Source: Candidatus Bathyarchaeota archaeon
GTDB taxonomy: Archaea; Thermoproteota; Bathyarchaeia; Bathyarchaeales; Bathycorpusculaceae
Assembly: GCA_963811105.1 (NCBI GenBank)
Contig: CAWEPZ010000009.1
Coordinates: 256,001 to 320,000 of the forward strand
Direction of reading: 5' to 3'
Length of the DNA stretch: 64,000 nt
The notes beneath the pieces were generated by a model. It had not been told where the DNA came from and made no database searches. It saw nothing but the letters and a program-made list of their open reading frames with translations. The position numbers and the translations under genes were made by a program. How positions within the stretch are numbered: position 1 is the first letter of the stretch; every line of letters begins with the position of its first letter. Of the stretch, positions 1-64,000 are shown piece after piece.

Positions 1-138
1 TTTTACTAGGGCGACAGCTTCCATTCTTTCCATTCGTTCCCCAGTTTCCTCTGAACTAATTCATAGTCCACATGGTCTTCAATCTGGACTTATTCACATT
101 ATGATTTTATTAATGCCCAGTACGTGTGCGCAGGAGAC

Positions 139-423
139 CTACCAATTCCATGGAAGCACGTTGGGATAATAAATCAGAAACACAACAACAACGAATAAAA
201 CTATTAAGACACCCGTAATAACTGCTTTTATTGCATTATTTGATAATATGTTTTTTGGGGCATCTGCTTTTTTGGGAGACGGATTCGGCTGACTAACAAG
301 TTGAGTATCAAGCGGCACTGAACTTTTCTGAGGCAGGGCTTTTCCACAGTTTTTACAAAATAGGACATTATCTTGATTTTGTTTGCGACAGGATGGACAA
401 AACATTTTGTTGATCTCCAACAA
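139..423 (-). CDS. Zinc-ribbon protein with C-terminal transmembrane helix
   Basis: FCPSC...FCKNCG double CxxC ribbon; hydrophobic C-terminus (VITGVLIVLFVVVVFLIYY). True start may be the ATG a few codons in (MFCPSC). Confidence 0.75.
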   Translation of the reverse strand: MLEINKMFCPSCRKQNQDNVLFCKNCGKALPQKSSVPLDTQLVSQPNPSPKKADAPKNILSNNAIKAVITGVLIVLFVVVVFLIYYPNVLPWNW

Positions 424-834
424 TTAGGGGTAACAAAAGAGCAAATAAGGCTTTTCATTCGGAAAATCTCTCTTTTTCTTGGAATACCTACAAAGAACAG
501 ACTAAGCGTTTTCGACCACGAATTAGACATTCATTGTTTGTTCTGTTATCTCTCGACCTTATTCGCATAACCAAACTAGCCTGGTCATATTGATTCTACT
601 GTGTCGGTCTTACTTTTTTGAGGTGTAGCCGCGTTTATCACCTTTGAGAAAGAAGGCCACGAAACAAAAAAAGAGAAGGAGAGGGACGCTTATCCAAAAT
701 CCAATAGTTATATTAAACAGATTGTGCCTAAAATCTATCAAACTAATAAAATTAGAACCTCACATGTGGCGGGAAAAAGCCTGCTTTATGTGATTAACAA
801 ATAATCAAATAAAAGCATTAGGAAGTGCATATTT

Positions 835-2004
835 ACGGGAGCATCCCAAACATTTACGATAAAGTACGTTATACACGCTAGATTTGATATTGAAGGCGTT
901 GTAGAAAAACCCGATGTTATAGGTGCAGTTTTTGGTCAAACCGAAGGACTTTTTGGACCCGAACTGGATCTACGAGAACTCCAGAAAACTGGACGCATCG
1001 GCAGAATCGAAATCGATTTACATTCAAAAAACGATCGAACAACTGGCTCAATTACCATTCCGACTAGCTTAGATAGAGTTTCAACAGCTCTCATAGCAGC
1101 GAGCATAGAAAGCATCAACCGCGTCGGTCCATGCTCGGCAAAAGTTAGCCTAGATAGAGTGGAAGATATTCGCGAGGCACGAAGAAAAATAATCATTGAC
1201 CGTGCAAAAGAAATCCTGCATAAATGGACAATCGAATCAATGCCAAGCGTAGATGAAGTTTACAAAGAAATCTCAGAAACCATGAAAGTCGGCAAAGTAG
1301 AAAAGTACGGTCCAGAAGACTTACCTGCCGGACCAGGATTAGACAGCGCCAAAGAAATAATCGTTGTCGAAGGTCGTGCAGACATAATCAATCTGATGCG
1401 ATGCGGAATCTTTAACACTGTTGCCCTTGAAGGCGCCAAAGTTCCGGAATCTATAAAGAAGCTCACCAAAGAAAGATCAGCCACCGCGTTGCTTGATGGC
1501 GACAGAGGCGGCGACCTCATACTAAAAGAGCTACAACAAGTAACCAATGTAAAGTTTGTAGGCCGTGCTCCGAGAGGAAAAGAAATCGAGGAATGCAACT
1601 GCAAAGAGATTGCTGAAGCCATTGAAAACAAGCTTCCAATAGCAGAAGCCGTAGGAGGCAAACCGCCAGCGCCAGCCAAAAAGATCCCAGAACACATTAA
1701 AGTTGAAGTTCCAGAACCCATCAGCCAAGCCGCAAAAGCACTAGTAGGCACACTTGAAGCGGTGCTTCTTAGCGAAAAGTTTGAGCTAATCGAGCGGTTA
1801 CCAGTGAGCCAACTCGCAGAGAAACTTCAGCAGATGACAGGCGTTGATACTGTAGTTTTCGACGGTATCATAACACAAAGAATCGTTGACATTGCAGGCG
1901 AAAAAAACATTAGGCGAATAGTCGGAGCGAGAATCTCAGAAGCAGTTAAGCCAGCCTTAAACGTAGAATTGGTAACTTTCCAGGACGCCATCGCCCAAGC
2001 TTAG
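835..2004 (+). CDS. dnaG: Archaeal DnaG-type primase (exosome-associated); probable non-canonical ACG start
   Basis: Frame is open from 805 and contains the conserved N-terminal KYVIHARFDIEGVVEKPDVIGAVFGQTEGL..ELDLRELQKTGRIGRI upstream of the ORF-track start at 1159. TOPRIM motifs VVEGRAD and DGDRGG. Confidence 0.92.
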   Translation, partial: TGASQTFTIKYVIHARFDIEGVVEKPDVIGAVFGQTEGLFGPELDLRELQKTGRIGRIEIDLHSKNDRTTGSITIPTSLDRVSTALIAASIESINRVGPCSAKVSLDRVEDIREARRKIIIDRAKEILHKWTIESMPSVDEVYKEISETMKVGKVEKYGPEDLPAGPGLDSAKEIIVVEGRADIINLMRCGIFNTVALEGAKVPESIKKLTKERSATALLDGDRGGDLILKELQQVTNVKFVGRAPRGKEIEECNCKEIAEAIENKLPIAEAVGGKPPAPAKKIPEHIKVEVPEPISQAAKALVGTLEAVLLSEKFELIERLPVSQLAEKLQQMTGVDTVVFDGIITQRIVDIAGEKNIRRIVGARISEAVKPALNVELVTFQDAIAQA

Positions 2005-2077
2005 TCTTCTAAATAATATTTTATTTTCTTTACCTTTTTCACCGTTTCTGGAAAATAAGAAAAATAGAGATTTTGAG

Positions 2078-3574
2078 TCATTTCACGGCATCGTTTACAG
2101 CTTGTTTGCCTCGGTAAATCCACAACATAGATAATAGCGCTGCAATTGAGACAACTGCGATGACAGTTAGAAGTACCCAGTATTCGATTGAGTTTTCGTT
2201 TGGCTGAACTGCCGCCGGTTGATTAAGGACAAACGTTGGCGTAGGTGTTGCTAAATGAGCCGGGGTAAGCTTTGACGTCGTGGTAGGTTCGGAAGTTGGT
2301 TCTTGTGTATTCGGTAAAGCAGAAGTTGGTGTTGAGTTTGGTATTGGGGTGGGAGTTGGACTATTTATCGCCGTATAGATAGGTGGAGTGCCTACGGTGA
2401 TATTTTTGTAAGTATCGCTGTTGATTGTAAAGTTATATTCAGTGTAGGTTGGAAAGCTGGCTAATGGGTTTAAGCTAGCATCGATTCCTGGGTGGGCATC
2501 TATTTTGTATGTTCCAGTAGGGACGCTTAGGGCATAATAACCGTTAGACTTGGAGAACCAGCCTGACAAATAGCCATTTAGGACAACGATGGCTCCTTTA
2601 ATTGGAGTTCCAGAGTAATCAGAGATATAGCCGTATATCTTGTAACCTGTAAGTAAGGTTATGTTTTTGGCAATATTTGACGTTACTAATAATTGCGGTT
2701 GGTCGTAGGACATGTAATTGGAATCGAATGGGGGCCAAACATTAACGTGATATGTTCCGGCAGAAGCAGATATCTCGTAATAACCTGTTGCATCGGAGTA
2801 AACGCTTGGGACAGTTAATGGCAAGTTGAAAATCACTTCTGCATTAGCTAATCCTTTTCCGTTTGAGTCAGTTATGTAGCCTGAAATTCTATATTTTGAT
2901 TGATCTGCTACTGGTGTTGACGTCGGGGTGCTTGTCGGCTGAAGATTGCCAACAACGATATTCTTGACTGTGTTGCCGCTAACGACAAAGTCATATTCAT
3001 AGTACGCTGGAAATTGGGTTGCACTGCTTGAGTAACTGTCCGTTCGTGGGTGAGCATTAATATTGTATGTTCCAGCGGAGACAGCAACAAAATAGTAACC
3101 TGTAGAAGTAGAGAACCAACCTGAACCACTGCCGTTTAAGAAAACGCATGCCCCTACAACTGGCGCTCCTGAAGAATCGGTGATATAGCCTGAAACTTTG
3201 AATCCTGTAGCCAAGGTAATATTATTAGTTACGTCCGAGGCAACTACGAAACCTGGCTGGTCATGTCTAATGAAACCTGAATCGAATGGGGCCCATACGT
3301 TAAGGTGATAAGTGCCTACTGGACCAGAAGTTTGGTAGTAACCTGAACTGTCTGTCTTAACACCTGGAACAATCGAGGGAACATTGAAAATGACGTCTGC
3401 TCCAGTAATTCCATTACCGTTTGTATCGAAGACATACCCTGATATTTTACATTGTCCTGACTGTGCTTGTACACTGTTGATATTGAGGTTTAATGTATTT
3501 GTTAGCAGTAAAGTGAAAATGACAAAAACGATAATAGTGTTGTCTTTTTTCATCTTGTTTTCCTCAATAGCCAT
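2078..3574 (-). CDS. Membrane-anchored surface protein with carboxypeptidase-regulatory-like beta-sandwich repeats
   Basis: Signal peptide; four (I/V)SGY(V/I).D..G-type repeats arranged as a duplicated pair; Pro/Thr-rich linker; C-terminal TM helix. Confidence 0.8.
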   Translation of the reverse strand: MAIEENKMKKDNTIIVFVIFTLLLTNTLNLNINSVQAQSGQCKISGYVFDTNGNGITGADVIFNVPSIVPGVKTDSSGYYQTSGPVGTYHLNVWAPFDSGFIRHDQPGFVVASDVTNNITLATGFKVSGYITDSSGAPVVGACVFLNGSGSGWFSTSTGYYFVAVSAGTYNINAHPRTDSYSSSATQFPAYYEYDFVVSGNTVKNIVVGNLQPTSTPTSTPVADQSKYRISGYITDSNGKGLANAEVIFNLPLTVPSVYSDATGYYEISASAGTYHVNVWPPFDSNYMSYDQPQLLVTSNIAKNITLLTGYKIYGYISDYSGTPIKGAIVVLNGYLSGWFSKSNGYYALSVPTGTYKIDAHPGIDASLNPLASFPTYTEYNFTINSDTYKNITVGTPPIYTAINSPTPTPIPNSTPTSALPNTQEPTSEPTTTSKLTPAHLATPTPTFVLNQPAAVQPNENSIEYWVLLTVIAVVSIAALLSMLWIYRGKQAVNDAVK

Positions 3575-3686
3575 CTGACTTGGTTTATGATAAAAGCGTA
3601 TTCATCAAAATTTCTTGACTAATTTTAGTCAAGTTTTCTTGACTAAGCTCAAGTCACATACAACCTTAGACCCGAATATGCTTTTG

Positions 3687-6083
3687 CTACACGTAATCCA
3701 TTAGACTTCGAATTTCTTGGCTTTCTTTTGCTTCCTTTTCGATGAGCTCTTGTTCGGTTACATTAAAGAAGCCAAGGATTCTTGCTGCCGCAGGAACGAC
3801 TTGGTTGGTTATGTAGTAGTCAACATCTACTTCGTCAAGCTTGGCAAAAACGTAGGGTTTAACCCGATTATAAAACCGCCCTTTGCCAGCCAAGATGACA
3901 AAGCCGACTTTGTCTCCGCTGGTTAGATGCCAACCTTTTTCTTTCAGCATTTTCGCCGCCTCCACATGTGGTGCTCTAATCGCGTATTGTTCAGGCGGCT
4001 TCGTAAGGGTCTTCCATATTATGAGATCGTCTAATGGAATCTTACGTTGTTTTAGCTCAGAGACAATAGAGCGCACATAATCAACAGCTTTCTGAGGCGA
4101 CTGTTCCCTCAAGATAATCTCAAGAACATGTTCTTGTACTTCTTTGGCAACTTGCGCCCAGTCACCCCGAATAACCTCGAGCCCAACAATATCTAGGCTG
4201 CCGTCAAGCCGCAATCCAGCATAACGTTTCTTGGCTTCTGTGAAGAAAACGCGTCTGTAAACCTCGCTCACTTCAACTTCTAAGCCCAATTCCTCGCTAA
4301 TCTCCTCTTTGATTTCAAGAAGTTTTTTTTCATCGTTGGTTAAGAAGAGGCTGTCAGTGTCTCCATAGATAATCACGAGACCCTTCGCCTCAGCTAATCT
4401 GGCAGCGCCTAGAATCGAGTGCCTGCCCCATGCTGAAGCTGCCTCGGCGACCGGTTTAATGTACCATCTTGCGCCAACCCAGCCAGCGTAGCCATATGAG
4501 GCGTTTGTTATTATTTTTACCGCTTTCTGGCGTGCATCCAAAATGCTAAATTCAACAGTGTTGGGCTTTAGAGTCTTCATTTGCTTTCTAATTTTGCTTC
4601 TTACATCAATCAGGAACACTAATGCTTCCTTGTAGAACCCGGAAGGTGTTTTGCGGAAACGATGACACACTTCGGGCGCTTCATAAACTCCCCCAGCTGG
4701 CTCAGGCTCGCCAGGTGCAATATAAGTGTCCGGCGATAGGTTGTAGCGAATCATTATGTTAGGGTACATGGATTTGAAATCTAAAACTGCTATATTATCA
4801 TGCAAGCCAGGTTTAGGGGTAAGCACAAGCCCTCCTGCGTAAGGTCGATATGACTGCTCAATCCTTTGGGGAATTAGTTCGCCGATTTTTCTTGTCTGTT
4901 TAATCAGAAACCACTCCACCCTAAAGCCCACAGCGACAGTCATAACATGATCTAACGGCAAACTTACCAAGCTTGAGAGCTGAATTCCGAAATCCAGCAG
5001 TAACGCAGCACAGCCTTGAACTTTTCGAGCGTTGTTAAGGCTATACTGTTTAAGGACGCCCCTTTTTTCAGGGTCTTCCCAGGAATCGGCTAATTCTACC
5101 TCTTCAATTTTCGCGGCTGACTCATTTTTCATAACGTCTAAATGATTAGCTAGGTTCGCCAGCGTTTTGACTTTGACTTCAGGAAAAACATCCATAAAAT
5201 CCGCCAAATCAACATTGGCCATGCCTGTAAAGGAAACATGACCGTAAATGCTGGTATGCGGTTCTTTGTTGCCTCGGTCAACATTAAAAGTTCGTTTAAG
5301 CATGTGGCTTCGTTTTATTAGGTAATTCCAATCCCGCGCGTTACCGCCGAAACTAACAATTATGTCTGGGTCAAACTGGCAAACATAATCAATAAATCCT
5401 TGAAGGAGTTGTTTGTCGTTATTGTCTTCATCTGCGAGAAACTGCTTTTCTTCGCCCGTGCTAGTAACAGCAGAGATCACTGCTATGGGGTTTCTGTCGG
5501 GCTTAGGTGAACCTTCTCGGCTGTAACTAATCATTGAGAAACTAAGTGTTTTAAGCTGTGGTTTTTCGAAACAATCGAGCTGTTTTGGAATAGATTTTGC
5601 GACGTAAACCTTGTCAACTCTAACTCCCAATACGTTTTCTTCTTCCTCAGCCTCAACTTCATGCCAAGCACAAGGGGCAACATCATTATCAATCAAGAAT
5701 CGCATGGAAACGCGAATATCATCTTCGAGGCATTCTTTTACCCCTTCGAAGCTTCGAAGCTGCTTTGCAAGCTTCATCGTTTCCGTTACAACCTTACAAT
5801 AAACTTTTATTGCCTGCACGGACTTGCCGAAAAAGCGGCGCTCAACAACTTGCACCTTCACAATTGAAGACTCATGAGAGGCCGTGATTTCTGACGCAAT
5901 CTTCGAAGGATCAAATCCTTCCTTGACCACAGCATAAAAATAGCCAATAATATTTCTGTCAACAACAAGCACTCGACACCCATTCTGGTCAATTCCCCAA
6001 AGCCATAACTCAGCAACCCCATCATCAATCTTGGGGTTAATGTCCAGAAGCCAAAAAGCAAATTTCAACAAGTTCGCCAACAT
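3687..6083 (-). CDS. polB: Family B DNA polymerase (PolB3-like) with degenerate 3'-5' exonuclease motifs
   Basis: Polymerase motifs DFKSMYP, K...NASYGY, YGDTDS and KKRY are intact. ExoI reads SFSMISY instead of FDIE. Confidence 0.95.
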   Translation of the reverse strand: MLANLLKFAFWLLDINPKIDDGVAELWLWGIDQNGCRVLVVDRNIIGYFYAVVKEGFDPSKIASEITASHESSIVKVQVVERRFFGKSVQAIKVYCKVVTETMKLAKQLRSFEGVKECLEDDIRVSMRFLIDNDVAPCAWHEVEAEEEENVLGVRVDKVYVAKSIPKQLDCFEKPQLKTLSFSMISYSREGSPKPDRNPIAVISAVTSTGEEKQFLADEDNNDKQLLQGFIDYVCQFDPDIIVSFGGNARDWNYLIKRSHMLKRTFNVDRGNKEPHTSIYGHVSFTGMANVDLADFMDVFPEVKVKTLANLANHLDVMKNESAAKIEEVELADSWEDPEKRGVLKQYSLNNARKVQGCAALLLDFGIQLSSLVSLPLDHVMTVAVGFRVEWFLIKQTRKIGELIPQRIEQSYRPYAGGLVLTPKPGLHDNIAVLDFKSMYPNIMIRYNLSPDTYIAPGEPEPAGGVYEAPEVCHRFRKTPSGFYKEALVFLIDVRSKIRKQMKTLKPNTVEFSILDARQKAVKIITNASYGYAGWVGARWYIKPVAEAASAWGRHSILGAARLAEAKGLVIIYGDTDSLFLTNDEKKLLEIKEEISEELGLEVEVSEVYRRVFFTEAKKRYAGLRLDGSLDIVGLEVIRGDWAQVAKEVQEHVLEIILREQSPQKAVDYVRSIVSELKQRKIPLDDLIIWKTLTKPPEQYAIRAPHVEAAKMLKEKGWHLTSGDKVGFVILAGKGRFYNRVKPYVFAKLDEVDVDYYITNQVVPAAARILGFFNVTEQELIEKEAKESQEIRSLMDYV

Positions 6084-6361
6084 AATAGAAATATAAATTG
6101 ATAGATTAAAAATTACCGAAAAAAGTATTGGTAGGTAAAAAGCGTTTCGCGGCTTTGCTACATCAAGCTAAGCGAATTAATTATTGGGTTGGTTCTTCAA
6201 AGAAGAAGGAAGGGTGCACCCTCCAAGTCTCTTCTTCTACTTGTTTGGAGTTACCTGATGACCTTACCCATAAAATTTCGCAAAATGTAAATTTTAAACG
6301 ATCAAAATATCGGAGTAGTTAGTTTTAAGTTTCACGGTGCAAATTTTATTTTGGTTGTTTT

Positions 6362-7288
6362 ATGACTTCGCAAGATGTTCTGATTGAAGCGCAGGGACTA
6401 ACAAAGAGATTTGGTGATTTCACAGCTGTAGATCATATAGACTTCAAAGTCTACAAAGGCGAATGCGTCGGTTTCTTGGGACCAAACGGCGCAGGTAAAA
6501 CAACCACTGTCCGAATGATGTACTGTTTCCTACCGCCTACATCAGGCGAACTAAAAGTTGCAGGTTTAAGCGTAAACACACAGTGCAGAGAAATAAAAAA
6601 TCTGGTTGGTGTGGTGCCTCAAGAAGATAATTTAGACCCAGACTTTACAGTTATAAGAAACCTCACAGTTTACTGCCGCTACTTCGACATTCCAAAAGAT
6701 GAAGCCCTAAAACGAGCGAATGAACAGCTGAATTTTTTCCAACTAGAGGAAAAAAAAGATGCTTCTATAGAGGCTCTTTCAGGAGGCTTAAAACGTCGCC
6801 TTATTTTTGCGAGAGCTCTGATAAATCAGCCTCAAATTCTTCTTTTAGATGAGCCAACCACAGGTTTGGACCCTCAAGCGCGGCATTTGGCTTGGGATGA
6901 AGTGCGAAACCTAAAGAAAAAGCAGGTCACAATCATTTTAACTACGCATTACATGGATGAAGCAGCAGTCTTGTGTGACCGCATATTGATTGTTGACAAA
7001 GGAAAAATTATTGAAGAAGGCACACCCGCCGAGCTAGTAAGGAAGCACGTCGGTGAAGATGTTTTGGAACTTGACTATGACGAGAAAGTGCTTCCGATTC
7101 TAAAAGAAGCTTTTCCTGAGGCACGATTTGAAAAATTAGGTGATCGCCTTCAAATTTTCACTGATGAACCGCATGGGGTTTTTGAAGGCTTCCTCAAAGA
7201 TAATCCAATGCAAAACGTTACTATTCGCACCGCTAATCTTGAGGATGTTTTCCTTAAATTGACCGGGAGAGGGCTGAGAGAAGAATGA
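6362..7288 (+). CDS. ABC exporter ATP-binding subunit (NodI/DrrA-like)
   Basis: GPNGAGKT, LSGG, LLLDEPT, THY motifs; ends in LEDVFLKLTG. Confidence 0.92.
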   Translation: MTSQDVLIEAQGLTKRFGDFTAVDHIDFKVYKGECVGFLGPNGAGKTTTVRMMYCFLPPTSGELKVAGLSVNTQCREIKNLVGVVPQEDNLDPDFTVIRNLTVYCRYFDIPKDEALKRANEQLNFFQLEEKKDASIEALSGGLKRRLIFARALINQPQILLLDEPTTGLDPQARHLAWDEVRNLKKKQVTIILTTHYMDEAAVLCDRILIVDKGKIIEEGTPAELVRKHVGEDVLELDYDEKVLPILKEAFPEARFEKLGDRLQIFTDEPHGVFEGFLKDNPMQNVTIRTANLEDVFLKLTGRGLREE

Positions 7289-8118
7289 CTAGCCCTAACC
7301 TACGTAAATCTCCTGCACGCTTCACCATACCAAAAATAACTTACAGAGTATGGAAGGTTTGGCAACGCAACTTTGATGTTTTCACCAAAACGATAGCTAC
7401 CAACTTTTTACCTTCTCTTCTTGAGCCAATATTGTATTTGTTGGCGTTTGGTTTTGGTTTAGGCGGCTTCATTCCCTCCATTCAAGGTGAACGCTACATC
7501 AATTTTATTGCGCCCGCATTGGTAGCGATTGCGGTTATGAATGGGTCATTTTTTGAATGCACGTTTGCTTCCTTTGTACGAATGTATTACCAAAAAACCT
7601 TTGACGCCATAGTAGCCACTCCTGTAAGCGTTGAAGAAGTTGTGGCAGGAGAACTCCTCTGGGGAGCCACCCGCGCCACAATAAACGCGACAATTGTATT
7701 GGCTGTGGTTGCAGCTTTCGGCTTAATTTCCAGTCCACTGTTCCTACTAATTGTGCCAATTGCATTCTTTGGCGGGTTAATGTTTGGCTCCATTGCCATG
7801 TGCTTTACTGCAGCAGCACCCAACATTGACTTCTTTAATTTTCCCTCATTCCTCTTCTTGACGCCTATGTTCTTTTTAAGCGGCACATTCTTCCCTTTAA
7901 CGTCCTTACCCACTGCTGCACAAGGAGCTGCAATGGCCATTTTGCCTTTAACACATGTTGTAAATATTACTCGAGGAGTAGTTTCAGGGCATCTAGAGCC
8001 AATCTTGGGATTAAACTCGACCATGCTTCTTCTCATAAGTTTCGTTTGGATAATAGCAGTGACAATATTTTTCTTTATTGTCAGCATTAACTTGATGAAG
8101 AAAAGATTAACAGGATAA
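7285..8118 (+). CDS. ABC-2 permease (NodJ-like)
   Basis: Multi-pass TM; LEPILYL..FG.GLG and PMFFLSGTFFP motifs; overlaps the ATPase stop codon. Confidence 0.9.
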   Translation: MTSPNLRKSPARFTIPKITYRVWKVWQRNFDVFTKTIATNFLPSLLEPILYLLAFGFGLGGFIPSIQGERYINFIAPALVAIAVMNGSFFECTFASFVRMYYQKTFDAIVATPVSVEEVVAGELLWGATRATINATIVLAVVAAFGLISSPLFLLIVPIAFFGGLMFGSIAMCFTAAAPNIDFFNFPSFLFLTPMFFLSGTFFPLTSLPTAAQGAAMAILPLTHVVNITRGVVSGHLEPILGLNSTMLLLISFVWIIAVTIFFFIVSINLMKKRLTG

Positions 8119-8122
8119 ATGG

Positions 8123-9045
8123 CTAAATCTTGATTCCTCTAACTTCAGCAATTATTAGATAGAAAGCAGCCAAGCCTTTCCAGGTACCCAACCTTGGGCA
8201 ATTTCTCTTGCTTCAGCGGTTTTGATTGGTTTTCCTCCGCAATAATATCTTGAAATCACACGCCTAACCCCTAAATCGTCGGCTGGTAGTGCATCCAACT
8301 TTTGCATACCCCTCAACATAGTTAATTCAGCAGTCCAAACCCCAATGCCCCTTATCGAGTCAAGCTCTGAAATGATTTCTTCAGGATTTGGGTGGTTTTT
8401 TAGGTCTTCAAGATCCAAGTTGTCATCAGCTATAAGTTTAGCAGCTCCACAGATGTATTCAGCTTTCCGCTGGCTAAGCCCACATCCCTGGATTTCATTG
8501 ATGCTTGCCAAAGCTATTTCTTTCGGCGTTGGATAAGCATAGAAAGTTTCACCTTCAATAGCTATGTTTTCCCCGAATTTCTTTACCAGCCGCTCTTCAA
8601 TGGTGTGCGCTACTTTGATGGAAATTTTCTGCTCAACAATAGAATCAACTAAGGCTTCAAAAACTGTTGGTGTCGTCGGGTTCTTTAATCCATACAACTG
8701 TTGGGCTATCTGACATATAACAGAGTCACTTTTTATCTGTTCATAAAAAGAGCGGAGGGAGAAGCCCAAGTTGAAAATGAATTTGATCGCGTCTTCAGCT
8801 TTCTGTTTGTCTAGCGCTGTTATAGGCTGGTTTGATTGTAACTTGACATCTATTTTTGGCTTCTCAAGTGTTCCTGTGGAAGTTATTTTGAATAGGACAA
8901 GTTTGTCGTTGATTTTGAGAACCTGGGTGAGTTGGCCGTTTGCGTAAATTCGGATTTGTTTGTCGCCGAAGCTAAATATGTGAGCGGACAAATCGAAATC
9001 GAAAGGTGCCAACGCATGAACCTTAAAGCTATCGGTAAGTGCCAT
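8123..9045 (-). CDS. alkA: DNA-3-methyladenine glycosylase (AlkA/HhH-GPD) with a -1 frameshift near the 3' end
   Basis: HhH motif IRGIGVWTAE and PADDLGVRR. One extra G in the run at 8187-8189 restores WGTWKGLAAFYLIIAEVRGIKI*, ending at 8123. Confidence 0.85.
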
Positions 9046-9140
9046 CTTGGTTCATCCTTGAAGCATTGACCTTAATCTAAGAGGATATTAAAGATTTTTA
9101 ACTCTAAACCGTTATTGTTAGCGAGTAACGGACGGTACTT

Positions 9141-9815
9141 ATGCGTTTAGTGATACGGATAGGCGGCTCAGTGGTAGCGTCACCAATTAATACAGAATTG
9201 ATGAGCAAATACGCTAACCTAATAAAAACAATAAAAGCTCAAGGGCACGAGGTGGCGGTAGTGCTTGGAGGAGGATCACTTGCAAGGGAATTTATCAAAT
9301 TTGCTAAAGATTTGGGCCTAGAAATGCAAGCACAGGATGAAATTGCCATTTCTTGTTCACGGTTGTTTGCTCAGCTTTTCCTCAAAAGGCTTGGCGATGA
9401 AGGATGCAGCAAAGTTGCTACAACGCTAGATGACACGCAAGTATGCTTAGGCGAGGGCAAGATTGTAGTGATGGGTGGACTAAAGCCGGGAATCACCACT
9501 GACGCCGTTGCCGCTTTGGTAGCTGAACGCATCAATGCTGATTTGTTGGTGAAGGGTACTGACCAAGAAGGCGTTTATAGCAAAGATCCCCGTACGAACC
9601 TCGATGCAGTGAAACTGGACAAATTGACCTTTGACGATTTCTCTAAGATTTTCGAGGGAAGCATCCATAAAGCAGGCATTCATCAAATCATAGATCCCGA
9701 AGCCATTAAAGTCCTAAAACGTTACCGCGTCAAACTCATTGTCGTCAACGGCTTTCAACCACAGAACATTTTGGCTGCGGTTAACGGCGAAAATGTTGGA
9801 ACTATAATTAGCTAA
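9141..9815 (+). CDS. pyrH: UMP kinase
   Basis: IGGSV, GGGSLAR, PGITTDAVAA, GVYSKDP, GT..S: archaeal PyrH signatures. Confidence 0.92.
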   Translation: MRLVIRIGGSVVASPINTELMSKYANLIKTIKAQGHEVAVVLGGGSLAREFIKFAKDLGLEMQAQDEIAISCSRLFAQLFLKRLGDEGCSKVATTLDDTQVCLGEGKIVVMGGLKPGITTDAVAALVAERINADLLVKGTDQEGVYSKDPRTNLDAVKLDKLTFDDFSKIFEGSIHKAGIHQIIDPEAIKVLKRYRVKLIVVNGFQPQNILAAVNGENVGTIIS

Positions 9816-9856
9816 ATTCATTTTGTGCCTATGTTTATATTCATACGTGCATCTTT

Positions 9857-10066
9857 ATGCAAAACCCCATAGCCCAGATGCCAAATTGGCTCCAAGCAAT
9901 AGCAAATGTAAACCCAATATCATACACAATTGACGCAGTTAGAAGACTGATGGTATTCAGTGATGGATTCGGGCGATTGCCTCTTGATTTCGCGTTCGTC
10001 GGTGTCTTTGCAATAGTTGTAACAGTTATATGCGTTGTTCTATCATGGAGATACCTAAACAAGTAG
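9857..10066 (+). pseudogene. C-terminal fragment of an ABC-2 permease
   Basis: MPNWLQAIANVNPISYTIDAVRRL matches the ABC-2 C-terminus; no room for the N-terminal part after pyrH. Confidence 0.6.
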
Positions 10067-10173
10067 TAAAAAATGGAACAAAAATAGAATCTTGCTTTTT
10101 TAATGTAACTAGTCCTTATAAGAAAGAACAATTTCCATTCTCACTTACAATAAAGGCTGGAGCAGAAAAAGCT

Positions 10174-10863
10174 ATGACAACAATCGTAGAATCAATAGAC
10201 CTGAAAAAAACTTACATGCTTGGAAAAGTCCCTGTTGAGGCACTTCAAGGGGTAAACCTCAAAGTTGAAACTGGAGACTTCATTTCCATACTTGGACCGT
10301 CAGGAAGCGGCAAATCCACAATGCTAAACATGATCGGCGCATTAGACAAGCCAACTTCAGGAACAATGCTTATCGACGGCGTTGACATATCGAAACTCAA
10401 CGACAACCAACTAGCCGATTTGCGAAGGCGAATTGGATTTGTTTTCCAATTTTTTAATTTGATACCCAGATTAACTGCACGAGACAACGTTGAATTATCA
10501 ATGTCTATTGCAGATATAGGTAAGGTAGAAAGAAGAAAAAGAGCGGTAGAGCTTCTTGAAACTGTGGGCTTGAAGGACAGAGTTAACCATAAGCCTACTG
10601 AACTGAGCGGAGGACAGCAACAACGCGTTGCTGTTGCAAGAGCGTTAGCAAATAGCCCCAAGTTTTTGTTGCTTGATGAGCCTACTGGAAACATTGACTC
10701 TAGAACAGCAAGTGAAGTTATCGGGTTGATCAAGAAGTTGAATGTCGAAAAAAAAGTTAGTATTATTATGGTTACTCATGATCAACATCTGGCGCGGGAA
10801 GCGAGAAGAACAGTACAGATGTTTGATGGTCAAATTATTTCAGAAGTGGTGAATCAAGAATGA
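10174..10863 (+). CDS. ABC transporter ATP-binding protein (LolD/MacB-like)
   Basis: GPSGSGKS, GFVFQFFNL, LSGGQQQR, DEPTGN, VTHD. Likely start is ATG 10174. Confidence 0.92.
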   Translation: MTTIVESIDLKKTYMLGKVPVEALQGVNLKVETGDFISILGPSGSGKSTMLNMIGALDKPTSGTMLIDGVDISKLNDNQLADLRRRIGFVFQFFNLIPRLTARDNVELSMSIADIGKVERRKRAVELLETVGLKDRVNHKPTELSGGQQQRVAVARALANSPKFLLLDEPTGNIDSRTASEVIGLIKKLNVEKKVSIIMVTHDQHLAREARRTVQMFDGQIISEVVNQE

Positions 10864-12179
10864 AGGCAGTAGATATTTTCGGTTATTCCTTCAGCGCGAT
10901 TAAACTCCGCAAGCTCAGAGCAGCATTAACAACTCTAGGGGTAATAATAGGAATTGCCGCCATTGTAGCTTTGCTCTCGATTACTCAGGGCTTGCAGGCA
11001 ACAATCACTAATTCGCTTCAACAAGGACTATCAACCAACACGTTAGTTGTTACATCAGGCGCAAGCGCTTTAGGAGAAGCCACCAGCGGCGGAGGAGGCG
11101 TAGGTACACGTGGCGGAGGTGGCTTTGGCTTAGGCGGCTCCAGTTCAAGTGGATCCGGCTTCAACTTATACGTCAATTACACGGATCAAATCGATGCGCT
11201 GTCTCCAGAAATAGTATCCTCGTTTGCAGTTATACAAAGGACAGGTTATGTTGACACTGGAAGCGTTAACCGTTCGGTTACCATTTACGGTGTTGATTTC
11301 AACCAATATGCTCACCAATACAGCAAAACCTTCATAGCAGCATCTGGAACCATACCCTTGAGCCCTACTGAAAACCAAACAGTTGTAGGATCACGCGTAA
11401 CCGATCCCCGGCAAAACGGGACCATACTTTTCAATGCTGGCGATGAAATTGGAATCACATGGACCAACGCTACAACGCTCCCAGTAATAAACGAAACTTA
11501 CAATGCCCAAGTTTCAGGCGTCCTTCAAAAAGTCGGAGGCTTCGGCATTGGAGGACCATCAGATACAGGCGTGTACGTTCCCTTAAGTAAAGCAGAGAGC
11601 TTCTTTGGAACAGATCAATGCGACATGATAATCGTGCAAATCAAAAGCAGCGATAATGCCACAATCACAAACGTTTCCAAGGCTATAACTGATCACTTTG
11701 GCGGTCAAGTTTCCGTCATATCTTCCACAGCAGTTCTAAGTTTGCTTTCGACAGTGTTTAGCACAATCCAGTTGTTCCTTGGCGGCATAGCTGCTATTTC
11801 GCTCTTAGTGGCAGGCATTGGAATAATGAACATAATGATTGTCTCGTTGATTGAACGCACACGTGAAATTGGCATACTAAAAGCATTAGGAATGAAAAGT
11901 CGAACCGTCTTAACTATTTTCCTTGGCGAATCAGTCATCATAGGCTTAATCGGCGCTATTGTCGGGATAATTCTGGGCTGGTTACTCGCAAATGTTACTG
12001 CACGAGTGTTAGGTTCAGGTGTTTTCGGTGGAGGCGGATTTCAAATAACTCCTCTATTAACTCCGGAAGTTCTTGCGGGTGCACTAGCTTTCGGTGTTGG
12101 AATCAGCGTAATCTTTGCGCTTTACCCAGCTTGGCGCGCGTCGAAGCTAAAACCAGTAGATGCTTTAAGATACGAGTAA
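10860..12179 (+). CDS. MacB/FtsX-family ABC permease
   Basis: R..LT.LGVIIGIAA, GIGIMNIM.VS..ERTREIGILKALG, YPAWRASKL.PVDALRYE. Confidence 0.92.
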   Translation: MKAVDIFGYSFSAIKLRKLRAALTTLGVIIGIAAIVALLSITQGLQATITNSLQQGLSTNTLVVTSGASALGEATSGGGGVGTRGGGGFGLGGSSSSGSGFNLYVNYTDQIDALSPEIVSSFAVIQRTGYVDTGSVNRSVTIYGVDFNQYAHQYSKTFIAASGTIPLSPTENQTVVGSRVTDPRQNGTILFNAGDEIGITWTNATTLPVINETYNAQVSGVLQKVGGFGIGGPSDTGVYVPLSKAESFFGTDQCDMIIVQIKSSDNATITNVSKAITDHFGGQVSVISSTAVLSLLSTVFSTIQLFLGGIAAISLLVAGIGIMNIMIVSLIERTREIGILKALGMKSRTVLTIFLGESVIIGLIGAIVGIILGWLLANVTARVLGSGVFGGGGFQITPLLTPEVLAGALAFGVGISVIFALYPAWRASKLKPVDALRYE

Positions 12180-12207
12180 CATAAGTCATCTTCAGAGGTG
12201 TTCCCAA

Positions 12208-12654
12208 GTGAAACGATTGTACCCTGACCAACCAGTCGTAGGCGTCGGCGCCGTAATAGTTAACGAAGGCAAGGTGGTTCTGATTAAACGCGGAAATGAA
12301 CCAAGTAAAGGCAAATGGACCATTCCAGGCGGCTTAGTTGAACTCGCCGAAAGCCCAGAGCAAGCAGTAATCCGAGAAGGCAAAGAGGAAACTGGCTTAC
12401 ATGTTGAAAACCCAGTATTAATTGATGTTGTCAGCAATGTTGACTTGGATGAGCAGAGCAAAGTAAAATACCATTATGTCATCGTCGACTATTTAGTTCA
12501 TGTTACAGGCGGGATTGCCCAAGCTTCAAGCGACGCTATGGAAATGCGTTGGGTGCCCTTTGACGAAGTAGAAGGGTATGATTTGACAGCTTCTTTTCGC
12601 TTGTTTTTTAGACATAACAGGGAAAAACTGGAAAAAGCTAGCTCCTACTGCTGA
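12208..12654 (+). CDS. Nudix hydrolase (ADP-ribose pyrophosphatase-like)
   Basis: Nudix box GGLVELAESPEQAVIREGKEETG. Confidence 0.9.
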   Translation: MKRLYPDQPVVGVGAVIVNEGKVVLIKRGNEPSKGKWTIPGGLVELAESPEQAVIREGKEETGLHVENPVLIDVVSNVDLDEQSKVKYHYVIVDYLVHVTGGIAQASSDAMEMRWVPFDEVEGYDLTASFRLFFRHNREKLEKASSYC

Positions 12655-12754
12655 TGAGGAAATCAAAAAGATACAACTTGTCTGTCAACAAACAACGTTG
12701 ACCAAAACGTTTTTTTAATGATAAATCAATCTGGGAAGCCAGGGATTGTAGACG

Positions 12755-13320
12755 GTTAAGACAAAGTTAGCAATAATCCTAATCGCCGTCATTGCTTTAA
12801 TCGGGAACCGCTTGGCTGCTAATCAACCCACAAAATAAAGTAAACCCAATGGCCTTGATGCTTACTCCAACCCCAATCATTTTGCCAATCACCATACCTT
12901 CACCTTCCCAAACTCAAACCAGATCATCTATCGAAGAAAACCAAACGCCTAATATTAGAATTGAAGGGTTTAAATGGGTAAGCGTTTGGAGCCAATAGTC
13001 GGGGTTGAGGCAACTTGTTTTTTCAATGTTACAATTCGTAACTTTAGGCAACAACTACATTAACGGGATAGCATTAAGCGCAAGAATTCATTCAGGCGAT
13101 ACAGCCAGATGCAACATAGAGTGGAGTTTTTTGGTTTTGGGACAGGAAACACAGGGTCGTGCTCTTTAATCGAGTGCTTTATCCAGGAGAAACACACACG
13201 ATTAGAGGAGTATTATATTCGGACCGGAGCGTTATAGGCAAACCTGGGTCGATTGCAAATTCGACTATTTTTGAGGTAAAGCTGGGCAGAGACATCTTAG
13301 ATCAGATTACAATTCCATAA
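12755..13320 (+). pseudogene. Decayed membrane-anchored secreted protein gene (boundaries approximate)
   Basis: Fragments in shifting frames: KTKLAIILIAVIALIG (TM), PTPIILPITIPSPSQ (linker), PIVGVEATCFFNVTIRN; several stops and frameshifts. Confidence 0.45.
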
Positions 13321-13346
13321 TAGTCCATTGGAAAGAAAATGAAAAA

Positions 13347-14807
13347 CTAGTTAGTGTCTTTGAAGAATAGACGTGTTTCTCCCAGTGTTTTAATGTCTAA
13401 CGCTCTGACGCGGGCAACTATGGGAAAGTCGCTTACAACTTTGCCAAGGGTGAGGCAATTGTGGGGTGGCAAGTCTCTGGCAATTGACCGGACAGTTTCT
13501 GCGTCTACTCGGGCGGCTCTGCTAACAACGTCTAGGTCGTGTTCGTTGGTGAAGTTGAAGAGGAAGATGTTGTCTGCTTGGCGATAGATAGTTTCTTGAA
13601 TTGTGTCAGGTTGGTTTGTGATAAACGTTGTGAATATTCCGTAGTGGCGCATGCGGGTTACAATGTCATCCCAGTAAGTTTCGCGTAGGTACAGGTGCGC
13701 TTCTTCAGCGAATAGGAAAACAGCTTTGAGTTTCCAGTTTGAGAGGGAATCCACTAATTTGCCAAGCACATATTCAACTACTATTTGACGGTCAATATTT
13801 GAGGTGTTTTTCAGGTTTATGATAATGGCACCTCCGCTTTCCTTTGCTTTCAAAATACTCTCATCCAGCAATGTGGCTTCGCCTGGGCAATCAGTGAAGA
13901 AACCCGAATTAGCAAAAGAGTGGAACCTTGAAGCTAACGCGTCACGGACATGTTGATTGCAGTTTAAGTCACGAATCGCTTCGCCTAAATTTTGCATGTT
14001 CAGCTTCCCTTGTTCTTTAAGCATCTTCCATAGTCGCCTAAATTCGCGCGCTGAAGTCCCAGGTAGATGAAGAGCGTTTACAAGTATACCCATTACTGTG
14101 TTTAGTGGCAGTTGCTCAAGCGCTACTCTAAAGTTCTGTGAGGGCACTAAGGTATGGATTTTATCGTAGTAGATGTTTCTTTTGCCGTCATTAGTCATGC
14201 CTAGGCTGCTGTATTCGCCGTTCAAGTCAAAGATAACCACAGTTGCTTTGTACCCCACAAGGTTTACCATGAGGAGTTTGGATAGGTGGGATTTGCCGCA
14301 GCCCTTCTTGCCAGTGATAATGTTTAAGGTACCATCTAAAGCAGAGGCGTCTATGGTTAAGAGTGAGGAGTCTTTGGTGCCTCCCAGCATAATAGGTAGT
14401 TTACCATCGATTTTTGCGAGCTTCATAAGCATGGGGATTGACAATCTTTTGATAGTAGACTGAGAGCGACTGGGAAGCCAACTACTGCTTGGACTCAACA
14501 TATCGTTTTCCAATGTAGCCCGTATCTTGCAAATCAGCAAACTCGCATCTTGAATATAGGTTATGTGGGGAGCAATTTCCATAGGATCAATATCTTCGCC
14601 TTGAAGAGATTCGCCGCCATCTGGCAAAGTACGCAAAAGCTCTTCAAGCACGCCTGGCACAGCGGCAAATTGCACATCGATAACCTGAGCGATCAAGGCT
14701 TTTGCGGCATCCTGGTCTTCAACGAACAAATAGTCGCCTTTTTCAGCGCTCTCTGTTGGGAAACTAATGATTTGTAGAATGTTACCTTCTTTTTTATAGA
14801 GTTTCAT
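13347..14807 (-). CDS. herA: HerA-family ATPase/translocase (DUF87)
   Basis: N-terminal HAS-barrel-like region; Walker A GKKGCGKS; FDLNGEY; Walker B FAEEAH; R-finger RMRHYG; TNQP. Confidence 0.85.
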   Translation of the reverse strand: MKLYKKEGNILQIISFPTESAEKGDYLFVEDQDAAKALIAQVIDVQFAAVPGVLEELLRTLPDGGESLQGEDIDPMEIAPHITYIQDASLLICKIRATLENDMLSPSSSWLPSRSQSTIKRLSIPMLMKLAKIDGKLPIMLGGTKDSSLLTIDASALDGTLNIITGKKGCGKSHLSKLLMVNLVGYKATVVIFDLNGEYSSLGMTNDGKRNIYYDKIHTLVPSQNFRVALEQLPLNTVMGILVNALHLPGTSAREFRRLWKMLKEQGKLNMQNLGEAIRDLNCNQHVRDALASRFHSFANSGFFTDCPGEATLLDESILKAKESGGAIIINLKNTSNIDRQIVVEYVLGKLVDSLSNWKLKAVFLFAEEAHLYLRETYWDDIVTRMRHYGIFTTFITNQPDTIQETIYRQADNIFLFNFTNEHDLDVVSRAARVDAETVRSIARDLPPHNCLTLGKVVSDFPIVARVRALDIKTLGETRLFFKDTN

Positions 14808-15883
14808 GAGTACAATTCCCCTTTGCCAAACGAGCCGAAAAGCAGCCTGTGCATGTCGGGTCGGTTGATCATTTGTATGCCATGCTTTCGCGTAATGAAG
14901 TGTTTTATAGCTATAACTTCGTTGGCAGTAAAGGTGCAGAGGATGTGTGAGAGCCGGAGGGTTTCGGGGTAGCTTTGCGTATAGAGGTCGTTACCAACTA
15001 GTTTCTGAACGGCCTCTATACGTTGTTCAGCGGCGGTTTCTTTGTCGATGTCTAATCGGAAGGCGAGGTTTGACTTGTTGAGTCGTGCAACATAAAGGTC
15101 GCCTAGCAGCGTTATTGGCGGTTTTGAATGTAAGCCTGTGGTTTCCAGCAGGTATGGCGGGTCAAGGTTTGGAAGTCTCTCGGTTATCAAAATGCCGTTA
15201 GATCTCAACATGGTAGCCTTAGAGAACGCAAAAATGATGTTGTTGTTTCTTCTTGCGAAGCTAAGGATTTCTCGGAGCCGTTGGGTCGGGGTGTCGATTG
15301 TTCCAGCGGTTAAGGAACCGTCGAAGAGGATAATGCCGTGGTTTACAGTTTTTGCAAGCATCGTTTGAAGCCACCGCTCCAATAAGCCTGCAATGCGCAT
15401 GGGCATCTGCATAATGTTTGGAGCAGATTGATGCATGCTTCCATAGGTTGTGCTGAAATAAGCGTGCTCAAGCGCGTTGTAAACCACGTTTTTGTTATCT
15501 TCGGTTAAGTGGAAGACGAAAGGTCCAAGGCGCGTGTATTTGTAGCTGTGGTTTTGGCGCCATGTGATTGCTCCACGAATGGCGACTATCATACCGGTGT
15601 CTGTTTCGCCGATTTTTATCGTCGATGTGTCTACAGCAGCAATTAAGGTTTCCTGGCGATCGGCTTTTATGGGGATCGGTTGGAGTTTAAACTGAAGATT
15701 TGAAGGATATAGGCTGTTTAAATTAAATTTTTGGAGGTTCTGGGTGTTGAACTGGAGAGGTTGATGCTGCGCTTGTTTAAGTGTGCTAAGGCTTTGTTCT
15801 AAAAAGCGCTGGGGTAGTGCGGTGTCCATTGTTGGTTGTGGAAAGTTATATTTGTTAGTAATTGTATATTGTTCAATCACCAT
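14804..15883 (-). CDS. nurA: NurA-family nuclease
   Basis: AAVDTS, LFDGSL, AFSK, FRLD and YPETLRLSH motifs; 4-bp overlap with herA. Confidence 0.8.
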   Translation of the reverse strand: MVIEQYTITNKYNFPQPTMDTALPQRFLEQSLSTLKQAQHQPLQFNTQNLQKFNLNSLYPSNLQFKLQPIPIKADRQETLIAAVDTSTIKIGETDTGMIVAIRGAITWRQNHSYKYTRLGPFVFHLTEDNKNVVYNALEHAYFSTTYGSMHQSAPNIMQMPMRIAGLLERWLQTMLAKTVNHGIILFDGSLTAGTIDTPTQRLREILSFARRNNNIIFAFSKATMLRSNGILITERLPNLDPPYLLETTGLHSKPPITLLGDLYVARLNKSNLAFRLDIDKETAAEQRIEAVQKLVGNDLYTQSYPETLRLSHILCTFTANEVIAIKHFITRKHGIQMINRPDMHRLLFGSFGKGELYS

Positions 15884-15885
15884 GA

Positions 15886-15964
15886 TTCACCAATATTCAA
15901 TATCTTTATTGGTGAAATATTTAAGTATTGTGCATGAACATCTTGTACAATACAATATACAATA
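15886..15964. promoter_or_regulatory. Divergent nurA/wHTH promoter with inverted-repeat operator candidates
   Basis: Perfect IR TTCACCAATA-N11-TATTGGTGAA (15886-15916); near-perfect IR TATTGTGCA/TGTACAATA (15926-15952); TACAAT repeats. Confidence 0.5.
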
Positions 15965-15973
15965 AGTGAGAAC

Positions 15974-16381
15974 TTGACAGAAAAACAGCAAAACCCCCCC
16001 ATACGCGTAAAAATGAAAGTCGGCGACATAGAATTCGAAATCGAAGCCCAACCTGACCAAATCCAGACCGCTGTAGACCGAATCCTCGCCACCGTCACCG
16101 AACGACTGAAAAACACAAACCTTGCCCAAGTCGCCGAACGCCCCTCGCCACCGCCCAGAGCAGAAACATGCAAAGGAGTAATCCAAAAGCTCTGGGAAGA
16201 AGATTGGTTTACCCAACCCAGAAGCTTGGACGATGTCCACACCGAGCTAGCGCGCAAAGGCTTCCACTATGACCGCACCGCAGTAGCTCATGCACTGGTC
16301 GATTTAGTTAAAGACAACATACTGACGCGAATTGGCAAACCCCGCCGTTATCAATACGCACAAAAAAGACCCCCAACTTAA
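15974..16381 (+). CDS. Winged-helix DNA-binding protein
   Basis: N-terminal beta-hairpin KMKVGDIEFEIE; C-terminal WFTQPRSLDDVHTEL...ALVDLVKDNILTRIG..RRYQY wHTH pattern. Confidence 0.75.
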   Translation: MTEKQQNPPIRVKMKVGDIEFEIEAQPDQIQTAVDRILATVTERLKNTNLAQVAERPSPPPRAETCKGVIQKLWEEDWFTQPRSLDDVHTELARKGFHYDRTAVAHALVDLVKDNILTRIGKPRRYQYAQKRPPT

Positions 16382-16488
16382 TACAATACAACCACTCTCA
16401 TCCACAGATCAGCAAAGTTTAAAGCATATATTGTTCATTCTATTGTAGTGAATTTTTTGGAATTCAATTGTAAGTGGAGGTGAAATTT

Positions 16489-16926
16489 TTGCCGGATATT
16501 GTTGATGCTGCAATTGCATCAGGTATGTCAAAACTTGTAGAAGCAGTAAAAGCAGCTGGACTCGTTGATACACTGAAAGGCCCAGGTCCATTCACGGTTT
16601 TTGCGCCCACAGATGAGGCCTTCAATAAAATACCCAAAGCTAACTGGGATATGTTACTCAAAGACCCAGTGAAACTTAAGGAAGTCTTGACTTTCCACGT
16701 TGTTGACGGAAAACTTATGGCTTCAGATTTAGCTCAGCACGAATACCTGCAGGCTCTTTCAGGAGGAGAATTAAAGATAGATGCTAAAACTTGGCATTTA
16801 CATAAAAATATGAAAGTTAATGGCGCAAACATCATCAAACCAGACCTAATCGTAGACAACGGAGTTTGCCATGCAATAGACAAAGTTCTAATGCCAAAAA
16901 TGGCAGGCATGGACGAAAAAATGTAG
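16489..16926 (+). CDS. Fasciclin (FAS1) domain protein
   Basis: GPFTVFAPTDEAF and NGVCHAIDKVL. SD GGAGGTGA points to TTG 16489. Confidence 0.92.
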   Translation: MPDIVDAAIASGMSKLVEAVKAAGLVDTLKGPGPFTVFAPTDEAFNKIPKANWDMLLKDPVKLKEVLTFHVVDGKLMASDLAQHEYLQALSGGELKIDAKTWHLHKNMKVNGANIIKPDLIVDNGVCHAIDKVLMPKMAGMDEKM

Positions 16927-16933
16927 ATATTGA

Positions 16934-16965
16934 ACCTGTGATTTGCACAGGAACCAATTTTTTTT
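16934..16965 (+). terminator. Hairpin plus T-tract after the fasciclin gene
   Basis: CCTGTG-atttg-CACAGG stem followed by a T run. Confidence 0.45.
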
Positions 16966-16978
16966 ATGAAAAATGAAT

Positions 16979-18168
16979 AGACCTTAGGCGCAATTTCTAT
17001 TTTAATTACTAAAAGCCGTTAAAATAGACTTATTTTTTTAACGGAAAAGTGCAATTTTGGGATGGATTACTCTGGTAAGGATTCATCGGCATATTAACTT
17101 GAGATATCGCCCAGTGTTGGATGCGCTTATTTTTTCAGAAAAGCAACTGATCTTTGGTGAACAGTTTGCTCAACTACAAATGGCTTTCAAAGAAGCCTTT
17201 TCTATTCCGATCCATAACGGGACTGCAAGTACCTGAATTCGACTCGTTCTGCACCCAAGCAAATGCCAAATACAGAGATTACGAAGCAAAAAGGCTAGAT
17301 AGACCAAACAGAAAACACAAAGTAGGCGCCGGATACCCCTTCAAGCTGTCTCTACAAGACAGACTGCTTATGCTCATGGTCTACTACCGACTCTACATAA
17401 CCTCAACACTAACCGGAGTCCTCTTCGACCTGGACCAGAGCAACGTGCTCAAAGACATCCATAAACTTGAACCCCTCGTAAAAGAAATCCTGCCTCTGCC
17501 CCAAAAGCTGCATGACAAAGCCAAGCGACTGCAAAGCATAAAGGAAATAGAGGCGATGTTTCCAGAGTTCAAAGCTTTCACCGACGCCACGGAGCAGGAG
17601 ATTCCCAGGCCCAAGAACAGGAAAAAGCGCAGGACGCACTACAGCGGGAAAAGGAAGAGGCACACCGTGAAGACTCAGCTAACGGTTAACTCTAAAGGCC
17701 TCATAATCCATAAGTCCCGTCATGTTAGGGGCAGCACGCATGACTACGCTCTCTATAAGCATAGTCATCCTAAGTTGCCAGGCAATGTTCGGTCGGGTTT
17801 GGATTTGGGGTACCTTGGAATAAAAGATGATTATCCCAATCTTAATTGTGTGTTGCCCATTAAGAAGAAAAACCCTGGTCGCGGCAAGGTTGGCGTGAAG
17901 GCACAGGAGCTTTCAGTGGAGCAGAAAGCTTTCAATAAAGAACTTGCCAGCGAACGTGTGGTGGTTGAGCATACGAATTCGCGGGTGAAAAAGTTTCTGA
18001 TTTGGGGCGGTGAATTTAGGAATCGCTCGAAACGTTATGATGTTATGACCGATATCGTGTCCGGGCTGATAAACTTCCGAATACTAGGATCTTTAAATAT
18101 CTGAGAAAGCTTCAGGGGAAGACAGAAAGCAAGGGCAAATCCCCCAAGCAGAATAGCGCCTAAGGTCT
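16979..18168 (+). mobile_element. IS5-family (ISL2-like) insertion sequence
   Basis: Perfect terminal IR AGACCTTAGGCGC / GCGCCTAAGGTCT. Flanked by AAT...AAT (or TA...TA if each end is one base shorter). Single intact transposase. Confidence 0.9.
17154..18104 (+). CDS. DDE transposase (HTH_Tnp_4 + DDE_Tnp_4 type)
   Basis: TDATEQ.I.RP, YSGKRKRHT.K.Q, DLGYLG, RVVVEH: D-D-E triad. Confidence 0.92.
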   Translation: MVNSLLNYKWLSKKPFLFRSITGLQVPEFDSFCTQANAKYRDYEAKRLDRPNRKHKVGAGYPFKLSLQDRLLMLMVYYRLYITSTLTGVLFDLDQSNVLKDIHKLEPLVKEILPLPQKLHDKAKRLQSIKEIEAMFPEFKAFTDATEQEIPRPKNRKKRRTHYSGKRKRHTVKTQLTVNSKGLIIHKSRHVRGSTHDYALYKHSHPKLPGNVRSGLDLGYLGIKDDYPNLNCVLPIKKKNPGRGKVGVKAQELSVEQKAFNKELASERVVVEHTNSRVKKFLIWGGEFRNRSKRYDVMTDIVSGLINFRILGSLNI

Positions 18169-18385
18169 AATATAGTTATTTTGTGAAAGGGTTGGTTTAG
18201 CTTTGCTTTGTCCTGAATTTGTTACAATCTCAGTTGTTGGTGGTTTTTCTGCTAAGTTTCAAATGGTTGTTTTGGGTTGCTTTTTCTAAAATTAAGCTTA
18301 ACTGTTTGCAGGTCGAGTTTAAAAATGTTTTAGTTTGTTTAAAAAGTTTAAATTTGTTTAAGAAAGTTTGACGGAAGCAACATCA

Positions 18386-19624
18386 TTAAAATAGTGATTC
18401 GTAGATTTTGCTTGTTTCTTCCGCGACTTTTCGCCAGGTAAAATACTCCAACACTCTTCGCCTGCCGTTTTCTCCCCAATTCTTGGCTTTTTCAGGATTT
18501 CGCAGTGTTTCGTTTATTCCCCAAGCGATATCTGACGGGTCTTCGCCGTTAATGTGCACTCCACATTGGTCTGCCCCTCCATTTACGACCTGTTCTTTGA
18601 AACCTACAACACCTCTAGCTCCTACTACTATGGGTTTCTCCATAGCCATGGCTTCTAAACTTACTATGCCAAATGGTTCATAAATTGATGGAAAAACGCA
18701 GACGTCGGAAGCGGCATAATGGAGAATTCGTTCTTCTTCAGACACGAAGTCGAAGCGGTAAACGATTTTATCTTTAATGTTTAATCGTTCTGCTGTTTCT
18801 TGGATGTCACCTTGTTCTTCCCCTTTACCTAAAATCAATAGTTTAGTGTTCGGGTTTTCTTTTAGAACCGTTGGCATCGCCTGCAGTAGATTTCTGACGC
18901 CCTTCACCCATGCGAGTCTGCCGACAAAAAGCAGCAAGTTCCATCCTTCTGGAACATCGTATTTTCTTCTTATTTCATCCACATCGTGTTTTTGAACATT
19001 AACTGGGTTGTACATTTCTGGGTCAACACCATTCCAAACAACGCTGATTTTTGAGGGCGACCACCCATGTTTTACCAGATCATCTTGCATTGAGTAACTT
19101 ACAGTTATTATTTTGTCTGAGTTTTGAGCCATGGCTCTCTCTAAATGGGAAACTACTTCTGAGCCTCCTCCGCCACTCCTTCCCCATTCTGTGCTATGTG
19201 TGTGGAAAACTACTGGAATTTTGGTTTCGTTTTTGATTACTAATCCTGAGATGCTGCCTAACCAGTCGTGAACGCAGACGACATCAAAATTGTATTTTTC
19301 TTTTTTGATCAAGCCGTTGATGAATTTGGTAGCGCTAAGTATGTTATACATGAAGATATCGTTGAAGAGTTTGATGTTTGTACCCCATTTCTTAAGGTCA
19401 TCAACTACAAAAAAAGGCCAGATGTTGCTTGCGTCAGCAATCAGCGGTCGGTGAACTTCTACTCCTCGAAGTATTTCTCTGGTTTTTAAACCATTATTAT
19501 TCAATGTAAAAACCGAAACGTCATGTCCTATATCTACGAATTCATGAGTGATGTATTCCGCGTATGTGCCTAAGCCGCCTACGAGTTGAGGTGGATATTC
19601 ATAAACGAAAAATCCGATTCTCAA
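18386..19624 (-). CDS. GT4 glycosyltransferase (glycogen/starch synthase-like)
   Basis: EYPPQLVGGLG, HDW, HSTEWGR, FVGRL..KG, YEPFGIVSLEAMA. Likely start TTG 19624. Confidence 0.9.
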   Translation of the reverse strand: MRIGFFVYEYPPQLVGGLGTYAEYITHEFVDIGHDVSVFTLNNNGLKTREILRGVEVHRPLIADASNIWPFFVVDDLKKWGTNIKLFNDIFMYNILSATKFINGLIKKEKYNFDVVCVHDWLGSISGLVIKNETKIPVVFHTHSTEWGRSGGGGSEVVSHLERAMAQNSDKIITVSYSMQDDLVKHGWSPSKISVVWNGVDPEMYNPVNVQKHDVDEIRRKYDVPEGWNLLLFVGRLAWVKGVRNLLQAMPTVLKENPNTKLLILGKGEEQGDIQETAERLNIKDKIVYRFDFVSEEERILHYAASDVCVFPSIYEPFGIVSLEAMAMEKPIVVGARGVVGFKEQVVNGGADQCGVHINGEDPSDIAWGINETLRNPEKAKNWGENGRRRVLEYFTWRKVAEETSKIYESLF

Positions 19625-20485
19625 AAAACTCACCTGAAACTTGTTAAAGTTATTACTTAATGCTATTTATACTTTCAAATAAAGTAAATCTGGTTAAAAA
19701 TCTCAAAATCTTTTATTGATTTATCCATCTTCTGGGTTTTAGGTTAGCATCGTAATAGCTTTAGCGCAACTTTTACATTTCTATTCTTGCCTATTCTTTT
19801 CGAAAATTATACTTCAAACGGGTCTTTGTCCCATCTTTGATGCAATCTATTTTTCTTCTTTCCTCATCGTTTCAATAGGACTGGAAGTACCTTCTTTATT
19901 TTCTAAAGAGTTGAGTTTTTCTGAGATGGTTTCCAGAATTTCTAGTATTTCAGTTTCTCTTTCTAAATTTCCTTCTTTTAGAAGACAATCAAGTCCATTT
20001 GATAAATTTTTATCTATTTCCCTTTATTCTCCTTTCCTAAGATGTTTTTAGAAAAGAATCACTAGAAATCTGTTACAGTTTTGTTTGCTTAAAGGAACAT
20101 AAAAATCTTTTACTATCGTTTCGATCGACCATTGATAACTATTTCCAAACTTAATGGCAATTTTTTTTGGATAACGGTGGAAAATGAGCTATTTGAATGA
20201 TTAAAATTGAATCGTATTCCAATTTTCCCAATATTACTTGGGCTGAAATAAGCGTCTTATTTATGTTTTACGCAAAACGAAAGTGACTGGAAGAGGCTAT
20301 TGAAAATGAAGGAACAAGATGAATACAACGATGTTTCTTTAAAATTAGAGAAATTGTGTAGTGAATGGAGCGTTTACAAGATACATTCAAAGAGGAAAGA
20401 ACCGCGACAAGTGGCACGTGATTTACTAAAACTGACCTAAAACAATTTTTATCCTCAGCCGGATAGGCTTTTGGGAGTAAATCAT

Positions 20486-21022
20486 TTGAAGTCTGCACTA
20501 ATTGTTTATTGGTCAAGTACAGGAAATACTGAAAAAGTCGCTCAAGCCATTAAAGAAGGTATAGAGAATTCTGGGTTAAAGGTTGAGCTTAGAAAGCCTC
20601 AAGAAGCAGAAAGCATGGATTTTTTTGATTATGATTTAATTTGTGTTGGTTCACCCTCAATTGAATGGCAACCTGCTAAGCCAATGGTTGACTTATTGAA
20701 GGCCAAACTCAATATTTATCGCAATCAAGGCAAAATCAAGCCTTGCGCCCCTAAAGTTCAAGGCAAAAACGCTTTAGTTTTTTGCACATATTCAGGACCA
20801 CACACAGGCATTGATGAGGCAACGCCGGCGGGGAAAACAATGCGGCAGTATTTTGAGCATTTTGGCTTTAACATTGTTGGCGAATGGTACACGGTTGGTG
20901 AATTTCATGGAAGAGAAGATATGTGCATTCTGGGTAGACTTGGCGATATTAGGGGAAAGCCGACGATGGAGGATTTGGCTAAAATTAAAAAGGATGCCCA
21001 ACTATTAACAAAGAGTCTGTAG
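20486..21022 (+). CDS. Flavodoxin-domain protein
   Basis: YWSSTGNTEKVA FMN loop; GSP; FCTYSG. Confidence 0.88.
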   Translation: MKSALIVYWSSTGNTEKVAQAIKEGIENSGLKVELRKPQEAESMDFFDYDLICVGSPSIEWQPAKPMVDLLKAKLNIYRNQGKIKPCAPKVQGKNALVFCTYSGPHTGIDEATPAGKTMRQYFEHFGFNIVGEWYTVGEFHGREDMCILGRLGDIRGKPTMEDLAKIKKDAQLLTKSL

Positions 21023-21309
21023 TGTTTGAAATGAAAAACCTCAATTTACCTGACAAAATCAGTGAAGATTTATTAAAAACTGCTGAAGAATTGTCTTTGA
21101 TGGCAAAAAAGCCGATTTCTCAATCAATGGCAATAAATCTGCTTATTGAAGTTTATCATGCACACCTCAATAACCCCTGTGCGCTCGACGCATTCAGTCA
21201 GCAACTAAAAAGCATTGACCTTATGACGCCAGAAGAATTTGACAAGTTCTGGGATGAACCAGCTAAAATTCAAGAGACAAAGCGTAAAGCAAAAATCAGA
21301 AAGCATTAA
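21022..21309 (+). CDS. Hypothetical protein (RHH-like N-terminus)
   Basis: Abuts the flavodoxin gene; LNLPDK..EDL...ISQSMAINLLI pattern. Confidence 0.6.
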   Translation: MFEMKNLNLPDKISEDLLKTAEELSLMAKKPISQSMAINLLIEVYHAHLNNPCALDAFSQQLKSIDLMTPEEFDKFWDEPAKIQETKRKAKIRKH

Positions 21310-21365
21310 GCTTGACTCAATTCAAAATATTGTTTATATAAAATTATGTGGCAATTGTTGGAATC

Positions 21366-21719
21366 ATGTCAATTAGAGCAGAATTTGGTTGGATAGAGAT
21401 CAAAGGTGACAAATATACAAATGACATTGTGATTCACGCAGACGGCAAAATAACCAAAAGAAACAAGAAGAAATCTAAAGACCTAAAAGCAGTTTACGGT
21501 CACACACCTCTTTCAGAACACGAACTAAGATTTCTGTCAAAAGAAGATTTTGATGTTCTATATGTTGGAAGCGGTCACTACGCTTCCTTGCCGATAACTC
21601 TAAAAGCTCTCAAAGTCTTGACAAAGTATAATACTATAATCTTGCCCACTTCTGAAGTGATTAGCAAAATAGAGCAAGAACAAAAGAGATTTGTCGCAAT
21701 TATTCATGTCACTTGCTGA
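21366..21719 (+). CDS. Mth938-like (DUF498) protein
   Basis: FGWIEI.G..Y..DIVI, YGHTPL, VGSG, and C-terminal IHVTC. Confidence 0.85.
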   Translation: MSIRAEFGWIEIKGDKYTNDIVIHADGKITKRNKKKSKDLKAVYGHTPLSEHELRFLSKEDFDVLYVGSGHYASLPITLKALKVLTKYNTIILPTSEVISKIEQEQKRFVAIIHVTC

Positions 21720-21722
21720 TAG

Positions 21723-21883
21723 CTAAAGAACCGCGAAGGCTTGATTGTACAGCTCGGGTTTTTTCCGGCTTATCATACCGCCGACGCTGAAACCACCCGC
21801 TTTAAGTGCATCCACAATATTGATGAGAACGGTCGTTTTCCAATGCCTCGAGCACCTGTCAAAAGCAAAACACGCGTCCGCAA
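21723..21883 (-). pseudogene. N-terminal remnant of an archaeal NTPase (THEP1/DUF265)
   Basis: MRTRVLLLTGARGIGK / frameshift / TTVLINIVDALKAGGFSVGGMISR, then truncated. Confidence 0.7.
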
Positions 21884-21962
21884 ACGATTGCACTATATTA
21901 ACCAGAAGTCTAATATGGTGATAAAATGTTTTTCATAGAGCACTTACTGGAGCACAACCTAC

Positions 21963-23174
21963 ATGGTTGATAGCGATTACCAAGCTGACTTTCCTAGCGA
22001 AATAATCAGGGAAGGCAAAGTCCAAGTGTTGGTGCCAAAACTCGCAGCTTATCAGGTTGTTCCCTCTGATTATGCACCATCCCGAGCGCCAGTCTTCTAC
22101 AACCCGATCATGGAGTTCAACCGCGACCTAACTGTTCTGGCCTTCCAAGCTTACCAACGTATGGCTAATCATGAAATCAGCATATGTGATCCATTAACCA
22201 GTCAAGGCATCCGAGGCATACGTTTCGCCGCTGAAATTGACTGCGTCAAAAAAGTGTTAATCAGCGACATTAACGAGCAAGCATACAAACTCGCAAAGCA
22301 TAATGTATCCCTAAACGTGTTAGAAGGCAAAATTGGGGTTAAGCATGAAGATGCGAACTGTGTCTTAAGCTGCAATGCCTCGCCCAAAAAAAGATTTGAC
22401 ATTGTGGATGTTGATCCGTTTGGTACTCCGGCACCATACCTTGACTCAGCGCTCCGAGCAATCCGCAACAACGGCTTACTAGCGTCAACAGCAACTGACT
22501 TGGCGCCTCTATGTGGTGTTCATGCAAAAGCTTGTGTGCGAAAATACGGCGGTAAACCACTCAGGACAGAGTATTGCCACGAATTAGCCGTCAGACTTTT
22601 AGCTGGATGCACCGCCACCTTAGCCGCAAAACACGATATTGGCATAAAGGTGCTTTTCAGCCACAGCAGCGAACACTATATTCGCTTATACGCACAAATC
22701 AGCTATGGCGCCAAAAAATCGGATGACTGCATCAAAAATATGGGCTACATTCTGCACTGCTTCAACTGCTTGCACAGAGAAACCACCCACCAACCCTTAG
22801 GCAGCCTGCAATGCCCCGAATGCGGTTCAAGAATGGACTGGACTGGACCTCTCTGGGTGGCAAGCATCTTTGACGGTAGCTTTATTGATTTAATGATAAA
22901 AGAAAACAAGTCTGTTGCATTCAAAAACAGCGCTCGAATCACAACACTACTAGCATTAATTAAAGAAGAAGCTTCAGCCCCCATTACCTATTTTGTAGTT
23001 GACAAGTTAAGCGGGAAACTGGGTCTACCATCGCCATCCATACAAGCATTCGCAAACGCACTTCATTCGGGCGGTTTCCAAGCAGTAAAAACTCACTTTA
23101 GTACTAGAGGCATAAGAACAGATGCTTCTGCGATGGCTTTGCGAAAACTTCTCAAAGAAACAATCAGCAGCTAG
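21963..23174 (+). CDS. trm1: tRNA (guanine26-N2)-dimethyltransferase
   Basis: PVFYNP.M..NRD, GIRGIR, DVDPFGTP, TATD, E...R.L, Zn ribbon, GPLW, TH...GIRTDA. Confidence 0.95.
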   Translation: MVDSDYQADFPSEIIREGKVQVLVPKLAAYQVVPSDYAPSRAPVFYNPIMEFNRDLTVLAFQAYQRMANHEISICDPLTSQGIRGIRFAAEIDCVKKVLISDINEQAYKLAKHNVSLNVLEGKIGVKHEDANCVLSCNASPKKRFDIVDVDPFGTPAPYLDSALRAIRNNGLLASTATDLAPLCGVHAKACVRKYGGKPLRTEYCHELAVRLLAGCTATLAAKHDIGIKVLFSHSSEHYIRLYAQISYGAKKSDDCIKNMGYILHCFNCLHRETTHQPLGSLQCPECGSRMDWTGPLWVASIFDGSFIDLMIKENKSVAFKNSARITTLLALIKEEASAPITYFVVDKLSGKLGLPSPSIQAFANALHSGGFQAVKTHFSTRGIRTDASAMALRKLLKETISS

Positions 23175-23239
23175 AGAACATTTTCGGCAACAAAAGTTTA
23201 AAGAGCAAAGCCGCCAGTCCTTAAAGCTAGTGAACAGCA

Positions 23240-24046
23240 ATGAATGACAAAATCACCGTGATCGGCGCTGGTATGATGGGCGGTGCTATAATCAAAAGCC
23301 TTCTTAAAGGTGGTTATCAAGGCAAAATTACAGCGGTTGATATTCAACTTGAACGGCTCAAGGAATTCGACCCCTTAGGTGTGAAAACTTCTTCAAACAG
23401 CAAAAAGTCTGCTGCCGACGCGGACATCGTTTTTCTCATAGTTAAGCCGGGAGATGTAGAAAAAGTTCTCAAAGATATCAGTGCAGAAATTAAGGGTAAG
23501 TTGCTAATCTCGGTGGCAGCGACTGTTCCGCTTAGGTTTTTGCTGAAGCATGTTTCTGACGCGAAGGTTGTGCGTATTATGCCTAACCTTGGAGCTCTTG
23601 TGCAAGCTGCTTACACGGCTTACTGTTGTGAAACGAACGTTACCGCTGAGGATAAGGAGAAAGTGGAGACATTGCTGAATATGATGGGCATTTGCGACGA
23701 GGTTGAAGAGAAATATATGGATGCTATCACTGCAGTAAGCGGAAGTGGACCAGGTTACTTGTCAATTATTATTGAAGCCATGACATATGCAGGATTAAAA
23801 GTTGGATTACCGCGAAACATAGCTTTAAAGTGTGCTGCGCAAACAGTGATGGGCACGGGAAAACTTGTAGTTGACTTGAACGAGGAACCATCTAAAATAA
23901 AGGATATGACTACAACACCAGGCGGAACAACCATCGAAGCAATATACCAAATTGAACAAAGCCAAATCCGTTCAGCAATGATAAGAGCCATCGAAGAAGC
24001 CACAAAGAAAAGCCAAGCTATAAGGGAAAAACTAAACCTAAATTGA
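23240..24046 (+). CDS. proC: Pyrroline-5-carboxylate reductase
   Basis: IGAGMMG, VKP, RIMPN, TAVSGSGP, TPGGTT. Confidence 0.95.
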   Translation: MNDKITVIGAGMMGGAIIKSLLKGGYQGKITAVDIQLERLKEFDPLGVKTSSNSKKSAADADIVFLIVKPGDVEKVLKDISAEIKGKLLISVAATVPLRFLLKHVSDAKVVRIMPNLGALVQAAYTAYCCETNVTAEDKEKVETLLNMMGICDEVEEKYMDAITAVSGSGPGYLSIIIEAMTYAGLKVGLPRNIALKCAAQTVMGTGKLVVDLNEEPSKIKDMTTTPGGTTIEAIYQIEQSQIRSAMIRAIEEATKKSQAIREKLNLN

Positions 24047-24711
24047 GACCAATGATGTTTGAAGCGGTTATTTTTGATTGGGACGGCACTTTAGCCGATA
24101 CAAGGCAAGTAATTGTTGTATCATTCCAGAAAGCTCTTAGCGAAGTCAACTGTATTGTAAGCGACGAGTACATTGAGCGTCGTATAGGTATTGGCGCAGC
24201 AGATACGTTTTACGACATTTTGCAATCTGCAAACATACGCGTCGACCAGAAAATGATTGAACATTTAGTAGACCGCAAAAGCCAGTTTGAAATTGAATTA
24301 ACAAGCCAAGTAAAATTATTCCCAGGCGCAAAAGAGCTACTTGAAACGTTACATGGCAAAGTAAAAATGGGGTTGGCATCAATGAATAACCGCTCAGTCA
24401 TCATACATATGGTGAAGGCAAACGGCTTAACCCAATTCTTCCAAGCTTTTCTCACAGCCGAGTCAATTTCCCATTCCAAACCACATCCGGAAATCTTCAT
24501 CAAAACCGCCTCTGAACTCAAAACAAATCCAGAAAAATGCGTTGTCATTGAGGATTCGATTTTCGGTGTTAAAGCCGCAAAGTCCGCCAACATGGGCTGC
24601 GTTGCTGTTACAACAGGCGTTTATTCCAAAGAAGAGCTGAAAGAGGCAAAACCCGATTTAATTGTTAAAACGTTATGTGACAATCAAATTGTTCCTTTTA
24701 TTTTGAACTAA
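24043..24711 (+). CDS. HAD-superfamily phosphatase
   Basis: FDWDGTL, KPHP, IEDS..G..AA. Confidence 0.9.
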   Translation: MRPMMFEAVIFDWDGTLADTRQVIVVSFQKALSEVNCIVSDEYIERRIGIGAADTFYDILQSANIRVDQKMIEHLVDRKSQFEIELTSQVKLFPGAKELLETLHGKVKMGLASMNNRSVIIHMVKANGLTQFFQAFLTAESISHSKPHPEIFIKTASELKTNPEKCVVIEDSIFGVKAAKSANMGCVAVTTGVYSKEELKEAKPDLIVKTLCDNQIVPFILN

Positions 24712-24806
24712 TATTATCTTGTAGTAGTGTAAGGACAATCACATAGCTTTAAGAATTTTTAAATTAACTATAAAGCACTCTCAAATCTGAAGGAAGGGAA
24801 AATTTT

Positions 24807-25079
24807 TTGAAGATAATTTCTACAAACAAAAAAATCAAGCCCCCGGTATTTCAAGTTCTACTGCTAGACAATAATGCTACTGACGACGTTGAGGTTCAAG
24901 AAGCAGTTGAAGTAAACTTTTGTCGGGTAAAAGAACATCTCAAAAATGGCGGATCAGTTTTCATAACAAGCAAGGACACCCAAAAAATTGAATATCCTAA
25001 AGCCAAGGCACAGCTCAACTTCAGTAAATCACGGAGAAACTATGGGTTTCTCTTCCAGCAGCAAATGAGAAGCTCATAA
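24807..25079 (+). CDS. Hypothetical protein
   Basis: 90-aa ORF with a purine-rich leader; HLKNGGSVFIT segment. Confidence 0.6.
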   Translation: MKIISTNKKIKPPVFQVLLLDNNATDDVEVQEAVEVNFCRVKEHLKNGGSVFITSKDTQKIEYPKAKAQLNFSKSRRNYGFLFQQQMRSS

Positions 25080-25228
25080 ATGTGTGACGTGCATCCAGAT
25101 AAGATTCCTTTTACCTCCCCTCTCTTCCGTATTTTTTTGGGTGCACGCCACTCCCACTGACTTATAACGATCTGCCTCTTTTTTTCTTGAAGACAGTTTT
25201 TGCTTTTTAGAAATAAGAAGGTTTTTTA

Positions 25229-26348
25229 AGAAAGTGTTAGTTTCGGAATCTCTTTGTAAAGTCTAGCTTGCATTTGTTGGTTTGGTCTTTTCTTGTAATT
25301 ACGAAGCAAAAACGCAACCAATTGAGCAGCTGATACTCCTATGGTAGCGACTGCCAACAGTATTTGGAAAAGTCGTTGTGCCTATTGGTTTATAGACGAT
25401 GAAGATGTTGGTGATGATTCTGCCTGTAGCGGTGAAGGCGTGATTTTGAAGGAAGCTATGAGCGGTAAGTATCAATATTTTTTAGTATCTGTCACGTATC
25501 GCGTATCACCAGCCATCATGATTTGCAGCTGTGCCGTTATGCTCGTTCCAGTAGTTGCCGACTGACCATTATCCCAAATGTTAGCGCATGTTTTGCCGAT
25601 TCCAGTTCCGATGAAATAATCTATTGAGTCTCCAATTCTAACATTTGGAGAATTGTTGATTATATCATTGAGATAAAATTCATTATTGGAAGATTAGGCG
25701 ATGCGAATGCCTGAGTCACTGTTATTTGTTATACTATTTTGATAAATTTTGTTGTGGTTTGAGTTGCTTACGAAATTCTGTACTGTGGATTGGCAATTAT
25801 GTCATTTTCATAAAATGTTGTTTGAATTAAATCCTGAACCAGCGTTTGGGATAGGCGAATTATTGCTTAATCTAACGCCGGCAAAACAATTATTTGTTAA
25901 GTTATTAGCGAAGATATTGTTGTTGTTTGATTCATTCTCTGAGTCGATGCCACAATAATCGTTTGAGTTCAAGTCGTTATAACAAAGAGTGTCATTACTA
26001 GAGAGGTAAGTTAGAGTCTCCTTATAGAAAAATCTTTTACCGTCAAGTTTCTAATTGTGACATTATTTGCTCCCTTTAGCCAAATGCCTATTCCGCCGGG
26101 GCCTTGAATTGTGTAGCTATTTCCCTCAATTACTACGTTGCTCGCCTAAACGTTGATGGAGCCACTGAAGTTACTATTGAGACTAAATACATTTCCTGAA
26201 AAAGTAATGAGCGATGTTTTTGGAGTGATTATTCCGTTAACATTAATGCTGTAGGGCACAAAACCTTGACAATAGGTTACGTTATCGAGAAGAAATCCAG
26301 CAAGAACTAAAAATACCAATATGTACGGGTATTTTGTATGCTTGTCAT
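25229..26348 (-). pseudogene. Decayed NosD/right-handed beta-helix surface protein (boundaries approximate)
   Basis: Fragments INVNGIITPKT...SINV*ASNVVIEGNSYTIQG..GIWLKGANNVTIRNL; Asn-rich helix repeats; WDNG; C-terminal TM; many stops and frameshifts. Confidence 0.7.
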
Positions 26349-26392
26349 TTTTTCCTTCATTAAGTGTAAAATAACAAGTTGGGAATTTTGGG

Positions 26393-27463
26393 TTATTTTT
26401 TACTCGTAAGAGCTTTGGGAATGTAGCTGCATCTGGGGTCGGAACCTAAAATGTCTCCTGTATAAAACAACGCTGCCGTTCTGCAGCCTCCGCAAAGTTC
26501 TTTGAACTCACAAACGCCGCATTTGCCCTTTATGTTGTCTTTATTTCGGACCCTTGCGAAGAACTCCGAGTTTTGCATGTCATCCCATATTTGCTTAAGC
26601 GACTTATCCTTTACGTTTCCAATCCTATAGACATCGTTGTAGCTACATGGTATCGCGTCGCCGTTTTCTGCTAAACTGAAGAATTTTCCGAACCAGCATC
26701 TCCCTAAGAAGAAGTTGTTAAACCAGTTGTCGAAGTCTTCCATTCCTCTCTGCTTTGCCACCCGCGCGTAGAAAGGAAGATAAATGTTAATTTCAGGTTT
26801 CCCCGCATATTCCTTTGTTAAATCGTAGAGTCTGTTGCAGACCCATTCGTACTGCTTAGGAGTAGGGTCAGATTTGAGGCTTTTTTTGTTGTTGCTATAT
26901 GGAATAAATCCATGGAAAACCACCCAGCGTGCGCCATATTGGCGAGCTAAATCAATCACATGCCGCATGTCTTCTTCATTTACATTTGTCACGTCGCTGT
27001 CAGCATTTGCAAAGGTGTAAACAAGACAATCTAGCAGTTTGGTCTCTGAAAACTTTCTTATTGCTAAAAGTGCGGCTGCGTAAGCTCCTTTTCCACGGAT
27101 CACATCGTTAGTCTTCTCGGCACCATCAATGCTAACTGAGATTCGAACTTTGTTCTTAACGATGGCCTCAAAAGTTTTCTGATCCAATAAACGTCCATCA
27201 GTAATTATGCTTGCGCTCAAACCTAGCCCTCTGGCGTAGGCTATGACTTCTAAAAGGTCCTTTCGCTGAAATGGCTGTCCACCGGTAACTCCGAAGAAGG
27301 TCGCTCCAAAATCGTAAACTTCATCAACAATTTTTTTGGCTCCTTCAGTATCAACTTCATCCGAAACTGCTGCTTGCCCAGCTGAAATACAGTGAACACA
27401 GTTGCTGTCGCAAGCATAGGTGCATCGCCAGGGAACAATGAACAAGGGACCTTTACTTTTCAA
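26393..27463 (-). CDS. Radical SAM/SPASM protein (PqqE/Ahb-like)
   Basis: CDSNCVHC (CxxxCxxC); TGGQP; SIDG; SPASM G...PC...CGVC....CGGC...DPRC. Confidence 0.9.
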   Translation of the reverse strand: MKSKGPLFIVPWRCTYACDSNCVHCISAGQAAVSDEVDTEGAKKIVDEVYDFGATFFGVTGGQPFQRKDLLEVIAYARGLGLSASIITDGRLLDQKTFEAIVKNKVRISVSIDGAEKTNDVIRGKGAYAAALLAIRKFSETKLLDCLVYTFANADSDVTNVNEEDMRHVIDLARQYGARWVVFHGFIPYSNNKKSLKSDPTPKQYEWVCNRLYDLTKEYAGKPEINIYLPFYARVAKQRGMEDFDNWFNNFFLGRCWFGKFFSLAENGDAIPCSYNDVYRIGNVKDKSLKQIWDDMQNSEFFARVRNKDNIKGKCGVCEFKELCGGCRTAALFYTGDILGSDPRCSYIPKALTSKK

Positions 27464-27723
27464 GATTATTTCTCCGAGTTCTATCTTGGCTTATCAAAAA
27501 CACATATTTTGGTATTTAACGTTTCACATTTCTTTGACATTTTGGACGTGAAAGTGCTCTGGACAGAATTCTGCAATTTGCAACATGCTTATATGAAGAA
27601 AGGGAGGATAATTAGCCTTTTTCTTTTTAGAAGGGGTTCTTTTTAGTGACCCAAAGCTTGTTTTGTTGAGTTCCAAAACAGTTATAACTTGATTCTAGCT
27701 GAGTAATATTTGGAGAAAGGAGA

Positions 27724-27891
27724 ATGGATGAGAAGGAGCTAGTGGAGACTGGTCAGGTTAATTGTAGTCATAAGCAGAGATTGTATAATCAGCGATGCTT
27801 TGATATTTTGAACGGTTTTGAATTGAATTTTACGCGATGCATTGATTGTCACAAAATTATTAGCTTAGAAGCTAAAAAGTTTTCAGGCTAA
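27724..27891 (+). CDS. 55-aa Cys/His microprotein (putative Zn finger), absent from the ORF track
   Basis: MDEKELVETGQVNCSHKQ...TRCIDCHKIISLEAKKFSG; strong SD GGAGAAAGGAG directly upstream. Confidence 0.65.
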   Translation: MDEKELVETGQVNCSHKQRLYNQRCFDILNGFELNFTRCIDCHKIISLEAKKFSG

Positions 27892-27905
27892 ATTTTTGTA
27901 TAATT

Positions 27906-28313
27906 TTACTTTTCTTTAACATTCAGATACAGGGCCCCTTCTTTTAGCAGGTCTAAGATCCGTTGGGTTTGAACAGTGGATAGTTTGCATGTTTTGGGGT
28001 CGTTGAGGAACGGTAGTTTTTCAGGTGCATTTTGCAGGACATGAAGGTCTTCCCAAGTTACCTTAATGTCTTCGGAGGGAATGTGGGTTTCAATATCTTC
28101 CACCCATGTGCCAGCATCTAGTTGGTCGCCTTCACTCAGCGTAGTGAATGGCCCAAGCAAACTCTTATCATCTGTATTGTACAGAAAAACGACTGTGCCT
28201 GACTTGATCTCTGCCAAAGCAGCCGTTTTCTTGTCTGCGCAAGTGTAGCGTTTATTGCTTAGACACTGTTGCTGTGAAGTTTTATTGCAAAAAAGAATAT
28301 AACCGTCATACAT
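27906..28313 (-). CDS. DCD-like (EVE/PUA-fold) domain protein
   Basis: GYILFCN..SQQQCL...IKSGTVVFLYN.DDKSLLGPF resembles the DCD consensus G.IF.CN..T..EC...I..G..LFL.N.....L.G.F. Confidence 0.6.
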   Translation of the reverse strand: MYDGYILFCNKTSQQQCLSNKRYTCADKKTAALAEIKSGTVVFLYNTDDKSLLGPFTTLSEGDQLDAGTWVEDIETHIPSEDIKVTWEDLHVLQNAPEKLPFLNDPKTCKLSTVQTQRILDLLKEGALYLNVKEK

Positions 28314-28847
28314 AATTTTTCAGAACCTTAATATAGCTTGGTTCGTCGCTCTTATTTTCTTTTTCTATAATCTGATCAAGAATTTTTCTAGCTTGAAGGC
28401 ATTAGGTATTACTGCTGTTAACGGCAGGGTTGCAATATAGCTGTTTTGAGATACTCCTTAGTTTAGGGTTTGGTTCTTTTGCAGGTTAAGTGACAGAAAA
28501 TGAAAGAAATTAAGTAAAAGTGAAGACTATCAGGGGTCCAAATTCTTTTTGTCCGAATTCTATTATTTGTTTTTGGGATTGCTTTTCTTAACTAAAACTT
28601 AAATTCTGTTGCAAATAGTTTTCCAAAATGGCTCTAAATGGCCCCATTATCCCCGGTTGTCCCGAATTGTCCCCAAAAGTCAAGGAAAGTTAAAAGAGGT
28701 TGCCTTCAAAAATCGATAAACATACGAGGAGTTTGTTCGATCTGCTATTTTGATAGAGTTAATTCTAATTTGGTTTTTGGTGAGCCAGGTTCGAACTATA
28801 GAAAATTTAAATTATCAAAGAAAGATATCTTTGCTGATTGTTGTTAG

Positions 28848-30242
28848 GTGGAATGTGCTTTAAAGTCTCTTTCAGTTGCAAAATTCGGAGGCAGCCTTTT
28901 AGACGTTGAAGGAAAAGGAATCCCAAAAATAGTTAAACGGATTAAGGAAATTAATGAAAAAGACGGCTTTGGTCCAGTTGTCGTCTTTTCTGCGCCTACA
29001 GGCTGTACCGACGCGCTAATTAGAATAGGCGAATCCTACGCGCAAGCGTGCTCGCTTCCTCTCGACCCGGTTTTTGAAGTTTACGAACATTTAGCTAATG
29101 CTTTTGTTAAAGGCAAATGGCATAAACAAGCCGTTGAGGATTTGGCTAATTACAAAGCGCTAACCCAGGCCACATTGAATTCAGTTAACAAACGTTTCAG
29201 CGGGAACATCAAAGCAAGAATCCTAACTTTAGGCGGAGAACTCGCAATGTCGACACTTATGGATTACGTTTTGAAAAGCAGCGGTTATGACTCCTGCAGT
29301 GTTTCACTTGAAGAGTGGCCAATTGTGACTGATGACAATTTTGAAGATGCCATACCGAACTACGAGCTAAGCAAGAAAAGAATTCATACCTTAATTGAGC
29401 CATTGGAGGAGGGCAAAATTGTTTCCATGGCAGGTTTTTTAGGAGTAACAGCTGATAGACTTGAAACTATTTTGGGTAGAGGTGGTTCCGATTTAACGGC
29501 GGTTTTTGCTTCTTGCCTCTTGAAGGATTTATACAATACTGAAACTTTGTTGTACAAAGATGTTCCTGTTCAAAGTGCTGACCCCAAAGTGGTGCGGGGG
29601 CAGAAAACTGAGCATGTTTTTGCGTTGACGTATAATGAAGCCCATAAAGCGTCTACGATGGGCATGAAAATAGTTCAAAGCCCAGCAATCGCTATGGCAA
29701 GGCGATTCGCACAACCGCTAAAGGTGGTGCCTATTGATGAGCCAGAAATGCATTCGATAATTGGAGCAGAGACAGGCGGTGGCGGAGAAATAGTAAAGTG
29801 TTTAACAGGGAAACGAGGATGTGCAATCCTATCAATGAACGATGAGAAAAGCCGATCACTTGAAGATTCTTTGCGAATTTGGGAAAGAAGAAATGACTTC
29901 ATGGATTTAGGCGCGGAAATCATGGAAACTGGTGAACAAATTCGCGATTTTCTATTCTTGGACTCGGATTTCTTGAAGAAAAATGAAGAAAAATTAAAGG
30001 GCTTTGATGAAAAAATGAAAATTGATTACGGTTTAGGCGTTGTCACCTTAATTGGGGACAGAATGAAGGATTCGCCAGGTGTTGCTTCACTTGCCATCAG
30101 TGCAATTTCAGGAATTAACATTAAGCGAGGCATCTTTGCGCCACATACTTCACAGATAATTCTTGTTGTTGAGGAAAAGAACGTCAACGCCACTGTTGCA
30201 GCCATCCATTTAAAAAAGCAAGAGATGAACAAAGAATCCTAA
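28848..30242 (+). CDS. lysC: Aspartate kinase
   Basis: KFGGS, VVFSA, GFLG, LGRGGSD.TA, SADPK; C-terminal ACT-like region. Confidence 0.88.
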   Translation: MECALKSLSVAKFGGSLLDVEGKGIPKIVKRIKEINEKDGFGPVVVFSAPTGCTDALIRIGESYAQACSLPLDPVFEVYEHLANAFVKGKWHKQAVEDLANYKALTQATLNSVNKRFSGNIKARILTLGGELAMSTLMDYVLKSSGYDSCSVSLEEWPIVTDDNFEDAIPNYELSKKRIHTLIEPLEEGKIVSMAGFLGVTADRLETILGRGGSDLTAVFASCLLKDLYNTETLLYKDVPVQSADPKVVRGQKTEHVFALTYNEAHKASTMGMKIVQSPAIAMARRFAQPLKVVPIDEPEMHSIIGAETGGGGEIVKCLTGKRGCAILSMNDEKSRSLEDSLRIWERRNDFMDLGAEIMETGEQIRDFLFLDSDFLKKNEEKLKGFDEKMKIDYGLGVVTLIGDRMKDSPGVASLAISAISGINIKRGIFAPHTSQIILVVEEKNVNATVAAIHLKKQEMNKES

Positions 30243-30758
30243 TACTAAGCAAAGATTCGCAAGTTGAGATTTGATATTGTTGACATTGGACTTCCAGTTT
30301 ACATTCTAATTTTTTATGCATTAGGAAAACCTTCCTCAAACACTGAATTCTACGTTGTCGTTTTCTTCATAGCCACTGCGGTGCAAGATTCCGCTGCAAG
30401 CCTCTCAGTTGGCTCACTTGAAATTCTCTCAGCAAGCATTTTCTTGATTTATGGAATAACCCTTTTGGAGTTAGTTGTATCACAGCCGTAGTGCTTAGAA
30501 GTGCTAGCTTTTGATTCCCCCTATTCGTAGGATTTATCTGCGTGCAAATTGTCGGGGCAAAAAATTTGCTGGCAGTAGACCTGAAGACCTAAAATAGCAG
30601 AATTAGAGGTCTAAGAAAGAAGCGGGCTAAAGCGCAGAAGAATTTGAATCTCAAAACTCAACCATGAAGTCAGCAGTTGATTCATAATTCCCAAATATTT
30701 AGAATATGCTATCGCAAATTTTTTACGTTAGAATAGATTATTAATACCTTGAAGATGA

Positions 30759-30974
30759 ATGTGGATGGCTTTACTTGAATGCCCCTTCTGCAATGAAATC
30801 CTCGAAGTTGAACCACCTGATAAACTTCATAGCGCATTTTCATTTGTAAACCCCATTCCAAGAAGTTACCATGGCGATATTGTGAAAACAAAACATAGAT
30901 GCCATAACCAAAACTGCAACAAGCAAATTACAGTTTCATGGTATGCTCCATTGGAATACTTCAATCGAATATGA
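30759..30974 (+). CDS. Small Zn-ribbon protein
   Basis: CPFC...CHNQNC. Confidence 0.65.
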   Translation: MWMALLECPFCNEILEVEPPDKLHSAFSFVNPIPRSYHGDIVKTKHRCHNQNCNKQITVSWYAPLEYFNRI

Positions 30975-31167
30975 TAGCTTAAAACAGCTCTTGCAATAGT
31001 TGGTTGATCAGAAGCTCGGTTACTTCTTGTTCAGTACACTTATCGATTATTACGGTTTTCGATATATTACGTTTGCCATAGAAACCTTTATGTCTTCTTC
31101 TAGATAAATCGGATGTACTTATCACACGTTTGATAGGTAAAAAAGAGAGTAGGTACGGGTAAATCAA

Positions 31168-31602
31168 TTGCAAGTTAATGACTCAAGCAAGGCCTCAACT
31201 AAGAATCAATATGAATCCAAACTGGAAGCTCAAAAGAAATTGGTTGAGGAACTTAAGGTTCAATGGAAACTTATGTGGAGCGAACGCTTTAATGATCATG
31301 AAAAAGCTGAAGGCGTCTCGGTAGCTGACTATACATCCTTAAGTGTAGATCGTGGCACAGTCATACACGCGACTAGAGATTTTAAAGCCTTAAGTTTTAA
31401 GGAGATTGTAAAGCAACAAATAATTGACAACCCCGACCGTTTCCTTCAACCTGACAATCATGAAGGCGGCTGGAACAAATTTATAAAAACAAAAATCACC
31501 AACAATCCCACCAAAAGCAGGCGTGCTGAAAGTTATATTCCTGTCAAAAATGTCGGTCAACAGCCTAAGAAAGGTGGGCGTGGCTGGCTTCATTCAGTTT
31601 AA
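31168..31602 (+). CDS. Hypothetical protein
   Basis: 144-aa ORF with protein-like composition; ends KKGGRGWLH. Confidence 0.65.
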   Translation: MQVNDSSKASTKNQYESKLEAQKKLVEELKVQWKLMWSERFNDHEKAEGVSVADYTSLSVDRGTVIHATRDFKALSFKEIVKQQIIDNPDRFLQPDNHEGGWNKFIKTKITNNPTKSRRAESYIPVKNVGQQPKKGGRGWLHSV

Positions 31603-31749
31603 TTATGTTTTACTTGCCTTAATTCGTTTTTAAATTCCTCTCAATTCTGTTTTTGAAGCTTGAAAAAGGCATGTTAGAATAAATTGGGGGTGAGTTCGTA
31701 TTATTACTGATAACAACGTTTATTAAAACTTGCTACTCACGATTGTTTT

Positions 31750-32193
31750 ATGGTCGAGATAAAAGTTCCAATCACCGCAGGGTTATCACTGCTTGTTACA
31801 ATCTCCCCTCACATTCGTAATCGTAGGATTACTTGCGCAATAAAAATTATTTCCTGCCATCGGAGTCTTTTGCTCGCCAGATGTCAGCATTTTTAATAAT
31901 ACCCCAGCAACCGTACTTGCACGTCCATTAATTGGGGGTCTCTTAAAGCCGGTACCAATGCACTAATACGATCTGTGTGAAAATACAGGCATTTTGACTG
32001 AGATCATCAACATGGAAACTTCAAATTGGAATCCATCAGAGATAGCACTATACTAACTCTAACATGGTACCGAGAAGGCAGCTTACTCCCTGAAGGTTCA
32101 GTTATCCCTGCAAAACTAACACTTGCTGCAGCTGCAGAGATTGGAAAAGTAACCAGCTATGATTTTGACATTACCGTTAAGGGCTCAACTTAA
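31750..32193 (+). pseudogene. Decayed small secreted beta-sandwich protein, resembling the element gene at 55522-56055
   Basis: Fragments: signal peptide; CTSINWGSLKAGT; VKNTG; METSNWNPS; LTLTWYREGS.LPEGSVIPAKLTL...YDFDITVKGST*. Frameshifts and stops present. Confidence 0.65.
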
Positions 32194-32379
32194 TCCCCAA
32201 GAAATAGGGGCTTCCCCAAATCAATTTTTCATATTCGATGAACCCTTTAAGCAAAACTTTTGATCGCGAGTTTTTTTCAGTTAAGAACTCTTCCTGAGCT
32301 TTTCGAACGCAAATTTGGCGTTTGAGCGTTGACTTTAATAGGTTCTTTGGATATTTGCGTGTGGCTGAGAGGTTTTCGT

Positions 32380-33153
32380 ACGTTTGCGATCGGTCATTTT
32401 GCCTTAGGCTACATACTCGGGAAAGGATCATCAAAGCTTGCCAAGGTTAAAGTGAATTTGCCTCTTTTGTTTGCGGCTTCAGTTCTGCCAGATGTTGATT
32501 TGTTACTGCTGTTCCTGATGCACCGAGGTCCAACACATTCATTGCTAACAATGTCGGTCTTGATGATTCCGTTTTTTATTATATATGGCAAAAAAGCTAT
32601 TCCATATTTTGCAGCTTTACTTTCACACGTTTTAATAGGCGACTTCTTCACAGGAGGAGTCCAGCTTTTCTGGCCACTTTCTCACACTGAGTTTGGAATA
32701 CTAAACCTTCAGGTATCAAGCTTAACTAGCGTGATTACGGAACTTGTGCTTTTCTTAATAACAATACCAATTATGTACAAGCTCGGCGATTTGCAAAATT
32801 TCCAAAAGCCATACAACAAGAATTGGGCTCTAATAATCCCATTAGGTGCGGTTATTGGGCCCTTGATCTCGGCTGGTCGAGGAGAAGAAAATTCTCTTCC
32901 AAGTATCCTGATAGTTCCCAGCTTGTTCTATATTGGTCTCTTCACTTACTCCATGTTTATTTGGCTCAGAGCTAGACATAATTATAACAAAGAAAAACTA
33001 CAAACTAACAAACTCAGGTCCGAGAATGTTGAACCGACGATGTGGAGAATATCCACTGCATTATTTAGGAAGTTCATATTGTCCTCGGCACACGGAAAGA
33101 CGAAAGAAGCAACAATTTCTACTCAAATATTAGATCAAAACGCACCGACATAA
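32380..33153 (+). CDS. Membrane-bound metal-dependent hydrolase (YdjM-like); probable ACG start
   Basis: FAIGH, LPDVD, HRGPTHS, SHVLIGD, LFWP motifs. SD GAGAGGT lies 6 nt before ACG 32380. Confidence 0.85.
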   Translation, partial: TFAIGHFALGYILGKGSSKLAKVKVNLPLLFAASVLPDVDLLLLFLMHRGPTHSLLTMSVLMIPFFIIYGKKAIPYFAALLSHVLIGDFFTGGVQLFWPLSHTEFGILNLQVSSLTSVITELVLFLITIPIMYKLGDLQNFQKPYNKNWALIIPLGAVIGPLISAGRGEENSLPSILIVPSLFYIGLFTYSMFIWLRARHNYNKEKLQTNKLRSENVEPTMWRISTALFRKFILSSAHGKTKEATISTQILDQNAPT

Positions 33154-33489
33154 TTTCGGATATTTTTGTTAGAACGATTGTACCCAAATTATGTTGCTAT
33201 TTTAAGAAAAGTGCTAATTTTTGGAAAACAAAAAAAGCGACAAATACGTTTGTAAAGATTATGGGTTAGTGATCTTTGGTTGAGGAACCGTGCGGATGCT
33301 AACAATTCGAAATAGTCCTCTTCGGCGAACCAATGAAACCAGAAAGAGAGCAAAAGGCAAAACCGAAAGCCACCCCTAAATCAAGCCCAAAAACCAAGTA
33401 GATAGTCCTTAGACATTCTTCACCCCTCTCTTATTGTGCTTGCATTCTTTTCAAGAACAGAATTACGAGAGAAAAGAAAATGGAGGAAA

Positions 33490-34458
33490 TCACGTTGCAA
33501 GCATTTCCGCTACTTTCAGCATACGCAAATCTATTGTTTTCTTTCCATTGGCTGCCTTATCAAGCTCATAACCCACAATCTTACCGCTCTGCAATCCAAC
33601 TGCCATGTTGTCCCTGTCATCGCAAATTAATTCGACCGCTTTCTCAGCGAATAAGCTCGCTAGCAACCTGCTGCGTGCTGTGGGGCTTCCGCCCCGCTGT
33701 GCATATCCAAGAATAGAAAGTCTAACTTCGGATTTTGTCTGCTGCTGCATTTCTAGAGCTAGTTTGCTCGTGCTACCACAGCCTTCTGCCGCAACAATTA
33801 TTCCCGCTTTTTTACCTTTTTTTGCGTTTTCATCCATTAGTCGTACGATGTCTTTCAAATCCATGGGCTTCTCAGGAATCAAAATCACTTCCGCTCCAAC
33901 ACATATGCCTACTTCCAAAGCTAAGAACCCCCTTTTTCGCCCCATTACTTCCACAATGAATATTCTTTCATGAGAAATTGCTGTATCTCTAATCTTGTCA
34001 ATGGTGTCGACAGCTGTGTTTACAGCGGTGTCGAACCCGATTGTTTCATCTGTTCCGTAAACATCATTGTCAATTGTGGCGGGTACTCCAGCCATTAATG
34101 TATCACTTTCCCTGCTTAGGTCTATAGCACCTCTGAATGAGCCATCGCCTCCGATAACCACCAATGCATCTACATTGTTTATGGATAATGTTTCGGTTGC
34201 TTTTTCGACGCTGCCTTCTTCTTCAAAGCTCGGGCATCGCTGTGTGTGAAGTATAGTGCCGCCTAACTGGACTATCCCGCCAACATTGCGCGGAGTTAAC
34301 CTTCTAAATGAATTAGTTAATAATCCATCCCACCCTCTTTGGAACCCAAAGACTTGAAAACCCTTTGCGTAACCCACACGGGTTACTGCTCGAATGGCAG
34401 CGTTCATACCTGGAGCATCTCCGCCTGAAGTCACGATACCAATAGTTTTCGTCATCAA
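33490..34458 (-). CDS. pfkA: ATP-dependent 6-phosphofructokinase (PfkA family)
   Basis: TSGGDAPGMN, GGT, GGDGS, PATIDND, EVMGR, LGYAQRGG. Confidence 0.95.
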   Translation of the reverse strand: MMTKTIGIVTSGGDAPGMNAAIRAVTRVGYAKGFQVFGFQRGWDGLLTNSFRRLTPRNVGGIVQLGGTILHTQRCPSFEEEGSVEKATETLSINNVDALVVIGGDGSFRGAIDLSRESDTLMAGVPATIDNDVYGTDETIGFDTAVNTAVDTIDKIRDTAISHERIFIVEVMGRKRGFLALEVGICVGAEVILIPEKPMDLKDIVRLMDENAKKGKKAGIIVAAEGCGSTSKLALEMQQQTKSEVRLSILGYAQRGGSPTARSRLLASLFAEKAVELICDDRDNMAVGLQSGKIVGYELDKAANGKKTIDLRMLKVAEMLAT

Positions 34459-34612
34459 ATATGCCCCTTATCTCTGAGGAGCGAAGCAATTTTTAGCATA
34501 AAAATCTATCTAAACAGTCTTACCATGAGATTAAAATGTTTAGTATGAACAGACAAAGAGGAAACACTGCCAAAAAACATAAATTGCTTGGTCTAATCTT
34601 TATGGACTTTGT

Positions 34613-34766
34613 CGGGAGGTAGCTCAGCCTGGCAGAGCTCTCGAATCGGCTAACATGCTTAGCTGGTGGAGAAGCTGTAGAGGTCTACCCATGGTGGGCT
34701 TCATTCTAGCCTGTCTAGGCCACAGATACCGAGCCGTCGCAGGTTCAAATCCTGCTCTCCCGACCA
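34613..34766 (+). tRNA. tRNA-Tyr(GTA) with two introns (34644-34673 at 30/31; 34681-34727 at 37/38); CCA encoded
   Basis: Acceptor CGGGAGG/TCTCCCG (C1:G72, A73 Tyr identity); D arm GCTC/GAGC; spliced anticodon arm CTCGG-CTGTAGA-CCGAG; T arm GCAGG-TTCAAAT-CCTGC; both introns form bulge-helix-bulge motifs. Confidence 0.93.
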
Positions 34767-34978
34767 TCTTAAACTTTAAAAACGCTCATCTTGAACAGGT
34801 TTTAGCTTTTTAGATCTTATGAATGCTATGCCAAAGGGATAAGACTCAGAATATTGCTTTTTAGTTGCTGTGCAAAGCTTCTCTTAAATAAAATATCTTC
34901 CTATCTTTAGTTCCAGGCTTCCCTGATTCTTTAGGCAATTCTAAAACAAGTCGAGTGGTGACTCTTCACGAAAAGTGA

Positions 34979-35692
34979 TCAGATTCCTTTGTTTCCGTAT
35001 TGGTTTTTATGTGTGAAGTCTTCAATGTCTCGTCGTACCCTGAGGTATTTGCTGGCACCATGCGGATATCCTAAGCGGCAAGTGTAAGCGATTTTCATGT
35101 ATTCTGGAACGCCAAGAAGCTTCTTTATCTCTGTTTCGACAGGCGGGGCAGAGAAAGCGCTTAGGACATGTAAACTAATGCCTAAGGACTGCGCCAAAAG
35201 CCACATGTTCTCCAATAGGCAACCTAAGCTTATGAAGCCTAAAACATCTCCATGGGAAGCAGGAGCCCTCTTCCTGGAATCATAAACGACAATTAGGAGT
35301 GTTGGGCTTCCTCGGATGGACTGGGTTAGTGGCATAGGTTCGGATTTCTCGGCGGCTTGAGCTATTTTCTTTGGGTCAACCCAATTGGGCGGAAACGTTG
35401 TACCCAGAATTCCTGTTTTCTTTTTGAAAAGTTCCTCTTTTGAGAAGGAAAGTTGCTCGTAATTCTCTCGTAGGAATTCTTCGGATATGCATGATTTGAT
35501 GTTTCCTATCCTTTCTAAAACTGCTCCGTCATCCACGACGATTATGTCGAAGTTTTGCATGTTATGTGCAGTTGGAGTCCATCTTGCAGCTTCTAAAATC
35601 CTCGACAAGTTCTCTTTTGATATTGGCTTGTTGGGGTTAAAGGGTACTCGTGAGGATTGTCGTTCTTCAATAATCTTTAGGATTTCACTCAT
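34979..35692 (-). CDS. Nitroreductase family protein
   Basis: RQSSR, ILEAARWTPTAHNMQ, ENMWLLAQSLG, LGYP. Confidence 0.9.
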   Translation of the reverse strand: MSEILKIIEERQSSRVPFNPNKPISKENLSRILEAARWTPTAHNMQNFDIIVVDDGAVLERIGNIKSCISEEFLRENYEQLSFSKEELFKKKTGILGTTFPPNWVDPKKIAQAAEKSEPMPLTQSIRGSPTLLIVVYDSRKRAPASHGDVLGFISLGCLLENMWLLAQSLGISLHVLSAFSAPPVETEIKKLLGVPEYMKIAYTCRLGYPHGASKYLRVRRDIEDFTHKNQYGNKGI

Positions 35693-35755
35693 GTTTAAGC
35701 CTCACTCAACTTTAAGACTGCTCGGAAATGAACCTTTGCCACCATGATAGGGAAG

Positions 35756-35947
35756 TTACTTCTTTTTGGTGTGTAACAAAACCAGACTTGCGACAATAGC
35801 TACAATGAATAGGAAAACCGAAGCAACAAAAGGACCCCCAATCCCAGCCACATAAGTTGTTCCAGCCCAAAAAAGCCCAACCGAAACAACAATAACAAAA
35901 ATCCATATAAAAGAAATAATCAAATTTACGCTTTCCACTATGTGCAC
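35756..35947 (-). CDS. Small two-TM membrane protein
   Basis: Two hydrophobic helices, basic tail, AGGTG SD upstream. Confidence 0.55.
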   Translation of the reverse strand: MHIVESVNLIISFIWIFVIVVSVGLFWAGTTYVAGIGGPFVASVFLFIVAIVASLVLLHTKKK

Positions 35948-36759
35948 CTTAATATGCTTTTTTAAGTCTGGTTGGATTTTAACATTCTGGTCTTAGCCAA
36001 TGAAATGCGTTTTCCCGCAAAATATAGAAATAAAAAAAAGACTGCTACCAAAAAAATACATGAAAAAACAGGCGTTGACTTTTGGTCACTAATTATTTGG
36101 TTTTTTTGCAGCAATTGAGAAGTAACTAAAACTTGAAATGAAACATCCAATCAGAAGACAGAGTTAATTGTATGCTTTCATCCCAAAAAAAAATTCTCGA
36201 CACCTAAGACAAGCATACCCAAAAACATCAGCAAGATTCAAGCTTTCGTATACTTTGACATATTTCTTAGGCTAACCATACCTAATGAGCACATGATTAA
36301 TCATATTATTTTTATATGTTCTAAGGAATAGGCGGTTCATTAAATGTTTTAATTAGAATTCGTTTGATAACTATCTTTATTCGTTTTCGGAGAACTATTA
36401 TTAATTTCATTTATTGAATTTGCTGTCACAATTTTTTTTCTCGCATATTACTTGCAATTGAGCGGCACTCCTGTGAATCAACAATTAACGCTCTCACATT
36501 GTTTGTCTATACTACTACACAGTATTTGTTCATACTCTTTTTGGTTTCATAAAGAAACTTTTTTGCGATTTTAAAGAAAGCATATATCAAGTAAGAATCA
36601 AGTGATTCCTAATGTTTTTGATGCTCTTGACATAGGATGTTGCTACGGTACCACAAAAAAGTAAGAGTTGTTCTGTGTGTTGTAGTGTAGTAGCAGTCAC
36701 AAGAGTTTTTAAACAAAACAAATCATAACAAGCAAGTAAGCTATAAGGAGAATAAGAAA

Positions 36760-37548
36760 ATGCATAAAAAATCAACTATTTTTGTTTCGAGCTTGTTTAT
36801 TGCAATGCTATTACTTTCAACGTCAGCTCTTGTTTTTTCAAGCGTCCAAGCACAAGGAAACGCCACAGTCATAGTTACAGACGTAACCGGCGGCACAACA
36901 GATAATCCAGGAACTAGCACCTATGCCGATGGAACCTCTTTTACAATAACCGCCACACCAACTGATCAATATGCTTTCGTAGATTGGATAGTATCGACTG
37001 ATTCAGGCTCAACCAACTATTTTGACAACCCATTAACAATAACGCTAACTGGCGGAACGACCTACACAATACAACCAGACTTCCAGATAGCACTTGCTCC
37101 TCCAGGCGGAAATCTTCCACCCCCCAATACTAATGCAGCTATCGTCGTAGTCTTAGCAGCAGCAGGAGGAACATCAACACCTGCACCTGGCACATACGCA
37201 CTAGCCGACGCAACAAATATGAAGATAACGGCAACAGCAAACAGCGGCTGGCAATTCTCACACTGGACAATCTCCGGTGCACCGACAACACATGGAGGCT
37301 ACCCAGTAGACTTCACTCCAACAGACAACCCATACACAGTTGGCCACGGATACGGATACACATACTACTATCAACCAGTGTTCGATCAAGTTGGAAGCCC
37401 AGGTTCATCATCATCGGCGTCACCTTCATCTTCACCTGCAGGCATGGGCGGATTATCAACTGAAACATGGATCATCATTGCATTAGTCATCGTACTCATT
37501 GTAATGGCAATTGGCTTTGCGGCATATACGATGAGAAGTAAAAAATAG
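36760..37548 (+). CDS. Membrane-anchored surface protein with two InlB B-repeat/Flg_new-like domains
   Basis: Signal peptide; two GGT..P.PGT..Y.D...ITAT...F..W repeats; Ser-rich linker; C-terminal TM. Confidence 0.8.
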   Translation: MHKKSTIFVSSLFIAMLLLSTSALVFSSVQAQGNATVIVTDVTGGTTDNPGTSTYADGTSFTITATPTDQYAFVDWIVSTDSGSTNYFDNPLTITLTGGTTYTIQPDFQIALAPPGGNLPPPNTNAAIVVVLAAAGGTSTPAPGTYALADATNMKITATANSGWQFSHWTISGAPTTHGGYPVDFTPTDNPYTVGHGYGYTYYYQPVFDQVGSPGSSSSASPSSSPAGMGGLSTETWIIIALVIVLIVMAIGFAAYTMRSKK

Positions 37549-38263
37549 ACTTCCCCTCTTTTTTCTTTTTAATAATACGCAATAATATACTTCCTTAGAC
37601 TTTAGCATTCCGAAATGAGTTATTGATATCTAAAAAACTGAAACAATGTTTGGTGATCTAGCAAATAAAAAAAAGGAATTACTACTGAGTTTGTTGTTTT
37701 AGGAATAAGTTTCTTCTAAGAGTGAAAAATGAAGTTCGAAATATTGCAGGGAAAATAGTTATCCGTTTTGGGCAAATGCTTGCTCATTAACCGGAAAAAA
37801 TCCGCCTTTGACTTCTATTTACCCAATGCTGCGTTCTCTCGTACATGTTATATAATGCAATTTCTATTTCATTGGATTTTGGAGTTTGTAAAATTATTTA
37901 TATACTAAAAAAAGAAAAGAAAGTTGGTCGGTGAGAAACTGAGAAAAGTTCTTGGATAAGCAGTCGCAGTAGGAGTTAAGCCTTAAGTGAATGGTCCACC
38001 TGGTCTACTGTGTTGATGACAGTGTGAAGTGACCGTTGTTTTTTGTGTTAAAACTATCACTGAAGATATTATGAAGACGATTGCAATTAGAGTTGCCAAA
38101 GTCTTATCATAAAGTTTTTTCTTTGCATTTTCGCCTTAGTCTACTTTTGGAGACAAAATAATTGTTCCCAATGCGCTGCAGGTTAGTTTGAATTGCAATT
38201 ATAAAGAGGTGAGAACTTAACCTCGATGATATCATTCCAGTTGCTGAGCAATTTGAAGATGTG

Positions 38264-38749
38264 TTAAAGGTGCATTAACACGACTTCTCCAGGAGCAAAC
38301 CAAATATCCCTATAAAACTCAAACAGGCGCCAACCGAAAAGCCGCTATAATCCCAAGAAGTCTATTCTCTCAAAGCCTGCTTTACTCAGGGTCCCCAACG
38401 CTGCTTTGTTTCTTCTGTGCGTAGAAGCAAAAATCACATGGGAATCATCGTTTTTTAGACAATTTATGCTTGCATTTGTTAAGCTAATAGCGATACCTCG
38501 ACTTCGGTATGCAGGATGAACCGCAATCCACAATATGCAGCTGTACTTTTTTCCTCCAATATGAAAGTCAACAAGTTTAGCGAAGCCAACAACCTTTCCT
38601 GCTGTCTCACTCACAAGCACTATTCCTTCTTCACTTATGCTTTGAGCTGCGAAGAAACGGTATAACATTGGAAAAGACAGGTCTATAATTTGATTTACTT
38701 GGTTTTCGTCATTAATTGTCATTTGCCTTGTAATTAAGTCGGAGTTCAA
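38264..38749 (-). pseudogene. GNAT acetyltransferase interrupted by an in-frame TAG at 38345-38347
   Basis: IAVHPAYRSRGIA and N..A....K.GF motifs; the frame continues after TAG as RLFGWRLFEFYRDIWFAPGEVVLMHL*. Confidence 0.7.
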
Positions 38750-38819
38750 AGAAGCGGCTCCTATGTTAAATGAAAATGTGTAGATTGTTTATTAAACGGC
38801 TAAGGCAAAATAACGATTG

Positions 38820-39974
38820 CTATATTGGAATGGGCGGTGGAACTCTGGGTGGTGCTTCAGGTTTCTTATTACTGGAAAAGATTAGGCTTGTAGATTTGAC
38901 AATTTGGGGCACGCCTGCAAGGTCTTCAAATATTAGTAAACCGCGAGCCAGCAAAGCGAATACGCCTGCTATCGGAGCAGCAACTCCAAGAAGCCCAAAG
39001 ATTCCAACAATACCGAATTCTTGAACGCCTATGCCAGCTGGAGTTATCGGGACGAAGGCTAAGGCAGTTACCAAGGGGTGAATTAAGAAGTATGCAATCC
39101 AAGGTATCTGTGTGATTCCTAAAGCATAGCCTAAAAAGTACCATTCAAAACCTTTTATGATCCAGCATGCAAGGGTTAAGGTAACTATTTCTGGAATCGC
39201 TTTACTCGTGCTGTTTGCACTTAGTTTGTATTCTTCAAGTTTTCCCATTAATCCGCCGGTGAATCTTTTGAGGTACCGTGAGTTTGCAATTCGGTCAAAT
39301 ATTGAGATAGCTCGTTTGGACCATGTGAAAGCTGCAAGAATAATAGCTCCAGTCATCATTAAGATTATGCCGAGTATCGCAATTATTAATCCAATGTTTA
39401 CTCCTGCTATTTGAGTTGGAAATATAGTATTCCATGTTTGGGTGGGAACGAACTTTACTAAGAAAATTACTGCGCCTACTCCGCCGATTACTTTGATTAG
39501 AAATTCAAATGTTTGAATGCCAAGGATGCTTGAGAGACTCTTTGATGTTGGCACATCTTGATCCCTTAAGTAAACTGGTGTGAGAATGTAGCCTGAACGC
39601 CCTGGTGTCACGTCGCTGGTTAGCATGCCAGCATACTGGGCAAGCAATGTTTTACCAAATGAGGTTTTTACTCCGTTTTTACTAAGCACACGTCTTAGCC
39701 GTACGGCGAAAAGAACGTTTATTCCAAAGTACATCAGAAAGGCAAGGAGCAGATATTCAATTTTAATTGTAAGAATTGTGGTGTAGATATAGTCTACTCC
39801 TTTTAGAATTGTGGCTTCTCCAGGTTTAAAGTCCACTGGAACAGTTGTTCCAATATAATATAGTAGCCCGGCTAAAATCGCCACCATGAAGATTACTTCA
39901 AGGGTAATCTTTAGGATTTGCCTATAACGAGGTGCTTTCTGTTTCTGTTTGCTTGGACTATCTGCTGAAGTCAA
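38820..39974 (-). CDS. UPF0104/lysylphosphatidylglycerol-synthase TM (flippase-like) protein
   Basis: Multi-TM; TPGRSG and PITPAGIGVQE motifs. Confidence 0.85.
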   Translation of the reverse strand: MTSADSPSKQKQKAPRYRQILKITLEVIFMVAILAGLLYYIGTTVPVDFKPGEATILKGVDYIYTTILTIKIEYLLLAFLMYFGINVLFAVRLRRVLSKNGVKTSFGKTLLAQYAGMLTSDVTPGRSGYILTPVYLRDQDVPTSKSLSSILGIQTFEFLIKVIGGVGAVIFLVKFVPTQTWNTIFPTQIAGVNIGLIIAILGIILMMTGAIILAAFTWSKRAISIFDRIANSRYLKRFTGGLMGKLEEYKLSANSTSKAIPEIVTLTLACWIIKGFEWYFLGYALGITQIPWIAYFLIHPLVTALAFVPITPAGIGVQEFGIVGIFGLLGVAAPIAGVFALLARGLLIFEDLAGVPQIVKSTSLIFSSNKKPEAPPRVPPPIPI

Positions 39975-40063
39975 GGTGCTTCAACCATATGTTTTGACGG
40001 TTAAATCTCTTACGGAAGTTTGCATGTAATCCTAAAAATATTTTGGTGACATATTTAATGGCT

Positions 40064-40261
40064 TTATGGTCTTACGCATTCGGCTTTTGGTTTATACGAA
40101 CGCTTCGTTGTTCTTCTCCGCTCATGCAGCTTACATTCACTGACTCGAGTAAGCATCCAGGCTTTATCTTGGTAAATGCACCCACATGGCAACTTAACTG
40201 TTTTTTGCTCTGTAGCTTTTTCAACGGTCTTTTTGGTTTCAGCCATTTTTTTGCCAGCCAA
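40064..40261 (-). CDS. Small basic Cys/His protein
   Basis: LPCGC...CKLH metal-binding pattern. Confidence 0.45.
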   Translation of the reverse strand: MAGKKMAETKKTVEKATEQKTVKLPCGCIYQDKAWMLTRVSECKLHERRRTTKRSYKPKAECVRP

Positions 40262-40671
40262 TAATATGAAGTAGGGAACAATTAGTAATTAACTTAACCT
40301 AAAAATTAACAAAAAACAGTAGATAGATTTTCCCATAGTTTGCAAGCTACTGTAGAGAGATTAGTTATGCCTATTTTGTTGTGGTTGCAAAAGTCCGTTC
40401 TGACATCAAAGTTGCCCAAGCCTCGATTGCTCCATAGTTTTTGCAACTGCTACATAGGCATTCAAAGAAAAACAGCAAAACAAGAACCAAATTACACAAG
40501 CCAAAAAGCTACTTTGGAAGTGAGTTTAACTTTATTCTCCTTCCAACAATTAATGTAGCTTCTCCAACTAAAATGAAGAATCGAGTAAACGAAAAAAAGG
40601 ATAAGCGAAACACTTAAGTGCAAAGAGCTTGTAGTTTTGTTTTAGAAATTACGAATAGGATGTAGAATCAA

Positions 40672-41235
40672 TTGGCTGTTGAAGGTTTTTTCGAAAACAA
40701 AAAGACACCAGTAGAAGCAAAAGTCGGAGACTTAACCCCACAATCTAAAGCGGTTAACGTTACGGCCAAAGTAGTATCCAAAACAGAAGTTCGAGAAATC
40801 CCAATGGGTCGAGATGGGTCTGCACACAAAGTAAGTGATGCGCTCGTCGGAGACGAAACAGGAGTAGTTTACCTGACACTTTGGGACGATAATATCGAAA
40901 AAGTAAACGAGGGAGACACCGTCCGCGTAGAAAACGGCTACGTAACTCTATTCAAAGGCAACATACGACTAAACATCGGCAAATATGGCAAGCTTGAACC
41001 AGCAAAAGAACCACTCGCGGTAGAAGTAAATACAGAAAATAATGTATCCAGTAAAGCATACGAACAAGAAAGAAGACCTTTCAGAGGCGGAAGAGGCGGC
41101 GGAGGATACGGCGGCGGAAGAGATAGACGTGGCGGCGGAGGATACGGCGGCGGCGGAGGCGGTTACGGTGGCGGTCGAGATAGAGATCGTCGCGGTGGCG
41201 GCGGAAGCGGCGGCGGTTATAGACCAAGATACTAA
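40672..41235 (+). CDS. ssb: Single-stranded DNA-binding protein (single OB fold, Gly/Arg-rich tail)
   Basis: VGDETG...TLW and V.NGYV..FKG...LN.GKYG; RGG tail. Confidence 0.9.
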   Translation: MAVEGFFENKKTPVEAKVGDLTPQSKAVNVTAKVVSKTEVREIPMGRDGSAHKVSDALVGDETGVVYLTLWDDNIEKVNEGDTVRVENGYVTLFKGNIRLNIGKYGKLEPAKEPLAVEVNTENNVSSKAYEQERRPFRGGRGGGGYGGGRDRRGGGGYGGGGGGYGGGRDRDRRGGGGSGGGYRPRY

Positions 41236-41369
41236 GCTTCAAGCTTTGAAATAAGATCAATTTTCTTTTTTTGCTTTTTTCAATTTTAAGTTAAAGTTAT
41301 GCATGCCTTCTTGGAAACGCTTAAAACAGTCAGTTGATACTGTAGCGCTTGAATAGGAGAAATGGTCTT

Positions 41370-42746
41370 TTGGTTTCAGAAGAAAAAAAGAAATCCACAG
41401 TAGAGGATTTGCTTGCTAAGGCTAATAAACCCGCTCAGTTATCGCCTCCAATGCACCGTTTCTATGAAGGAAAAATGCAGGTTATCCCAAAATGCGTTAT
41501 TCGAAGTGTTGATGATTTTGCTATTTGGTATACTCCAGGCGTTGCTGCGCCCTGTAGAATGATTCAAGCTGATCCCGACAAGTCATTTGAGTTGACCAAC
41601 CGCTGGAATTATGTTGCAGTGGTTTCCGATGGAACACGCGTTTTAGGTTTAGGCGATATTGGCCCTGAGGCTGCATTGCCTGTAATGGAGGGCAAAGCGC
41701 TCTTGTTCAAATACTTAGGTGGAGTGGACGCGTTTCCAATTTGCTTGAGAACCAAAGATCCAGATGAGATAATTAGAATTTGTAAAGCTTTGGAGCCGTC
41801 GTTTGGTGGGATAAACCTTGAGGATATAGAAAAACCAAAGTGTTTTCATGTTCTTGAAAGCGCTCGTGAACAATTGAATATTCCTGTTTGGCATGATGAC
41901 CAGCAGGGAACCGCCACCGTAATTTTGGCTGGGCTGATGAATGCCTTCAAAATTGTAGGCAAGAAACCGCGGGAAAGCTTAATCACATTGGTTGGTTCGG
42001 GAGCAGCAAACATTCGAACTGCTTACGTGCTTATGAAATGGGGCGTTAAACCTGGAAATATAATTCTCGCTGACAGCAAAGGCGTAGTTTACAGAGATAG
42101 AAAAGACATAACCAAAGAAGACGACCCATGGAAATACGACGTTGCACAAAAAACTAATGGCGAGGATAGAACTGGCGACATTCAAGAGGCGTTCAAAGGG
42201 GTAGATGCAGTGGTTGCTGCTTCGAAGCCAGGTCCAAACACTATTAAGAAAGAATGGATTCAAACCATGGCTCAAGACTCTATTATTTTTGCCTGCGCTA
42301 ACCCGATTCCTGAAATCTGGCCGTGGGATGCACAGGAAGCAGGCGCCCGAATTGTAGCTACGGGAAGGAGCGACTTTCCAAACCAAGTAAATAATAGCCT
42401 TGGCTTTCCAGGTATTTTCAGAGGCGTTTTAGATGTTAAAGCGAAAACCGTTACTGATGACATGTGCATCGCAGCGGCGCAAGAGCTGGCAAATTACGCT
42501 GAAGAGAGGGGAATAAATGAGAATGATATTTTGCCGCGGATGGATGAGTGGGAAGTTTTCCCCAGAGAAGCTGTAGCATGCGCTTTGAAATCAATTGAGC
42601 AAGGAGTAGCACGAGTTAAGCCAAGCAAACAAGAACTGTATGAACGCGCGTCTGCCATAATTCAAAATGCTAGGCAATCAACTGAGTTACTGATGAAACA
42701 TGGTCTAATTAAGCAGCCTCCAAAAGAAAGCGACCTTCTGAAATAG
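41370..42746 (+). CDS. NAD(P)-dependent malic enzyme
   Basis: YTPGVA, LGLGDIGP, PVMEGKA.LFK, INLEDI, HDDQQGTA, ATGRSDFPNQVNN. SD AGGAG points to TTG 41370. Confidence 0.95.
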   Translation: MVSEEKKKSTVEDLLAKANKPAQLSPPMHRFYEGKMQVIPKCVIRSVDDFAIWYTPGVAAPCRMIQADPDKSFELTNRWNYVAVVSDGTRVLGLGDIGPEAALPVMEGKALLFKYLGGVDAFPICLRTKDPDEIIRICKALEPSFGGINLEDIEKPKCFHVLESAREQLNIPVWHDDQQGTATVILAGLMNAFKIVGKKPRESLITLVGSGAANIRTAYVLMKWGVKPGNIILADSKGVVYRDRKDITKEDDPWKYDVAQKTNGEDRTGDIQEAFKGVDAVVAASKPGPNTIKKEWIQTMAQDSIIFACANPIPEIWPWDAQEAGARIVATGRSDFPNQVNNSLGFPGIFRGVLDVKAKTVTDDMCIAAAQELANYAEERGINENDILPRMDEWEVFPREAVACALKSIEQGVARVKPSKQELYERASAIIQNARQSTELLMKHGLIKQPPKESDLLK

Positions 42747-42888
42747 AATCGTACAACGAAATGTGCACTTTTTACTTAAAGAATTTGGCAAACTGTTGAA
42801 CACTGTAGGGAAAACTGTATGTGAAGATCTCACCAAGAAAACAGCCAAATGTCCAACGAAAACAAAATGAACTTTACAAAAAAAATAA

Positions 42889-43221
42889 TTATAGAGGAGT
42901 TAGTTGAGTCAATCTCACTATGTTTCTTTTTTCCAGTCGTCGCAGAGCATCAAGGCATTCATCTTTTTTCTCGCCAGTAATTTCAAGGTTCACCATAATT
43001 TCTTTAACTGAAACCCCAGATTTGCCGAAGTTTTCATGTCTTTTATAGAGGTGTCGAACAATAGATTTTTCGAGTTTGCCGCATCTCCAAGTGGTGTGCC
43101 GGATCAAAACAACGATGGTTTTCACAAGTGTTTGCTCGTTTGCTTTTCTTCCCCGAGAGTCGCCCATCTCTCCACCGCCTTTCCTACACGTCGGCATGGT
43201 TTTTAAACGTTTGTTCCCCAA
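42889..43221 (-). CDS. Hypothetical wHTH-like protein
   Basis: C-terminal DALRRLEKRNIVRL helix-wing pattern; start uncertain. Confidence 0.55.
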   Translation of the reverse strand: MGNKRLKTMPTCRKGGGEMGDSRGRKANEQTLVKTIVVLIRHTTWRCGKLEKSIVRHLYKRHENFGKSGVSVKEIMVNLEITGEKKDECLDALRRLEKRNIVRLTQLTPL

Positions 43222-43259
43222 CGATTTAAGCGCTTTATTTTTAAGGAAGACAGTACTTT

Positions 43260-43709
43260 CTAAAGGTTTTTTTTGAGATACAATCCATGCTTTTTCCCGT
43301 AGTAATTTTCTAGTTTTCCCATTTTTTGGTATTCCCTGTTTTGGTACAGTTTCAAAGCAATTGAGTTGTCTTCCCTAACTTCCAATTGGCATTCAACTAT
43401 GCCTTTATGCTTAAGGATCTCTTCAATTTCTTTGAGCATCTTACTTCCAATTCCTTTACGGCGGTACATCGGAGGAACATTTAGGGTTATAATATGTCCA
43501 AAGAGCTTGTCACTTTCAATTTCTATCTGCGCTATTATGAATCCGGCAACTTCATTGTCTGCCTTTGCAACTAATGCGATAGTGTTGTAGTCAGTTAACA
43601 AATAGGCTATTTGCTGTTTTGAAAATGCTTCTTGATCAAAGCATTGATCTTCGATTTCAGAAAGCTTATCAAGCATCCGCATGGAAGCGGTTTCGATTTT
43701 TATTTCCAT
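43260..43709 (-). CDS. rimI: RimI-like N-acetyltransferase
   Basis: HIITLNV...RRKGIG, LEVREDN..A..LY, YY motifs. Confidence 0.88.
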   Translation of the reverse strand: MEIKIETASMRMLDKLSEIEDQCFDQEAFSKQQIAYLLTDYNTIALVAKADNEVAGFIIAQIEIESDKLFGHIITLNVPPMYRRKGIGSKMLKEIEEILKHKGIVECQLEVREDNSIALKLYQNREYQKMGKLENYYGKKHGLYLKKNL

Positions 43710-43835
43710 TTTGTCGTCTTTAAGATCATTATGGTTGCCCTATCATTTTATTTTTTTCGGTCATTTCCCCTTCTGATATGCTTGGTTTTGGTTCTAACCG
43801 TTGTTATTTGCCTAAAGCCAATTGTTTTTTGTTCA

Positions 43836-44290
43836 TCACTTGCGCTTCTTAAAAAGTTGATCCCCCTACACCATAGCGTGAAACTAAAAGCCAACTTTCA
43901 CAAGCTTAATGGCTTCTTCCATTGTGTCCGCAACTCTATCGGTGAATCGGTCGATAGTTTCTTCATAAATCATTTCTTCTAAGTGAACGTATTTTTCTGC
44001 TGAACCTATGCGCTTGTGATATAGAATCATTTTTACATGCCAAGAGTCCTTAATTCGATGTTGCTTATGGTTCCCTTCCCAATGCCTAAAAGTTTGGAAA
44101 TAAATCAGTAATAGATTAGAGTTAACTTCTTTCTAGCTAAAGCCCCTTTTTGCAGGAAGAAGTTTGCTTTTACATGCTCAACATTTGCAAATATTTTTTC
44201 ATTTGTTCTTGGTAGATTGCAAAGCATATCAAAGGTCTTAGCCGACGAGCGTGTTCGGCTGTTGCTTCACTTCTCGGCTTTAATCCTATA
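43836..44290 (-). pseudogene. Fossil tyrosine recombinase/integrase (C-terminal catalytic part)
   Basis: AEK*SNSRT; LPRTNEKIF; FQTFRHW...HVKMILYHKRIGSAEKYVHL; tail RVADTMEEAIKLVKVGF*...QLFKKRK*. Confidence 0.75.
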
Positions 44291-44721
44291 CTTCAACTGT
44301 GCAAAGTATTTGATCTTCCAACATAAGTACCAACATCTTATTATCTTTTACAATATTCGACGCTCAGGATTTCTTATACAATTCCCAGACTTCATCATCG
44401 TTTTCGATTGTCACCAAAGCTTACTCACCTTCGTTAATCTTTGAGAACAAGTTCTCAATTTCATGGTTAAATCTGCAAAGGCGGTCGTGTGTTTAGCGGG
44501 ACCTTCTTGGTTTTCGATTTCTTGAAGTCTTTAGCAAGAATGGTTTTAACTACTCGCTTTCAATAACATTAGCATCCATTAACGAAGAATTTGCAGGGTT
44601 TGTGCTTCTACGACCCTCGAAATAGCCCTCTTTGTTTCTAGCGCTTATTGTATTTAGGAATGAGTACTCCAAAAAAGAAGGGGAAAAGTCAGTTTCGGCC
44701 TAAAAGTGTACAGAGAAAAGA

Positions 44722-44746
44722 GGGTCCGATTGGAATTGAACCCAAT
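44722..44746 (-). other. Degenerate tRNA 3' fragment (T arm + acceptor half), possible att remnant
   Basis: Minus strand ATTGGGTTCAATTCCAATCGGACCC, upstream of the fossil integrase; no D or anticodon arm. Confidence 0.45.
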
Positions 44747-44926
44747 TGGAGAACGAAGTTGCTTTCAAGAAAAGAAAAGGATGTTCTGAGGAACAGCATA
44801 ATTGCGCTTCTGGAGAATCAATTCCTGTCGGACTTTTCGATAATTCGTATAAAGTAGCTTACTCAACTGGTAAATGTCAGCCCTATCATTCAAATTTAAA
44901 TAATGTGGGTATCTTAAATAACTGTT

Positions 44927-46024
44927 TTAATCTATTTGAGGATCCTGCGTTGCCTTTCCGATATCTTTTTCGTTGCTTGTGGCGGCAATAGGTTGATTTT
45001 TGCCCAACAAAATTCCGACGCCTGCAAACTGAAAAGTTACGTAGCCAACAACAAGTTTGAACCAAAGAGTAATCACGCGGGTTAACAACGTTACGGAGAA
45101 ACTGACAGCTAGCGGAATCAGAAGAACTTGGTATGCCGTAGTCATGATGATTTCTGTTAATCCAACAAAAGATACACCGACCGACGCCAAAGTGCCTGTT
45201 AAGGCGTACACTATGAGCACTCGGTCCACAGGAATGGGATAACCCAGCGATGCAAAGACGAAAAACACGACAAAAACGTCGAATGCCACGCTCAAAAGAT
45301 AGAAAACAGTAGGACGTATCAAAGCTCTCTTTTCAGACTTCAAAGTATCAATGCCTCTGTGGAATATGTTTAGGAATTTTTCCGCCTCCTCCCGAAACTG
45401 AGCTTCGTTGAAGCGGGACCGCAAAAAGAAAGACAACAAGGGAATCAGAAACCTGTTAAGCACAGCTTTTGTGGACTTGACCCTTGAACTCATAAAATAC
45501 ACAACCAAAAAAGATGCAACGGACAATATTACAACTATACCGAAGAAAACCACTACCTGCTGCGGTAGAACATAGTTAACTGCAAAAAGCCCAAAACCCA
45601 ATATCAAAAGAAAAACGGTAACTGCCATGCCAATGATTTTTTGGCTAACCACCGAAGCCACGGTCTTGCCCACATCCCCATCAGACTTTTTGCTAAGCAT
45701 ATACGCTTTCGATATGTCTCCTGACCACCCAGGCTCAGGAAGAGTAGCATCGAAAAAGTAGCCTGCCCACGTCAAAATCACGGTTCTACGAATGCTGGTT
45801 TGAACCTTGAGATTACCCAGCAGGCTGTGCCATGTTAAAGCAGAAAAGAAGGTGGCAACGATAAATGCGACAAACGCAGACGTATAGAAGTAAATATTCG
45901 CCTGCCTGATTACGTCCACGAAGTTGCCTGTGCCAACGTAATAGTTTAAGTAAAAAATGAAAACAACTAACCCAATAACCGCAAACAGGATAATTCTTTT
46001 TAACTGCAGTGATTTCAGCGCCAT
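44927..46024 (-). CDS. UPF0104/lysylphosphatidylglycerol-synthase TM (flippase-like) protein
   Basis: Multi-TM; W..LL, P..SGD..KAY, R.IT.W motifs. Confidence 0.85.
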   Translation of the reverse strand: MALKSLQLKRIILFAVIGLVVFIFYLNYYVGTGNFVDVIRQANIYFYTSAFVAFIVATFFSALTWHSLLGNLKVQTSIRRTVILTWAGYFFDATLPEPGWSGDISKAYMLSKKSDGDVGKTVASVVSQKIIGMAVTVFLLILGFGLFAVNYVLPQQVVVFFGIVVILSVASFLVVYFMSSRVKSTKAVLNRFLIPLLSFFLRSRFNEAQFREEAEKFLNIFHRGIDTLKSEKRALIRPTVFYLLSVAFDVFVVFFVFASLGYPIPVDRVLIVYALTGTLASVGVSFVGLTEIIMTTAYQVLLIPLAVSFSVTLLTRVITLWFKLVVGYVTFQFAGVGILLGKNQPIAATSNEKDIGKATQDPQID

Positions 46025-46661
46025 GATGAAGCGAACCTTTTGCTATCCCATTGGAGATTCGCAGTTAAATCTCTATTTCTAAAAAAGCCCTCATTTGGTT
46101 TATTGATTCTTAAATCTTAAATTCAAGTCAGAACATAATTGTTTCAGAAAGAAGATAATTGCTTTGTATTGACTACGGATGACGATTTCAAAGACCCAAA
46201 AAAATGCCAAGCTTAGTTGCCTTTCCTATTTCATTCAGGTCAGGACCAATCTTGCTATGAAGAGCATTGAATCTTTCAGGATTCTGCCTCTTGACTTACT
46301 CAACACCGTTACGAAACGCATATGGACTTTCCAGCTTTTCTCGTTTCGGTTCTACATTTGCAAATAAGCAAAAAATTATTCTTGCCCCGACCAAAACTCG
46401 CTAAAGATTAAGCCTCTTTAAGATAAAGTTAAAACTTTTTTAACCATGATATACTTTAGAGAACGTCAACTTGTTTGCGGAAACAAGAATAACAAAAAAG
46501 CAAGAATATGCAGGTGTTGGCGAATCAACTCGCAAATCCAACACTGAGCAAGACGATCCTAAATATGCTAAATTTTTTGAGACCGATCAATTGAAACAAA
46601 TTTAATTCGTTAGCAACCTTTTAATCTAATTACGGCTCTAACGTAAAAAAGGTAAACGAAA

Positions 46662-48434
46662 TTGAACGACGACATCAAATGTTCAAAACCTGAATGCGAC
46701 AAATTCACTGCAATTAACGAGTTAGCAAAACGTAGAGGATTTTTCTGGCCGTCATTTGAAATTTATGGAGGCAGCGGGGGCTTTGTAACGTATGGTCCTC
46801 TTGGAACACGGTTAAAACAGAATATTGAAGCTAAACTTAGAGAACTTTTTGTTAAGAAAATCGGCATTTACGAAATGGAATCATCAGTCATTGCGCCAAG
46901 CAAAGTCTTTGAAGCTTCGGGTCATGTAGACCATTTTAAGGAGCCTATGGTTGAGTGTCAAAACTGTCACAACCGATTCCGCGCTGATCATTTGCTTGAA
47001 GAAAAAGGTGTGAGTTCGGCTGAAGCGGAAAAAATGACTTTGGATGAAATTAGAGAAGAAATTAAGAGGCATGAGGTTGTGTGCCCTGACTGCGGCGGAA
47101 GATTTGGCGAACCTCAGCGTTATTTGACAATGTTTGAAACAACAATTGGCCCATACTCAGGGGCGGTTGGGTATGGAAGACCTGAGGCTGCACAGAACAT
47201 TTTCGTAGAATTTAACAGGCTCTATACCGCTGCAAGAGAGAGACTGCCCTTCGGCGTCATCCAAATCGGCCATGCATTGCGTAATGAGATTTCGCCAAGG
47301 CAAGGCTTGATACGTTTAAGAGAATTCACAATTTCAGATTTAGAATTTTTCTTCGATCCCCAAGAACCAAGGTGTAATTTGCTTGGGGAAGTTGAAAACG
47401 AAGTATTGTCCATCCTTCTATGCGAAACCAGGCTGAAGGAGTGTGAGGACACAACTGACATGACAGTGAGAGAAGCGCTTGACCGAAAAGTAATCCGTTC
47501 AGAATGGCAAGCGTTCTTTATGGCTATGGCAAAAAAACTCCTAGTTGACCTTGGTGTACCAGCAAATAAACAGCGCTTCATTGAAAAGCTCTCATGGGAG
47601 AAAGCTCATTATTCAAGCCAAAGCTTTGATCAAGAAGTCCTTGTTGACCGTTGGGGCTGGGTAGAAGTTTCAGGTCACGCATACCGCACTGACTATGACT
47701 TATCATGCCATATGAAAGCAAGCGGCGTAGACATGACCGTTTACAAAGAATACCCTAACCCAGTAGAAAAAGAAGAACTTACTGTTAAGCCAAATATGGC
47801 TAAACTTGGACCAGTGTACAAGGGTGAAGCGGGAAAAGTGGCCGCACTGCTATCTAAGGTTCCTGCGCAAGAAGTTGCAGACGCCATCCAAGAACAAGGT
47901 TCCTTTATGGTTGACAAATACGAGATAAAACAAGACCAAGTAGATATTAGTCGCCAAAAAAAAATTGTTCGCGGTACACGATTCGTGCCCCACGTTGTGG
48001 AACCCAGTTTTGGCTCTGACAGGCTCTTTTACGTAGCCTTGGAGTACGCTTATGGAATAAAGAACGACCGCGTTGTTATGAGTTTTCCAAGAAGCATTGC
48101 ACCAATTCAAGTTGGTGTATATCCGTTAATGAATAAAGATGGCTTAGACGAAAAAGCAAAAACAGTGCAAATAATTTTGGCGAAAGAGGGTTTCATGTCT
48201 GAATCTGATGAAACAGGCTCAATTGGCAGACGGTATGCAAGGGCTGATGAGGCAGGTGTGCAATTAGGAATAACCATAGATTATGATACCTTGAAAGATG
48301 ATACTGTAACCATACGTGACCGAGACAGCTGGATGCAGGTTCGCGCTTCAATCAAAGATCTACCAAAACTTATGCACGCTTACTTCCAGGAAAAACTTAA
48401 CTTTACAGGTTTAGGAAAACTAATTGAAAAATAG
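46662..48434 (+). CDS. glyS: Glycine--tRNA ligase (archaeal/eukaryal homodimeric type)
   Basis: RRGFFWPSFEIYGG, ASGHV..F, RPEAAQ, RNEISPRQGLIRLREF, PHVVEPSFG.DR, SIGRRYARADE. Confidence 0.96.
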   Translation: MNDDIKCSKPECDKFTAINELAKRRGFFWPSFEIYGGSGGFVTYGPLGTRLKQNIEAKLRELFVKKIGIYEMESSVIAPSKVFEASGHVDHFKEPMVECQNCHNRFRADHLLEEKGVSSAEAEKMTLDEIREEIKRHEVVCPDCGGRFGEPQRYLTMFETTIGPYSGAVGYGRPEAAQNIFVEFNRLYTAARERLPFGVIQIGHALRNEISPRQGLIRLREFTISDLEFFFDPQEPRCNLLGEVENEVLSILLCETRLKECEDTTDMTVREALDRKVIRSEWQAFFMAMAKKLLVDLGVPANKQRFIEKLSWEKAHYSSQSFDQEVLVDRWGWVEVSGHAYRTDYDLSCHMKASGVDMTVYKEYPNPVEKEELTVKPNMAKLGPVYKGEAGKVAALLSKVPAQEVADAIQEQGSFMVDKYEIKQDQVDISRQKKIVRGTRFVPHVVEPSFGSDRLFYVALEYAYGIKNDRVVMSFPRSIAPIQVGVYPLMNKDGLDEKAKTVQIILAKEGFMSESDETGSIGRRYARADEAGVQLGITIDYDTLKDDTVTIRDRDSWMQVRASIKDLPKLMHAYFQEKLNFTGLGKLIEK

Positions 48435-48508
48435 GTAGCTACCTTTTTTAATACACACACGCATAAAATATTAGAAAATTAGACATCATTATTGTGGAGA
48501 GAGACAGA

Positions 48509-49168
48509 GTGGTACTTCCGTCAGAAACAGAAGAACGCGTTAAACGAAGAGCCCTAAATGCTTGCAATGATAACTTGCGCAAAGTCGTAGATGTATCGAG
48601 AAAAATTCCTCAGCTTGTTGAGTATTTTGCTGTCGGTGATAAGGAAAACGCAAGAAAGCTCTTCAGCGAAATCAGATTAGGCGAAGAAGAAGTTGTCAAG
48701 GCACGACGCATGGTTTCTCAAGAGTTAGCTGAAATAGGCGCTATTTTGATTGCCCGCGAAGACTTCTTTAGATTCACAAATTTATCAAGTGAAATAGCCG
48801 ACTTTTCCGAAGGTATTGCTTACTATTTAGTTGAGATTATGGATCACAACTGGAATATTCCGCCAGAAGTCAAAAAGGACCTGCTTAAGCTTTCTTTAGC
48901 GGTCTTGGACTCAGTGATTAAACTGAGAGAAACAATGATGGTTCTAAATTATGGGTCACAAAAAACATTGGAAAAAGCCAAAGACGTAGAAATCGCTGAA
49001 CGCATAGTTGACGATCAGTACAGAGCCTTGAGCATCAAAATTCTTAGCGGAAAACTTGATGTCCCAGCACTTTTGCTTCTGCGAGATGTACTTCAATTGT
49101 TGGAAAACTCCGCAGACAAAGCTGAGGACGCCGCTGACGCCGCGCGAATGCTTTCGTTCATAATGTAG
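48509..49168 (+). CDS. DUF47/PhoU-like helical protein
   Basis: REDF..F....IAD, ER.VD..YR, LENSADKAEDAAD. Likely start GTG 48509. Confidence 0.8.
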   Translation: MVLPSETEERVKRRALNACNDNLRKVVDVSRKIPQLVEYFAVGDKENARKLFSEIRLGEEEVVKARRMVSQELAEIGAILIAREDFFRFTNLSSEIADFSEGIAYYLVEIMDHNWNIPPEVKKDLLKLSLAVLDSVIKLRETMMVLNYGSQKTLEKAKDVEIAERIVDDQYRALSIKILSGKLDVPALLLLRDVLQLLENSADKAEDAADAARMLSFIM

Positions 49169-49184
49169 CTAAGAGCCGACTTTA

Positions 49185-49739
49185 ATGCCAAAAACAAAAG
49201 TGAAACTCATCGAGAACTTCTTAGTAGTGTGGGATTTCGCTGAAGGCTCCGAACTCTACAAGGCAGGATATTACGGTAAACCTCTCGGGATCCCCAAACC
49301 AAAAATCCCCGAGTTCGATGCACCGTTAATTTTGGATTTAATGGAAGGCTTATACCTGCTCGAAAACAAAAAAATTGAAATTTACGAGCAATCCAACGAA
49401 AAAAAAGTCAGCCTTACAAAGCTTAAACAAAAAGCTAAACAGTTATACGACGAATTTGAAGAAAAATATGCAGTCTACCATGACCTAAGGGATAGCAACT
49501 TAATTGTTACGCCCGGAATAAAGTTTGGGTGCGACTTTGCAGTTTACAAATATGGCCCAGGTGTAGAACATGCCCCGTACACTGTGTCGGTGAAGAAGGC
49601 AGGCTCAGACATCACAGCCACAGAAATTGTTAAAGCCGGACGTTTAGCGACCACCGTGAGAAAACGGTTCATTATTGCTGTGCCAGATTTGGCTTCGAAT
49701 AAAGTGCAGTATTTGATTTTTAAATGGTTCAAAGCTTAG
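49185..49739 (+). CDS. endA: tRNA-intron endonuclease, catalytic subunit
   Basis: L.LDL.E.LYL, VY.DLR, GIKFGCDFAVY..GP..EHAPY, GRLATTVRK (Y/H/K triad). Confidence 0.92.
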   Translation: MPKTKVKLIENFLVVWDFAEGSELYKAGYYGKPLGIPKPKIPEFDAPLILDLMEGLYLLENKKIEIYEQSNEKKVSLTKLKQKAKQLYDEFEEKYAVYHDLRDSNLIVTPGIKFGCDFAVYKYGPGVEHAPYTVSVKKAGSDITATEIVKAGRLATTVRKRFIIAVPDLASNKVQYLIFKWFKA

Positions 49740-50262
49740 CATTAAAACATGCAAGCATTCGAAAAGGGATAGTCTTTCCAAAATATTTGACCCGGTTAAT
49801 CTTATTTGGAAAAAATAAACCTAATACTAATTTGCACATTTTGAACCGTTGCTAACGCTCAACACAATTGAAGTTACTGTACTTTTCGCGCCTTAATCTT
49901 CATAATTTTTGTTTTTCAGAACATCCCTAAATGTATCTATATCTGAAGCCGAAACAAGCGTGACTTAGTAAAATTTCCCCTTTGCCTCGTAGAGTTTCCA
50001 TTCGAATCTATTTTAGGAAGTGCTTCAAACTTCATCAATAGGACACCTCGATGAAAATGTTTACAAATCAATATAATTCATGCATTAACACACCGGCAAA
50101 ATGGCATAATCTCCTCAAGCCCCATTGTTTAAGGTAAGTATTGTATTCTCATATGAGCTTTCCCACTCGTTTTTATCAGAAAATCAATTCAAAGAATTGG
50201 GCCAAAACCTGATATGTGATGCTGCAAAATGTTTATACGGTTGTTTATTGATTTTCGAAGTG

Positions 50263-50697
50263 ATGCCATCTGTAAAAGATTTTATGACAACGAACGTTAT
50301 TACTATTGATATTCAGAAAACTGTGCTTGAGGCAGCTAAGCTAATGCATCAGCAAGATGTGGGTGATCTCGTTGTAATGGATGGCAATGTAGCTAAAGGA
50401 ATTATTACGGAAAGAGATTTAGTTAGAAGGGTGATGGCACAGAAAAAACCGTTTGATGCCAAGGTCTCTGAGGTAATGTCAGATCCGCTAATAACAATCG
50501 ACGAAGATTCTTCACTCAGAGCAGCCGCAAGGACAATGATCAAGTACAAAATCAGAAGACTACCCGTTACAAAGGAAGACGAATTGGTCGGTATAATAGC
50601 TACTTCAGATTTTGCTCGACATCTCAGCAAAAAAAGCTTCAGTGAAGTAATGCTCGCTGCAATGACCCGGTATCCATTAGCCGACCCTAGCCGATGA
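50263..50697 (+). CDS. Tandem CBS-domain protein
   Basis: VKDFMT, GIITERD, VSEVMS.P, IRRLPV..LVGII. Likely start ATG 50263. Confidence 0.9.
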   Translation: MPSVKDFMTTNVITIDIQKTVLEAAKLMHQQDVGDLVVMDGNVAKGIITERDLVRRVMAQKKPFDAKVSEVMSDPLITIDEDSSLRAAARTMIKYKIRRLPVTKEDELVGIIATSDFARHLSKKSFSEVMLAAMTRYPLADPSR

Positions 50698-50794
50698 GCC
50701 AATCAAAAATTGAGAATATCGAGATAATTGCCCATAAATAGGGAAAATCATCTTCTCATTGAATTATAGTTTTCTTTTGATTTATGACTTCAAT

Positions 50795-52093
50795 TTAGTT
50801 TGCTATGATTGTTTGGTTTTGGAATTCTCCGCGGACATACTGATGCGGATAAATCTTTGTCGCCACAAGAGAACAGCCTTCCTCCAATTTTACGTCGTCA
50901 CCTATTACTGACACAGCGCTTATTTTTGTCTGATTACGCTGGCTTGAACCAATAACCACATGTCTACCGATTATGCTGTCGTAAACCTCGGCATTTTCTC
51001 CAATTATCACCCTATCCATGACTGCTGAGTTGGCAATCACAGCGTTTTTGCCTACTCTCGTAAAATTGTCAATACATGAATCCACTATTCTTGCTCCATC
51101 ACCTATTTCGCAGTGTCTACCAATCAAAACAGCGCCTTCTAGAATGATTTTCTTTAGCTTTATCTTCTGAATAATTTCTAAACGACGTTTTTCTGAGTCA
51201 CCGCTTTCCCCTTGAACCCAAATTTGACTTCCTTCTTTGAGTCTTTCACCGAAATCGCTGAGGGTGCAGAAGTTGCCACGTAGAAGGTTTTTCATTGCCT
51301 CCAAATAGCTTTTAGGCGTACCTACATCAAACCAGTTGCCTTTCAGTGTGTAACCATAAACTGGGCGTCCAGTCTGAATGACGTACGGGATAAAGTCATA
51401 ACCGAAGTCTAATCGGTTTTTTTCCTTTATAATTTGTTGAATGCCTTTTTCCTTGAAAATCTTTCTTACTTCGGGCGATAGTATATACAAGCCTGTATTT
51501 GCAAGGTTGCTTGGAGCATCTTTAGGCAGAGGCTTCTCGACAAACCGTTTTATGCGTCCATCCTTGTCAATATCTGCGATACCTAAGCCTTCCACATTAT
51601 CAACTTCCCGCAACACGATGGTTAAGGCAGCGCATTTTTCCTTGTGATAATCAATCAGGCTCTTGACCTTAATGTCAAAGATGTTGTCCCCCTGTACTGC
51701 AAAAACTGGGTTGTTGAGTTCATAGTACTCCATGTTTATTCTAGCAGAATCTGCACTCCCTAAATCCTCAACATTGGGTTGATATTTTATGTGAATTCGT
51801 GGCTTAATGTTGTAGCGCGCGGAAAATCCGTAGCCTGACTCAAAATAATCAAACAGATCACGATAGTTGGTATAACCTTTAACCCCAAAGATGAAGTTTC
51901 GTAAGCCTTGACTCGCCAACGATAGAAGGGCAAACTCGACCAACGGCCTGTTCAACAATCGTAAACAGGCTTTGCTTGTTTCAGCCGTTAATGGCAGAAG
52001 GCGTGTTGCTTTTCCGCCTACTGGAATGATTACTCTTATTTTGTCAGGAGAGTAATTATCTCCTACTAAGGGCGCGTAATTTTCGCTCAACAT
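50795..52093 (-). CDS. Sugar-1-phosphate nucleotidyltransferase (GlgC-like)
   Basis: GGKATRLLPLT, GSAD, GDN, FVEKP, DFGYDFIP, WFDVGT; C-terminal left-handed beta helix. Confidence 0.88.
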   Translation of the reverse strand: MLSENYAPLVGDNYSPDKIRVIIPVGGKATRLLPLTAETSKACLRLLNRPLVEFALLSLASQGLRNFIFGVKGYTNYRDLFDYFESGYGFSARYNIKPRIHIKYQPNVEDLGSADSARINMEYYELNNPVFAVQGDNIFDIKVKSLIDYHKEKCAALTIVLREVDNVEGLGIADIDKDGRIKRFVEKPLPKDAPSNLANTGLYILSPEVRKIFKEKGIQQIIKEKNRLDFGYDFIPYVIQTGRPVYGYTLKGNWFDVGTPKSYLEAMKNLLRGNFCTLSDFGERLKEGSQIWVQGESGDSEKRRLEIIQKIKLKKIILEGAVLIGRHCEIGDGARIVDSCIDNFTRVGKNAVIANSAVMDRVIIGENAEVYDSIIGRHVVIGSSQRNQTKISAVSVIGDDVKLEEGCSLVATKIYPHQYVRGEFQNQTIIAN

Positions 52094-52270
52094 TCCACCA
52101 CAAACACTATTTTTGATTAAGGATTAGGTTGTCTGCTAATCTTTTAATGTTTCCGAAAACATTTTTGGCTATACTTACTTTTCAACCGCTTATCTATCCC
52201 GGAAAGTAGCCTAAGTCAATTTGATATAAGGTTTATACGTTTTGTTGATTAGACTTAACTGTGAAAATGG

Positions 52271-53131
52271 TTGAGCAGCATGAACAAGCTTGGCGGCTTC
52301 ATCAGGTTAATACGACCAATCAACTGCTTAATGATGGGATTCGCTGTTCTTGTAGGAGCAATTCTAGCCAACCTCCAATTAGCCGGCTTAAACTGGCTTA
52401 ACATCCTATTCGGTTTCTTAACGGGCTTCACTTTTTGTGCTGCAGCGATGGTCATTAACGACTACTACGACAGATATATCGATGCCATTAACGAACCCTC
52501 TCGCCCTATTCCAAGCGGTTTAGTGAAAACCAATGAAGCCTTAATTTTCATGATTTTGCTTTCTGCTGTAGGTTTTGCTTTCGCCTTCTTGGTTAGCATT
52601 CTCTGTTTAGCTGTGGCAGCTGCTTCTCTTGCAATTACCGCAACTTATTTGACCGTGGGTAAGCGCAGCGGGTTGCCGGGGAACTTTCTGGTAAGTATAT
52701 GCGTAGCCATTCCCTTTATTTACGGCAGCCTAGTCGCCGTCAACTTTGTAAAGTTAAACATTCTGCTGTTTGCGACCATGGCTTTCTTATCCAACACCGG
52801 CAGAGAAATTACAAAAGGTATCGTAGACACAAAAGGAGATAGCGCCAAAGGCATCAAAACGCTTGCAGTACGATTCGGTGAAAAAAACGCGGCAATTGTG
52901 GCTGCGGTGTTTTATGTTTCGGCGGTGGCGTTGACACCTGTTACGTGGTTCTTGAATTTAGTGGGGGTAGGGTTTATTCCGTTTGTTTTAGTAACTGATG
53001 TGGGACTAATAGCTTGTTCAGTTATTCTACTCTTGGATCATTCACGGGAAAAGGCAAGAAAAATCAAGAATGTAGTTTTGCTGCTATTTTTGGTCGGGTT
53101 GTTAGCATATGTTTTTGGCAGTTTTAAATGA
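52271..53131 (+). CDS. UbiA prenyltransferase (digeranylgeranylglyceryl phosphate synthase-like)
   Basis: RPIN, NDYYDRYIDAINEPSRPIPSG, REITKGIVD.KGD. Confidence 0.9.
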   Translation: MSSMNKLGGFIRLIRPINCLMMGFAVLVGAILANLQLAGLNWLNILFGFLTGFTFCAAAMVINDYYDRYIDAINEPSRPIPSGLVKTNEALIFMILLSAVGFAFAFLVSILCLAVAAASLAITATYLTVGKRSGLPGNFLVSICVAIPFIYGSLVAVNFVKLNILLFATMAFLSNTGREITKGIVDTKGDSAKGIKTLAVRFGEKNAAIVAAVFYVSAVALTPVTWFLNLVGVGFIPFVLVTDVGLIACSVILLLDHSREKARKIKNVVLLLFLVGLLAYVFGSFK

Positions 53132-53231
53132 AAAACCGCAAAGTAGCCTCGTTATTTTTTACATATATATCTGCATGTTAGCAACAATTAAAAGCGCCTT
53201 TCGCTGAATCAACCTTCAAGAGGATGTTAAC

Positions 53232-53882
53232 ATGTCTGAACGATTTGCTAAAAAATGGGAAGCTAAAAGAGAAGAAGAATCATTTGGAAAAGCCATACAT
53301 GATACTATTCAGCCGCCACCACCACTAAAAATAGCCTTAGACCTTGCCTGCAGAAAACTTGATTTGCAAATTGGCAAGCTTGACCAAGCTAATGAACGCT
53401 TTACGCAAAAAGATAAGTCCCTTTTCGCTAAACTAGTGCAAGCATATACAAACCATGATTCATCACACGCAAACATTTATGCTATCGAACTAGCAGAAAT
53501 CCGCAAAATGACAAAACTAATTATGAACGCAAGACTCGCACTTGACCAAGTAGCTCTCCGCATAAAAACAGTTTCCGAGTTAGGAGATGTCGTTTCTGCA
53601 TTAGGACCATGCATTGGTGTACTGCGCAGCGTTAGCTGTGGACTTGGCGGAGTTTTACCTGAAGCAGAAAACGAACTAGGTGACATCGGAAATATGCTAA
53701 GCGGCTTAATGTTTGACGCAGGCACAAGCAGCGGAATGTCACTGAACTTCAACTCATGCAACGAAGATGCAGAAAGAATCCTAGCAGAAGCAGCAACTGT
53801 AGCTGAACAAAGAGTCAACTCCAATTTCCCTGACCTTCCACCAGGAATGTCAACAGGCACAGCTAATAAAACACAAACTTAA
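53232..53882 (+). CDS. cdvB: ESCRT-III/Snf7 (CdvB paralogue)
   Basis: ANIYAIELAEIRK, LR..TV.ELGD, PEA.EL, EDAERILAEAA..AE; no C-terminal wHTH. Confidence 0.85.
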   Translation: MSERFAKKWEAKREEESFGKAIHDTIQPPPPLKIALDLACRKLDLQIGKLDQANERFTQKDKSLFAKLVQAYTNHDSSHANIYAIELAEIRKMTKLIMNARLALDQVALRIKTVSELGDVVSALGPCIGVLRSVSCGLGGVLPEAENELGDIGNMLSGLMFDAGTSSGMSLNFNSCNEDAERILAEAATVAEQRVNSNFPDLPPGMSTGTANKTQT

Positions 53883-54116
53883 GCAGAAAATACTTCTTTT
53901 TTAGCCCTCTGCCTTTCTTTTTTTTAGATTCAGAATCTTAGCTTGACAAAAATTGAGCATAGTTTACTCTATTTCGGATGGTTTGACCTTGCTCAAAAGA
54001 TTTTAGCTGTCATGCAATTGTATGTGCTTTCAGAAATGTCAACTTTGAATCTGCACAGTACAAAGATAAACAAGTCCCTTCAAAAAACGCCTATTAGTAC
54101 ATATTAGAACGAAATG

Positions 54117-54133
54117 TTCTAACAATTGGACTT
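54117..54133 (+). repeat. attL core TTCTAACAATTGGACTT
   Basis: Identical to 61823-61839. Confidence 0.88.
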
Positions 54134-54200
54134 TTTAGATGTTAAATTCCAAATTATTTATAAGCCCAGTTGAGAATACACTTTTGAGGATTGAGATAAC

Positions 54201-55412
54201 TTGACAAAGTTTGATGTAGTCGAAACTTGGATAAGCACAGTAGCTTTTTCTCACTCCAACAGCGAACGAACAAGCTTATGTTACCGCGAGAGTCTCAGGA
54301 AGTTTGAAGCCTACGCTGGAAAAACAGCCCAAGAAATCTATGTTGAGTATCAAAGCCCAAATGTTAGCGACAACAAATTCAAAATGTATTATGCGCAAGC
54401 TTTGAAAGGAATGATCGGGGACCTCCACAAAAGAGGGTACTCTGCTTCTTCTGTTTCAACTGCTGTTAACGCTGTGAAGTCCTTCTTCAAATATTCTGAC
54501 CTGCCTTTAGGCTTCATTCCTTCTGGTAATTCTATGATTGAGTTTCACAACAAAGACATCGAGAGAACTGATATTCTTGAGGTCCTGAAGACTTCTGGTC
54601 CACGAGAGAAGGCTTTCTTCACTTTGATGGCGCAATCAGGCTTGAGACCTATCACGCTTTGCGCCTTGAAACTCAAAGACGTAGAGAAGATCTTAGATGA
54701 GGACACGCCGATTCCTTGTTTAATCAAGGTGAAAATGGAGAACACTAAGGGCAAATTCTCTGAGTATTTTAGTTTTTGCGGAGAAGACTCTGTTGCGTAC
54801 TTGAAGGATTACTTGAAGACTAGGTCGAATTTGAACCCAGAATCTTACTTATTCTCTATGCAAGGCTTAGAGACTCAGCTTAACCCGGGTGTTGAAAGCC
54901 ACGTTTTCGACAAAACTGCTAAGAAGCTGAGGAACAGCGGAGTCCTTGACTACAAAACAGAAACGAAAGAGTTGAAGCAAGAGGTCCTGAGGAAAAGCGG
55001 AACCTACACACGCAACCTTCTCACGAGATCCGAGTTTCGACTGTACAATTTGCGGAAGTTCTTCAGGAAATATGCGAATCAAGCTGGAGGCGAATACGTC
55101 AACTTCTGGATGGGACACCTGTCAGCTTTGGGAGTGGACCTTCACTACTTCAGTCAAGACGTTGAGCAACACCGCGAGATTTACCGAGAGAAAGCTATGT
55201 CTTTCTTGCGCTTAGAGACACAGACACCGAGCGAGAACGAGAAACAGATCAAAGAGTTGAGAGAAGAGAATCTTGAGTTGAAAGCTGAAATAGCTGAGTT
55301 AGCGAAGGCACAAGAGAATTATGTGTATTTGGAACAGAAGTTTCTGAACCTCGAGAAACTGTTTGAGAAATTTGAAGCCTCCAAAGGCAAAGCTGTAACA
55401 GAGAAATCTTAA
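54201..55412 (+). CDS. Tyrosine recombinase/integrase with C-terminal coiled coil
   Basis: SGLR, TKG, YNLRK (HxxR position), MGH, HY catalytic motifs. Confidence 0.92.
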   Translation: MTKFDVVETWISTVAFSHSNSERTSLCYRESLRKFEAYAGKTAQEIYVEYQSPNVSDNKFKMYYAQALKGMIGDLHKRGYSASSVSTAVNAVKSFFKYSDLPLGFIPSGNSMIEFHNKDIERTDILEVLKTSGPREKAFFTLMAQSGLRPITLCALKLKDVEKILDEDTPIPCLIKVKMENTKGKFSEYFSFCGEDSVAYLKDYLKTRSNLNPESYLFSMQGLETQLNPGVESHVFDKTAKKLRNSGVLDYKTETKELKQEVLRKSGTYTRNLLTRSEFRLYNLRKFFRKYANQAGGEYVNFWMGHLSALGVDLHYFSQDVEQHREIYREKAMSFLRLETQTPSENEKQIKELREENLELKAEIAELAKAQENYVYLEQKFLNLEKLFEKFEASKGKAVTEKS

Positions 55413-55500
55413 GAATCAATGTTCTCCAATGGTTTCCATCTGTTGAAATAAGCTCATCTTGAGCTTCTTTTTATTATTGCTGGCTAAATAAGGCTTATAA

Positions 55501-55513
55501 GTTACTTAGTAAC
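55501..55513. promoter_or_regulatory. Palindrome GTTACT-T-AGTAAC just after TATA (operator candidate)
   Basis: Follows TTATAA at 55495-55500; sibling motif at 61501-61513. Confidence 0.5.
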
Positions 55514-55521
55514 CCAATAAC

Positions 55522-56055
55522 TTGAGGATTGAGTTAGAATTGAAAATATTGAAGTCTAAAAAGAAAATAAGCCTTATCGCTCTGTCCTTAGTTTCTTTGA
55601 TGTTAGTGTCTGGGGCGATGGGCGCAGTTCTGTTCTCCCGTCAAGTCGGGTCAACAATCAACGTGGTCTACAGTCGAGACCTCCAAATGTTCAGCAACAC
55701 CGCTTGCACTACAACTTTGACAAGTTTTAGCTACGGAGATGTAGCACCGAACACTGTCAAAGTTTATGGTTCAACAGATCCGAGTATCTATGGAAAGAAT
55801 CCTACTACTGCTCAAGGCGCAATTAATGTGACTTGGCACGTAACTGGTCTTCCAAGTTGGTTAACTTTGACTTTGAAAGGTGGCGGAGGATCTTTTGGTG
55901 TGGCTCTGCAAAATTGGGACCTTGGAACTGAAGGATGTGTGTTGGCTGTTGGCGACAAGTTTTATTGTGAAGTCACTTTGACTGTTGCTTCAAATGCTCC
56001 TGAAGGTTCCGCTTTGAACGCTGGAACCTTAGTGTTTGACTGTACTCAAGCTTAG
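55522..56055 (+). CDS. Secreted beta-rich protein of the element
   Basis: KKK + hydrophobic signal ending GAMG/A; beta-strand-rich mature part; T-tract terminator at ~56070. Confidence 0.8.
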   Translation: MRIELELKILKSKKKISLIALSLVSLMLVSGAMGAVLFSRQVGSTINVVYSRDLQMFSNTACTTTLTSFSYGDVAPNTVKVYGSTDPSIYGKNPTTAQGAINVTWHVTGLPSWLTLTLKGGGGSFGVALQNWDLGTEGCVLAVGDKFYCEVTLTVASNAPEGSALNAGTLVFDCTQA

Positions 56056-56134
56056 GAGTCAGTCCCTCTCTCTTTTTTTTGGTGGTTGAAAGGTTCAGTG
56101 GAAACTTTGAGGTTGTCTCTGTGGAGTGGTTGAT

Positions 56135-56275
56135 GTGAAAAGAAAATGTGAAGTTGCTGAAGTTGAAGCTTTAGATGTTGAGTGTCTTGAGGAACTTGAG
56201 TGGGAGAGACGTTGGGAACAGCGTAGAAGGTTGGAACGGAAACTTGACTTTGAGAGGATGATCAGCTTTGGCTAA
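56135..56275 (+). CDS. 46-aa charged microprotein (not in ORF track)
   Basis: MKRKCEVAEVEALDVECLEELEWERRWEQRRRLERKLDFERMISFG; GGAG upstream; overlaps the next ORF. Confidence 0.55.
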   Translation: MKRKCEVAEVEALDVECLEELEWERRWEQRRRLERKLDFERMISFG

Positions 56276-56429
56276 GTCAGCTAAATGGGTTGGTTTAGGC
56301 TTAGGAAGACGCTGTAGAATCCGCATGCGCTGTCAAGAGTGCGATGTGACCTTTTGGAAGTGGCTGACTCTTCAAACTCTTGAGGTTCATTGTCCAAATT
56401 GCCGAAGTGACTGTGTTGAAGGTCTGTAG
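56268..56429 (+). CDS. 53-aa Zn-ribbon microprotein (not in ORF track)
   Basis: RCQECDVTF...HCPNCRS; SD GAGAGGA; T-tract follows. Confidence 0.7.
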   Translation: MAKSAKWVGLGLGRRCRIRMRCQECDVTFWKWLTLQTLEVHCPNCRSDCVEGL

Positions 56430-56472
56430 GCAGACCCTTTTTTCTTTGGTCTCTTAACCCTGCTTTTTTTGC

Positions 56473-56787
56473 TTAACTTTCTGTTGAGTCACAGGAGTCA
56501 CAGTAGCGGTCTTCAAAGTCCACTCTGCAACGGACCTCGTTCAATCTCGGAATCACTGGTGGAACACTCCAGCCTAACAGATGTCTTCCACGTTGAGGAA
56601 GCTCGTAGGCTTTGTACCTGCTGATTGAAGCGTAAACTTCTCCTTTGACTCCATGGGGAAGAATTGATCCGCACACTCGACATTTTAAGCCTTCAGTCTT
56701 CATTGGAATCATGTGAAAAATGGTTCTCTTAGTCGCTGTCGGAAAACTGATTCCTTTCTTGGATATTACTGCTTTAGCCCAAACCAT
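56473..56787 (-). CDS. Zn-finger protein
   Basis: CRVCG...YCDSC; SD GAGGA. Confidence 0.7.
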   Translation of the reverse strand: MVWAKAVISKKGISFPTATKRTIFHMIPMKTEGLKCRVCGSILPHGVKGEVYASISRYKAYELPQRGRHLLGWSVPPVIPRLNEVRCRVDFEDRYCDSCDSTES

Positions 56788-57040
56788 AGTTCAGAGTCCT
56801 CTTTCAAAGGTTTCAAGTTTCTGTGCTGGAACATAAGAATTTTTGGTTTAACATTGAAGGTTGAGACCACTACATCCAATTGGATCTAACTGGGAAGATG
56901 TTTGGAAGTGAAGGCTTAACCAGCCGAATAGAAGAAAGGAGACGAGTTTCCTAGGGAACTGTTCTCTGATGGAAGGCAGAGGACAACTCCTTTATTTGCC
57001 CAGTGAATTCGCCTTAGCTGGGTGGAATGTGACTGTTCTT

Positions 57041-57616
57041 CTACTCGGTTTCTGGAGCCTTCAACTTCCAAGTGATCTTCAAAGCAGGCTGGTAGCCTCT
57101 TATCAGCTTAGTCGGGTCCAACAGGGGAATTATGCTTTCGTACTGGATCTTGTTTTCTCGCTTCAGCCTTTCTGCTTCGGATTGTGCTAGTTTGCAGAAG
57201 TGTTCTGGTGCTATGGCGACTTTGGCGACTCTGGTGTCAAACACTGTTTTGAAGGGCAGATTCTCTAAAACTCTGCTCTCGTAGCTTTGTGGAAATCCTA
57301 GTCTGATTTGGTGTTCTGTGGATCCTAAAGTTCTTGCATTTGCCACTGCTTGCTCGTAAGCTAACTTTGCCTTCGGCAATTCCACAGCTAGGTACTTCTC
57401 GTTAACTGTTTTTTGGTGACTGTGCTCTATGGAATCTTTCTGGTTAACCCACACGTCAGCGTATCCTGCTGAAGCTTCAATGTAGCCTTCTCGCTCGACT
57501 AGGTTGGCTCCCCAGTTTTGTCTGTAACCTAAAATGATTTCCCAAGAGAAGCCTTCAGTTACACCAGCATACTCCAGAACACTCTTCTTTTGAATCTTAG
57601 GTTTCTTCGTTGGCAA
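57041..57616 (-). CDS. Hypothetical element protein
   Basis: 191-aa ORF starting a few nucleotides after the upstream ORF in the leftward operon. Confidence 0.7.
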   Translation of the reverse strand: MPTKKPKIQKKSVLEYAGVTEGFSWEIILGYRQNWGANLVEREGYIEASAGYADVWVNQKDSIEHSHQKTVNEKYLAVELPKAKLAYEQAVANARTLGSTEHQIRLGFPQSYESRVLENLPFKTVFDTRVAKVAIAPEHFCKLAQSEAERLKRENKIQYESIIPLLDPTKLIRGYQPALKITWKLKAPETE

Positions 57617-57620
57617 CGCT

Positions 57621-58079
57621 TCAAGCCTTCAGGTCTTCAAGTTTCACAGTTAACGATTTCTCGCACTCTTTCAGGTAATGTATGAACTCGCTTAACACAG
57701 GAGAAATGGATTCACTGATTACGGAAGGTGTGACGCCTAAGACTACGCCTTCAAAGAACTCTTTCTTCTTCTCGGTTTCAGTCCTTGACTTCAAGATGCC
57801 GTTTTGGTTTGGATGTCCCTTCAAACTCCAAATAGCCTCGTTCAGTTGACATTCACCGTTCACTAACAACATTTCAAGCGCTAATGAGTCACGTACCGCT
57901 TTATGCATGATACCAGCCATGTTGTAGAGTTGATGTAGCATAACTGTCGCTGGCAAATAGTCTCCTTTAGACTTGAAATCTTCATGAGAAAGCTCTTTCT
58001 CAAGAAATTGACACTCTGTATCTAGACTGCAACCAAACTGTAACTCTAAAGTCTTCAATTTCGCATGGATAGGCAACAT
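57621..58079 (-). CDS. Hypothetical element protein
   Basis: 152-aa ORF in the leftward operon. Confidence 0.65.
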   Translation of the reverse strand: MLPIHAKLKTLELQFGCSLDTECQFLEKELSHEDFKSKGDYLPATVMLHQLYNMAGIMHKAVRDSLALEMLLVNGECQLNEAIWSLKGHPNQNGILKSRTETEKKKEFFEGVVLGVTPSVISESISPVLSEFIHYLKECEKSLTVKLEDLKA

Positions 58080-58151
58080 ACTAATTCTATGTCCTCAGTA
58101 ATGGGCAAACCTGAGTTTTTCAACAGGCCGACACTTCAACACTCCACCCAG

Positions 58152-58220
58152 TTGTGCAACATTGCACAAGTGGATGAATCGACCTTTGTGCAACATTGCA
58201 CAAACGTGGATAAATCAACA
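58152..58220. repeat. Tandem pair of TTGTGCAA-CA-TTGCACAA palindromes
   Basis: Copies at 58152-58169 and 58186-58203, each followed by GTGGATRAATCRAC. Confidence 0.8.
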
Positions 58221-58517
58221 TTTTCTGGAAAGAATCTTCCTCAACTTCTCAGGCTTAAACATCTTATGAAGAGATCTCTGGTGTAGCTGTAGAATTTCTT
58301 GGTCCCTCTTCAAGTCCTCCTCAAGCTCAAGACGCTTCAAGTACAGGACCCTGTTCTCTACTGGAACTCCTTTGAGTAACTCGAGTTCTGCTCTGTGTTT
58401 TCGCTTCAAATACTGGAGATGTTGCCTCTTCTGTTCCTTGGACCTCACAGGTTTTCCTGCAACACTGAAGGAATCTGCATGGACACTTACTTCTCGGTCA
58501 ATGGAGTTTTCGATCAT
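58215..58517 (-). CDS. Hypothetical basic/coiled-coil element protein
   Basis: 100-aa ORF adjacent to the upstream ORF. Confidence 0.65.
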   Translation of the reverse strand: MIENSIDREVSVHADSFSVAGKPVRSKEQKRQHLQYLKRKHRAELELLKGVPVENRVLYLKRLELEEDLKRDQEILQLHQRSLHKMFKPEKLRKILSRKC

Positions 58518-58521
58518 TGAC

Positions 58522-59112
58522 TCATTTCCCCCTGTCTACAGAAGCTTTCTGAGTGCTAATTTGGCACATTTGAGTGTCAACTGGGACATTTCGTTTTCTT
58601 TGTCGAAAATAAGCTACTCTATGCTTCAAAGAACAGAACCTTGCCTTGTTGCTTTTAGCTTGAAAACGAGTTTTGCAGAATAAGCAAACCTTGTTTCTTC
58701 TCTGCTTCACATGCTCTCTACGTCTAATTATTCCAGCGTCAACACTGCAACGGTAAGAACAGTACAGTCGCCTTCTACTTTTAGAATAGAACAGGTTACC
58801 GCAAACAGAACAGTTTTTCTTAAAGTTTAAAGATTCATAACCCCAAAATTCGAGATTTTTTTCATAATCCTCGGGGTTTGCCGAATTTTGTACTATCCTA
58901 AGTTGCGGGTAACGTTCGCCTAAGGTTGGAAACGATTTTAGGCTATGTTCAATTGATCCTAACCTAACAGCGTTACAGTAGTCTATGCGTAGGCAAGTAT
59001 CTTTTTTCTTGAATTGTTCCTCTTCCCATGCGTCAAGCCAACTTAAGTCAGGTAACGATTTAATGCTTGTATCAATTGAGACAAGCTTGGAATCGTTACT
59101 CATGAAGAACAC
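58522..59112 (-). CDS. Double treble-clef (CGNR-like) Zn-finger protein
   Basis: CSVCG..F......YCSYRC and CLFC...F......FCSLKHR. Confidence 0.75.
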   Translation of the reverse strand: MFFMSNDSKLVSIDTSIKSLPDLSWLDAWEEEQFKKKDTCLRIDYCNAVRLGSIEHSLKSFPTLGERYPQLRIVQNSANPEDYEKNLEFWGYESLNFKKNCSVCGNLFYSKSRRRLYCSYRCSVDAGIIRRREHVKQRRNKVCLFCKTRFQAKSNKARFCSLKHRVAYFRQRKRNVPVDTQMCQISTQKASVDRGK

Positions 59113-60836
59113 CTGTCTACTGTAGGTTTCTGAGTGTCTGTTCGGTCCTTTTCTATGTCAACTGGAAGCTTAAGCTTGAAGCATGTGAGGAAACCAGCCC
59201 ATTTGTCTGAAGACACAGACATAAAATTGTCACCGATATAACCGCAACTTGCCAAATGAAAATCTCGACAGTTACCACACACTCTGTCTTCACTGTCAGA
59301 AGACGGAACCTTTGGAACCTGTGTTGTACCACTAAACCCAAGTGAGGCTGAAGCTTTCTTTGTTTCACTAACTACAAGTGGGGCTCCTGCCCCCTCACCT
59401 TCCTTCTCCTTTATACCCCCCTTTTCCCCTATTCCCTCTCCACTTGTGTTTAGTGAAACAAACATATTATGGTCACTACGACCGTTCAACGGTCCAAAAG
59501 GCAATATCAGAATTCTTAAAGTGGGATCCAGCAAAGTCCAGCCGTCTTTCTCTGGAACATGTTTAGAACCAATGACGGTGCCAGAGTAACCGTAGTGGTC
59601 TACTTCAATTTTCTCGTGTTTGACTACATTCAAGTATTCCAGTTCTTTGAGTTCTCGCCAACAGGTTGACAGGGGAATTTCTGTGGCTTCAGCAATTTCT
59701 CTTGTAGTGTACTGTTGATCATCTTTTTTCAATGCTTCTAAGATTTTGATTCTGTGAGGGTACACTGTGTCTTTTGCTACTCGCTGGACCGTTTTGAGTT
59801 CTTCTTCAGAAACAACAGTTTTTCCTCTTACCAAAGCGAGACAGATAGCTAACTTCAACAGTTGTTTGCTGAGTCGAGTCGGGTACTCTATGCTCGGCGT
59901 TAAGGAATTGTTGATTTCATATCGATAAAAATTGATTGAGACAGGTGTTCTCAAAGTAGCAGTTGCATTTGCAAGCTTCAAGATAACAGATAAAACTTCA
60001 GGTGAGACCGCTTCAATTTTCTTTGGTTCTTTATGGAAGTTGTCAAGTAGACGCCAAGTTATTTCCTGTAGTTCCTTACGCATTTCCTCTTCTTTGCCTA
60101 GGTTCGATAAGGCTTTCTCTGTTGCGAGTTTACGATCGGGATTATGTCTTATCTTCAGGAATCTCTCGCCTAGAGTGCCTTGTAGTTTTCCGTAGTGGTC
60201 AACTGCCGGGGTCACAGCCGCTATTAATCCAAAGTTGGCGTGAACTCTAACAGGTGTACCAGTTGTTCCGTAACCATACTCTAAGTAGCCATCGTAGCCA
60301 GCGCGTAGTTGACTGAAGATTTCATCTCGCTCTTCACTTCTTTTCCCAAGAATCAAAGTGAAGTCTTTGATGATCAAAACTTTGCCGTCGAGTTGTGGCA
60401 AAATTCCTTGCACAGGAACCATGTTGCCTTCTTCGTCTGGTTCAAGTTTGCCGCTGATCAAAGTGTGCGCAGTCAAAGAATCCAAAGTGTAAGCCATATC
60501 TGAAGTGTTTGCCCTTACGATCTCTGTTTTGGTTCCTCCGCTTGCACTTATTAACATAAGCCAAAGTGGATCGCCAGGTACGAGTCTGTCAATTGAACAC
60601 GCCATAATAACATCGATTACTTCGTGGTCGCTGTCGAGGTAAAGCCACTTCTGAAAGACTTCTTTGACTTCTTGAAGAGTTGCAGGAATAGGTGTTTTCT
60701 TTATTACTTCTAACATTTTTTTGCCTTCACCCCTACATTTGGGACATAGAAGATTGCCTGTAGCAGTGACTCTGGTTACTTCAGGGCTAACGATTCCGCA
60801 GGATACACATTGTTCCCACTTCGGTTTTTCCGTCAT
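59100..60836 (-). CDS. Divergent MCM-like AAA+ replication helicase with N-terminal Zn ribbon and wHTH
   Basis: CVSC..CPKC; Walker A SASGGTKT; Walker B LIIKDF; GERF finger; PTRL..QLLKLA sensor-2-like helix; wHTH TTREIAEATEIPLST..RELKEL. Confidence 0.7.
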   Translation of the reverse strand: MTEKPKWEQCVSCGIVSPEVTRVTATGNLLCPKCRGEGKKMLEVIKKTPIPATLQEVKEVFQKWLYLDSDHEVIDVIMACSIDRLVPGDPLWLMLISASGGTKTEIVRANTSDMAYTLDSLTAHTLISGKLEPDEEGNMVPVQGILPQLDGKVLIIKDFTLILGKRSEERDEIFSQLRAGYDGYLEYGYGTTGTPVRVHANFGLIAAVTPAVDHYGKLQGTLGERFLKIRHNPDRKLATEKALSNLGKEEEMRKELQEITWRLLDNFHKEPKKIEAVSPEVLSVILKLANATATLRTPVSINFYRYEINNSLTPSIEYPTRLSKQLLKLAICLALVRGKTVVSEEELKTVQRVAKDTVYPHRIKILEALKKDDQQYTTREIAEATEIPLSTCWRELKELEYLNVVKHEKIEVDHYGYSGTVIGSKHVPEKDGWTLLDPTLRILILPFGPLNGRSDHNMFVSLNTSGEGIGEKGGIKEKEGEGAGAPLVVSETKKASASLGFSGTTQVPKVPSSDSEDRVCGNCRDFHLASCGYIGDNFMSVSSDKWAGFLTCFKLKLPVDIEKDRTDTQKPTVDRCSS

Positions 60837-60952
60837 TGGTACAACTCCTCACCACAGCACCAGCATTGAGTTCTGTACTTAGAGTTCATTTTGCCACACT
60901 TCCAACATTGCACTGTGTTGGCGGTGACTACTCTTTCTTCAAGAACACTCAT
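60833..60952 (-). CDS. 39-aa RanBP2/NZF-type Zn finger (not in ORF track)
   Basis: CWKCGKMNSKYRTQCWCC = C-x2-C-x3-N-x6-C-x2-C; ATGA overlaps with both neighbours. Confidence 0.75.
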   Translation of the reverse strand: MSVLEERVVTANTVQCWKCGKMNSKYRTQCWCCGEELYQ

Positions 60953-61176
60953 TCCGTAGCCTCCTCCTCGAGTGGGTCCTTGCTTAATGGAATAATGAAT
61001 TTCCAGAAAGTGTGAAATTTGTCGCCTTCAGAAGGCAACATTTCGCCTCTCATCGCTATGAGGAAGGTTCCCTCGATTGTTTTGAAAAAAATTTCTAAGG
61101 CTTCTTGTTTTCCTGTTCCTTTAACAGTGATTGTTGACGCTTCTCTTGGTGGACGATTCTTGTTCATTGTTTTCAC
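60949..61176 (-). CDS. Hypothetical element protein
   Basis: 75-aa ORF translationally coupled to the downstream Zn finger. Confidence 0.65.
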   Translation of the reverse strand: MKTMNKNRPPREASTITVKGTGKQEALEIFFKTIEGTFLIAMRGEMLPSEGDKFHTFWKFIIPLSKDPLEEEATE

Positions 61177-61259
61177 TCTTCATGTGTTTTCACCTTACCC
61201 AAGTTCCAGTTTCCAGTTTCCAAGTTCCAGATTTTTTCCGTTTCAACCTTAAGAACGGA

Positions 61260-61421
61260 TTACTCTACGAGTGGGATTGCTTCTCTCAGCACGTGTCTTA
61301 TTGCGTTGCTTCTTGTGAGTCCCCGTGCTTTTGACCATCTGTCGATTTCTTTGACGTACTCGTTTGACTCTTCAAAGGATACAGTTTGGTGACCTGTTCT
61401 AATTTTCTTCGATGTCTCCAA
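61260..61421 (-). CDS. CopG-like ribbon-helix-helix regulator, 53 aa (not in ORF track)
   Basis: TVSFEE...YVKEIDRWSKARGLTRSNAIRHVLREA; SD AGGAG; first gene of the leftward operon. Confidence 0.8.
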   Translation of the reverse strand: METSKKIRTGHQTVSFEESNEYVKEIDRWSKARGLTRSNAIRHVLREAIPLVE

Positions 61422-61576
61422 CTCAAATTTCTCCTTTTTTTCTTAGCACTTACTAAACCTTCTTAGTTTTAAAGGTTGCTAACAACGTGTCAATAACTGA
61501 GTAACTTAGTTACCGAAATTGATTGGAAAGTGACAATCTTCACCATCGAAGATTCCATGTGTCTGTCAACAACATG

Positions 61577-61722
61577 GGGTTTGTACAATATTGTACAAAC
61601 CCTTCCAGAGTTCTGTCAACAGTCTTTGCTTGCAGAAAAAGGAAGACAAAACTTAGAAGCTACTTATCCAAAGAATGGTCAAAAAGGATTCCAACCAGTG
61701 CTTGTACAATCTTGTACAAGCA
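61577..61722. repeat. Two palindromes built on TTGTACAA-NN-TTGTACAA (candidate origin/operator)
   Basis: Perfect 26-bp palindrome GGGTTTGTACAATATTGTACAAACCC (61577-61602); TGCTTGTACAA-TC-TTGTACAAGCA (61699-61722). Confidence 0.8.
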
Positions 61723-61822
61723 TTAACTCTGTTGAGAAGGTTGATTCTCTCGAGACTGTAACTCAAAACTGCAAGCAACTGAGTAAGCCTTAAATTTGCT
61801 GTTCTACTTATTAGAACTTAAT

Positions 61823-61839
61823 TTCTAACAATTGGACTT
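61823..61839 (+). repeat. attR core TTCTAACAATTGGACTT
   Basis: Identical to 54117-54133. Confidence 0.88.
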
Positions 61840-61883
61840 ATATGCTCCTTGCAATTTCTTATGTTCCTTGGGGGTTCAAGTGC

Positions 61884-62330
61884 TTGAACGGTAAAGAGGA
61901 AACTGACCTGGAATATGCGCTAAAAGGCAAAGCATGGAAAGTTTATTGGTTTCTACTCAAAACTGGCAATCCTGTGGGTGTCCGCGAGGTTCAACGTGCG
62001 CTGCATTTCAGCAGCCCAAGCATCGCATTTCATCATCTTGAGCAGTTACGAGAACTTGGATTGGTTCAGAAGCAAGAGATTGGTGGACACTACTCATTGG
62101 TTGGGGAAGTAAAAATCGGTGTATTACGTCACTATGTTAAGCTTGGGAAATTGCTGTTTCCAAGATATTTCTTCTACGCCTTATTCTCGACCATGTTCTA
62201 CATTTTGTATTTGACCATTCTGTTCAGCGGTTTCACCCGAGATAACTTATTCATACTCTCATTCGGAGCAATTGTCTGCGCAATATTCTGGTACGAAGCG
62301 TACCGAATTTGGGCAATGAGGCCATTCTAA
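61884..62330 (+). CDS. Membrane-anchored wHTH transcriptional regulator
   Basis: LKG...KVY..LL...PVGVREVQRAL.FSSPS.A.HHL..L..LGLV, plus two C-terminal TM helices. Likely start TTG 61884. Confidence 0.85.
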   Translation: MNGKEETDLEYALKGKAWKVYWFLLKTGNPVGVREVQRALHFSSPSIAFHHLEQLRELGLVQKQEIGGHYSLVGEVKIGVLRHYVKLGKLLFPRYFFYALFSTMFYILYLTILFSGFTRDNLFILSFGAIVCAIFWYEAYRIWAMRPF

Positions 62331-62405
62331 CTATTAGAACAGCTTGTTCGCAGGCTTAGCATCAAATAAACACGTGCATTATGCTTTAGCAGGAGAAAAA
62401 AATGT

Positions 62406-64000
62406 ATGGTACAAAAAGAAGTTAAGAAAAAGACAACAAGATACGCAATCGTTGCAGTTCTCTCAGCCATAGTGATAGTTACATTAATCTATAGTTTCGG
62501 TGTAGCCCCAACTATTTTTCCGCCTGGGCAAACACCTTTTGTGGCGAGTATGAAAACGTTCTCTTCAATTGATGAACTTAAAACTTACATTACAAACAAT
62601 TCTTTGGGTGGTTCCTATTACAGCGGAGGACCATTGGATTCCCAGTTCTTCGGGAGCCCGCCTCCTATTCCTATGCCTGCATCTGTGTCTTTGTCTCAAG
62701 GTGTATTTGGCTCAGCAGAAACCAATTCCGCTCAAGCTAGTTATTCAACTACCAACATTCAAGTCGCAGGCGTAGATGAAGCAGACACAGTTAAAACAGA
62801 CGGGCAATACATTTACACAACAACGACAACTGAAAATTTACATTATTTTTCTGGTGATTTCGGAACCCAGTCAAGCAACACAGTTTATATATTAAACGCT
62901 GACCCGCAGAACCCCGAGGTTGTGACAAAAATAAATTTAGGCAATGACACTGAACCCGCGGGGCTATTTCTAAGCCAGGATGGCGGCAAACTTGTTGTTT
63001 TGGCAAGTAAATACCAATATTACAGTTACGGCAACGGGATTATGCCCCCTATGTCTGTCGGCACCAATGGCGGTATTGCAATGCCAATGCTTGCATCCTA
63101 TCACTCTGACGTTTATACATTCATCAACGTTTATGATGTAACAAACAAGGCTAACCCCGTGCTTGAGAGCAACTTCACGGTAAGCGGCAGCTACTTCAAT
63201 TCCCGCATGATTGGCAACTACGTTTACGTTGTCGTCAGCCAACCAGCAACAGTACAAAACAACGCTGTAACTCTTCCAGTAGTCTACAACGGCAAAGCCG
63301 AAACCAACATACCGCCAACAAGCATCTATTACACTGACATGGTAGAACCCAGCTACTTCACCTACACCAGCTTCTTTGGCATCAACATCTTAGATGACAC
63401 CCAGCAACCCACCAAACTGACTGTGATGATGGGTGGAGCAAGCACAATGTACGTTTCCCAAAACAACATGTATGTAACTTACCCAACTTGGACAAACGGC
63501 GGTCAATACACTGACATCTATAAAGTCAGCATAAACGGAACCGACTTGACCTTTGAAGCCCAAGGCAACGTGCCAGGCTACACAATAGATCAATATGCAA
63601 TGGATGAGAACAACGACCACTTCCGAGTCGCAACCAACTGGCAAGGCGTAACTACTTCAGCCCCAAATCAGCAGACTAGCTCAAAAATGAACAACGTCTA
63701 CGTGCTGGATTCAAACTTGACCATCGTGGGCAAACTTGAAGGCTTAGCAGAAGGCGAAAACCTACACTCAGTTCGCTTTATGGGCGATAAATGCTACCTT
63801 GTAACCTTCATAAAAACGGACCCCTTATTCGTCATTGACCTCAGCCAACCAACAGACCCCAAAGTTCTCGGTTCACTGCAAATCTCAGGATACTCAGACT
63901 ACCTGCACCCATATGACGAGACACATCTGATTGGCGTAGGCAAAGAAGCATCTGCATCTGACACAGGCAACTTTGCATGGTACCAAGGCATTAAACTGGC
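62406..64000 (+). CDS. Secreted beta-propeller domain protein (partial, runs off the window)
   Basis: N-terminal TM; YSTTNIQVAGVDEADTVKTDGQYIY; QYAMDE...FRVAT; SVRFMGD..YLVTF...DPLFVIDLS; GYSDYLHP. Confidence 0.9.
   Translation, partial: MVQKEVKKKTTRYAIVAVLSAIVIVTLIYSFGVAPTIFPPGQTPFVASMKTFSSIDELKTYITNNSLGGSYYSGGPLDSQFFGSPPPIPMPASVSLSQGVFGSAETNSAQASYSTTNIQVAGVDEADTVKTDGQYIYTTTTTENLHYFSGDFGTQSSNTVYILNADPQNPEVVTKINLGNDTEPAGLFLSQDGGKLVVLASKYQYYSYGNGIMPPMSVGTNGGIAMPMLASYHSDVYTFINVYDVTNKANPVLESNFTVSGSYFNSRMIGNYVYVVVSQPATVQNNAVTLPVVYNGKAETNIPPTSIYYTDMVEPSYFTYTSFFGINILDDTQQPTKLTVMMGGASTMYVSQNNMYVTYPTWTNGGQYTDIYKVSINGTDLTFEAQGNVPGYTIDQYAMDENNDHFRVATNWQGVTTSAPNQQTSSKMNNVYVLDSNLTIVGKLEGLAEGENLHSVRFMGDKCYLVTFIKTDPLFVIDLSQPTDPKVLGSLQISGYSDYLHPYDETHLIGVGKEASASDTGNFAWYQGIKL

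Follow-up and report, generated by a model that had tools for sequence, protein, structure and literature searches.

Genes and features at the locus

The DNA analysed, referred to as the window, is a 64,000-nt stretch of GCA_963811105.1 (contig CAWEPZ010000009.1, 256,001 to 320,000, forward strand), and all coordinates are positions in it. Two perfect direct repeats of the 17-bp sequence TTCTAACAATTGGACTT lie at 54117..54133 (attL core, from a repeat search and a contig join of 54116 to 61823) and at 61823..61839 (attR core, from the same two sources and a comparison with relatives), 7706 bp apart from start to start. With up to two mismatches, TTCTAACAATTGGACTT has only these two matches in the whole window, a count reached in 0 of 100 shuffles, and with up to one mismatch it has only these two in the whole 3.49-Mb genome. 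Thirteen ORFs lie between the repeats, all of them open. The initial annotation had described perfect 17-bp att repeats, an unsplit integrase and this list of ORFs, with no capsid, terminase, primase-polymerase or conjugation genes among them, and the data given here agree with it on each of these points.

The gene next to attL encodes an unsplit tyrosine integrase of 403 aa with a coiled-coil-like C-terminal tail (54201..55412, plus strand), identified with Pfam, PHROGs, NCBIfam and residue conservation. Its match to Pfam Phage_integrase (PF00589) is marginal (28.0 bits, cut-off 27.1), and that to NCBIfam XerA (E 2.7e-11) scores far under the cut-off. Tyrosine recombinases share the catalytic motif R, K, H/Y-x-x-R, H, Y; in the integrase, R149, K183, Y282/R285, H306 and Y316 are invariant across four homologues, with a Tyr (Y282) replacing the first His. 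Reading of the sequence ahead of the gene revealed a TATA-like box, TTTATAAG (54157..54164, plus strand), which is a candidate integrase promoter; a similar TTTTATAAG precedes the related integrase of locus L055, described below.

Three further ORFs are on the plus strand. The first was read as a secreted or membrane-anchored, beta-rich protein of 177 aa (55522..56055), although its start is more likely an in-frame TTG at 55540, which would give MKILKSKKK followed by a hydrophobic stretch. A single homologue of this protein was found, and its nearest feature look-alikes in an atlas are unnamed clusters labelled mostly viral (0.94-0.95), to be taken as a lead only. It is followed by a highly charged 49-aa ORF (56126..56275), with no family in Pfam or PHROGs, and by a 53-aa zinc-ribbon ORF (56268..56429) that matches Pfam Zn_ribbon_8 under the cut-off (E 0.0019).

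The minus-strand gene set is led by a 53-aa ribbon-helix-helix (RHH), CopG-like protein (61260..61421). The position of this gene is as initially proposed, but its family scores in Pfam, PHROGs and NCBIfam are marginal (19.8 against a cut-off of 20.5 for Pfam RHH_1; E 2.1e-5 for the PHROG CopG-like repressor). Next come a 75-aa ORF with no family found (60949..61176) and a 39-aa zinc-finger ORF (60833..60952), which overlaps each neighbour by 4 nt (60949-60952 and 60833-60836), the couplings being those listed before. The latter ORF had been named an NZF finger; the spacing C-x2-C-x3-N-x6-C-x2-C is visible, but since Pfam yields generic zinc ribbons only (E 0.009), the name lacks confirmation. 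Beyond the helicase gene (59100..60836), treated below, lies a 196-aa protein (58522..59112) that contains the zinc-ribbon unit C-x2-C...CS-x2-C twice and matches phrog_2862, whose function is not known, with an E-value of 1.1e-7, and Pfam DUF1272 under the cut-off. A highly charged 100-aa ORF with no family found (58215..58517) precedes a 152-aa near-orphan (57621..58079), for which the homologue search returned one homologue (49% identity) and two weak matches to LRR proteins. The predicted structure of the adjacent 191-aa near-orphan (57041..57616) combines a beta-sheet with a long helical hairpin; this model is fairly confident (pLDDT 78), and neither PDB nor BFVD yielded a similar fold. 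The set ends with a 104-aa ORF carrying CxxC...CxxC (56473..56787) and no family in Pfam, PHROGs or NCBIfam.

For most ORFs of the element, 0-3 homologues were found, and IMG/VR contains no relatives of the 191-aa and 177-aa proteins. Searches with Pfam, PHROGs, NCBIfam and PADLOC detected no family related to capsids, terminase, primase-polymerase, conjugation or defence. An integrative-conjugative element was considered and rejected: conjugation ATPases and the membrane-protein set are not present, the helicase being the sole ATPase encoded in the 7.7 kb, in which a single protein has a hydrophobic N-terminus.

Motif searches located two identical 18-bp palindromes, TTGTGCAACATTGCACAA, at 58152-58169 and 58186-58203, in the 135-bp gap separating the 100-aa and 152-aa genes, and two related ones, TTGTACAATATTGTACAA (61581-61598) and TTGTACAATCTTGTACAA (61702-61719), within a 401-bp non-coding stretch upstream of the RHH gene. 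Their consensus, TTGTRCAA-NN-TTGYACAA, has four sites in the 3.49-Mb genome, all in these two non-coding regions of the element, compared with 0 for the reversed control. The palindromes were absent from the other loci searched, including loci with 55-57% identical helicases. They are candidates for an operator or an origin, with any choice of binding protein or origin position being conjecture.

The MCM-fold helicase

The 578-aa product of 59100..60836 (minus strand) was characterized by its predicted structure, Foldseek, structural comparison and homologue alignment. It consists of an N-terminal zinc ribbon, an AAA+ core and lid (residues ~50-360), a winged helix (362-400) with following strands, and a disordered tail with Cys (451-578). 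Its AF2 model has a mean pLDDT of 74, with most 10-residue blocks of the core above 85. MCM chains were the best Foldseek matches (E about 1e-8), and in a VIA structural comparison the best 50 entries were all MCM (Z 19.7-17.7), with alignments of 262-314 residues at an rmsd of 3.6-5.4 (262 residues and 3.6 for the best, Z 19.7). The predicted structure thus confirms an MCM-fold AAA+ domain and upholds the initial annotation of an MCM-like helicase.

At the sequence level, no MCM family was matched in Pfam at E-values up to 0.1. The sole Pfam match is HTH_24 (residues 362-400, E 1.4e-6), and a profile of 20 homologues compared with PDB sequences found winged-helix chains only. In the model, helices and then strands from 360 to 443 form a C-terminal winged helix, as in archaeal MCM. 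Upstream of the AAA+ core there are ~50 low-confidence residues holding a C-x2-C...C-x2-C ribbon of ~35 residues, and the model shows no room for the MCM N-terminal domain (OB fold). Despite the MCM AAA+ fold and winged helix, we therefore rejected a cellular-type MCM. An alignment of 20 homologues shows no variation at G100, K103, E105, D158, R225 and R230.

The helicase belongs to a family that is widespread in bacterial and archaeal mobile elements, is often primase-fused and has no Pfam model. A precomputed primase-type Pfam domain occurs on 17 among the 120 homologues listed, and relatives directly adjoin integrases in two other Bathyarchaeota genomes. Inspection of 3 of 15 IMG/VR loci revealed two helicase relatives that are primase fusions and two loci with terminase genes; distant relatives are present in tailed viruses. 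A tblastn search gave no match in GenBank phage records or PLSDB.

Boundaries and the empty integration site

Beyond the 17-bp core, imperfect similarity extends ~23-25 nt leftward of both att copies and includes a common TATTAGAAC. The host-side arm left of attL (54092..54116, approximate limits) was recognized by this partial likeness to its counterpart at attR, and in an empty same-genus locus (L038) a similar sequence precedes the att-like site. The element-side arm left of attR (61799..61822), delimited by sequence reading and locus comparison, contains the palindrome GTTCTA-CTTAT-TAGAAC, a motif that also precedes the att-like site at several loci of the genus. Downstream of attR, the host sequence ATATG is kept in relatives; the base run after the att-like site is ATAT in nine of ten loci and ATTA in L036.

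The left-hand host gene is Snf7/ESCRT-III-like (53232..53882, plus strand; Snf7 E 4.7e-4, under the cut-off) and is the orthologous flank in relatives. The right-hand gene, identified with Pfam and an orthologue alignment, encodes a winged-helix and membrane protein (61842..62330, plus strand). Its orthologues align only from residue 6-20 on, and that of genome G020 begins MNGNDE. Translation probably begins at the TTG at 61884, which would place the att core in the promoter region of this gene.

One public sequencing run alone (X1) had any word overlap (share 0.05), and the element is absent from it. This run represents a related strain of another population, ~96-97% identical to the source (flanks differ by ~3-4%). 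One X1 contig of low depth (646 nt, depth 5.2) fuses 54116 to 61823, omitting exactly 7706 bp; at the join, 17 letters are compatible with both sides, and the short side comprises 39 letters. A second X1 contig spans 53234-54116 with 23 differences, and the element proper has almost zero depth. Consistent with an empty site, 6 of the 11 loci inspected around right-flank orthologues in the genus have the left-flank gene within ~50-1300 nt as well, without a 7.7-kb insert. A single att-like site stands right before the right-hand gene in five of the six same-genus genomes with adjoining flanks, and an att-like site with 0-4 mismatches is found just upstream of that gene in 10 of the 11 loci. The element itself was not found in 100 other genomes of the genus. 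The insertion therefore has exact boundaries at the 17-bp core, the same chromosomal site being empty in related genomes, as the check for an empty attB proposed at the outset had anticipated. These results confirm a real, cleanly bounded, site-specifically integrated mobile element.

Among 119 other genomes of the genus, four encode homologues of the integrase with 47-51% identity. In two genomes of the genus, G020 (locus L055) and G095 (locus L069), a homologue (45-51% identity) occupies this very site, flanked by the same pair of host genes and accompanied by unrelated cargo of ~9.2 kb and ~2.8 kb, respectively. These occupants make the site a hot spot of integration whose cargo is interchangeable. 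The left att-like site in G020 matches the sequence ahead of the host gene at only ~10/11 bases; the G095 insert comprises the integrase and ~1.4 kb only, and its two att-like sites agree at 14 of 17 positions. These sister elements look decayed and the present element is known here in integrated form only, which would suit an immobile islet from an old integration whose mobility genes no longer work. However, the perfect repeats, the 13 of 13 open ORFs, the full-length integrase with invariant catalytic-type residues and the 4-nt gene overlaps that have been kept make such a remnant highly improbable, and speak for the intact integrated element of the initial annotation. Moreover, absence of the element from a strain with ~3-4% flank difference and from the 100 genus genomes points to a recent gain.

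Discussion

On balance, we favour a plasmid-like element, probably still mobile, that is integrated in the chromosome of its Bathyarchaeia host. In this reading it is a 'cryptic integrated element' (CIE) with a predicted circle of 7706 bp. The tyrosine integrase would recombine attP with attB immediately upstream of the host winged-helix/membrane-protein gene, probably in its promoter. Since the element-side arm imitates the native upstream sequence, we propose that the host gene retains a native-like upstream region after integration. The excised circle would be replicated by means of the MCM-fold AAA+ helicase, whose own zinc ribbon and winged helix may substitute for the absent MCM N-terminal domain. 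Because the element encodes neither a primase nor a polymerase, the helicase would recruit those of the host, and autonomous replication hinges on this assumed recruitment. The RHH protein could act as a CopG-like repressor or copy-number regulator. The four palindromes may be bound by the RHH protein, by the winged helix of the helicase or by both, and serve as operators, as origin or as both. The 177-aa secreted protein and the near-orphan ORFs would be accessory genes.

With at least six ORFs lacking an assignable function, a structural (viral) role is conceivable for some of them. The locus could then be a provirus of a small undescribed archaeal virus, in which some near-orphan ORFs (the 177-aa, 191-aa, 152-aa, 100-aa and small zinc-finger proteins) are virion or morphogenesis proteins with uncatalogued folds. 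In small archaeal viruses, capsid genes often escape recognition, and most ORFs here have no assignment in Pfam, PHROGs or NCBIfam; the 191-aa model matches no known fold in PDB or BFVD, the look-alike clusters of the 177-aa protein are mostly viral (a lead only), and tailed viruses carry distant relatives of the helicase. On the other hand, neither a capsid nor a packaging ATPase nor any further viral hallmark emerged from Pfam and PHROGs, and nothing in IMG/VR is related to the 191-aa or 177-aa proteins. Two hydrophobic helices, a feature of spindle-virus capsid proteins according to the accessible text of PMC10848311, were seen by eye in no ORF except possibly the 177-aa one. The same text describes four Bathyarchaeia virus families, tailed, filamentous or fusello-like, and the gene set is unlike anything it describes for them. 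We consider a provirus rather unlikely, and marginally less probable still in its specific form, an undescribed family of very small (7.7-kb) dsDNA viruses with the 177-aa and 191-aa proteins in the virion and replication by a minimal MCM-fold helicase.

A further alternative is a satellite, which would integrate and replicate alone and need a helper virus for packaging and spread. Precedents are pSSVx and pSSVi with fuselloviruses, and phage-inducible chromosomal islands in bacteria. The layout fits (small size, an integrase, a regulator, a helicase replicon, few small unknown genes and no structural ones), and tailed viruses also carry helicases of the same family, but neither a helper virus nor a packaging or capsid-remodelling homologue was identified and no datum sets the element apart from a plain integrative plasmid. 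A satellite thus seems distinctly unlikely.

For the plasmid-like element that we favour, the initial suggestion of a possibly undescribed type did not hold: its sequences are new, and its kind is already described in other archaea. The closest operational definition is that of the CIE of Thaumarchaeota (Krupovic et al. 2019, PMC6563490), which, in the available portion of that paper, bear an integrase, are mostly <20 kb with short flanking direct repeats and no viral or conjugative signature gene, have varied replication proteins including MCM and a Cch-like AAA+ helicase, and in some cases insert intergenically instead of in tRNA genes. The present element qualifies, with its integrase, att sites and replication protein and without viral or conjugative signatures. 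It differs from the CIE in its host class, in the lack of detectable sequence kinship beyond general integrase and AAA+ folds, and in a helicase that lacks the N-terminal domain of MCM. A second counterpart, as far as the accessible text of PMC11529989 goes, is Yucahu-i of Atabeyarchaeia, an integrative plasmid-like element of 10.9 kb. There too, a tyrosine integrase comes first, HTH proteins and a replicon built on a helicase are present, and the att is short (11 bp), with a motif that unrelated elements also use. According to the same text, the integrases studied there are placed near Bathyarchaeia ones, and Yucahu-i encodes an SF3 helicase and a Holliday-junction resolvase, in contrast to the MCM-fold helicase here, and was seen both integrated and circular, in contrast to the integrated form alone.

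Described mobile elements of Bathyarchaeia are viruses in the accessible parts of the literature surveyed, and a small plasmid-like element was not found among them. The locus provides a small replicon from this lineage that is fully and cleanly bounded and seems intact. It offers a defined pair of attB and attP with an integrase family dedicated to it, a minimal MCM-fold helicase without N-terminal domain from a widespread family lacking a Pfam model, and four genome-unique palindromes as testable operator or origin candidates. A small self-contained module of this kind could seed genetic tools for a lineage without any, and could serve as a compact model for the loading of an MCM-type motor without the N-terminal domain.

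The element resembles the pRN family in its comparable size range and in the existence of integrated forms, and possibly in a small RHH repressor gene (of marginal score here) at the head of the replication operon. Among the Sulfolobales plasmids of this family, pXQ1 and pSSVi are integrated relatives, and the Rep protein joins a primase-polymerase to an SF3 helicase. In contrast, the AAA+ protein of the element is MCM-like and has no primase domain; Pfam, PHROGs and NCBIfam detected no Prim-Pol or SF3 family in any of its ORFs, and no PlrA-like gene was detected. A pRN-type plasmid was rejected on the basis of the Rep protein. In pRN1, the replication operon is orf56/orf904 (PMC4234260, in the text available).

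Replacement of the N-terminal domain with retention of the MCM AAA+ region is also found, to judge from published descriptions available in part, in BcMCM of a Bacillus cereus prophage (PMC2715239) and in Cch, the helicase of staphylococcal SCCmec (PMC7581432, PMC9371898). BcMCM is described there as a zinc-binding, active 3'-5' helicase fused to a primase-type domain (PMC2715239); the helicase of the element stands alone, whereas many of its relatives are primase-fused like BcMCM. Cch has no entry among the structural matches listed, which is not evidence against kinship. Full-length MCM is carried by the TKV elements of Thermococcales and by pTN3. Archaeal plasmids and proviruses with a full-length MCM are also mentioned, as a general statement, in the accessible text of PMC6563490. 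Like the present element, the TKV/pTN3-type ones integrate in archaea and have an MCM-type helicase as their chief replication protein, but theirs is a full-length, cellular-type, host-derived MCM, as opposed to a helicase with no Pfam MCM match and no OB-fold domain.

Boundaries of the element and the empty site

The 17-mer TTCTAACAATTGGACTT is found at positions 54117–54133 and 61823–61839 and nowhere else in the window when up to two mismatches are allowed, and the whole 3.49-Mb assembly holds no further copies at up to one mismatch. Two copies in one sequence arose in none of 100 shuffles. The spacing between the copies is 7706 bp, so that both the att repeats and the distance between them, as proposed in the initial annotation, are confirmed. 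The G+C content of the enclosed DNA (0.40–0.45) is not distinct from that of the flanks.

Orthologues of the right-flank gene, which encodes a host winged-helix and membrane protein (61842–62330, +), are present in 39 of 41 related genomes, the window's own counted, and 11 same-genus loci around this gene were compared with the window's flanks. As can be seen in six of them (L037, L038, L040, L042, L043 and L044), the Snf7-like gene of the left flank lies ~50–1300 nt from the right-flank gene, without the 7.7-kb insert. A single att-like site with 0–4 mismatches occurs immediately upstream of the right-flank gene in 10 of the 11 loci; the next bases are ATAT in nine loci, as at the right copy in the window, and ATTA in L036.

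The only public sequencing run that shared words with the window (share 0.05) represents a related strain without the element. One contig from this run spans 53234–54116 with 23 differences, and in a contig of 646 nt (depth 5.2) position 54116 is joined directly to 61823, with exactly 7706 bp skipped and 17 letters at the junction compatible with both sides. The element itself is at almost no depth in this run. The initial annotation had called for a search for an empty attB, and it is present here as the 54116–61823 join, in one low-depth contig of a related strain from another population. A DNA search of 100 other genomes of the genus gave no close second copy of the element, four of these genomes containing short helicase and integrase fragments only. 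We conclude that the element is real and precisely bounded. It is apparently intact, and the opposite reading, that it is a relic, is very improbable.

The target site upstream of a host gene

The right-flank gene is annotated as a 162-aa ORF, with which its orthologues align only from residue 6–20 onward. The orthologue in the same-genus genome G020 begins MNGNDE at a TTG codon, and in the window the same start results from an in-frame TTG at 61884. With this start, the att core would be located 45–61 nt upstream of the start codon, overlapping a TATA-like CTTATAT. Leftward of the two att copies the sequences are partly alike, TATTAGAAC being common to both, and the element-side arm holds the palindrome GTTCTA-CTTAT-TAGAAC, which also lies ahead of the att-like site in several relatives' loci. 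Because of these partly alike left arms and the palindrome, attP resembles attB over ~40 bp, and integration leaves a native-looking upstream region on the host gene. ARAGORN detected no tRNA in the window and Rfam no family in 53000–63000 (E up to 0.1); a tRNA or other RNA gene as target was rejected on these grounds, and the att site lies outside known RNA genes.

The host winged-helix gene is flanked on both sides by TTCTAA/TTAGAA inverted-repeat motifs (61803–61839 and 62325–62342). Upstream of the gene lie GTTCTA-CTTAT-TAGAAC and the att core; TTCTAACTATTAGAAC overlaps the stop codon, and the downstream motif is kept in same-genus orthologues. The motifs may be operator sites of the host regulator that have been adopted as a target by the integrase family. 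At its other end the element adjoins a host Snf7/ESCRT-III-like gene (53232–53882, +), an adjacency that may be coincidence.

A shared integration site with different cargo

The 403-aa integrase (54201–55412, +) scores just above the cut-off for Pfam Phage_integrase (28.0 against 27.1 bits), and homologues with 47–51% identity were found in 4 of 119 other genomes of the genus. Residues R149, K183, Y282-x-x-R285, H306 and Y316 are invariant across the four integrases, and we take them to be the tyrosine-recombinase signature, with Tyr replacing the first His. A C-terminal coiled-coil-like tail is also common to the four proteins.

In G020, an integrase homologue (~50% identity) shares its host neighbours with the element, UbiA/Snf7-like genes on one side and the winged-helix gene on the other (L055:7008–16240, contig C59). 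An att-like site lies ahead of this integrase, and what follows is ~9.2 kb of unrelated cargo, including a 609-aa protein without Pfam match, a GNAT acetyltransferase adjoining a small HTH protein, and a SWIM-finger protein. The left att-like site of G020 and the sequence just ahead of the host gene are alike at only ~10 of 11 bases. A second same-genus genome, G095, carries a 2.8-kb mini-element (L069:812–3652, contig C155) directly ahead of the same host gene, between two att-like sites that are alike at 14 of 17 positions. This mini-element consists of an integrase (45–48% identical) and of a 200-aa protein that has a single hydrophobic segment. When the 13 element and three flank proteins were compared by tblastn with the loci carrying integrase relatives, only the integrase and the host flanks were shared; a 14-residue match to the query zn53 (E 0.003) was taken as chance. 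Judged from these sequence comparisons, the integration site is shared and the cargo is interchangeable. G095 also has an extra, degenerate att-like copy just after its left att-like site, which hints at past tandem insertions.

An MCM-fold helicase

Family searches with the 578-aa protein (59100–60836, −) detected a winged helix only. Its structure model has a mean pLDDT of 74, with most blocks of residues 51–440 above 85. Foldseek matched the model to MCM chains at E ~1e-8 and to BchI at 1.5e-7, and in VIA all of the top 50 entries were MCM proteins (Z 19.7–17.7, 262–314 residues aligned, rmsd 3.6–5.4). Across 20 homologues, G100, K103 and E105 (SGGTKTE, Walker A-like) and D158 (IIKDF, Walker B-like) are invariant, as are R225 and R230 (GERFLKIR); together with an IAAVTP stretch, these motifs resemble the Walker A, sensor-1 and SRFD arginine-finger motifs of MCM. 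The AAA+ core is preceded by only ~50 residues, which contain a C-x2-C...C-x2-C ribbon, and is followed by the winged helix (HTH_24, residues 362–400). The last 128 residues are disordered, with a Cys cluster common to three relatives. The designation MCM-like helicase in the initial annotation thus stands as far as the modelled fold is concerned (Foldseek and VIA), yet the protein is not a canonical MCM, since it has neither a Pfam MCM match nor an N-terminal OB domain. The closest characterised analogue that we found is the prophage helicase BcMCM, which, in excerpts of its description (PMC2715239), retains only the MCM AAA+ region, has a zinc-binding non-MCM N-terminus and unwinds DNA 3'-5'.

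Among the candidates scored, 173 helicase homologues were obtained at E up to 0.001, and 17 of the 120 listed have a primase-type domain in their precomputed Pfam annotation (Prim-Pol, Toprim_2 and others). The closest homologues are 59–64% identical and come from contigs of ~7–10 kb; two of them, P0003 and P0017, are on contigs of 10.3 kb and 9.4 kb, respectively. The family occurs in 7 of 400 other genomes of the Bathyarchaeia class (E up to 1e-10), in 18 species-representative genomes, 14 of which are bacterial, and in 15 IMG/VR loci at 23–37% identity. In the three of these 15 loci that were examined, terminase genes are present in L006 and L009, the latter also having a portal gene, and the relatives in L002 and L006 are primase fusions. 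Two loci from other Bathyarchaeota (L057:8037–11541, on G076:C13, and L019:9929–12528) encode helicases that are 55–57% identical; immediately downstream of each is a tyrosine integrase of a different type (376–377 aa). One of these two helicases is a 779-aa Prim-Pol fusion, and both loci appear to be additional integrated elements organised around this helicase family. By tblastn, the helicase had no match in GenBank phage records or PLSDB plasmids, and in the 33 loci with helicase relatives the 13 element and three flank proteins yielded the helicase only. When metagenomes were scanned with one helicase sequence as query, not with an alignment, a single distant locus was returned. Looking up the clusters of five homologues supplied neither names nor accessions.

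Gene content and classification

The ORFs between the repeats bear out the gene layout initially described. Reading rightward are the genes for the integrase and for a 177-aa protein whose N-terminus is hydrophobic, together with two small ORFs. The leftward series comprises an RHH protein (53 aa), a 75-aa protein, a 39-aa zinc finger, the helicase, a 196-aa double zinc ribbon and proteins of 100, 152, 191 and 104 aa, with 4-nt gene overlaps at 60949–60952 and 60833–60836. The RHH assignment is marginal (19.8 bits against a cut-off of 20.5), and the PHROG match is to a CopG-like repressor (2.1e-5). The best NCBIfam match of the RHH protein (61260–61421), the cell-cycle regulator aCcr1, is weak (E 1.2e-4; 21.9 bits against a cut-off of 60).

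For the small proteins, family searches returned generic zinc ribbons, and in PADLOC the only match was to the helicase's winged helix. These searches revealed no capsid, terminase, primase, conjugation or defence genes in the element, in keeping with the earlier statement on the first four. The 191-aa protein has three homologues among 5.8 billion proteins; searches of 400 further genomes of the class and of IMG/VR yielded none, and there was no usable Atlas match. Its model (pLDDT 78) gave nothing at E up to 0.001 in Foldseek against PDB and BFVD, and the best entry in a wide VIA search (Z 6.9) covered the helical hairpin alone. For the 177-aa protein, one homologue (86% identity) and no IMG/VR relatives were found; its look-alikes by features, which are a lead only, are unnamed viral or Bathyarchaeota clusters, the nearest named ones being DUF1102, camelysin and CARDB. 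The 152-aa protein has one true homologue, and two weak matches to leucine-rich-repeat proteins were not trusted. These three proteins neither point to a virus nor exclude one.

Excerpts of a study of Bathyarchaeia viruses (PMC10848311) describe tailed, filamentous and fusello-like types, and the gene set of the element is unlike anything in that text; that the element is a small novel provirus is unlikely. A satellite, the other reading weighed for this gene set, is quite unlikely. Our literature search, which covered the main text of articles, gave no description of a small plasmid-like element of Bathyarchaeia. Judged by its make-up, the element belongs with the integrative plasmid-like or 'cryptic integrated' elements, a class of small archaeal elements that is already known; the suggestion of a possibly undescribed type is not supported. 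Similar cases, as far as the excerpted reports describe them, are the Thaumarchaeota cryptic integrated elements (PMC6563490), Yucahu-i of Atabeyarchaeia (PMC11529989) and the copG-rep logic of pRN1 (PMC4234260). We consider that the element is probably an integrative plasmid-like element.

Candidate regulatory sequences

Within the window, the motif TTGTRCAA-NN-TTGYACAA was found four times (58152, 58186, 61581 and 61702), a number reached in none of 100 shuffles. The same four sites are the only ones in the whole genome, a reversed control giving 0, and none of the other loci retrieved contains the motif. One pair is located upstream of the RHH gene, in a non-coding region of 401 bp, and the other ahead of the 152-aa gene, in a gap of 135 bp. 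The half-sites are separated by one helical turn, a spacing that would suit a dimeric RHH or winged-helix binder, and we read the palindromes as candidate operators and/or origin.

The integrase gene and the 177-aa gene have a common leader, TTGAGGATTGAG (54184–54195 and 55522–55533), ~17 nt ahead of their likely TTG starts, the latter gene probably beginning at the TTG at 55540. Both leaders are preceded by a TATA-like TTATAAG, an arrangement that suggests two separate, similarly built rightward promoters. In addition, a 36-bp stretch ~50 kb upstream of the window (G000:C9:205735–205770; L056:9735–9770) is 94% identical to the first inner bases of the element's left end, where its counterpart is the presumed integrase promoter. 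The stretch sits in a ~1.2-kb region poor in genes, with an ABC-transporter ATPase gene on one side and a sensor kinase gene on the other, and no integrase is present. A CRISPR spacer was rejected because flanking repeats are absent; the stretch may be the remnant of a related element or, alternatively, a shared promoter.
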